Below, one piece after another: positions 1 through 33,216 of a stretch of 33,216 bases of DNA. A program made the translations under genes and the position numbers. The notes under the pieces are model-generated. The model was not told the DNA's origin. It searched no databases and saw only the letters and a list, made by a program, of their open reading frames with translations. Source of the stretch: a virus (Duplodnaviria > Caudoviricetes); the IMG/VR virus record IMGVR_UViG_3300011335_000331, positions 1 to 33,216 of that record. One strand, given 5' to 3'. Numbering within the stretch: position 1 is the stretch's first letter; each line of letters begins with the position of its first letter.

Positions 1-1
1 T

Positions 2-136
2 CAAGTGCATAACGGGATCTCGATGCGTATCGTGCGTCAGTACGATATTAACAACGACCGTATGCCTTGCCGTGTCGATGTGCTGTATGGTTTCAACACC
101 ATTCGCCCACCGATGGCTTGCCGTATCTGGGGTTGA
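2..136 (+). CDS. Major capsid protein, C-terminal fragment (P22 coat/gp5 family); 5'-truncated by window edge
   Basis: Manual translation QVHNGISMRIVRQYDINNDRMPCRVDVLYGFNTIRPPMACRIWG*. The R-x-D-V-L-Y-G ending is typical of P22-type coat proteins, and the N-terminal part of the gene lies at the other end of the window. Confidence 0.88.
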   Translation, partial: QVHNGISMRIVRQYDINNDRMPCRVDVLYGFNTIRPPMACRIWG

Positions 137-142
137 TAAAAC

Positions 143-176
143 TGCTTCCGCCTAGCGCGGGGGCATCTTAATTTTT
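143..176 (+). terminator. Possible weak intrinsic terminator/hairpin after the capsid gene
   Basis: Stem tgcttccgc (143-151) / gcgggggca (157-165) with two G-U pairs, followed by tcttaattttt. Confidence 0.4.
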
Positions 177-189
177 AGGAGAAACAATC

Positions 190-612
190 ATGGCACTTCC
201 TTCAGTTGGTGGCGGCTATCAGTTTACTGATGGCAATACGAATGAACTGGAAATCGATACCCAAGCAGCACCGCAAACGGCAACGTCCACGGCAACTTTG
301 ACTACCACGCAAGTTTTGAATGGCCTGTTGGTAGTAGATCCAACGACTACGGCTTCAAGTCTTACCATGCCTACGGCAACCGCAATCGACGCGGTAATGA
401 CCAACATGAAAACCAACAGCACGTTTCGGCTGACGGTTATTAATCTTGGCACCAGCACCGGCGTAGTTACGATGGTGGTTGGAACCGGCATTACTGCGGT
501 AGGCAATCTGGTTGTGGCTATCACCGGCAGTGCGGCTGGCGTTGGTGGTGCGGCTCAGTTCCTGTTCCGCAAAACCGGCACCGCTGCGTACACCGTTTAT
601 CGGGTAGCTTAA
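190..612 (+). CDS. Virion structural protein, probable capsid decoration/accessory protein (140 aa)
   Basis: Directly after the coat gene. It has the same tttttaggag RBS as the coat gene and a Thr/Gly/Val-rich, beta-type composition. Confidence 0.6.
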   Translation: MALPSVGGGYQFTDGNTNELEIDTQAAPQTATSTATLTTTQVLNGLLVVDPTTTASSLTMPTATAIDAVMTNMKTNSTFRLTVINLGTSTGVVTMVVGTGITAVGNLVVAITGSAAGVGGAAQFLFRKTGTAAYTVYRVA

Positions 613-619
613 GTAACAA

Positions 620-653
620 CACCTCGCGGCGTAACAACCGCGAGGTGGTTTTT
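620..653 (+). terminator. Rho-independent terminator
   Basis: Perfect 10-bp stem cacctcgcgg (620-629) / ccgcgaggtg (638-647) followed by gttttt. Confidence 0.8.
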
Positions 654-664
654 AAGGATTTGAT

Positions 665-838
665 ATGGTCATCTACATGCGGCATCCCGTTCATGGTAAC
701 AAGGTCGCTATTGCAGAGGCCGAAGCTGAAGCGGATGAAAAGAACGGTTGGGAACGCTTTGAACTGGGCGACCCCGAAAATGAAGTCAACGAATTGGCTA
801 AACCTCGCGGCAGACCGCGTAAGGAGCTTGCGGAATGA
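665..838 (+). CDS. Small protein with C-terminal AT-hook-like motif (57 aa; not in ORF track)
   Basis: MVIYMRHPVHGNKVAIAEAEAEADEKNGWERFELGDPENEVNELAKPRGRPRKELAE*. RBS aagga upstream; stop overlaps the next start (ATGA). Confidence 0.8.
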   Translation: MVIYMRHPVHGNKVAIAEAEAEADEKNGWERFELGDPENEVNELAKPRGRPRKELAE

Positions 839-1548
839 CCACCACGGCTGGCGATCAGATCAATGGGGCGCTGCGGCTAATCGGTCAATTAGCCGAAGGT
901 GAAACGCCATCGGCATCGACTTCGCAAGATTCTTTGACCGCAATGAACCAGATGCTTGATAGCTGGTCGTCTGAACGTCTGTCCGTGTTCTCAACGCAAG
1001 ATCAAATATTTACTTGGCCTGCTTCTACCGCAACACGCACTCTGGGGCCAACGGGTGATTTTGTTGGCAACCGTCCGGTATTGGTGGACGATTCGACTTA
1101 TTTCCGTGACCCGTCAAACAACATCAGCTTTGGCATCAAGCTGATAAACCAAGCGCAATACAACGGCATTGCGGTAAAAACCGTCACCAGCACTTACCCG
1201 CAGGTCTTGTTTGTAAACATGACCATGCCAAACATAGAAATGACGATCTATCCGGTGCCGACTAAAGCGTTGCAGTGGCATATTGTCAGCGTCACCGAGC
1301 TGGTCGAACCGGCTACGCTAGCAACCGTTTTGGTGGTGCCTCCGGGGTATATCCGAGCTTTCCGATTTAACTTGGCGTGCGAGATCGCCGCTGAGTTTGG
1401 CGTCGAGCCACCGCCCCAAGTGCAACGGCTTGCGATGACCAGCAAGCGCAACATCAAGCGCATCAACAACCCCGACGACGTGATGAGCTTGCCGTATTCC
1501 ATCGTGGCGACTCGCCAGCGGTTCAATATTTATAGTGGGAATTACTAA
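835..1548 (+). CDS. Head-to-tail adaptor, P22 gp4-like
   Basis: N-terminus TAGDQINGALRLIGQLAEGETPS...MNQMLDSW resembles the gp4/adaptor family. It lies between the head genes and the tail hub, with RBS aaggag. Confidence 0.7.
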   Translation: MTTTAGDQINGALRLIGQLAEGETPSASTSQDSLTAMNQMLDSWSSERLSVFSTQDQIFTWPASTATRTLGPTGDFVGNRPVLVDDSTYFRDPSNNISFGIKLINQAQYNGIAVKTVTSTYPQVLFVNMTMPNIEMTIYPVPTKALQWHIVSVTELVEPATLATVLVVPPGYIRAFRFNLACEIAAEFGVEPPPQVQRLAMTSKRNIKRINNPDDVMSLPYSIVATRQRFNIYSGNY

Positions 1549-1549
1549 C

Positions 1550-2095
1550 ATGGCTAATATCGCAATTTCTGCTCTACCCGTTGCCACTTCGCAAGCTGGC
1601 GCCGATGTGTTGCCGATCGTCCAAGCAACGACCAGCACAACCAAACAATTGTCGGTCACCAATCTATTCACCAGCCCGACGCTGGTTACGCCTGTATTGG
1701 GCGTAGCAACCGGCACCAGCCTTAGCACCACGGGCAACCAAGTCATCAGCAGCACCGGCAAACATGGCTACGCAACGGGGGCTGGTGGAACGGTTACCCA
1801 AGCTACTAGCAAAGCCACCGGCGTGACGTTGAGCAAATCAACCGGCCAGATTACGCTGAACAATGCGGCGCTTGCCGCAGATACTACGGTCAGCTTTACG
1901 TTGACCAACACGGTGATTGAGGCTGGCGACATTCTGATAATGAACCACATCAGCGCAGGCACTGCGGGTTCTTACCTGCTCAATGCTCAATCTGCTGCGG
2001 GTACAGCCAGCATTAACGTGAGGAATATCACTGCGGGTTCGTTATCTGAAGCCATTGTAATTGCCTTTGCAGTCATCAAAGCGGTCACGGCGTAA
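1550..2095 (+). CDS. Virion structural protein (fibre-like, 181 aa)
   Basis: Starts MANIAISALPVAT...DVLPIVQ, a common fibre-anchor-like N-terminus; Thr/Ala/Gly-rich; within the tail module. Confidence 0.55.
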   Translation: MANIAISALPVATSQAGADVLPIVQATTSTTKQLSVTNLFTSPTLVTPVLGVATGTSLSTTGNQVISSTGKHGYATGAGGTVTQATSKATGVTLSKSTGQITLNNAALAADTTVSFTLTNTVIEAGDILIMNHISAGTAGSYLLNAQSAAGTASINVRNITAGSLSEAIVIAFAVIKAVTA

Positions 2096-3733
2096 TTGAA
2101 AACGCCTATCCTTGGCGGCAGCTATGTCGCTCGGTCAATCAATGCGGCAGATAACCGCATGGTCAACCTTTTTGCCGAAGCGATACCGGAAGGCAGCGGC
2201 GGGAAAGAGGCGGGCTTCCTGCTGCGGTGTCCTGGCCTGCGCTTATTGGCAACGGTTGGCGATGGCCCGATTCGCGGTTTGTGGGTAACCAATGGCGTGG
2301 CCTATGTGGTGTCCGGTAGTGAGTTCTACAGCCTTGACACCAACTGGACGGCAACACTAATCGGCACCGTATCCGGCACAGGGCCGGTCAGCATGGCCGA
2401 CAACGGCACGCAGATATTTATTGCTTGCAACCCCCTCAGTTACATCTACAACACGTCCACAGCCGTGTTTGGGCAGATTACAGACCCTGATTTTCCCGGT
2501 GCTGGATCGGTTGGATACCTTGATGGTTACTTTGTATTCAATGAGCCAGACTCGCAGAAGTTTTGGGTTACCAGCCTGCTCGATGGCACATCCATTGACC
2601 CGTTGGACTTTGCCAGTGCCGAAGGCTATCCAGACAACGTAATTGCGCTGATCGTAGACCACCGCGAGATATTACTGTTTGGGAATACTAGCGTTGAGGT
2701 CTGGTATGACGCCGGAACGCCCGACTTTCCCTTGGCGCGGATTCAAGGTGCCTTCATGGGGGTGGGCTGCGCTGCTGCGTATTCCGTTGCCAAACTGGAC
2801 AACAGCGTATTTTGGCTAGGATCGGATGCTCGGGGGCGCGGGATTGTCTATCGGGCAAACGGCTACACGCCAGCGCGGATCTCGACCAATGCGGTTGAAT
2901 ACGCTATCCAAAACTATGGCAACATTACGGATGCGATTGCCTACACTTACCAGCAGGACGGGCATCCGTTTTATGTGCTGATATTCCCGTCTGCCGAAGC
3001 AACATGGGTTTACGATGTATCCACGCAGCTCTGGCACGAACGGGCTGGATTTGAAAACGGGCTGTTTGTTCGGCACCGTAGCAATTGCCAAATGGCGTTT
3101 AACAGCGAGGTTGTGGTTGGAGACTACGAGGACGGGCGGGTATACGCTTTCGATCTGGACGTTTACGCCGATGATGACCAGATTCAGAAATGGTTGCGGT
3201 CGTGGCGGGCGCTGGCGACGGGGCAGAACAACCTTAAGCGCACTGCACACCACAGCCTACAGCTCGACGCTGAAACGGGTATTGGGCTTAACGCCTACCC
3301 CGCTTACGATGGTGAAGATCTTGCCACCGAATCCGGTAACATTATTGTGGCCGAGTTTGTGCAAGGGTATCTGACCACGCAAGCCGGCGACCAGTTAGTC
3401 ACCGAGGCCGGTGACGGTAACGAACCGCTGGTGACGCAAGTGCAACCCGCCGAAGATTACAACGGCTATGCGTTGGAAACGGAAGCCTACACTGCTGCAC
3501 CAGGTTACGACCCCCAGGTCATGCTGCGCTGGTCGGACGACGCGGGGCACACCTGGTCAAACGAACACTGGAACTCGATGGGCAAGCTCGGCACCTACGG
3601 CACCCGCACCATCTGGCGGCGGCTAGGCATGACCGAAAAAATTCGCGACAGGGTTTATGAAGTGTCCGGCACCGATCCGGTCAAGATCGCCATCATGGGC
3701 GCAGAGTTGTTTGTCACGCCGACGAGTAGCTAA
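2096..3733 (+). CDS. Tail hub / packaged-DNA stabilization protein, P22 gp10-like (TTG start)
   Basis: Motifs LDFASAEGYPD, SVEVWYDAG, YQQDGHPFYVL, TWVYD..TQLWHER, PQVMLRWSDDAGHTWSNE and WRRLG are characteristic of gp10 homologues. Confidence 0.88.
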   Translation: MKTPILGGSYVARSINAADNRMVNLFAEAIPEGSGGKEAGFLLRCPGLRLLATVGDGPIRGLWVTNGVAYVVSGSEFYSLDTNWTATLIGTVSGTGPVSMADNGTQIFIACNPLSYIYNTSTAVFGQITDPDFPGAGSVGYLDGYFVFNEPDSQKFWVTSLLDGTSIDPLDFASAEGYPDNVIALIVDHREILLFGNTSVEVWYDAGTPDFPLARIQGAFMGVGCAAAYSVAKLDNSVFWLGSDARGRGIVYRANGYTPARISTNAVEYAIQNYGNITDAIAYTYQQDGHPFYVLIFPSAEATWVYDVSTQLWHERAGFENGLFVRHRSNCQMAFNSEVVVGDYEDGRVYAFDLDVYADDDQIQKWLRSWRALATGQNNLKRTAHHSLQLDAETGIGLNAYPAYDGEDLATESGNIIVAEFVQGYLTTQAGDQLVTEAGDGNEPLVTQVQPAEDYNGYALETEAYTAAPGYDPQVMLRWSDDAGHTWSNEHWNSMGKLGTYGTRTIWRRLGMTEKIRDRVYEVSGTDPVKIAIMGAELFVTPTSS

Positions 3734-6174
3734 TGGCTACTCTCAACATCACCAATATCCCCGCGCCTCGGGTGCCGTTTATTGACGAGCGCACCGGCCT
3801 CATGGCGCGGGAATGGTATCGGTTTTTCCTCAACCTGTTCGTCCTGACCGGCAGCGGCAACAACCCCATCACGCTGGAAGAATTGCAACTTGGGCCACCC
3901 AACCAACCTGACCTTGCCGAGCTGCTGATTCAGGTCAATCAGAACATCGCCCCGCAATACGAAGATCAATCGGGCGACTTCCTAGCCACGCTCGACACCG
4001 CGCAGCTCATGTCGATGATGTCGCGGTTTGAAAACGCTGAAGCCGCCATCCAAGGGGCTTACCTTCAGCCACCGCAGCTACCGGTTGATGGCGTCTATGT
4101 GGTCGGCCCCGGCAGCTCAACCGACAACGCGGTTGCGCGGTTTGACGGCACAAGCGGGAAACTGATTCAAAATTCTGTTACCACCATAGACGACACCGGC
4201 AATGCCTCTGGAATTCTGTCGCAACAATTCTCTGACGGCACTGCGGTAACTCTGGCGGCGGGTAAGATGTGGTACGACGGAACTACCGGTGCTTGGAACG
4301 CTGGTATGGGTAACGGCAACATCACCCAACAGATCGGCGAGGAAATCTTTGTCTACGGCAAAGCGTCTGCGGCTATTACCGATTCACCCCTGCAAATTAT
4401 CTATCACACAGGAGTTGTAGGGGCCAGCGGGGTTATTAAATTTGCTCCTACGATTGCAGGCATTACCGACGTTAACGCAATTATTGGTGTAGCGACTGAA
4501 TCTCTGGCGCTTAACGGTTTTGGGCGTGCTACCGTGTTTGGCGTGGTGCGCAACATTACAACCAACGGCACTGCTTTTGGCGAGGTGTGGGCTGACGATG
4601 ATGTTATTTGGTACAACCCGGTAACAGGCAACCCCACTAAAGTTGAACCTGTTGCACCCTATATTAAAGTGCAAGTTGGCCTTGTAATTAAAGCGGGTGC
4701 AGGCGGTTCTGGTTCTTTTCAAGTGGGTATTGCACGAGGTTCAAAACTTGGCGGCACCGACTCTAACGTGCAGTTTGGCACCCTAGCCAACAACAATCTG
4801 ATTGCATACGACAGCACCGCTGGTTACTGGAAAAACGTCACCGCTAGCTCAATAGGGCTTGGCACTGTGTCCAGCGTGTCGGTAGTGTCGGCCAACGGGC
4901 TGGCCGGAACCGTAGCCACCGCAACAACAACCCCGGCAATCACGCTCTCAACGACTATTACCGGACTGCTGAAAGGCAACGGCACCGCGATCAGCGCGGC
5001 ATCCTCCGGCACCGACTACGCCCCCGCGACCAGCGGCACCTCGATCCTATATGGTAACGGATCGGGCGGGTTTAACAACGTCACCATCGGCACTGGCGTT
5101 GCCTTTACCGCAGGCACGTTGTCAGCGACCGGATCGGGCGGCACCGTAACGAGCGTGGCTGCGCTGACGCTCGGCACGACCGGCACCGACCTGTCCAGCA
5201 CCGTGGCGAACGGCACAACCACGCCGGTCATCACGCTGCAAGTTCCAACCGCGTCTGCGGCTAATCGCGGGGCGTTGAGTGCTGCGGATTGGACAACTTT
5301 TAACAACAAAGGCAGCGGGTCAGTCACTAGCGTGGCGCAGTCCTTTACCGGCGGCTTGATTTCGGTTGCAGGTTCACCAATCACCAGCTCAGGCACGCTG
5401 GCCTTGACGGTTGCAGGCACCTCTGGCGGCGTACCTTACTTCTCCAGTGCATCAACCTGGGCAACCTCGGCTGCGCTTGCGGCCAGTGCGCTGGTAGTCG
5501 GCGGCGGCGCTGGGGCAGCACCAGCCACCACCACAACCGGAACGGGCGTTGTCACTGCGCTCGGGGTCAATACCGGCACCGCTGGCGCGTTTGTGGTCAA
5601 CGGCGGCGCTCTCGGCACACCATCCGGCGGCACCGTCACCAACCTGACCGGCACTGCCAGCATTAACATTAACGGCACTGTTGGGGCTACGACGCCCAGC
5701 ACAGGGGCGTTTACCACATTAAGCACAACCGGCGTTGCGACTACGGCTGGGCATACAAATACGACTAGCGTTTCAAGAACTTCAACCAATACTAATGCTT
5801 ATCAATGGAGTATTTCAAATCAAGTTAACGCTACCAATAATGCAACGGTTTCGGTTTTATTGCTTAGAGATTCTGCGGGTAGTGTTGTTGGCGATGCTTA
5901 TATTTCGGGAACTATTTTTTTATATGTCAGTGGCGCATCTGGTGTAAATGCCTTTTCTGCTACCTACGCACTTTGCACAACGGGGAACTCAACTTCTCAA
6001 GCAATTCTCACAACAATTACTTCAGTGACTAGAGGCACAAGTCCAGTTTCATCAGTGCAAATTGCAGCAGATGGCTCTGGTGGTTCGGTTAAACTGACGG
6101 TTACCTATATTAATGATTCCGGCGTTGTTACCGGAGGAAAATCGTATGCAGGTTTTAATGGCATTGCTTGGTAA
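3733..6174 (+). CDS. Tail fibre/needle protein (813 aa)
   Basis: Follows gp10 at the gp26 position. N-terminal PRVPFIDERTGLMAREWYRFF, then TDNAVARFDGTSGKLIQNS and repeated GTVTSV-like Gly/Thr-rich fibre segments. Confidence 0.75.
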   Translation: MATLNITNIPAPRVPFIDERTGLMAREWYRFFLNLFVLTGSGNNPITLEELQLGPPNQPDLAELLIQVNQNIAPQYEDQSGDFLATLDTAQLMSMMSRFENAEAAIQGAYLQPPQLPVDGVYVVGPGSSTDNAVARFDGTSGKLIQNSVTTIDDTGNASGILSQQFSDGTAVTLAAGKMWYDGTTGAWNAGMGNGNITQQIGEEIFVYGKASAAITDSPLQIIYHTGVVGASGVIKFAPTIAGITDVNAIIGVATESLALNGFGRATVFGVVRNITTNGTAFGEVWADDDVIWYNPVTGNPTKVEPVAPYIKVQVGLVIKAGAGGSGSFQVGIARGSKLGGTDSNVQFGTLANNNLIAYDSTAGYWKNVTASSIGLGTVSSVSVVSANGLAGTVATATTTPAITLSTTITGLLKGNGTAISAASSGTDYAPATSGTSILYGNGSGGFNNVTIGTGVAFTAGTLSATGSGGTVTSVAALTLGTTGTDLSSTVANGTTTPVITLQVPTASAANRGALSAADWTTFNNKGSGSVTSVAQSFTGGLISVAGSPITSSGTLALTVAGTSGGVPYFSSASTWATSAALAASALVVGGGAGAAPATTTTGTGVVTALGVNTGTAGAFVVNGGALGTPSGGTVTNLTGTASININGTVGATTPSTGAFTTLSTTGVATTAGHTNTTSVSRTSTNTNAYQWSISNQVNATNNATVSVLLLRDSAGSVVGDAYISGTIFLYVSGASGVNAFSATYALCTTGNSTSQAILTTITSVTRGTSPVSSVQIAADGSGGSVKLTVTYINDSGVVTGGKSYAGFNGIAW

Positions 6175-6194
6175 ATAATTAAAGGCACATCATT

Positions 6195-7925
6195 ATGAGC
6201 GTAAATCTTTCTCTTTTTGCCGGTGCAGGATGGCAATTTTTTACCAGCAACGGCATACCATTGGCCGGTGGCTTGATCTACACCTACGCCGCCGGAACCA
6301 CAACGCCGCAAGCAACGTATACCAGCAGCACTGGTGGCACTGCACACGCCAATCCAATCGTGTTGGATTCCGCAGGCCGAGTGGCGGCGGGTGAAGTTTG
6401 GGTGAGCGAAGGGGTTAGTTACAAGTTTGTGCTTAAAGATTCAACTGGCACCACAATTGGCACCTATGACAATATCAACAGCACGTATGTTGCCGCCGAT
6501 CTTGCCAACACATCCGATCCGGCGCTAGGCGATGCGCTGGTTGGTTTTCGGCAATCAAATTCGTCGGGCAATCTGACCGGCACTGTAGGCCGTACGGTGC
6601 ATCAAAAACTGCAAGAATCAGTTAGCGTATTGGATTTTGGCGCAGACAGTACTGGTGCAACCAGCTCAACCGCAGCTTTTCAAGCGGCGCTGGCTACTAA
6701 CAAAACAATATATGTTCCTGCGGGGACTTATCTCATTACCGGCGCATTGCAACTGCAAGACGGTCAAGTCGTATTCGGTGATGGGTCAAGCAAAACAATT
6801 TTAAATTGCAGCCAAACCAGTTTTAGCGGCATTTTCATCAATATGGGTGGTCACACTTCGTTGCAAAGTTTGGCGCTGTCAGGTTCAGGCACCGCTGCGG
6901 CAACGGGGATTAAGTGCTGGGATTCGGCAGACCAGTATGGTTTTACGGGCTACATCACAATTAAGGATGTAAATATCAGCGGTATGCTTTACGGCTTATA
7001 CGTCAATAATATTTTCATGCTCGATTATGAAATTGGTATTTTGACCAGCAATACCTACGGCGTGTATATCAACCCAGCGTATTCAGCCAGTTCCGACAGT
7101 GGGTATGTTACAACCAATACATTCTATAAACTGTATATGTACTCAAACGATCATGGCGTATATGGAAAACCAACAATTGTTTCTAAAAATGTTATGTTTA
7201 GGGATTGCGTTATCGAGAACAATACGACCACGTATCAAGCCTATCTTGATACCTTTAACCCGTTAATTTTTCAAAACTGTTATTTTGAGGGCAGCTCAAC
7301 AATACCGGCATTGCAAATAGTTAATTGCGATACGACAGTTAATGACGCGTATTTTAACGGCACTGGCGGTATTGACTTGGGTGCGGGATCAAATTCGTTC
7401 CGTGGAAATCATTTGTATGCGACTGCGTCTACCGACAAATTGCTTGCAACAGGCACATCTCTGCAAGACGTTCATCTTTACAATTCACAACTTGGAAGTG
7501 CCACTTCATTAAACGCGTCAAAAACGCATTTGTATTTGACTTCTATTGGCGCAACGCAATACCTAAACTTTTTCCGCAACCTCGATTTGACTTTAAGCGG
7601 TAGCGCACAAGGCACAAATACCACAACGATCAGCGACGTTACTGCGTATACCAAAACCGTAACCGCAACCATTAACGCTAATACAACAACGGCATTGATT
7701 TCCGATCAGGCGGCAACAAACATTTGGGCATCTGGGTTCACGACGGCAATGGCAAACCTCGCAAACACTTACGCGCCGGGGTTAATTTTAACTGTCACGC
7801 CAGCAACTACGGGCAGCGCAAATTTCTTTTGCGTATTTGCCACAAACACAACCGCTTCAAATATAACGATAACCAGCGCAACGCTAAAAGTGTTGTTTTT
7901 CGCTGGCACTGGCATGGCGTTGTAA
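6195..7925 (+). CDS. Tailspike with pectate-lyase-like right-handed beta-helix (putative depolymerase)
   Basis: N-terminal attachment region (YTYAAGTTTP...NPIVLDSAGR), then RTVHQKLQESVSVLDFGA..G..SSTAAFQAAL...IYVPAGTY, the typical beta-helix cap, followed by Asn-rich rungs. Confidence 0.85.
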   Translation: MSVNLSLFAGAGWQFFTSNGIPLAGGLIYTYAAGTTTPQATYTSSTGGTAHANPIVLDSAGRVAAGEVWVSEGVSYKFVLKDSTGTTIGTYDNINSTYVAADLANTSDPALGDALVGFRQSNSSGNLTGTVGRTVHQKLQESVSVLDFGADSTGATSSTAAFQAALATNKTIYVPAGTYLITGALQLQDGQVVFGDGSSKTILNCSQTSFSGIFINMGGHTSLQSLALSGSGTAAATGIKCWDSADQYGFTGYITIKDVNISGMLYGLYVNNIFMLDYEIGILTSNTYGVYINPAYSASSDSGYVTTNTFYKLYMYSNDHGVYGKPTIVSKNVMFRDCVIENNTTTYQAYLDTFNPLIFQNCYFEGSSTIPALQIVNCDTTVNDAYFNGTGGIDLGAGSNSFRGNHLYATASTDKLLATGTSLQDVHLYNSQLGSATSLNASKTHLYLTSIGATQYLNFFRNLDLTLSGSAQGTNTTTISDVTAYTKTVTATINANTTTALISDQAATNIWASGFTTAMANLANTYAPGLILTVTPATTGSANFFCVFATNTTASNITITSATLKVLFFAGTGMAL

Positions 7926-7952
7926 CCTTACCGTATATCTCGGAGAAATAAC

Positions 7953-8288
7953 ATGACCGTAACCGTAAAAGTTCTTATCCCCGCCAAGATCGCGGAGGCG
8001 ACGCAGACCACGCAATATACCGCCACCAACGTCACCACAATTATTGACAAGTTCACGGCGACCAACTACAGCGCAACGGCGGCGACCTTGAGCGTGAATC
8101 TGGTCACGGCGGCAGACACGGCGGGCAATCAGAACTTGATTACCAAGACCAAGACGCTGGCGGCGTCTGAGGTATATACTTTCCCTGAGATTGTCGGCCA
8201 GGTGCTGATGGCAAGCGGATTTATCTCTACCATCGCGGGAACGGCAACCGCCATCAACATTCGCGCTTCAGGGCGGGAGGTTAGCTAA
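7953..8288 (+). CDS. Small virion structural protein (111 aa)
   Basis: RBS ggag; Thr/Ala-rich beta composition; between the tailspike and the ejection genes. Confidence 0.55.
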   Translation: MTVTVKVLIPAKIAEATQTTQYTATNVTTIIDKFTATNYSATAATLSVNLVTAADTAGNQNLITKTKTLAASEVYTFPEIVGQVLMASGFISTIAGTATAINIRASGREVS

Positions 8289-9425
8289 ATGAGCTTCTGG
8301 ACAGACATACGCGATACCGTTGAATCGGCGGCGGTTGTTGCCGGTAATTATTTCCTGCCGGGTTCTGGCTTGGTTACGTCTAATTTAGCTAGTTCAGGTT
8401 CACAAGACCAGTTGAACTCTGGCCTCGGCCGTGTTGCTATGCTTGGTAGCGGTGTGGCCGGTGGAGTCGGGGGAAACCTGTCAAATTACGGCAAGTTTTA
8501 CGACGCTGCGGGTAATTTCCTCACAGGCACAGAATCTAGCGCACAACAATTCATCAACGCGGATATACAGCAGCTAATCGGTCAAGGCTATACGCCAGAA
8601 CAAGCAGCTAACCTTGCAAACGCTAGCTTTTCTGCGGCTCCCGTTGGCGGCGCGTCTGCAACGATGCCCGGTGGCACAACCGACTGGACAAAATACCTTA
8701 GTAACCCGTCAGTGCTTGGGTCTGCCATCAGTGGCGGTGCAGGACTGCTTGGCGCGGGTCTACAAGCCAACGCCGCAAGGGAGGCAGCACAAGGTATTGC
8801 CGACGCAAACCTTAGCTCCAATCAGCTTATGGCGCGGATGAACGAGCAGAATAGGGCAAGGCAGGAACCGTTCTACCAAGCTGGTTTGCGTGCGCTTCCT
8901 GCTTACACGCAAGGCGTGATGCCTGGTGGCGATCTGGTCAGACCGTTTGCAATGTCTGATTATCAAGCCGATCCAGGCTACGGTTTTCGCATGTCCGAAG
9001 GAATGAAAGCCTTGGACCGCAGCGCCGCCAGCCGCGGCAACCTGTTATCTGGATCAACGCTAAAAGGTGCAGAACGGTTTGGGCAGGATATGGCAAGCCA
9101 AGAATACAATAATGCGTATAACCGCTACGTTGGAAATCAGGCCACGCAGCGCAACGCATTGGCCGGTTTAACGGGCTTTGCACCGACCGCATCGTCTGCC
9201 ATGCAAGCCGGTGATACGGCTTACGGCAGCAACGCGGCAAACCTTGCCAGCAACACGGCCAACGCAATGGCTGGCGCTGGTGCTACTCGCGCATCCTCTT
9301 ACGGTAACGCTTTAGCGGGTATTGGGCAAAACATCTACAACACGATGAATCCCAATCCCATAAACGCAATGATGGCCTCGTATATGCAATCGCAAATGGC
9401 TCCTAAAACTGGAGTAACTGGATAA
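8289..9425 (+). CDS. DNA ejection/pilot protein, P22 gp7-like
   Basis: Gly/Ala/Gln-rich, with ADPGYGFRMSEG..ALDRSAASRG.LLSGSTLK....FGQDMASQEY, typical of gp7-like DNA transfer proteins. Confidence 0.75.
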   Translation: MSFWTDIRDTVESAAVVAGNYFLPGSGLVTSNLASSGSQDQLNSGLGRVAMLGSGVAGGVGGNLSNYGKFYDAAGNFLTGTESSAQQFINADIQQLIGQGYTPEQAANLANASFSAAPVGGASATMPGGTTDWTKYLSNPSVLGSAISGGAGLLGAGLQANAAREAAQGIADANLSSNQLMARMNEQNRARQEPFYQAGLRALPAYTQGVMPGGDLVRPFAMSDYQADPGYGFRMSEGMKALDRSAASRGNLLSGSTLKGAERFGQDMASQEYNNAYNRYVGNQATQRNALAGLTGFAPTASSAMQAGDTAYGSNAANLASNTANAMAGAGATRASSYGNALAGIGQNIYNTMNPNPINAMMASYMQSQMAPKTGVTG

Positions 9426-11092
9426 TGGAATCTTTTAATTTCGGTGCATTTGACCCGACCATTGGGGCGCGGATCGCGGCTATCCCGCAAGAGGCGCAGA
9501 AACAACAGACCGCCAACATGCTGCAAGCCATGCAGATGCAGGGGGCTATGAATCAGAATGAGTTAGCTAGATATTCTTTGGCATCGGCGCAGAGGTCTGA
9601 CGCATCGCAAAACGCAGTCAATGCCGCGTTAAAAGGTTCTATTGTAGATGGAAAAATAAATTACGATTTATTGACATCTAATTTAGCTGGTGGCGCAGGG
9701 GCTTCTAAAATACCTGATTTTCTAAAAGCCAAAAGCGAAGAAGAAAAAAGAACTCAAGAGATAGAAAAAACAAAAGGCGACATAGCAAAACAAGCTAGAG
9801 AAGCGGTTGATTCAGAATTAACTTCATTTACTAAAAACGCATTTAAAGTTACTGACGTTCCCTCTCTTACAAATCATTTAAAAGCCTTTTATGAAAATCC
9901 ATTGCTTGGGAAAATAGCTTCAAAATTTAAACCATTTGACCAAGCATTGAATGACGATATTAAACAGATAAGCACCCCAGAAGGATTGCGGCAATGGCAA
10001 GCTGAAAACGCAAACCTTACTGGAAAAGAATTAACTGATTTGTTGTTGAAAGTAACAACAACCACTGCCAATTTGGGAGACGTAAGCAGAGAAACACAAA
10101 GGGGTGGAATGGGTCAGACAATAGGCGTTCCAGTTGATACGCCTATGGGAGTATCACCAAACACAACTGCAACAATAAACGCTGCCAGAAAAAACCATTT
10201 AGAAAATCTAGCCCAGCAGGGATGGACATTTGACACTGAGCGCGGCATTGCTGTTAATGCAAGGCAAGGCATATCACGGCCAATTTCTACGTTAATGGCC
10301 CCAGTTGGCGGCGGCTTTTCTGCTGCGCCTGCTGTTGGCGGTGCGCCTGCCCCAAGCATTGCTGCTCCTGGTGGCGGTGTTCCTGGGCAGCGTCAAGCAC
10401 CAGCGGGGCAACCCGTGGCAGGGCCAAATGTCTTGGGGCCAAAACCGGAAAAACCTATATGGAATTCTGAAGCGCAAGGGTTTATTTACCCACCGTCACA
10501 AGATAACCCGGCAGGTAAATTTGTACCCGTTCAAGGAATGGAAGGAAAATCACTTACCGAAGTGCAAGCAAAGTCTGCTTTGTTTGGTTCTGCTATGCAA
10601 CAAGCCAATACCGTAATTACAGAAATTGAAAAAAAAGGAACATTCACATCTGCAATTGTTCCAGGGTTGCTAGAAGGAATAGTAAAGTTAGCTCCGCTTG
10701 GTGTAGGTGATGCCGCAGCAAATGCAATTGAATCAGCTTTTAGAACAGATCCAACTGGGTTAATCGGCCCCAATGAAAATCAACAAAGATTAGCTCAAGC
10801 ACAATTAGGTTTTGCAATTGGTTATTTAAGATCTACATCTGGCGCAGCTTTTGGCGCACAAGAAGTTGCAAACACAATAAAAGAATATTTCCCGTTACAA
10901 GGAGAAAGCAAAATAGTTATTAAGCAAAAATCTGCATCAAGAGAGCGAGCAATTCAAGGAATGCGACTTGCCGCTGGAAAATCTGGTTCTGATTTTATAA
11001 ATAAATATGTGCCAAAAGTAAATACAGAAACATCGCCATCAAATTTATCTGAGCCACCTCCTGGTGCAGTAAGGCCGCGGGGGGATAGGTAA
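9425..11092 (+). CDS. DNA ejection protein (gp20 position, 555 aa)
   Basis: Coupled to the gp7-like gene; helical, Gln/Ala-rich N-terminus. Assigned by synteny. Confidence 0.6.
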   Translation: MESFNFGAFDPTIGARIAAIPQEAQKQQTANMLQAMQMQGAMNQNELARYSLASAQRSDASQNAVNAALKGSIVDGKINYDLLTSNLAGGAGASKIPDFLKAKSEEEKRTQEIEKTKGDIAKQAREAVDSELTSFTKNAFKVTDVPSLTNHLKAFYENPLLGKIASKFKPFDQALNDDIKQISTPEGLRQWQAENANLTGKELTDLLLKVTTTTANLGDVSRETQRGGMGQTIGVPVDTPMGVSPNTTATINAARKNHLENLAQQGWTFDTERGIAVNARQGISRPISTLMAPVGGGFSAAPAVGGAPAPSIAAPGGGVPGQRQAPAGQPVAGPNVLGPKPEKPIWNSEAQGFIYPPSQDNPAGKFVPVQGMEGKSLTEVQAKSALFGSAMQQANTVITEIEKKGTFTSAIVPGLLEGIVKLAPLGVGDAAANAIESAFRTDPTGLIGPNENQQRLAQAQLGFAIGYLRSTSGAAFGAQEVANTIKEYFPLQGESKIVIKQKSASRERAIQGMRLAAGKSGSDFINKYVPKVNTETSPSNLSEPPPGAVRPRGDR

Positions 11093-12927
11093 TGGCTACG
11101 AAACCCTACGAGGTGGACGTTGGTGGCGTAACGTATGACGTTGATGCCCCGGATGAAACAACCGCATGGCGCTGGGCTAACATAGAACACAACAAGCCGG
11201 AAAACAGAATACCGGGTGCAATTAAACAACCTACGCGGCCACAAACATCGTTTTTGCGCGGCGATCTAAGCAAGAGCGTATTGGGTAATATTGCTCAAGC
11301 GGGTTCTGATATTGGATCTCTAATGTCAGAGGTTCCCATTTCTTTGGCTACGGGTGTAGCCAGCGGAATAATTGCCCCCCTTACGTCATTTGCAACACGC
11401 GTATCTGGCGGCGATCAGTATCAGGCTGACAAAGCGTTTAAAGAAGCTCTGCAACGATACACATACCAGCCACGCAATGAAATGGCGCAGGAGGCGGTAT
11501 CTGCTATTGGGGAGACGTTAGCGCCGCTTGTTGGGGTGCCTTACCTAACATTAAACGCATTGGGAAGGGCAGCGCCACCGGCCATTAATGCGCTAATCGC
11601 AAGAGCAACAACCGCGATCCCAGAGGTAGCCAATATGTTGCGGCGACCGGCTGCTGACCAGATGGTTGGAATGGGGGCTGCGTCAACTGAATTGCCTTTA
11701 CAACGTCAAGCTATGGCTGAAGGGGCAAGAATACCTTTGAAACTGAGCAAAGGACAGCTAACGCGGAATTTAGAGCAACAGCAGTTTGAACATGAAACAG
11801 GCAAGACATATCCAAGTGCAGAAGGGAAGCCGTTATTGCTTCAACAGCAAAAAGTAAACGAAGATTTTTTGCGTAATTTTGACGCGTCAGCAGAAGCTAT
11901 GGGCGGTGAGATTTTTGGGGAAACACAACTTGTTCCGATTGGCAAAGTTGTAGATGCGCCGTTAGTAAGGCGGTTTAAAGAAGCAAAAGCGGAAGTAAAA
12001 AAGAAATATGATGCTGCTGACGCTGCTGGTGAAACGCAAGAACAAGTTAGCATAAATCCGTTAATTAAATATATTGCTGATCACGAAACAGAAATAGCCA
12101 CCAATAATGCGCCAGTTCTTGCTAATTTAAAAATGCAACTTTCAAAATTAGGTGCCGCAGATACTTTATCAATTTATGATTTGGAACAATTAAGAAAAAG
12201 CGCAAATAAAATATCATTTCCGGGTAGTGGCGTAAATGAAGTTTACATGGGCGAACTTCGACCATTGTTTGAAGGAATTACAGAGGGTAAAGGCGGTGAT
12301 CTTTACAAAGCTGCTCGGGCAGAAAACACTAAATTTGCAAATGAATTTAAAGATCATGCAATAATTTCTAAGTTGTTGCGGAACAAACCAGGCACAAAAG
12401 ACCGCGCTGTTGCTTTTGAGGATATTTACAAACACGTTGTTCATACGGGCAGTCTTGACGATTTACAACTTGTTAAAAACACTCTTTTGAAAGCCGGTGA
12501 TGAAGGCGAATTTGCGTGGAATCAAATTCGCGCTCAAGCCGCTGATGAATTAAAACAACGGGCAATGTCCAACATCAGCAAAGATGCTGCTGGCAACCCA
12601 ATACCTAACGCAAAAGCGTTGAGGACTGCAACAGCACAATTAGATCGTGATGGAAAGCTAGATTTATTGTTTGGCAAAGACGAAGCAAAACGAATTAGAG
12701 AGCTTGTGCAACTTGGCGGCGACATTTACTCGCCAGTTCCTGGAACGATTAGCCCAGGCACCGCCAGTGTGTTGATTAGATCGTTGGATGCCATAGCAAA
12801 AAATGCTGTGATTAGCAGGATTCCTGTCGTGCGCTCTGTTGCAAGTGGTGCCGCAGAGATGGCGGCAAAAAAGGCTAGGGAAAAAAGAGTGAGTGAAGCC
12901 GTTAATTACAATGCGTTGATTCCATAA
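11092..12927 (+). CDS. DNA ejection protein (gp16 position, 611 aa)
   Basis: Third coupled large helical protein; N-terminal YEVDVGGVTYDVDAPD module. Assigned by synteny. Confidence 0.6.
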   Translation: MATKPYEVDVGGVTYDVDAPDETTAWRWANIEHNKPENRIPGAIKQPTRPQTSFLRGDLSKSVLGNIAQAGSDIGSLMSEVPISLATGVASGIIAPLTSFATRVSGGDQYQADKAFKEALQRYTYQPRNEMAQEAVSAIGETLAPLVGVPYLTLNALGRAAPPAINALIARATTAIPEVANMLRRPAADQMVGMGAASTELPLQRQAMAEGARIPLKLSKGQLTRNLEQQQFEHETGKTYPSAEGKPLLLQQQKVNEDFLRNFDASAEAMGGEIFGETQLVPIGKVVDAPLVRRFKEAKAEVKKKYDAADAAGETQEQVSINPLIKYIADHETEIATNNAPVLANLKMQLSKLGAADTLSIYDLEQLRKSANKISFPGSGVNEVYMGELRPLFEGITEGKGGDLYKAARAENTKFANEFKDHAIISKLLRNKPGTKDRAVAFEDIYKHVVHTGSLDDLQLVKNTLLKAGDEGEFAWNQIRAQAADELKQRAMSNISKDAAGNPIPNAKALRTATAQLDRDGKLDLLFGKDEAKRIRELVQLGGDIYSPVPGTISPGTASVLIRSLDAIAKNAVISRIPVVRSVASGAAEMAAKKAREKRVSEAVNYNALIP

Positions 12928-13091
12928 TGGCAACCTCTACCGAACTCGACGTTCGCCTGACCTCGCACGAAGCGGTGTGCGAGCTGCGCTACGACACCAT
13001 CAACGCCAGGTTAAAACGCATTGAAATGATAGGCATTACTGCGGCGGGTGCCATTATTATGTTGCTGCTAAATTTAGTTATGAAAGGCTGA
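12927..13091 (+). CDS. Small single-TM membrane protein of the lysis region (54 aa; not in ORF track)
   Basis: MATSTELDVRLTSHEAVCELRYDTINARLKRIEMIGITAAGAIIMLLLNLVMKG*: coiled coil plus C-terminal hydrophobic helix; TAATG coupling to the upstream gene. Confidence 0.75.
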   Translation: MATSTELDVRLTSHEAVCELRYDTINARLKRIEMIGITAAGAIIMLLLNLVMKG

Positions 13092-13093
13092 CC

Positions 13094-13630
13094 ATGAAAA
13101 CGCTATTGCTGCTGGCCCTGCTATCCACCAACGCGCTCGCCGGTGGCGTCAATTTGATGATGTGCAATGGCGAGTTTGCTTTGTGTGCAGCCTCGGCCAG
13201 CGTGCCGACCGGCAAAACAATCAGAGTAGATGGAAAAGAGTTTCAAGAGGGCATGGCGGTTTGCCCGGTGTTGACCGGCAAATCCATTGCTAATGCGGAT
13301 CTGATGAAGAACAACTGCAAGGCGCCGGCTGGCAAAGTCTGGTCACTGTTCTCGACCATCACCGAGTATCCCCAGGCGCCAAGCTGGGCGGTCGTCACGA
13401 TGACGCCCAGGACGTTCGTCACCACGACCGCAGCCGGTGGCGGGATGAGCAATCAATGGTCATTCCTGTGCGATAAACAGGCTAAGAAGGTCAACGGTGT
13501 GCAGCTCGCCAATTGCTACGGGCCGATCAATGAAAGCCCGTGGAATAACGGCCATGTGCCGCCGGGCAGTTCGTCGTTCACGGCTGCACCCGTGGGTGCT
13601 GCAAATCCTGTCGGTGGTAATGTGCCGTGA
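13094..13630 (+). CDS. Secreted Cys-rich protein of unknown function (178 aa)
   Basis: Signal peptide MKTLLLLALLSTNALA|G and six Cys in the mature part; tightly packed between lysis genes. Confidence 0.75.
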   Translation: MKTLLLLALLSTNALAGGVNLMMCNGEFALCAASASVPTGKTIRVDGKEFQEGMAVCPVLTGKSIANADLMKNNCKAPAGKVWSLFSTITEYPQAPSWAVVTMTPRTFVTTTAAGGGMSNQWSFLCDKQAKKVNGVQLANCYGPINESPWNNGHVPPGSSSFTAAPVGAANPVGGNVP

Positions 13631-14058
13631 ACCCGTTACTGCTTTCCGGCCTGTTTGACCTCGGCAAAGGTCTGATTGACCGGGTGCTCCCCGATCCCGC
13701 GGCTAAAGCGGCGGCGCAGCTTGAACTGCTAAAAATGCAGCAAGCCGGTGATCTGGCGCAGCTCGCTGCCGACACCGATCTGGCAAAACTGCAAATCCAG
13801 ACCAACCTCGCAGAGGCCGCAGGCAACTGGTTTACCGCTGGCTGGCGACCGTTCATTGGCTGGATCTGCGGCGTTTCGTTGTGTTACGTGGCGATCCTCG
13901 AGCCAGTGGCGCGGTTTGTTGCCCAGGTCTGGTTTGCCTACACTGGTGCTTTCCCGACGATTGACACGCAGCTCACGATGCAGGTGCTGCTCGGGATGCT
14001 CGGGCTGGGGGCAATGCGGTCGGCTGAAAAAATCAAAGGCGCGGAGAACAACCGATGA
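13627..14058 (+). CDS. Holin, 3TM (GTA-type) family
   Basis: GKGLIDRVLPDP...AGWRPFIGWICG...LLGMLGLGAMRSAEK signature; GTG start overlapping the upstream stop. Confidence 0.85.
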   Translation: MNPLLLSGLFDLGKGLIDRVLPDPAAKAAAQLELLKMQQAGDLAQLAADTDLAKLQIQTNLAEAAGNWFTAGWRPFIGWICGVSLCYVAILEPVARFVAQVWFAYTGAFPTIDTQLTMQVLLGMLGLGAMRSAEKIKGAENNR

Positions 14059-14285
14059 AAGAAAAGCTCACTTTTGTAGTAACAACAATGGTTAGTTTTA
14101 CGCTCTGCATCGTCATTGTCGGGATGGTGTTTGCTTTGTGCTTTGGGTTGTTCGACAAAGAAGTGAACAACGAGGACATTTTTAAACTGTTAGCACCAGC
14201 GTTTCAGACCATTATCGGTGGGTTTATCGGACTGCTGGCGGGTATAAAATTCTCAAACTCAAGCGAGGGTAACGATGTTAAGTAA
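14055..14285 (+). CDS. Small two-TM membrane protein (possible holin/antiholin accessory)
   Basis: Two hydrophobic helices (LTFVV...FGLF and LLAPAFQTIIGGFIGLLAG); between holin and endolysin. Confidence 0.65.
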   Translation: MKEKLTFVVTTMVSFTLCIVIVGMVFALCFGLFDKEVNNEDIFKLLAPAFQTIIGGFIGLLAGIKFSNSSEGNDVK

Positions 14286-14787
14286 TTGGCCTGCGTCACT
14301 GGCGCTGGTGTTGAAGTCCGAGGGAAATTTCGTAAATCATAGAAATGATCCCGGCGGCATGACTAACCTCGGCGTGACGCGCAATGTGTGGAAGGAATGG
14401 GTGAAGCATGAAGTTGACGAAGCCGAAATGCGCTCGCTGACGCCCGAGCTGGTGACGCCGCTATACAAAGCGCGGTATTGGGATGCCTGCAAGTGTAGCG
14501 ACCTGCCCCGAGGCGTGGACTACGCGGTGTTTGATAGCGCCGTAAACATGGGGCCAGGACGTGCGGCAAAGCTGCTACAGGCGGCGCTGGGCGTAACCGC
14601 TGATGGCGCTATCGGCAGGGCCACGATCGCTGCTGCGACCGCTGCCGATCCCGTCGAGCTGCTGGAAGCCTTCAGCCTGGGCAAAGAGGCGTTTTACCAA
14701 TCCCTGCCGACTTTTGCGACGTTCGGCAAGGGGTGGTTAAATCGCGTGGCGCACGTTCAGGATGCGGCAGAGCAGATGATGGGGTAA
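14275..14787 (+). CDS. Endolysin, glycoside hydrolase family 108 with C-terminal peptidoglycan-binding region
   Basis: SEGNFVNHRNDPGGMTNLGVT, FDSAVNMGP, LQAALGVTADGAIG and FGKGWLNRV motifs. Confidence 0.92.
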   Translation: MLSNWPASLALVLKSEGNFVNHRNDPGGMTNLGVTRNVWKEWVKHEVDEAEMRSLTPELVTPLYKARYWDACKCSDLPRGVDYAVFDSAVNMGPGRAAKLLQAALGVTADGAIGRATIAAATAADPVELLEAFSLGKEAFYQSLPTFATFGKGWLNRVAHVQDAAEQMMG

Positions 14788-14914
14788 TTGCAAGCGCGGC
14801 ACGCAAGCCAGCAACGGCTGCGTTCCATTCCCGTTTAGAACCGTCCGATAATTCTGCGGCAATCATGGCTTTATATGCCGCAAGCGCGGCCTCTCTCAGT
14901 TTGTCGCTCATCAT
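14672..14914 (-). CDS. Hypothetical protein, last gene of leftward operon; 3' end runs antisense into the endolysin
   Basis: Coupled to the upstream gene by an overlap at 14911-14914. The first ~42 aa look like a helical phage protein; the remainder is antisense run-on. Confidence 0.5.
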   Translation of the reverse strand: MMSDKLREAALAAYKAMIAAELSDGSKREWNAAVAGLRAALAITPSSALPHPERAPRDLTTPCRTSQKSAGIGKTPLCPG

Positions 14915-15627
14915 TCACCCTCCCATTTTTCAATAAATTTATAATCGTGGAATACTGCGCCAAGCTCTACGCTGCCCACCTTGCATGATTTAACCCACAC
15001 GTTTTTACCATTACGCAAATGTCTTAAATGACCGCGCCGGTCATGCAATCGCGGTGATGCGTGTGTGCCGCCTTTACTTTCTTTTTTATTTGATTTTGCA
15101 CCAATCAAAACGGTGCGCCAATCATACGTCGGCATTTTTCCTTGCGCTATTTTTCGTCGGTTTGTAAACGTGTTCTTGATTTCTGGTTTATATGTTTCGC
15201 ACTCATTTTCAAGTGCGCGATACCAACATCCGACCATAGCCAACATTAATTCAGCCACTCCTTTTTCAATTGTTTCTTTATCGTCAAGGCCGCCATATCT
15301 AATTTGATCTGCATCTACCAGATAGATCATGGAAGGCATACGAATTGGCTTTTTACCTACTGGCCCTTTCCACATTGATACAATAATGCCTTCTTCTGGA
15401 TCGGTTCCGGCGACGATCATCATCATTTCGTAATCAAAATGATTTCTTGTCGGCCCTTTCCATACAACCACATTTTTTTCAAAAGGCGGTCGATACGTCA
15501 TTAATGGCTCAAGGTCTGCCTTCGCATCTTTTTGCCATGATTTTGATATATCAAACCATTGCAAATCAACGGGATCAACGCCGCCCTCAAACATTAATTG
15601 CATCGTTGATTTAATTAAAGGCGTCAT
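14911..15627 (-). CDS. Hypothetical phage protein with C-terminal SPRxHxRRGH motif (238 aa)
   Basis: GGTHASPRLHDRRGHLRHLRNGKNVWVKSCKVG, a recurrent motif in uncharacterised phage proteins. Confidence 0.75.
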   Translation of the reverse strand: MTPLIKSTMQLMFEGGVDPVDLQWFDISKSWQKDAKADLEPLMTYRPPFEKNVVVWKGPTRNHFDYEMMMIVAGTDPEEGIIVSMWKGPVGKKPIRMPSMIYLVDADQIRYGGLDDKETIEKGVAELMLAMVGCWYRALENECETYKPEIKNTFTNRRKIAQGKMPTYDWRTVLIGAKSNKKESKGGTHASPRLHDRRGHLRHLRNGKNVWVKSCKVGSVELGAVFHDYKFIEKWEGE

Positions 15628-15877
15628 TATTTAGCCTCCGATACCTCTCAGCATCCTTACGCAGCGCCACAATTATTTCAACGTAGTCACTTTTAAGCCC
15701 GTCAAGGGCTTGCTCAACTGCATAAGCAAATTTTCTCCTGTCGTTAAGTTCCTCTTTTGCCTCGGCAAGTTCGCACTCAAGTTCAGTAATTCGCTCAAGC
15801 GCGTTGCGACCCAACTGCGCCAGCCCTTGCGCCCCGGGCTGATCTTTAAGCACAGACAGCGGAACTGTGTCGCTCAT
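15611..15877 (-). CDS. Hypothetical coiled-coil protein (88 aa)
   Basis: RITELECELAEAKEEL...ALRKDAERYR; coupled within the leftward operon. Confidence 0.7.
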   Translation of the reverse strand: MSDTVPLSVLKDQPGAQGLAQLGRNALERITELECELAEAKEELNDRRKFAYAVEQALDGLKSDYVEIIVALRKDAERYRRLNNDAFN

Positions 15878-15981
15878 CGCATCACCAGCACTGTGGCAAT
15901 AATCACCAGCACGACAACCACAAGGCCGATCCTGCCGCAGTCGGCAAAGCCTTCTGAGTATCCCTCATCCCATTCATCCAT
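15874..15981 (-). CDS. Membrane mini-protein (35 aa; not in ORF track)
   Basis: MDEWDEGYSEGFADCGRIGLVVVVLVIIATVLVMR*; strong RBS ggagga; ATGA overlap with the next gene. Confidence 0.7.
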   Translation of the reverse strand: MDEWDEGYSEGFADCGRIGLVVVVLVIIATVLVMR

Positions 15982-16129
15982 AAATCCTCCGATCTTTAAT
16001 TGTTAAGAACGATACACTTTTGCGCTCAAGGCACGACTTGCACTTCCAGATGCGGCGGGTGCCTTTGGTAATCTTGACTAGCTTGTAACCGGCCTCGCGG
16101 CGGCAGGATTGGCAGACGGGGGCGATCAT
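15974..16129 (-). CDS. Zinc-ribbon mini-protein (51 aa; not in ORF track)
   Basis: MIAPVCQSCRREAGYKLVKITKGTRRIWKCKSCLERKSVSFLTIKDRRIYG*; two CxxC pairs; overlaps both neighbours. Confidence 0.7.
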   Translation of the reverse strand: MIAPVCQSCRREAGYKLVKITKGTRRIWKCKSCLERKSVSFLTIKDRRIYG

Positions 16130-16296
16130 TTCCGCACCTGCTTGATGGTTGGCACTCCCTGCACTTGCTGGCGGTAACGCCGGATCGTGGCGGCAACATC
16201 GGTTTTTGCCACATTGGTTGGAATAAATGGGAACTCAATAATGTAGATTTTGCGCTCGCGTAAATAGGCTATGGCGGCTTGCAGTTTGTCATTCAT
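16126..16296 (-). CDS. Hypothetical protein (56 aa; not in ORF track)
   Basis: MNDKLQAAIAYLRERKIYIIEFPFIPTNVAKTDVAATIRRYRQQVQGVPTIKQVRK*; ATGA overlaps at both ends; RBS gagga. Confidence 0.7.
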   Translation of the reverse strand: MNDKLQAAIAYLRERKIYIIEFPFIPTNVAKTDVAATIRRYRQQVQGVPTIKQVRK

Positions 16297-16556
16297 GATT
16301 TCCTCTCATTCCAGCGTTTGATGGCAACCTCAAGGGGTTGATCTAGGTCGGCGTGGGGGCCGATCATCTGGCATTCCTCACAGCAGATGGCGATCACGTT
16401 AGGTTTCACTTCGTCGACCATGACATCGTCGTTGCCACAAAACGGGCAGGGCAAGATGACAATCTGGCGTTTCTGGCGCTGCTCGCGGGCTGTTTCCCAG
16501 CGGTCCAGATCCTGTGAGAATTGGCGTTCTTCCTGGTCAAAGGCGTTTCTGCTCAT
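16293..16556 (-). CDS. lar: Lar-family restriction alleviation protein
   Basis: LPCPFCG...CEEC..IGP......AIKRWNER matches the Lar family pattern. Confidence 0.75.
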   Translation of the reverse strand: MSRNAFDQEERQFSQDLDRWETAREQRQKRQIVILPCPFCGNDDVMVDEVKPNVIAICCEECQMIGPHADLDQPLEVAIKRWNERKS

Positions 16557-16565
16557 TTTGCCTCC

Positions 16566-16814
16566 TCAAAAGGGGATGTCATCATCAATGTCGGCAACGG
16601 CTTTTTCTGCCTGCTCGCGGGTTTTAGGCTCTTTTTTGGTAAATGACATGCTCTGCCATTTGTTGCCGTTTTTGTCGGTTTTAGTCCAGGCTGACAGCCA
16701 GTATTCAACTCCGTCAATTAGGGCGCTGCCGGTCATGTTTGGGTGCTGGTCGGTCAATTTCTTTTGATTCTTGAACATCGACCCAGTCAGTTCTTTTTGC
16801 ACAAGATCAGCCAT
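16566..16814 (-). CDS. Small single-stranded DNA-binding-like protein (82 aa)
   Basis: GSMFKN...HPNMTGSALIDGVEYWLSAW core, acidic C-terminal DIDDDIPF SSB tail, and position next to exonuclease and ERF genes. Confidence 0.7.
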   Translation of the reverse strand: MADLVQKELTGSMFKNQKKLTDQHPNMTGSALIDGVEYWLSAWTKTDKNGNKWQSMSFTKKEPKTREQAEKAVADIDDDIPF

Positions 16815-17431
16815 TATTTAATCCCCTTGAGTTTTTTAATCATTTCATCGACGGTCACTAGAAAAGCATTAACCGCGGTTTCCAACTTCTCTATTTCTTT
16901 ATCATCCCGCTTAAACCGGACAATCATCAGTTGCAGGTTCTCAGGAAGGTCAGGCCGAAAACTGACGAAATCGCACCAATCCCTACCTGTGCAGGCCATT
17001 TGCCACATCATTTGGTTTTTGTAACCTGCCGGAACAACCCCGGCAATTAAATTAGCCAGATGCGTGGCAACTTTCGGGCATTTAATCTCCACCAGCCCTG
17101 AATTGCCCACCAGACCGTCTGGCGAGGCTCCTGCGCGATCTATGGTCGGATGGATGCACAACCCCACCTCATCGACCGAAAACCCTGTCTCTGCCTCATA
17201 CGCGCTTCTGGCGAGGGGCTCCGTTTCTGTGCCGAATTGCATGTGCTCGTTTGTAAAACTGGAGCCCTGCGGCTTGCCGGTCAAGATTTCAGCAACGAGC
17301 TGCGCCTGGTAATCTCGAAAACCCGCGGTTTCGGGTTTCATCAGGACCGCAGAAATCATGCTGGCTGTAACCCGACCGGCACGACTTGCAAGCCATTCCG
17401 GGCTCCCCTGGACTGCATCAATGACTTTCAT
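16814..17431 (-). CDS. YqaJ / lambda-exonuclease family 5'-3' exonuclease
   Basis: QGSPEWLASRAGRVTAS, G...EPLAR..YE, GASPDGLV, EIKCP and QMMWQMACTGRDWCDFVSF motifs. Confidence 0.93.
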   Translation of the reverse strand: MKVIDAVQGSPEWLASRAGRVTASMISAVLMKPETAGFRDYQAQLVAEILTGKPQGSSFTNEHMQFGTETEPLARSAYEAETGFSVDEVGLCIHPTIDRAGASPDGLVGNSGLVEIKCPKVATHLANLIAGVVPAGYKNQMMWQMACTGRDWCDFVSFRPDLPENLQLMIVRFKRDDKEIEKLETAVNAFLVTVDEMIKKLKGIK

Positions 17432-18009
17432 ACTGCCGCCAGTGCGGTTTTGCGCTTGTTCTTGGCGTTGGTAAGGGTTGCCATTGCCATCGTGTCATTC
17501 TCGGCCTGTGCCGCTTTGAAGCCGATTTTAAATGCTACTTGCAGGTCATCCAGTGTGGCGGCATCTTGCAATGCCAGCAGGTAATTGGTGCAATCCATCG
17601 ACGGTTTAGGTTTGGCAGACACCGCGGCGTTGCCATCGTCATCTTCGGGTGCCACTCCGACCGCTGCCGAAAGGCTGTAACGGCGAGCGTAAGTTAAGGC
17701 AGATCCGTATCCCTGGGCATCAACCTTGCTGACTGGCAAAGACAAAACCCCGCAGGAGATCCATTCACCAGAACTGTGCAACAAGGTTGTTTCTACCCTC
17801 ACCTCGTCTTTGTCTGAAGGCTCCACCGTCTGAATGTAGGACAAGCCGTTGGCACTGAACGCGGCTCGGATGGCTTCAACCACCGAGGCCAAATCCGCAT
17901 ACTTGCTTTTAAAAAACGGGTTGGCAGAGTCTTTAATCGCGCCTTTCATTTGCCCTTGCGCCTTTGCCAGTGCTGCCGCCAGCCCTGCTACTGATTCTGA
18001 TTTGTTCAT
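17428..18009 (-). CDS. erf: ERF-family single-strand annealing protein
   Basis: KDSANPFFKSKYADL, LLHSSGEWI and QGYGSALTYARRYSL...EDDDG ERF signature. Confidence 0.93.
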   Translation of the reverse strand: MNKSESVAGLAAALAKAQGQMKGAIKDSANPFFKSKYADLASVVEAIRAAFSANGLSYIQTVEPSDKDEVRVETTLLHSSGEWISCGVLSLPVSKVDAQGYGSALTYARRYSLSAAVGVAPEDDDGNAAVSAKPKPSMDCTNYLLALQDAATLDDLQVAFKIGFKAAQAENDTMAMATLTNAKNKRKTALAAV

Positions 18010-18019
18010 GATGCCTCCG

Positions 18020-18109
18020 TTATTCCAGCGAAAAAAGTAAAACTACGAAAATCCACGTTGCTGCAAACAGTCCAATTCCGAGCAAACAATCCAATATGAT
18101 CTGTTTCAT
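18020..18109 (-). CDS. Membrane mini-protein (29 aa; not in ORF track)
   Basis: MKQIILDCLLGIGLFAATWIFVVLLFSLE*; ATGA overlap with the upstream gene; fills the gap before the ERF RBS. Confidence 0.65.
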   Translation of the reverse strand: MKQIILDCLLGIGLFAATWIFVVLLFSLE

Positions 18110-18483
18110 TCTTGCCCCTTGTCATCTGCAATGTCTTGCGCCATTTCCTCAACCATGTCGCTGTCAGCCAAGTGCTTTTTAAGCATTTCCTGCACCTTGT
18201 CAAACATTTTGTCGATGCGGTTTGATAATGCAAACTTGTCGGTGCCGAGCGTGGCCACCAGCATTTCGAGCGCGTAACTGGTGTCGAGTTCTTCGACGAT
18301 GTATTCGTAAAGGTCAAACTCAGCGCGCCCTGTTTTGGGGAAGCGACCGTTGTCGAGGATTTCCTCAACGATCGTATCCAGAGCTTCTGCGCGGTCATCG
18401 TCTGTGATTTCGCAGGCTTGACGATTAAGCGGGTAGCATTTCTTGCAATCGTCTGCACCGCAATTGCAACGCTCGGCGCTCAT
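18106..18483 (-). CDS. Acidic hypothetical protein with N-terminal CxCGAxDCxxC cluster (125 aa)
   Basis: MSAERCNCGADDCKKCYP followed by an acidic helical body; coupled overlaps. Confidence 0.7.
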   Translation of the reverse strand: MSAERCNCGADDCKKCYPLNRQACEITDDDRAEALDTIVEEILDNGRFPKTGRAEFDLYEYIVEELDTSYALEMLVATLGTDKFALSNRIDKMFDKVQEMLKKHLADSDMVEEMAQDIADDKGQE

Positions 18484-18899
18484 GCTGCTACCGCCAGTTC
18501 AACAACTTTTTGCACACCGAAAAGGGCGGTAAATTTTGACACTGCGATGTCGCGTTGCGCCGGTGTCAGCATAATCCAGTCTTTTGCAGCGTTGCCGTAA
18601 TTTGAATATTTTGATACCGCAATTAAAAACCATTCAGAAGATCCGCGCTCGATCGTGTAGTCATTAATGATGCGCGAATATTTGTAAGCGCTCGGCACAT
18701 TACCGCCAGACATACCCGATGCTTTAGCACCAGAGCGATTTTTTTTAAAAATACTGAAACGATCTAATTTTGTTTCCATCGCTTCCGCAAGTTTGAAAAT
18801 ATTTTCAGCGCTTGCAGTGTGCTCTGTTGCTTTGCCGTTAAGCTCATCAAGCATGGCGTTGATCTTTGCGCGGTTTGCTTCTACGATTTTAATTTTCAT
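18480..18899 (-). CDS. Hypothetical early protein (139 aa)
   Basis: Start moved to MKIKIVEANR because of RBS ggag at 18907-18910. Confidence 0.7.
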   Translation of the reverse strand: MKIKIVEANRAKINAMLDELNGKATEHTASAENIFKLAEAMETKLDRFSIFKKNRSGAKASGMSGGNVPSAYKYSRIINDYTIERGSSEWFLIAVSKYSNYGNAAKDWIMLTPAQRDIAVSKFTALFGVQKVVELAVAA

Positions 18900-18975
18900 C
18901 TTGTTTCTCCGTTTGATTGCCAGACTCGCTCTGGCTGCGTATTCCAAAACCCCCGCGTGAACAGGGGCAGGAGAA

Positions 18976-19107
18976 TCAGTCTGCTTGCAGTTCTTGGAAT
19001 CTTTCCCATTCGAATTCTTTATTTACGCGGTAGCCGTTTGCTTTTGCATCTGCTTTCAAGTCTGCGTAGTAGGCTTCAAATTCTTTTTTCATTTCTGTTT
19101 TGCTCAT
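18976..19107 (-). CDS. First gene of leftward operon, 43-aa charged helical peptide (not in ORF track)
   Basis: MSKTEMKKEFEAYYADLKADAKANGYRVNKEFEWERFQELQAD*; RBS caggag; directly downstream of the leftward promoter. Confidence 0.7.
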   Translation of the reverse strand: MSKTEMKKEFEAYYADLKADAKANGYRVNKEFEWERFQELQAD

Positions 19108-19152
19108 TTTGTTGCTCCTGTAAAGTTTTGTTTGCAATCCGGTATGGAAAGG

Positions 19153-19181
19153 ATAATAATGACTACCGCAACACTTTGCAA
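19153..19181 (-). promoter_or_regulatory. Leftward early sigma70-type promoter (PL-like)
   Basis: On the - strand TTGCAA (19181-19176), 17 nt, TATTAT (19158-19153), in the AT-rich divergent intergenic region. Confidence 0.7.
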
Positions 19182-19229
19182 CATCATTTTACAAGTATTT
19201 TATAACATAAACAAATCAAAGGGTTACAG

Positions 19230-19406
19230 ATGCTAAAATCAGACGTTATTGCTTATTACGGGGGCGTTCGGGCCGTTGCCGAGGCGCTAAAACTGTCAAC
19301 GCAGGCGGTTTCAGCATGGAAAGCGATCATTCCTGAGGTGAATGCCTGGCGCATTTACTCGCTGACAAAGGGCGAGCTTACGATTGACCAGGCACTGTAT
19401 GAGTGA
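19230..19406 (+). CDS. cro: Cro-family HTH repressor (58 aa; not in ORF track)
   Basis: MLKSDVIAYYGGVRAVAEALKLSTQAVSAWKAIIPEVNAWRIYSLTKGELTIDQALYE* closely follows the P22 Cro pattern (K.DVI..FG..RAVA.AL..S..AVS.WK..IPE..A.R); first rightward gene. Confidence 0.88.
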   Translation: MLKSDVIAYYGGVRAVAEALKLSTQAVSAWKAIIPEVNAWRIYSLTKGELTIDQALYE

Positions 19407-19776
19407 TCTCAAAGACCGCTTTGCAATGGCAGCGATGGTTGCGATTTTGCGGCGTGAAAATAAGCCATCAAATTATTTGGATGTTGCGCGAGATGCTTAT
19501 AGGTGCGCGGAATTCATGGTGGACGAACGGCAAAAACAAATTGATCTCTCCGCGTTAAACGAGAAACGAAACAACAGCGACATGCGAACGCTGAAGCTAT
19601 CAACGCGTTTTCACTACGCTCTGCTGTCGGAGGATTTGTATACCATCGCTGACATCTGCGCTTACACCGAAAAAGAGATTCTGCGAATCCCAAACATTGG
19701 TCGCACACAGTTGGCGCATTTGATAACTGCTCTTGCCGCGGTTGGCGAAAAACTGGCGGCACCGCGTGAAAAATGA
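19399..19776 (+). CDS. Fusion of a small phage helical domain to an RNA polymerase alpha-subunit C-terminal domain (alpha-CTD) homologue
   Basis: C-terminal LKLSTRFHYALLSEDLYTIADICAYTEKEILRIPNIGRTQLAHLITAL aligns without gaps to the RpoA CTD ([48 protein letters not shown]). The N-terminal D.FAMAAM...A..AY..A..M..ER is a common small phage domain. Confidence 0.82.
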   Translation: MSDLKDRFAMAAMVAILRRENKPSNYLDVARDAYRCAEFMVDERQKQIDLSALNEKRNNSDMRTLKLSTRFHYALLSEDLYTIADICAYTEKEILRIPNIGRTQLAHLITALAAVGEKLAAPREK

Positions 19777-20020
19777 TACCCATGAATGGAAGTTGACAGA
19801 CTGGCGCGAGTATCGGGATAAATGTAAGACAAAAACCAATTTACGCGTCAGGCATGTTCCGGTTGGTCATTTGTTTACATTGATCCGCACCAACGAGGTG
19901 TATTTTATGGTGGAAATTAAACACGAAACGCCAAGCGGAACGCGGTATGTTGTGCGAAAAAAAGGCGAAACAAAAAACAGCAGTTTGCATCATTCCTGCC
20001 ACGTGGTTTTGTTTGACTAA
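19766..20020 (+). CDS. Hypothetical basic protein (~84 aa; GTG start uncertain)
   Basis: Open frame filling the gap between neighbours in the rightward operon. Confidence 0.55.
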   Translation: MKNDTHEWKLTDWREYRDKCKTKTNLRVRHVPVGHLFTLIRTNEVYFMVEIKHETPSGTRYVVRKKGETKNSSLHHSCHVVLFD

Positions 20021-20022
20021 AT

Positions 20023-20247
20023 ATGGAGTGCCTTGGCTGCAATTACATCAAGACCGCGCCGGTCACACTCCGCGATGGTCGGCTAGTCTGTTCGAGCTGC
20101 GAGGCGTGGCGCCTGGAGTGCGAAGCCAGGACAATCCTCAAGCGGCGGGATCGAAAAGAATATCTTGAAAAAGTCAGGCAGAAACGGGGTGTGGATGCCG
20201 CGGTCGAGCTGCGGAACGAAATGCTTGCAATTAAAAATGGCACGTAA
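20023..20247 (+). CDS. Hypothetical protein with two CxxC motifs (74 aa)
   Basis: CLGC...CSSCEAWRLECEAR...YLEKVRQKRG..AAVELR. Confidence 0.7.
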   Translation: MECLGCNYIKTAPVTLRDGRLVCSSCEAWRLECEARTILKRRDRKEYLEKVRQKRGVDAAVELRNEMLAIKNGT

Positions 20248-20253
20248 TATGAT
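20225..20253 (+). promoter_or_regulatory. sigma70-type promoter for the replication genes
   Basis: TTGCAA (20225-20230), 17 nt, TATGAT (20248-20253). Confidence 0.7.
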
Positions 20254-20256
20254 TTC

Positions 20257-20345
20257 AAGTGATGCGTTGGTCGGCAGGCCACGCAAGCTGAACCCAGCCA
20301 GTACTGGGTGATGGCGCATCACTTCTTCACCTTACTGGAGGTAAA
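20257..20345 (+). ncRNA. Structured 5' leader of the replication initiator (candidate cis-regulatory RNA)
   Basis: 10-bp closing stem aagtgatgcg/cgcatcactt enclosing two hairpins, followed by an RBS-containing hairpin. Confidence 0.55.
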
Positions 20346-20348
20346 AAA

Positions 20349-21110
20349 ATGCACCATTTCCCATTTCATATTGGCGATTATCTAGCCGCAACCTCGCATT
20401 TATCTAATGACGAGGATCTCGCATTTCGCCGCATTCTCGACATGTATTACCACACCGAGTTGCCAATCCCGCTTGATACAAAGTGGGTTGCCAAGCGGTT
20501 ACGAATTTCCGTTGAAGCCATTGAATCCGTTTTGCAAGATCTGTTTGTAAAACACGAGGATGGATACCACCACAAACGCTGTGACGAGGAAATTGCCAAA
20601 TATCAGGGCTTCACGGTCAGCGGCAAAAAAGGGGCCGAAGTCCGATGGGGTAAGGATCGGGGGGCTATCGGGGGTGCATCGGGGGGCGATGGGGTGCCTA
20701 TAGGGTGCCTATCAAACCCTAATAGCAACCAAGAACCAAGAACCAAGAACCGAGAACTTATAACCGAGAACCTTAAACCAAGTAGATTAAAAACTATAGT
20801 CGCTAAAAGCGACTGTATTTGTCCTGAAACAGTATCCGAGGAAGTTTGGCAAGACTTTCAAACCCTCCGCAGGGCAAAGAAAGCACCGCTGACAAACTCA
20901 GCCATCAGCAGGATTGAAAAGGAAGCTGGCAAGGCCGGTATCCTTCTGGAGGCCGCTTTGATCGAGTGCTGCGCTAGAGGCTGGACCGGATTTAAAGCAG
21001 ATTGGGTAAAGGCTGAACCATTCAGCGTGGGGGCTGCTACCCGCAAGATTCTGGAACGCGAGCTGGAGAAAGAGGCTCGATTAATCAACCCGTGGGAGGA
21101 AATTCAATGA
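20349..21110 (+). CDS. Replication initiator, DUF1376/YdaU family (lambda O position)
   Basis: MHHFPFHIGDYLAATSHLSNDEDLAFRRILDMYY.TE.P N-terminus and C-terminal W.DF..LRRAKKAPLT...RGWTGFKADW; RBS ggaggt. Confidence 0.88.
   Translation: MHHFPFHIGDYLAATSHLSNDEDLAFRRILDMYYHTELPIPLDTKWVAKRLRISVEAIESVLQDLFVKHEDGYHHKRCDEEIAKYQGFTVSGKKGAEVRWGKDRGAIGGASGGDGVPIGCLSNPNSNQEPRTKNRELITENLKPSRLKTIVAKSDCICPETVSEEVWQDFQTLRRAKKAPLTNSAISRIEKEAGKAGILLEAALIECCARGWTGFKADWVKAEPFSVGAATRKILERELEKEARLINPWEEIQ
20643..20780. repeat. Iteron-like repeats, putative replication origin within the initiator gene
   Basis: About six G-rich at(c/g/a)ggg(g) units at ~11-bp spacing (20643-20710), followed by tandem 7-mers aacc(a/g)ag (20727-20772). 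Confidence 0.65.
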
Positions 21111-21589
21111 TTCGGTCATGGTCGGTCAGGCTGCACCAAGTTTTCAAAAGTATGTATGCTCAAAAATTCTCGTCATTGTTCAAAGACGAAAGCGAGATCG
21201 AGGGCTGGATTGACACCTGGGCCCAGCTGGATTGTGATGCTGAATCGGTGCAAGCCGCTTTGAAGCAGCTGCCGGTGCAGTTTCCGGACTGGCCGCCGAC
21301 CCTCGGGCAGTTTCAGGCTTTACTGCAAAACAAGCCGAAATTGCTACTGCCGAGCCCCCCCGTCGAGCGCACCCAGCCGAGTGCGGAACAAGCGGCGGCT
21401 TTGCAGAAGGTTGCGACTGCGAAGATAAACCCTCGAATGCCCTGGTGGACACCGGACAAGGTAAAAAATCAACAGCAGGTGGATTTTATCGTGATGCAGG
21501 CCCGGCATTTTGGGAAAGACTCAGACGCAGGGCAGTTTCTGCGGAAATGTCAGGATGCTGGCGTTATTAATGGAATGGAACTGGCATGA
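21107..21589 (+). CDS. Replication protein P-like helicase loader
   Basis: Follows the initiator with an ATGA overlap; F..MY..KF...F......W...W and FPDWPPTLGQF motifs as in lambda-P-like proteins. Confidence 0.65.
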   Translation: MIRSWSVRLHQVFKSMYAQKFSSLFKDESEIEGWIDTWAQLDCDAESVQAALKQLPVQFPDWPPTLGQFQALLQNKPKLLLPSPPVERTQPSAEQAAALQKVATAKINPRMPWWTPDKVKNQQQVDFIVMQARHFGKDSDAGQFLRKCQDAGVINGMELA

Positions 21590-21771
21590 AATCACCCAGC
21601 CGACCACCGCCCAGCGTTGATTTAGTCTGTTTGATTTGCGGCAACAAAAATTTCTTTGTGCGGCACACCAACTATTATTGCAAACAATGCCGCAAAAAAC
21701 ACGCTCGCAAGGTCCAGTCGGGATCTGGAGTCATCGCAGGACCGTGTTATCACAGGCAAAACCCACTTTAA
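21586..21771 (+). CDS. Zinc-finger mini-protein (61 aa)
   Basis: CLIC...YCKQCRKK; ATGA overlap with the upstream gene. Confidence 0.6.
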   Translation: MKSPSRPPPSVDLVCLICGNKNFFVRHTNYYCKQCRKKHARKVQSGSGVIAGPCYHRQNPL

Positions 21772-21783
21772 ATCGGAGGATTT

Positions 21784-22086
21784 ATGACCAGGGCAGAACA
21801 GATTTACCGAGACTTTGAACAGTTTGACATGGCCAACCAGGAGGTCTGGAAGCTGTTTGAAAAATACGTGTTGATGATTATTCAGAAAGATTTTAACCAT
21901 TACGGGGCTTCAGCAGTCTTTGAGAGAATCCGCTGGCATGTGCAGATCGAGACTACCGGCAAAGAATTTAAGCTGAACAACAATTATTGCGCCCATTACG
22001 CCAGAAAATTCGAGGATCAATACCCAGACTATGCAGGGTTTTTCAGGGTGCGCCGGCTGGTCAGCGAGAATCAGAGGCCGAAATGA
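21784..22086 (+). CDS. Conserved hypothetical phage protein (100 aa)
   Basis: Strong RBS ggagga; F..F...N.EVW.LF...FERIRW...FKLNNNY.A.YAR motif. Confidence 0.75.
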   Translation: MTRAEQIYRDFEQFDMANQEVWKLFEKYVLMIIQKDFNHYGASAVFERIRWHVQIETTGKEFKLNNNYCAHYARKFEDQYPDYAGFFRVRRLVSENQRPK

Positions 22087-22418
22087 TCTGCCCAGTCTGT
22101 GAGGAACGAAGGAATAATGGTCAGAATGCGGCCCAGTGGCCGATTTTGGGGGCATGGGCAAAACAAAAACAATGGCCGATCAATGGATCTTTGTGCTGGC
22201 TTTCGGACGAGGAATGGAAGGACATTCTGACCGCGGCTTTTGAAGGCGAGACTTCCCCGCGGATCTCGCCTGGACTCGAGGGCGGAATGGTCATGCTAGG
22301 CCGAAGGACCAGTCGTTACGGGAAAAAGCGGTTTTCAGAATGGCTGGATTGGCTCAATGCTGCCAGCCATCACGCGGGAATTAAAATACCGGCACCAGAG
22401 GGCTATGACCAAAGCTGA
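22083..22418 (+). CDS. ninB: NinB/Orf-family recombination protein
   Basis: R...QNA..W..L...AKQ..W, EEWKDILTAA, GLEGGMVMLGRRTS and FSEWLDW motifs; start at the ATGA overlap. Confidence 0.8.
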   Translation: MICPVCEERRNNGQNAAQWPILGAWAKQKQWPINGSLCWLSDEEWKDILTAAFEGETSPRISPGLEGGMVMLGRRTSRYGKKRFSEWLDWLNAASHHAGIKIPAPEGYDQS

Positions 22419-22689
22419 GAAAAAGTGGATGCAATCGGTGGCCGAGCTGGGCTGCATCGTCTGTCTGCAAGCGGGATTTGGCTATGTTCCATGCTGCGTT
22501 CACCACATCCTGGAATCTGGCCGGAGGAAAGGTCATCTGCATACCATTGGGCTTTGTCCAGGCCATCACGCCTCTGGATTAAATACCGAGAAAGTGGTCA
22601 GCCGACACCCCTGGTTGAAAGAGTTTGAGAGACGTTACGGTACCGAAAAAGAACTGTGGAAAAAGACATGCGACGCGCTGCGAGGGTAG
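22405..22689 (+). CDS. ref: Ref-like (RecA-dependent) HNH nuclease
   Basis: MTKAEKKWMQSVAELGCIVC...VHHI...TIGLCPGHH...FERRYGTEKEL. Confidence 0.75.
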   Translation: MTKAEKKWMQSVAELGCIVCLQAGFGYVPCCVHHILESGRRKGHLHTIGLCPGHHASGLNTEKVVSRHPWLKEFERRYGTEKELWKKTCDALRG

Positions 22690-22952
22690 ATTCTAATCAC
22701 ACTGAAATTGTCAAAGTCTTTAGGCAATTGGGCTGTTCGGTGCTTTCTCTGGCTGCGTTGGGTAAAGGAGTGCCTGACCTGCTGGTGGCCACACACGGTA
22801 TCACATGGCTTGTGGAAGTAAAGGCAGGCAAGGGTAAGGAAAACGCTCTGCAAACCGCGTGGGGGGCTTCGTGGCAAGGCTCAAGGGCATTGGTGCGGGA
22901 TACTGAAGATGTGGAATTATTGGTCAAAAGGATGTTGACGAGCAGATTTTGA
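22668..22952 (+). CDS. PD-(D/E)xK nuclease (VRR-NUC-like, putative Holliday-junction resolvase)
   Basis: MRRAARVDSN..EIV, GKGVPDLLV, LVEVK and Q..W motifs. Confidence 0.8.
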   Translation: MRRAARVDSNHTEIVKVFRQLGCSVLSLAALGKGVPDLLVATHGITWLVEVKAGKGKENALQTAWGASWQGSRALVRDTEDVELLVKRMLTSRF

Positions 22953-22963
22953 GAGGTTATTCT
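22935..22963 (+). promoter_or_regulatory. sigma70-type promoter heading the late/packaging block
   Basis: TTGACG (22935-22940), 17 nt, TATTCT (22958-22963). Confidence 0.7.
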
Positions 22964-22970
22964 GCAATTT

Positions 22971-23048
22971 GCGCTGATCTCCTCCGTGAAGCGCCCCCCG
23001 CTAAACGGCGACTTGGATGTCGCGGGCATCCTCCCGGCGGTCGCCGTT
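22971..23048 (+). ncRNA. Structured late leader / candidate small RNA with anti-Shine-Dalgarno loop
   Basis: Hairpin gcgct/agcgc with a ctcctccg loop, a C6 linker, then a 9-bp stem aacggcgac/gtcgccgtt enclosing a ggatgtc/ggcatcc hairpin. Confidence 0.5.
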
Positions 23049-23062
23049 GCTATTGAGGTTCT

Positions 23063-24976
23063 ATGCCCGAGTCTGTAAATGCCCTAGAGCAATATTACCG
23101 TGACCTCGGGCCAGCGACCGCTAACCCTAATTTTCTGGCACAAGGTCGCAGGGCAAACGTGGCGCAGCGGTCAATGCCAGGACCAACAATGCAGGCAGCC
23201 AACACCCAGCTCGCAAAAGAATTTAGCAGCATGGGGGATCGTGGCGCAATACCGGATCTCATCAACCGCGGATTAATTGCCAACACCGCAGGTCTGCCGG
23301 TTGATCTCTTGAATACTGTTTTGCAATCCCTTGGACTGGGTGCAGAACAACCCGTTGGCGGTTCGGATTCAATTCGTCGGGCGCTGGAATATTACGGGTT
23401 ATCGTCAGACACCCAACGACCGATGCTTGAGACTCTTGCCGGACTGACCCCGCCAAAGGCTGTTATGGGAGCAGCTCGGGCAGCAGGACAAGGAGCAGAA
23501 GCTGTAGGCAGGGCGGCGGCTCCGGTGGCTGGGCAGGCAATTGAGAATTACATGGTGCAATCGGGTTCTGTATTGCCGGTGGTTAAAATGGGCGGCGGTA
23601 ATTGGGTGAACAATTCTGTTGAAAAATCATTAGAAAACATAAAAGGTAATCTTATGGATTACCCTCGACCATTTTATGGTGCTCCGGATCATCCTGCAAA
23701 TATTGCAACTATTGCAACTAATAATTGGGTTGATAAACAACTTACAAATTATGTAAAAAATCAAATGGGTACGGCTGGTGATCCAATAACAGCGTTAGCA
23801 GAAAAAGGAATCTTGCATTTTGAGCCAGGCGCCACTAGTAGAACTCAATTGCCAAAAGAACTGTCGGCAAAAGTATCTCGCAGAATGTTAGATATGCCGG
23901 AAGAAAACACAGCTGTATCAAACCTTGCTAAAACATGGGAAAACTATTCTGATTCCGCAATTACTGGCGCTCCATATAGACTTCAATTGCCAATGGTAAC
24001 GAAAGAAACTGCAAATCAAGAATTAAGTTTGTTGGGCGGAGATTTTGCGGTAAAAAATCCTAATGCGTTTGCATATGCAATGAATCGTGGGGCCGATACA
24101 CAAGGTCTTGGCTTCAATAAATTATATGAAGAAATAAGAAATGCAACTTATTCCGGAGCTTCCCCGGCCAATAATTTACTTCCTAAAAATTTACAAATAA
24201 AACCAGAGTCACTTGAAAGGCTGTCTGTTCCGCAAGCGGTAGAGCGGGTAGCAAAAATAAATAAATGGAAAGCGTCCGAACAAATCAAGGCTGATTTAAA
24301 CCATTCTAAAAACGAAGCAACAATAATTGTAAAAGAATACCCAAATGAAGGTATGAATTTAGTTAGATTAAAACTTCCATCTGCTGAAATTCAACCTAAC
24401 AGAGACATAGCAAACAAAAGTTTAAAAGATGCCTTAAATTACGAAGGCAGAAAAATGAATCATTGCATTGGTTCGTATTGCCAAAAAGTAGCAATGCAAG
24501 ACGGAACAGAGATTTATTCCTTAAGAGACAAAAAGGGAATTCCTCATGTAACAATTGAAGTTGAATCTTTTAAAATTCCTTACAAACCAGGTGAAGCGCA
24601 AAAATTAGCAGATGCACAAGGTTTAACTGGCGATGATTGGAATCGTTATGTTAACTTAAAAATAGCAGAAGGAAAAGAAACGGCAAATAGTGCAATTAAA
24701 TCAATACAAGGAAATTCAAATCAAAAACCAGCGGAAAAATATTGGCCAGCAATACAAGATTTTATAAATTCCAGAAATTGGATGAGCGCAAGAGATTCTT
24801 ATAAAGTAGGTTTAATCAACAAAAGTGATTTAGTTGATGAATTCACAACTGACCAATTACAAAAAATGGGTAAAGGTGAATTTATTTCAAATAAAGATCT
24901 TAAATTGTTTAGAGCTAACAATCCTGGCGCTGCCAACCACGACGGTTGGGCAGATAAAACGCCACGAACATTTTAG
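23063..24976 (+). CDS. 637-aa protein with injection-protein-like N-terminus and C-terminal PcfJ-like domain
   Basis: L.YEG..M.HCIG.Y...IYSLRD..G.PHVTIEV...I..IQG..N..P is the PcfJ-like pattern; Gly/Ala-rich amphipathic N-terminus (AGLPVDLLN...PVGGSD). Confidence 0.7.
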   Translation: MPESVNALEQYYRDLGPATANPNFLAQGRRANVAQRSMPGPTMQAANTQLAKEFSSMGDRGAIPDLINRGLIANTAGLPVDLLNTVLQSLGLGAEQPVGGSDSIRRALEYYGLSSDTQRPMLETLAGLTPPKAVMGAARAAGQGAEAVGRAAAPVAGQAIENYMVQSGSVLPVVKMGGGNWVNNSVEKSLENIKGNLMDYPRPFYGAPDHPANIATIATNNWVDKQLTNYVKNQMGTAGDPITALAEKGILHFEPGATSRTQLPKELSAKVSRRMLDMPEENTAVSNLAKTWENYSDSAITGAPYRLQLPMVTKETANQELSLLGGDFAVKNPNAFAYAMNRGADTQGLGFNKLYEEIRNATYSGASPANNLLPKNLQIKPESLERLSVPQAVERVAKINKWKASEQIKADLNHSKNEATIIVKEYPNEGMNLVRLKLPSAEIQPNRDIANKSLKDALNYEGRKMNHCIGSYCQKVAMQDGTEIYSLRDKKGIPHVTIEVESFKIPYKPGEAQKLADAQGLTGDDWNRYVNLKIAEGKETANSAIKSIQGNSNQKPAEKYWPAIQDFINSRNWMSARDSYKVGLINKSDLVDEFTTDQLQKMGKGEFISNKDLKLFRANNPGAANHDGWADKTPRTF

Positions 24977-24987
24977 GAAAAAATATA

Positions 24988-25281
24988 ATGACCGCAGCCT
25001 GGACCCGCAAAGAAGGCAAAAACCCTGCCGGTGGCTTGAACGCCAAAGGCCGCGCCTCCTACAAGGCCGAGACTGGTGGAACCCTAAAGGCTCCGGTCAA
25101 GTCTGGCGACAATCCCCGCCGCGCCAGTTTTCTGGCTAGAATGGGCAACATGCCGGGTCCAATGGCAAAACCCAATGGGGAACCGACACGGTTGGCGCTG
25201 TCTCTGAAGGCGTGGGGAGCCAGTTCTAAGGTTGATGCTAAGTCAAAAGCCGCGGCGATCTCAAAGCGGAATAAAAGATGA
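24988..25281 (+). CDS. Small basic conserved phage protein (DUF6321-like, 97 aa)
   Basis: AWTRKEGKNPAGGLNAKGRASY...RRASFLARM...RLALSLKAW. Confidence 0.7.
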   Translation: MTAAWTRKEGKNPAGGLNAKGRASYKAETGGTLKAPVKSGDNPRRASFLARMGNMPGPMAKPNGEPTRLALSLKAWGASSKVDAKSKAAAISKRNKR

Positions 25282-26498
25282 AGATTGAACAGGTAAAGCT
25301 CGATGCGCTGATTCCGTATGCTCGGAACAGCAGAACTCACTCCGATGCTCAAGTGGCTCAAATAGCTGCTTCCATAAAAGAATTTGGCTTTACCAACCCC
25401 GTTCTGATCGACGAGACGGGCAGCATTATTGCAGGCCATGGACGGGTGATGGCAGCGCGGAAGCTGGCGATTGCTGACGTTCCCAGTATTCGGCTCACCC
25501 ATTTGACCGAGGCGCAGAAGAAAGCCTATGTTATCGCAGACAACAAGCTGGCCCTGAATGCGGGTTGGGATGACGAGATGCTGGCGGTGGAGCTCACCGA
25601 CCTGAAGGACATGGGCTTCGATCTAGACCTGACCGGCTTTAGCACCGACGAGATTGAGGCTTTGCTGGCACCAGTGGGAACGGAGGGGCTGACAGACGAG
25701 GACGCTGTGCCGGAGGTGCCTGAAGCCCCTGTGACCGTCCTGGGGGACGTTTGGCTGTTGGGCAAGCATCGGGTGATGTGCGGGGATTCGACCAGCATTG
25801 ATGCGGTTGAGAAGCTGATGGCGGGGGAGGGGGCTGACATGCTGCTGACCGACCCACCTTACAATGTGGCTTATGAAGGCGCAACAAAGCAGAAATTAAC
25901 CATTCAAAACGACAGCATGGGCGATGGCGAGTTTCGGCAGTTTTTGCGTGACGCGTTTGTAACCGCTGAAACTGCTATGAAAAATGGAGCTGTTTTTTAT
26001 ATTTGGCACTCTGATTCGGAAGGATATAACTTTCGAGGCGCTTGCCAAGACGCCGGTTTTAAGGTTCGCCAGTGCTTGATATGGAAGAAATCGTCGCTTG
26101 TTATGGGAAGGCAAGATTATCATTGGAAGCACGAGCCATGTCTTTACGGATGGAAAGAAGGAGCTGGACACCTTTGGGCAGCAGATCGCAAGCAAACAAC
26201 TATCCTTGAGTTTGATAAGCCATCTCGCAACGGCGAGCATCCAACAATGAAGCCCGTAGGGTTGTTTGAATACCAGATGCTTAACAACACAAAGGGCGGG
26301 GATATTGTGCTCGACCTGTTTGGTGGATCTGGAACCACAATCATTGCCGCAGAAAAGAACGGGCGGTATGGTTACCTGATGGAACTCGACCCCAAATACT
26401 GCGATGTAATCGTCCAACGCTGGCAGGAATTCACAGGACAGACAGCAACGCTGGAATCAAATGGTAAGCCGTTCATTTCGTTGAAGAAAGCCGCGTGA
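25278..26498 (+). CDS. ParB-N-domain fused DNA amino-methyltransferase (N6-A/N4-C, beta class)
   Basis: ParB-like LIPYARNSRTH...IIAGHGR...IADNKL, catalytic TDPPY, HPTMKP and SAM-binding LDLFGGSGTT. Confidence 0.93.
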   Translation: MKIEQVKLDALIPYARNSRTHSDAQVAQIAASIKEFGFTNPVLIDETGSIIAGHGRVMAARKLAIADVPSIRLTHLTEAQKKAYVIADNKLALNAGWDDEMLAVELTDLKDMGFDLDLTGFSTDEIEALLAPVGTEGLTDEDAVPEVPEAPVTVLGDVWLLGKHRVMCGDSTSIDAVEKLMAGEGADMLLTDPPYNVAYEGATKQKLTIQNDSMGDGEFRQFLRDAFVTAETAMKNGAVFYIWHSDSEGYNFRGACQDAGFKVRQCLIWKKSSLVMGRQDYHWKHEPCLYGWKEGAGHLWAADRKQTTILEFDKPSRNGEHPTMKPVGLFEYQMLNNTKGGDIVLDLFGGSGTTIIAAEKNGRYGYLMELDPKYCDVIVQRWQEFTGQTATLESNGKPFISLKKAA

Positions 26499-26517
26499 TT
26501 CCGCGTTCTTAAAAAGA

Positions 26518-26865
26518 ATGTCATTTATTAAACCTCACAGACCAACCGATAAAACAAGGCAACAGGCGCAGAGTGCTTCAGGTCTCGGCTTGCCTCAAGA
26601 CCAAATTGCTGCGTTGATTGGAATAGCGCCTGACACGCTGAGAAAGCATTACGAATTAGAGCTTGGACTGGGCAAAGCTCAAGCCTCGGCTGCGGTGGCG
26701 AAAACCTTGTTCAACAAGGCGACGATTGGCCAGGACACCACCGCGATGATCTGGTGGACTAAATCCCAAATGAAGTGGTCAGAAACCGTCCGGCAGGAGT
26801 TGACCGGCAAGGACGGTGGCGGGATCGTGGTTCACATCAACAACCAGGACACCGACCTTGTTTAG
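26518..26865 (+). CDS. terS: Terminase small subunit
   Basis: HTH-like GLPQDQIAALIGIAPDTLRKHY, AMIWW.K...W.E and ELTGKDGG; immediately upstream of TerL. Confidence 0.8.
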   Translation: MSFIKPHRPTDKTRQQAQSASGLGLPQDQIAALIGIAPDTLRKHYELELGLGKAQASAAVAKTLFNKATIGQDTTAMIWWTKSQMKWSETVRQELTGKDGGGIVVHINNQDTDLV

Positions 26866-28207
26866 CGCCACCGCAGCCCAAAGCAGAGCTACTGGGCTGA
26901 TGACCGGCGATGCCAAGCACGTCATGCTGGTCGGCGGATCAAGGTCGGGCAAGACGTTTGTGGCTCTCCGAGCACTGATCATCCGGGCGACTCTGGCGCC
27001 GAAGTCTCGGCACGTTGTCCTGCGGTTTCGATTCAATCATGTGAAGTCGTCGGTTATTCTGGACACCTTTCCAAAGGTCATGAGCCTGTGCTTTCCGCAG
27101 CTCACTTACGTGATCGACAAGACTGACTGGTATGCAACCCTGCCGAACGGCTCCCAAATCTGGTTTGGTGGGCTGGACGACAAGGACCGCACTGAGAAAA
27201 TTCTAGGGCAGGAATACGCCACGATATTCTTTAACGAATGCAGCCAGATACCCCTCTCGGCTCGCAACATGGCGGTCACACGACTCGCACAGAACTGCGT
27301 GGCTACGGTAGGTGGTCAACAGCGGCAGATGCGTCTGAAAGCGTTTTACGACTGCAACCCTCCGAGCATGGCGCACTGGACGTATAAAATGTTTGTCAAA
27401 AAGATTGAGCCAGAATCCGGCAAAGCATTGGCCGACTTGCTCAACTTCAGCATGATGACCATTAACCCGCGGGATAATCTGGAGAACCTGCCACCTGATT
27501 ACATCAAGGAGTTGGAGAACCTGCCAGCCAGGATGCGGCAACGGTTCCTTGAGGGCAAGTTCGCAGACGTGGCCGCAGGTGCGCTTTGGAACATTGAGAT
27601 GATCGACACCTACCGCGAAACGACCAATCTGCCCGACATGCTGCGCGTGGTCGTGTCTGTTGATCCTTCCGGCAGCGGCGACACCGACAATGCGGGGAAC
27701 GACGAGATCGGGATTGTGGTGGCTGGCCTAGGCATTGACGGCCGAGCTTATGTTCTTGAAGATTGCACCATGAAGGCTGGACCGAGCGTTTGGGCCAATG
27801 TTGTGGCAACTGCTTACGATCGCCACGCCGCGGATCTGGTGGTGGCCGAAAAGAATTATGGTGGTGAAATGGTCCGGCATGTGATAAAAAGTGCTAATCC
27901 ACACCTAAAATGCGAGTTAATCAACGCATCGAGAGGCAAAGCGGTGAGAGCAGAACCCGTTTCCGCACTGACAGAACAGGGCAAGATCCGGTTTGGCGGC
28001 ACGTTCCCAGAGCTGGAGGACGAGCTGTGCTCGATGACGACTAACGGTTACATGGGCGAACGCTCACCCAACCGCGCAGATGCTTTTGTCTGGGCAATGA
28101 CCAAGCTATTCCCTGGCATCATCAAGACCGATGCCAAAGCGCAACGCAAGCACGTTATGCCGACTCAGAACATTAACCGCGGTGCAACCAGTTGGATGGG
28201 AGCGTAA
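26858..28207 (+). CDS. terL: Terminase large subunit (probable TTG start at 26858)
   Basis: Walker A GGSRSGKT, Walker B-like IFFNEC, coupling motif DCNP, RNase-H-like VVSVDPS and SPNRADA. Confidence 0.92.
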   Translation: MFSATAAQSRATGLMTGDAKHVMLVGGSRSGKTFVALRALIIRATLAPKSRHVVLRFRFNHVKSSVILDTFPKVMSLCFPQLTYVIDKTDWYATLPNGSQIWFGGLDDKDRTEKILGQEYATIFFNECSQIPLSARNMAVTRLAQNCVATVGGQQRQMRLKAFYDCNPPSMAHWTYKMFVKKIEPESGKALADLLNFSMMTINPRDNLENLPPDYIKELENLPARMRQRFLEGKFADVAAGALWNIEMIDTYRETTNLPDMLRVVVSVDPSGSGDTDNAGNDEIGIVVAGLGIDGRAYVLEDCTMKAGPSVWANVVATAYDRHAADLVVAEKNYGGEMVRHVIKSANPHLKCELINASRGKAVRAEPVSALTEQGKIRFGGTFPELEDELCSMTTNGYMGERSPNRADAFVWAMTKLFPGIIKTDAKAQRKHVMPTQNINRGATSWMGA

Positions 28208-28356
28208 TGAAAACCGGACTGTATGCCAACATTAATGCTAAGCGCGACAGAATAGCCGCGGGCAGCAAAGAGAAAATGCGTAAGCCTGGTGCTGCTGGCG
28301 CACCGACTGCCAAGGCGTTCAAGCAGTCGGCCAAAACCGCGAAGAAGGGTAAATAA
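28207..28356 (+). CDS. Highly basic mini-protein (49 aa; not in ORF track)
   Basis: MKTGLYANINAKRDRIAAGSKEKMRKPGAAGAPTAKAFKQSAKTAKKGK*; TAATG coupling at both ends. Confidence 0.8.
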   Translation: MKTGLYANINAKRDRIAAGSKEKMRKPGAAGAPTAKAFKQSAKTAKKGK

Positions 28357-28499
28357 TGCCACTCGTTAAGTCAAAATTGCCAACCGCCTTCCGCAAGAAC
28401 ATCAAGGCCGAGGTTGCTGCTGGCAAGCGGGTCAAGCAGGCTGTAGCCATCGCCTATTCGGTCAAGCGCGCTGCGGCGGGTAAGAAGAAAGGCAAGTAA
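28356..28499 (+). CDS. Highly basic mini-protein with KQAVAIA motif (47 aa; not in ORF track)
   Basis: MPLVKSKLPTAFRKNIKAEVAAGKRVKQAVAIAYSVKRAAAGKKKGK*; TAATG coupling at both ends. Confidence 0.8.
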   Translation: MPLVKSKLPTAFRKNIKAEVAAGKRVKQAVAIAYSVKRAAAGKKKGK

Positions 28500-28897
28500 T
28501 GCCGGATTGGGATAAAGCGGTTTACGGTGTTGGCGTTCGGGATGTGTATCCCGGCGAGGATAAGTATTTTAAAGACAACCCAAGCGTTACGGGAATGGCT
28601 GCGGAGGACAACAAGATTATCCTTAACCCGTATAGCAAGCTGTCCGAAAAAGAAAAGCGGTCGGTAATGATGAACGAAGCGGCGCGAGTGCATATGCGGC
28701 AGGGAATGATGGAAGCCCCGCGCTATGATTTGTCACCAGAACAAACAAAAGCCTTTGCAAACTACAGCAAAAGTATAGAAGATCAACGGCAAACGATAGC
28801 CGCACGAATATTATCTGGCGATCCCTCGGCGTTGCAACCTACGCCAGACCAGCTAGAATATGTGGGCAAATTGCGTCAATTTATGGGCGTTAAATAG
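28499..28897 (+). CDS. Hypothetical protein, possible degenerate zincin-like fold (132 aa)
   Basis: G.A..DNKIILNP......EKRSVMMNEAAR echoes G...I.LNP....VLxHExxH. Confidence 0.6.
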   Translation: MPDWDKAVYGVGVRDVYPGEDKYFKDNPSVTGMAAEDNKIILNPYSKLSEKEKRSVMMNEAARVHMRQGMMEAPRYDLSPEQTKAFANYSKSIEDQRQTIAARILSGDPSALQPTPDQLEYVGKLRQFMGVK

Positions 28898-31143
28898 TGG
28901 CCTATCAAGACACGGGAATTAACGAAGCTGGCGCGGTGGCGTCGGGCGGCGCCAAGCCCGACCGCGACAACGGCGACATGCTGGCAACAATGCGTACGCG
29001 CCTGACGATGGCGATCAGTGCGTATTCGGATTCCCGTGAGGATGAGCTAGACGACCTGCGCTTTCGCGCCGCCTCGCCCGACAACCAATGGCAGTGGCCC
29101 GCCGACGTGCTGGCGACTCGCGGTTCGGTGCAAGGCCAGACGATCAACGCCAGACCTTGCCTGACCATCAACAAGCTGCCGCAGCACGTCCTGCAAGTCA
29201 CGAACGACCAGCGGCAGAACCGGCCCTCGGGCAAAGTTATCCCCGCCGACGACAAGGCTGACGTGGAAGTGGCCGAGATATTTAACGGCATCGTGCGGCA
29301 TATCGAGTATATCTCGGACGCCGACGTGGCCTACGACACCGCCTGCGACAACCAGGTCACCTTTGGTGAGGGTTACTTCCGCATCCTGACCGAATACTGC
29401 GACGACAACAGCTTTGAGCAGGATCTGCGGATCGGGCGTATTCGGGATTCATTCAGCGTCTACATGGACCCCACAATCCAAGATCCTTGCGGTTCAGATG
29501 CTGAATGGTGCTTCATCAATCAGGAAATCACCAAAGACGAATATGAGCGTGAGTTTCCCGATGCCGCAACGCTGTCGAGCTTGGCTTACGGCGTAGGCGA
29601 CGGGCAACTAAACGCGTGGATCAACCAAGACACGGTGCGGATTGCCGAGTATTTCTACATCAAGCACGAAGCCAAGAAGCTCAACCAATACCCCGGCGGG
29701 ATGACCGCTATGGCGGGATCACCGGAAGCAAAGCAAATTGAAATGATGGGTTTGGCTGCAACAAAAACCCGTGATGTAGACGTTCGGACGGTCAAATGGT
29801 GCAAGACCAACGGTTTCGAAGTGCTGGAAGAACGCGATTGGGCGGGTAAATACATCCCCGTTATCCGCGTCATTGGCAACGAATTTGAAATTGATGGCCG
29901 CATGTACGTCAGCGGATTGGTGCGGAACGCCAAAGACGCCCAGCGCATGTATAACTACTGGGTGAGCCAAGAGGCCGAAATGCTGGCGCTGGCCCCCAAG
30001 GCACCGTTTATCGGCTACGGCGGTCAGTTTGAGGGTTACGAGCAGCAGTGGAAAACGGCCAACATCAACAACTGGCCGTATTTGGAAGTCAATCCAGACG
30101 TGACCGATGGCAATGGTGGCGTTCTTCCGTTGCCACAACGCGCACCTCCGCCGCTGGCGCAGAATGGTCTGTTGCAGGCTAAAATGGGTGCCGCGGATGA
30201 CATTAAAGGCACCACAGGCCAATACGATGCCAGCCTCGGATCTCAGAGTAACGAAGTCTCTGGCCGCGCTATCCTAGCTCGTGAAAAGCAGGGCGACACC
30301 GGCACTTATCACTTTATCGACAACCTTGCCCGCGCCATTCGCTACGCGACGCGGCAACTGGTCGATCTAATTCCAAAAATTTACGACACACAGCGCATTG
30401 CGCGGATTATTGGGATTGATGGCGAAACTGACCAGGCGATGATTGATCCGAATCAGCCAGAGCCAGTGCGTAAGATTGTGGACCAGCAGACCGGCGCGAC
30501 CATCAAGAAGATCTACAACCCCAATGTCGGGAAATACGACGTTGCGGTCACCACTGGTCCAAGCTACATGACCAAGCGGCAGGAATCTTTGGATGCCATG
30601 TCTCGCCTCCTGCAAGGCAATCCAAACCTGTGGGCCGTGGCTGGGGATCTGTTTATCAAGAACATGGACTGGCCTGGTGCTCAAGAGATGAGCAAACGCT
30701 TTGCCAAGACCATTGATCCGAAACTGATGGATGACTCAGACGCCTCGCCAGAACTTGCCCAAGCACAACAGCAGATGCAGGCAATGAGTCAAGAAATGCA
30801 GCAGATGCACCAGATGCTGCAAAACGTCAGCCAGTCGATGGAAGCGCAGACGCTGAAGGTCAAAGAGTTTGAGGCAGATGTAAAAGCCTACGATGCGGAA
30901 ACCAAACGCATTAGCGCGGTGCAGGCCGGAATGTCCCCTGAGCAGATTCAAGACATTGTGATGGGAACCGTCCACGGCATGATTACTTCTGGCGATCTGA
31001 TTAACGAGATGCCAGGGCGCGATGTTGATATGCCCGGTATGCCAGAGATGCCGCAGGAAGGCATGGAACAGATGATGCCGCCGCAAGGTATGCCGCCTCA
31101 AATGCCCCCGCAGGGGATGCCACCGATGGGAGTTCCGCAATGA
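28897..31143 (+). CDS. Portal protein, P22 gp1-like (748 aa, GTG start)
   Basis: QW...RPCLTINKL, GLVRNAKDAQRMYNY, SGRAILAR..QG and GKYDVAVTTGPSY.TKRQE motifs, plus a Gln-rich C-terminal barrel helix. Confidence 0.95.
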   Translation: MAYQDTGINEAGAVASGGAKPDRDNGDMLATMRTRLTMAISAYSDSREDELDDLRFRAASPDNQWQWPADVLATRGSVQGQTINARPCLTINKLPQHVLQVTNDQRQNRPSGKVIPADDKADVEVAEIFNGIVRHIEYISDADVAYDTACDNQVTFGEGYFRILTEYCDDNSFEQDLRIGRIRDSFSVYMDPTIQDPCGSDAEWCFINQEITKDEYEREFPDAATLSSLAYGVGDGQLNAWINQDTVRIAEYFYIKHEAKKLNQYPGGMTAMAGSPEAKQIEMMGLAATKTRDVDVRTVKWCKTNGFEVLEERDWAGKYIPVIRVIGNEFEIDGRMYVSGLVRNAKDAQRMYNYWVSQEAEMLALAPKAPFIGYGGQFEGYEQQWKTANINNWPYLEVNPDVTDGNGGVLPLPQRAPPPLAQNGLLQAKMGAADDIKGTTGQYDASLGSQSNEVSGRAILAREKQGDTGTYHFIDNLARAIRYATRQLVDLIPKIYDTQRIARIIGIDGETDQAMIDPNQPEPVRKIVDQQTGATIKKIYNPNVGKYDVAVTTGPSYMTKRQESLDAMSRLLQGNPNLWAVAGDLFIKNMDWPGAQEMSKRFAKTIDPKLMDDSDASPELAQAQQQMQAMSQEMQQMHQMLQNVSQSMEAQTLKVKEFEADVKAYDAETKRISAVQAGMSPEQIQDIVMGTVHGMITSGDLINEMPGRDVDMPGMPEMPQEGMEQMMPPQGMPPQMPPQGMPPMGVPQ

Positions 31144-31502
31144 AATGCGCTGATTTCGTAGGGATGCTGTTCTTGGCTCGGGATGTGGCGCACAGCGTTC
31201 ACTTGAATACCCGCAGCTACTCCAAGCATGTAGCCTTGAACATCTTTTATGATCGTATTGTGGGCGCGGCAGACGATTTTACGGAAGCCTACCAAGGGCG
31301 GCATGGTCTGATCGGCCCGATCTCGCTCATGTCGGCCAAGAAAACGGCCAACATCATTGAGTTTCTGGAAGATCAATTGAAAGAAATTGAAAACGCAAGG
31401 TATGATATTGTGGATAAGTCTGACACTTCGTTGCAGCAGCTCATCGACAACATTATTGAGATATACCTTCGCACGCTCTACAAACTTCGTTTTCTAGCTT
31501 GA
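31140..31502 (+). CDS. Ferritin/Dps-like four-helix-bundle protein (DUF5856-like, 120 aa)
   Basis: AHSVHLNTRSYSKHVALNIFYD......DDFTEAYQG parallels the Dps H..H...D...E ligand spacing; ends in TLYKL.FL. Confidence 0.7.
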   Translation: MKCADFVGMLFLARDVAHSVHLNTRSYSKHVALNIFYDRIVGAADDFTEAYQGRHGLIGPISLMSAKKTANIIEFLEDQLKEIENARYDIVDKSDTSLQQLIDNIIEIYLRTLYKLRFLA

Positions 31503-31510
31503 GGTAAATT

Positions 31511-31783
31511 ATGTCAGCCAACTATAAAAGTATCAGCGCCACCAATCAAGTCAAGGTCGGTCTTACGGTCTTGAAAGGCATCTTTGTCAGCGCCGCAAGC
31601 GCAACGCCGACCATTACCGTCTTTGATTCTGCCACGGCAGCTAACACTGACCCGACGATATTGGCCGTGTTTACTCCCGCAGCGGCAGGTATTTATACGT
31701 TCACCGCGAACGGCATCACGGCAAGCAAAGGACTTTACGTTGTCATATCGGGAACGGTAGTGGCAACCATTATTTACGAATAA
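31511..31783 (+). CDS. Small beta-rich protein of the head module (90 aa)
   Basis: RBS gagg; Thr/Ala/Val-rich; between portal and scaffold genes. Confidence 0.6.
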   Translation: MSANYKSISATNQVKVGLTVLKGIFVSAASATPTITVFDSATAANTDPTILAVFTPAAAGIYTFTANGITASKGLYVVISGTVVATIIYE

Positions 31784-31825
31784 CCGTACTGGCGCGGTAC
31801 GCCAGGGATTCTGAGGAATCAAGCC
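31783..31825 (+). promoter_or_regulatory. Structured translational operator upstream of the scaffold gene
   Basis: Hairpin ctggcg/cgccag (31789-31805), then gattc/gaatc (31807-31820) overlapping the gagga RBS. Confidence 0.55.
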
Positions 31826-32605
31826 ATGTCTGACGAAGTAATAGCGGAACAACCCGCGCCGGAACAGGACGCAACGGCTGCGCCTGAACCGATAGCAAAT
31901 GCGCCGGAAGCAGCAGAAGCATCCGAAGGCGAGCAGAAAGAAACTCCGAAGGTATTTACCCAAGAGGATTTGGACGCGGCCATCGGCAAGAGGCTTGCAC
32001 GAGAACAAAGAAAGTGGGAGCGCGAAGCAAGGCAGGCCGAAGCACCAAAGCCCGTCCCTGTAGAGCATGTAAAGCCGGAACAATATACGACGACCGAGGA
32101 ATACGTTGATGCGTTAACGACTTCCAAAGCCGCCCAAATTGTCCAGCAGCAACAGTTTGCGAAACAGCAACAGGAATTGTTGGGGAACTATCACGACAAG
32201 GAAGAAGATGCGCGGAGTAAATACGAGGACTTCGAACAAGTCGCGTACAACCCCAAGCTACCGATCACCGATGTGATGGCTCAAACAATTCAAGCCTCGG
32301 ATAACGGCCCCGATATTGCATACTATCTCGGCACAAACCCCAAGGAAGCTAACCGCATAGCCCAACTTCAACCGTTCTTGCAGGCAAAAGAAATAGGAAA
32401 ATTGGAAGCGAAAATTGCTTCTGAACCCGTTACAAAACGCACATCCAGCGCACCTGCGCCGATTTCACCTGTCACAGCTCGCGGAGGTCAATCCAGCGGT
32501 TTTGATACCACTGATCCAAGGTCGATTAAAGCAATGACCACAACCCAGTGGATTGAAGCTGAGAGAGCCAGACAAGTGAAAAAGCAGGAAGCGAGGAACC
32601 GCTAA
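31826..32605 (+). CDS. Capsid scaffolding protein
   Basis: Acidic, Pro-rich N-terminus, FTQEDLDAAIGKRLARE coiled coil, GPDIAYYLG.NP.EA and a basic C-terminal helix; immediately upstream of the coat gene. Confidence 0.85.
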   Translation: MSDEVIAEQPAPEQDATAAPEPIANAPEAAEASEGEQKETPKVFTQEDLDAAIGKRLAREQRKWEREARQAEAPKPVPVEHVKPEQYTTTEEYVDALTTSKAAQIVQQQQFAKQQQELLGNYHDKEEDARSKYEDFEQVAYNPKLPITDVMAQTIQASDNGPDIAYYLGTNPKEANRIAQLQPFLQAKEIGKLEAKIASEPVTKRTSSAPAPISPVTARGGQSSGFDTTDPRSIKAMTTTQWIEAERARQVKKQEARNR

Positions 32606-32626
32606 TTACTTTTTAGGAGTTTTTTC

Positions 32627-33216
32627 ATGGCTAACAGCCTACTGACCATTGATATGATAACGAGGAAGTGTCTCGAAATACTTGAGAACAACCTTGTCCT
32701 TTCACGTAACGTGAACAAAGAATACGACGACAGCTTTGCCGTCGAAGGTGCCAAGATCGGCTCGACCCTGCGGATTCGTCTGCCGGATCGCGCGCTGGTG
32801 ACCGACGGCGCCGCCCTGCAAGTTCAGGACGACAACGAGCAATACACCACGCTGACCGTTTCCAGCCAGAAGCACATCGGCATTAACTTTACTTCTGCCG
32901 AGCTGACCATGCAGTTGGACGACTTCGCGGAACGTGTTTTGAAGCCGCGTATCAGCCAATTGGCGTCCAGTGTGGATGCTGACGTTGCCAACGCTTACAA
33001 GTCTATTTTCAACACCGTTGGCACCCCGGGCACCACGCCGGCCACCGCGCTGGTTCTGTTGCAAGCGCAACAGAAGCTGAACGAGTCGGCGGCTCCCATG
33101 TCGCCGCGATACGCCACCGTGAACCCTGCCGCTAACGCTGGCCTGGTCAACGGCATGACCGGGTTCTTTAACCCTACGGGCACAATTTCCCGCCGGTTCA
33201 AGACCGGCATGCTGGG
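32627..33216 (+). CDS. Major capsid protein, N-terminal part (P22 coat family); 3'-truncated by window edge
   Basis: Manual translation MANSLLTIDMITRKCLEILENNLVLSRNVNKEYDDSFAVEGAKIGSTLRIRLPDR..., open to the window end; RBS taggag. Confidence 0.92.
   Translation, partial: MANSLLTIDMITRKCLEILENNLVLSRNVNKEYDDSFAVEGAKIGSTLRIRLPDRALVTDGAALQVQDDNEQYTTLTVSSQKHIGINFTSAELTMQLDDFAERVLKPRISQLASSVDADVANAYKSIFNTVGTPGTTPATALVLLQAQQKLNESAAPMSPRYATVNPAANAGLVNGMTGFFNPTGTISRRFKTGML

Follow-up and report, generated by a model that had tools for sequence, protein, structure and literature searches.

A conserved structured leader RNA with an anti-SD loop at the predicted start of a phage packaging operon

The leader RNA locus and its predicted fold

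The window, by which we mean the whole stretch of 33,216 nucleotides analysed here, is a virus record of 98% completeness with a lambdoid layout. Its leftward recombination operon carries erf, an exonuclease gene and ssb; also present are a Cro-like gene, O/P-like replication genes, NinB, a Ref-like nuclease and a Hjc/VRR-NUC-like endonuclease. The rightward operon comprises a 637-aa gene of unknown function, DUF6321, a ParB-methyltransferase, terminase, a P22-like portal, scaffold, coat, tail and lysis genes. We found no match to an integrase, CI, N or Q among the 49 window proteins and 25 further proteins, all 74 of which were scanned against PHROGs for N and Q. The leader RNA that is the subject of this report sits between the endonuclease gene and the 637-aa gene (Table 1).

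Other features of this genome were seen as well. The 637-aa gene shows a weak PcfJ-like match at 456-501; its N-terminus is conserved, whereas in relatives its length varies (about 405-485 aa). Close to where the left operon starts lies a 125-aa cysteine-motif gene (18106-18483, minus strand) that is present in 11 of 11 compared carrier genomes and in the relative G011; it is the most universal early gene among this phage group and had no PHROG or Atlas match. A probably unannotated gene for a 29-aa hydrophobic peptide (18020-18109, minus strand; in 8 of 9 near-complete carriers) ends at the erf RBS. Within the structural operon, a strong intrinsic terminator (-20.8 kcal/mol; about 620-655, plus strand) follows the head gene at 190-612 and is identical in G011. 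Divergent promoter-like sites, TTGCAA-17-AATAAT on the plus strand and TTGCAA-17-TATTAT on the minus strand, overlap before the Cro-like gene (19131-19181).

Table 1. Coordinates of the leader RNA, its flanking features and one candidate target in the window
Feature	Position	Strand	Basis or remark
RBS of erf, ACGGAGG; most consistent candidate early target	18014..18020	-	candidate only; specificity putative
Hjc/VRR-NUC-like endonuclease gene, upstream neighbour	22677..22952	+	different endonuclease-like gene there in most relatives
-35 hexamer TTGACG, sigma70-type promoter	22935..22940	+	equivalent promoter in 57/61 copies
-10 hexamer TATTCT	22958..22963	+	predicted +1 at 22970-22971; 17-nt spacer
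P1 hairpin GCGCU/AGCGC, predicted 5' end, short weak stem	22971..22994	+	97.6% paired; 1/4 pairs changes on both sides
P1 loop GAUCUCCUCCGUGA, anti-SD core UCUCCU at 22978-22983	22976..22989	+	loop conservation
Predicted pseudoknot 5' strand CCCGC	22997..23001	+	complementarity, alignment
P2 5' strand	23004..23012	+	7/9 pairs change on both sides
P3 5' strand	23015..23019	+	5/5 pairs change on both sides
Predicted pseudoknot 3' strand GCGGG, inside P3 loop	23022..23026	+	variable pair C-G 51, U-G 7, U-A 3 of 61
P3 3' strand	23027..23031	+	alignment
P2 3' strand	23040..23048	+	no U-tract behind in window (3 U in 8 nt)
SD UGAGG of first downstream gene	23054..23058	+	sequence
First downstream gene, 637 aa, unknown function	23063..24976	+	at least 5 other gene types at same place in relatives

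An earlier note on this sequence had placed a TTGACG-17-TATTCT promoter here with a start near 22970, and both sites lie as it described. Taken alone this promoter is not above chance, as the window contains 24 promoter-like sites compared to 17.0 ± 4.0 in shuffles. Among the 61 copies of the leader RNA that we collected (see below), 57 carry a -35/17 nt/-10 promoter in the same register, built from 12 hexamer combinations; the other four are truncated upstream (two) or have a poorer -35 (two). The distance from the -10 hexamer to the first G of P1 is 6 nt in 53 copies and 7 nt in four, the window being one of the four. From this fixed register the RNA is predicted to begin at P1 or one base earlier; it spans 71-83 nt. 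The note called the promoter late, which holds for its position; its timing is read from that position only. In a lake metatranscriptome (X1; 8% of words), contigs on the genes of relatives lay mostly from about 23740 onward and were deepest on scaffold and coat; none of the X1 contigs fell on the leader RNA, and contig form cannot reveal RNA ends or small RNAs.

The fold that the note had read from the window, a first hairpin gcgct/agcgc followed by a 9-bp stem with an inner hairpin, is present as P1, P2 and P3. Two further elements that it pointed out, a C6 run and a second uccuccc, do exist in the window but recur in only 6 and 9 of the 61 copies, respectively; what is kept at the former is the motif CCCGY, a predicted pseudoknot strand, and the latter lies outside any hairpin loop. 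The fold of the window sequence alone is not above chance (z -0.09; mean z -1.07 over 21 homologs), and it is lifted above chance by conservation and covariation in the 61 distinct homologs. We aligned 53 copies with MAFFT, having set aside 8 near-duplicates from the 61; in this alignment 97.9% of 1215 cells at paired positions were able to pair, compared to 29-52% in slid controls. Changes on both sides were seen in 14 of 23 pairs (shuffles 8.5) and in 127 cells (shuffles 32 ± 7), and 0 of 500 shuffles reached either value, a comparison that gives no probability because related sequences can beat shuffles. RNAalifold recovered P2 and P3 unaided and missed the short P1. The covariation check that the note had proposed shows P2 and P3 to covary; in P1 one pair in four changes on both sides.

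We found in addition a pseudoknot that the note had missed: in all 61 copies the CCCGY motif upstream of P2 is complementary to an RCGGG motif within the P3 loop. The helix that the two would form is nearly invariant, with one variable pair. We treat the pseudoknot as predicted rather than proven because its support consists of perfect complementarity and few compensatory events. In the knot domain the linkers differ between copies in both length and sequence and hold no conserved unpaired bases, a freedom that would fit a role of shape. A U-tract (at least 5 U in 8 nt) follows P2 in only 7 of 61 copies, and the discrete species of about 80 nt that the note had envisaged finds no terminator behind P2 in the window (3 U) or in 54 of the 61 copies. 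An opposite-strand reading, with AGGAGA as an RBS or a CsrA-type GGA loop, was rejected since most wobble pairs of P2 and the knot work on the plus strand only and the promoter is conserved on that strand.

Copies, neighbours and loss of the leader RNA

The 61 distinct copies occur in lake-type phage contigs and were found by pattern scans and at loci fetched through neighbouring proteins. Thirty are close copies, sharing the loop or stems of the patterns, and 31 are divergent, found via neighbouring proteins or the inner hairpin. Sixty loci have an upstream endonuclease 81-100% identical to the query; the knot motif was present at 55 of them and absent from 3, the other 2 being truncated; at loci where endonuclease identity falls to 70-75%, model R1 matched 0 of 20. 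The leader RNA was found behind two different upstream genes. As a rough pattern, the first downstream gene is of the DUF5856 type in 37 copies, the 637-aa type in 6, DUF6321 in 5, ParB-methylase in 3 and another type in 10 (n=61). Carriers also differ in their head, replication (O/P or primase) and recombination (erf/exo or sak4/cas4-like) modules. Because flanking, head, replication and recombination genes all differ among carriers, the leader RNA is best described as a module tied to its promoter.

Searches beyond this phage group returned little. A single copy was found on a contig of 3.1 kb that had been assigned to the bin of an uncultured Nitrosomonadales genome; this is a weak hint to the host because the contig may be mis-binned. 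Model R2 had no match beyond contig L302 in samples of 150 family and 150 order genomes around the MAG holding that contig, searched with strict filters. The leader RNA accounted for 1 of 30 matches in a GTDB pattern scan, blastn of the window region and of a divergent copy against 50,697 deposited phages gave only chance matches of 26-50 nt, and stem-free patterns found no homolog outside this phage group.

The record closest to the window by blastn cover (46%), the 100%-complete G011, still has the promoter and, at +1, a stub of 4 bp, while the loop and knot are absent (L339 just after 2806; L486 about 16120-16220). G011 also keeps the head module and the same strong terminator inside the operon. 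The leader RNA can therefore be lost, as judged from this one complete close relative. Just before the ParB-methyltransferase gene of G011 lies a parS-like palindrome.

CUCC hairpins in the distant relatives L423-L451 were considered as homologs and rejected (best R2 E-value 0.41; mostly terminator-like). In L414 (9865-9995) and L415 a different, longer multi-hairpin leader precedes the DUF5856 gene, with a C-rich loop hairpin near the +1 of a TATAAT promoter; it was not matched by R2 and is possibly an analogous RNA. In the more distant phages L425-L445, a -10-like hexamer stands about 6 nt before the DUF5856 ATG, right after a strong terminator, and this gene looks leaderless.

The CUCC loop and its possible role

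The P1 loop contains CUCC in 60 of 61 copies and CUCCU in 55, in agreement with the proposal of the earlier note that it exposes a conserved anti-SD motif, and CUCC(U) is the only conserved unpaired motif in the leader RNA. The longer motif CUCCUCCG was found in 39 of 61 loops overall and in 9 of the 31 divergent copies, for which no loop-based pattern had been used in the search; the loop's CCG extension shows the same counts (39/61 and 9/31). In the window, the loop GAUCUCCUCC matches the 16S tail GAUCACCUCC of two genomes of the candidate host family at 9 of 10 positions. The predicted probability that CUCC is unpaired is moderate (mean about 0.70-0.74; >0.8 in 15 of 61 copies).

We compared the pairing of the loop with RBSs at orthologue-anchored starts in 22 carrier contigs. 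The mean pairing energy of each contig's own loop was -9.0 kcal/mol for the left operon (110 RBSs), -7.9 for the replication operon (97) and -6.9 for late genes (122; p=3.9e-4). A generic 16S tail likewise favoured early over late RBSs (-7.0 vs -6.0 kcal/mol, p=4.1e-4), and early-gene SDs are stronger than late-gene SDs in these contigs. The early bias of the loop is thus real but follows SD strength. The view that early RBSs pair better than late ones is correct for these means but not for the best duplexes of the window, the top two of which involve late genes (11092, -17.5 kcal/mol; 8289, -16.8 kcal/mol; compare erf, -14.4 kcal/mol).

The reading we favour, tentatively, is that of a stable leader-derived anti-SD decoy which would broadly dampen strong-SD mRNAs in trans. 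It starts from features seen directly in the copies, namely the sequence, the promoter register, the covarying P2/P3, the complementary knot strands, the CUCC loop and the independence from flanking genes; all functional steps that follow are ones we infer from them. The conserved structured RNA of about 80 nt at the predicted start of the packaging-operon transcript would persist as a stable, abundant leader, with P1 at +1 shielding its 5' end and the pseudoknotted P2/P3 block acting as a nuclease barrier that stands in for a terminator. Since the knot block would replace a terminator in this proposal, free RNA would come from decay of the long mRNA or from partial termination. The exposed CUCC loop would then compete with 16S rRNA for GGAG-type SDs, broadly and scaled by SD strength. 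Because early SDs are stronger than structural-gene SDs, translation would tilt to late genes by default rather than by gene-specific design, and possibly away from host mRNAs too. The individual targets of such a loop are candidates only.

Speaking for the decoy are the fixed start register, the covariation, CUCC as the only conserved unpaired motif, the match to the 16S tail, the independence of the module, the lack of a cis partner and the stronger early SDs. Several points count against it. The free RNA is itself postulated, and at least 5 U follow P2 in only 7 of 61 copies. The CUCC core is only 4-6 nt long, P1 is weak and the accessibility predicted by folding is moderate. With a sigma70 promoter and no recognisable Q-type regulator, transcription may begin as soon as infection does; the packaging promoter may be active early and then be amplified by replication. 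The near-invariant knot helix would be needless for a pure barrier and hints at a protein or tertiary contact, and the loss in G011 also weighs against the decoy. Doubtful, in our estimate, is the more far-reaching view of a pseudoknot-capped 16S-tail mimic from the packaging promoter as an RNA-only device for translational re-weighting in a phage without a recognisable antiterminator or sigma factor, by which strong-SD host and early mRNAs would be dampened and weak-SD structural genes would escape.

The near-invariance of the knot helix would also suit a cis-acting 5' leader, the main alternative and a possible if rather unlikely one, in which P1 and the knot would either make the long packaging-operon mRNA more stable or recruit a protein that adjusts how the first gene is translated. 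Such a protein could be host S1/Hfq-like or phage-encoded, and CUCC would be its site or take part in long-range pairing within the mRNA. The missing terminator in 54 of 61 copies, the position of the SD mostly within a few bases of the P2 end and the retention of just the +1 hairpin in G011 are consistent with this explanation, as is a weak SD-covering hairpin predicted 3' of P2 in many copies (mean 0.34-0.45). However, the downstream gene and its SD are freely exchanged, the loop did not favour the SD of the gene that follows it (residual +0.16, p=0.81, n=61; pairing probability 0.06-0.07, n=54), and no gene tracked the presence of the leader RNA when 9 near-complete carriers were compared to 4 non-carriers.

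The place of the leader RNA also recalls a put-like RNA antiterminator, which would bind RNA polymerase leaving the promoter and carry it through the operon of about 25 kb in a phage without Q. A two-domain RNA of about 80 nt at +1 resembles HK022 putL in size and place (as far as the available text of PMC9378689 describes it), no Q or N match was found among the 74 proteins scanned with PHROGs, and the operon does contain a strong internal terminator at about 620-655. This explanation is nevertheless improbable: G011 lacks the RNA and keeps the same internal terminator and head module, which argues, from one genome, against an essential antiterminator; put needs specific bulged or unpaired bases and the knot domain here has no conserved ones; and the anti-SD loop would be left unexplained.

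The earlier note had proposed a dedicated sRNA switch that pairs with specific early RBSs (erf/sak4 and replication genes) and turns them off, which we consider distinctly improbable. The RBS matches that it quoted exist (CGGAGGA at 15991 on the minus strand and 21774 on the plus strand; ACGGAGG at 18020 and ACGGAG at 18912, both on the minus strand). Comparison of own with foreign loops gave p=0.03 for all early genes, 0.007 for the replication operon, 0.27 for the left operon and 0.56 for late genes (uncorrected values from related genomes), so that one weak point for targeting comes from the replication operon but not from the left operon. The recombinase RBS appears to follow the loop: its CGGAGG is preceded by A in 15 of 16 phages whose loop has CCGU and by U in 7 of 8 whose loop has C/UCGA (Fisher p=1.8e-4), and a single 11-bp loop match was found in G017. 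Yet 17 of the 71 informative sites within the 110 nt that include this RBS separate the loop groups nearly as cleanly (balanced accuracy 0.88 or more; RBS site 0.91), as do 5-54% of sites in 15 analysable genes by the same measure, and the rule is broken by L557 and L551; the apparent co-variation of loop and target is no stronger than shared descent gives. A genome-wide search of 13 genomes found no conserved long antisense site, the generic 16S tail has the same early bias and the loop extension is kept in only 9 of 31 divergent copies. Taken together, these results retain from the proposed early-to-late switch a conserved structured RNA at a promoter with an anti-SD loop, but give no support to a dedicated aim at early genes.

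A ligand-sensing riboswitch or self-cleaving ribozyme is very improbable, since a compact predicted pseudoknot just 5' of the SD is set against the absence of conserved unpaired bases for a pocket or active site (the knot linkers vary), unrelated downstream genes, no Rfam match and no conserved alternative fold over the SD among the copies.

Relation to known RNA systems

The Rfam scan suggested by the earlier note gave no match at the leader RNA, either in the window (E up to 5) or in 10 relatives (E up to 10), which holds also for the cuckoo/ar14 and RF02278 models. 6C RNA consists of two hairpins with C-rich loops; here the C6 run occurs in 6 of 61 copies and is predicted to be paired in the knot, and no Rfam match was obtained. 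Judged from its sequences, the leader RNA is a real new phage RNA family without an Rfam match. In the literature we found neither the leader RNA nor the architecture of an anti-SD hairpin at +1 joined to a predicted pseudoknot domain described; in Fremin 2023 (PMC10690425) there was no match in 3 of 6 supplements, those that were readable, the alignment archives lay outside the search and an earlier listing there is possible.

The published systems are compared here as the available parts of their reports describe them. CU-rich anti-RBS loops act in a betaproteobacterium (PMC5688073), and the Burkholderia toxic small RNAs of RF02278 (ncS03, ncS05, ncS27 and ncS62) are 57-92 nt long with many predicted targets (PMC5688073, PMC4603805). 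The leader RNA shares with them an unpaired CU-rich stretch complementary to RBSs, in the form of CUCC in 60 of 61 P1 loops. The RF02278 RNAs are, however, host-encoded and made of two simple hairpins and a terminator (PMC5688073, PMC4603805), whereas the leader RNA is phage-borne, has one CU loop and a predicted pseudoknot, and is mostly without a terminator (at least 5 U in 7 of 61 copies).

With cuckoo/ar14 RNAs (PMC4615179) it has in common an anti-SD motif in a hairpin loop, variable stems and the question of global or specific repression. Cuckoo RNAs, as far as the available text goes, are repeated hairpins each with CCUCCUCCC; here there is one loop in which only CUCC is kept, together with a knot domain, and adjacent hairpins (two or more) with CCUCCUCCC loops were not found, the second uccuccc being present in 9 of 61 copies.

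A transcript of a late promoter can become an sRNA, as reported for StxS (PMC7547250). As in StxS and the lambdoid pR'-tR' region, the leader RNA would be a short RNA from the start of a late transcript, and StxS is able to act in trans. StxS belongs to a temperate phage and needs termination at tR' and antitermination by Q, according to the available text of PMC7547250; the window, by contrast, has no Q match, no integrase or CI match and no consistent terminator, so that neither a terminator after the leader nor a Q gene upstream was found.

HK022 put (PMC9378689) is similar in being an RNA of about 70-80 nt with two structured domains directly after a phage promoter and a tertiary fold, and the leader RNA, at 71-83 nt from the predicted +1, agrees with it in size and place. 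Put works for early promoters, and specific bases in it bind the beta' zinc domain; the available text of PMC9378689 describes no anti-SD loop. The leader RNA is absent from the complete relative G011.

The defining features of cuckoo, RF02278 and StxS-type RNAs are thus absent from the leader RNA, which would nevertheless, should the trans model be right, function in the manner of the anti-SD sRNAs. Because it is small and synthesisable and comes with natural loop variants and one natural loss variant, it would allow a direct test of whether an anti-SD loop acts globally or picks its targets, a question that the available text of PMC4615179 leaves open for cuckoo-type RNAs. The leader RNA may also indicate how expression is biased to late genes in lambdoid-like phages that lack a recognisable Q.
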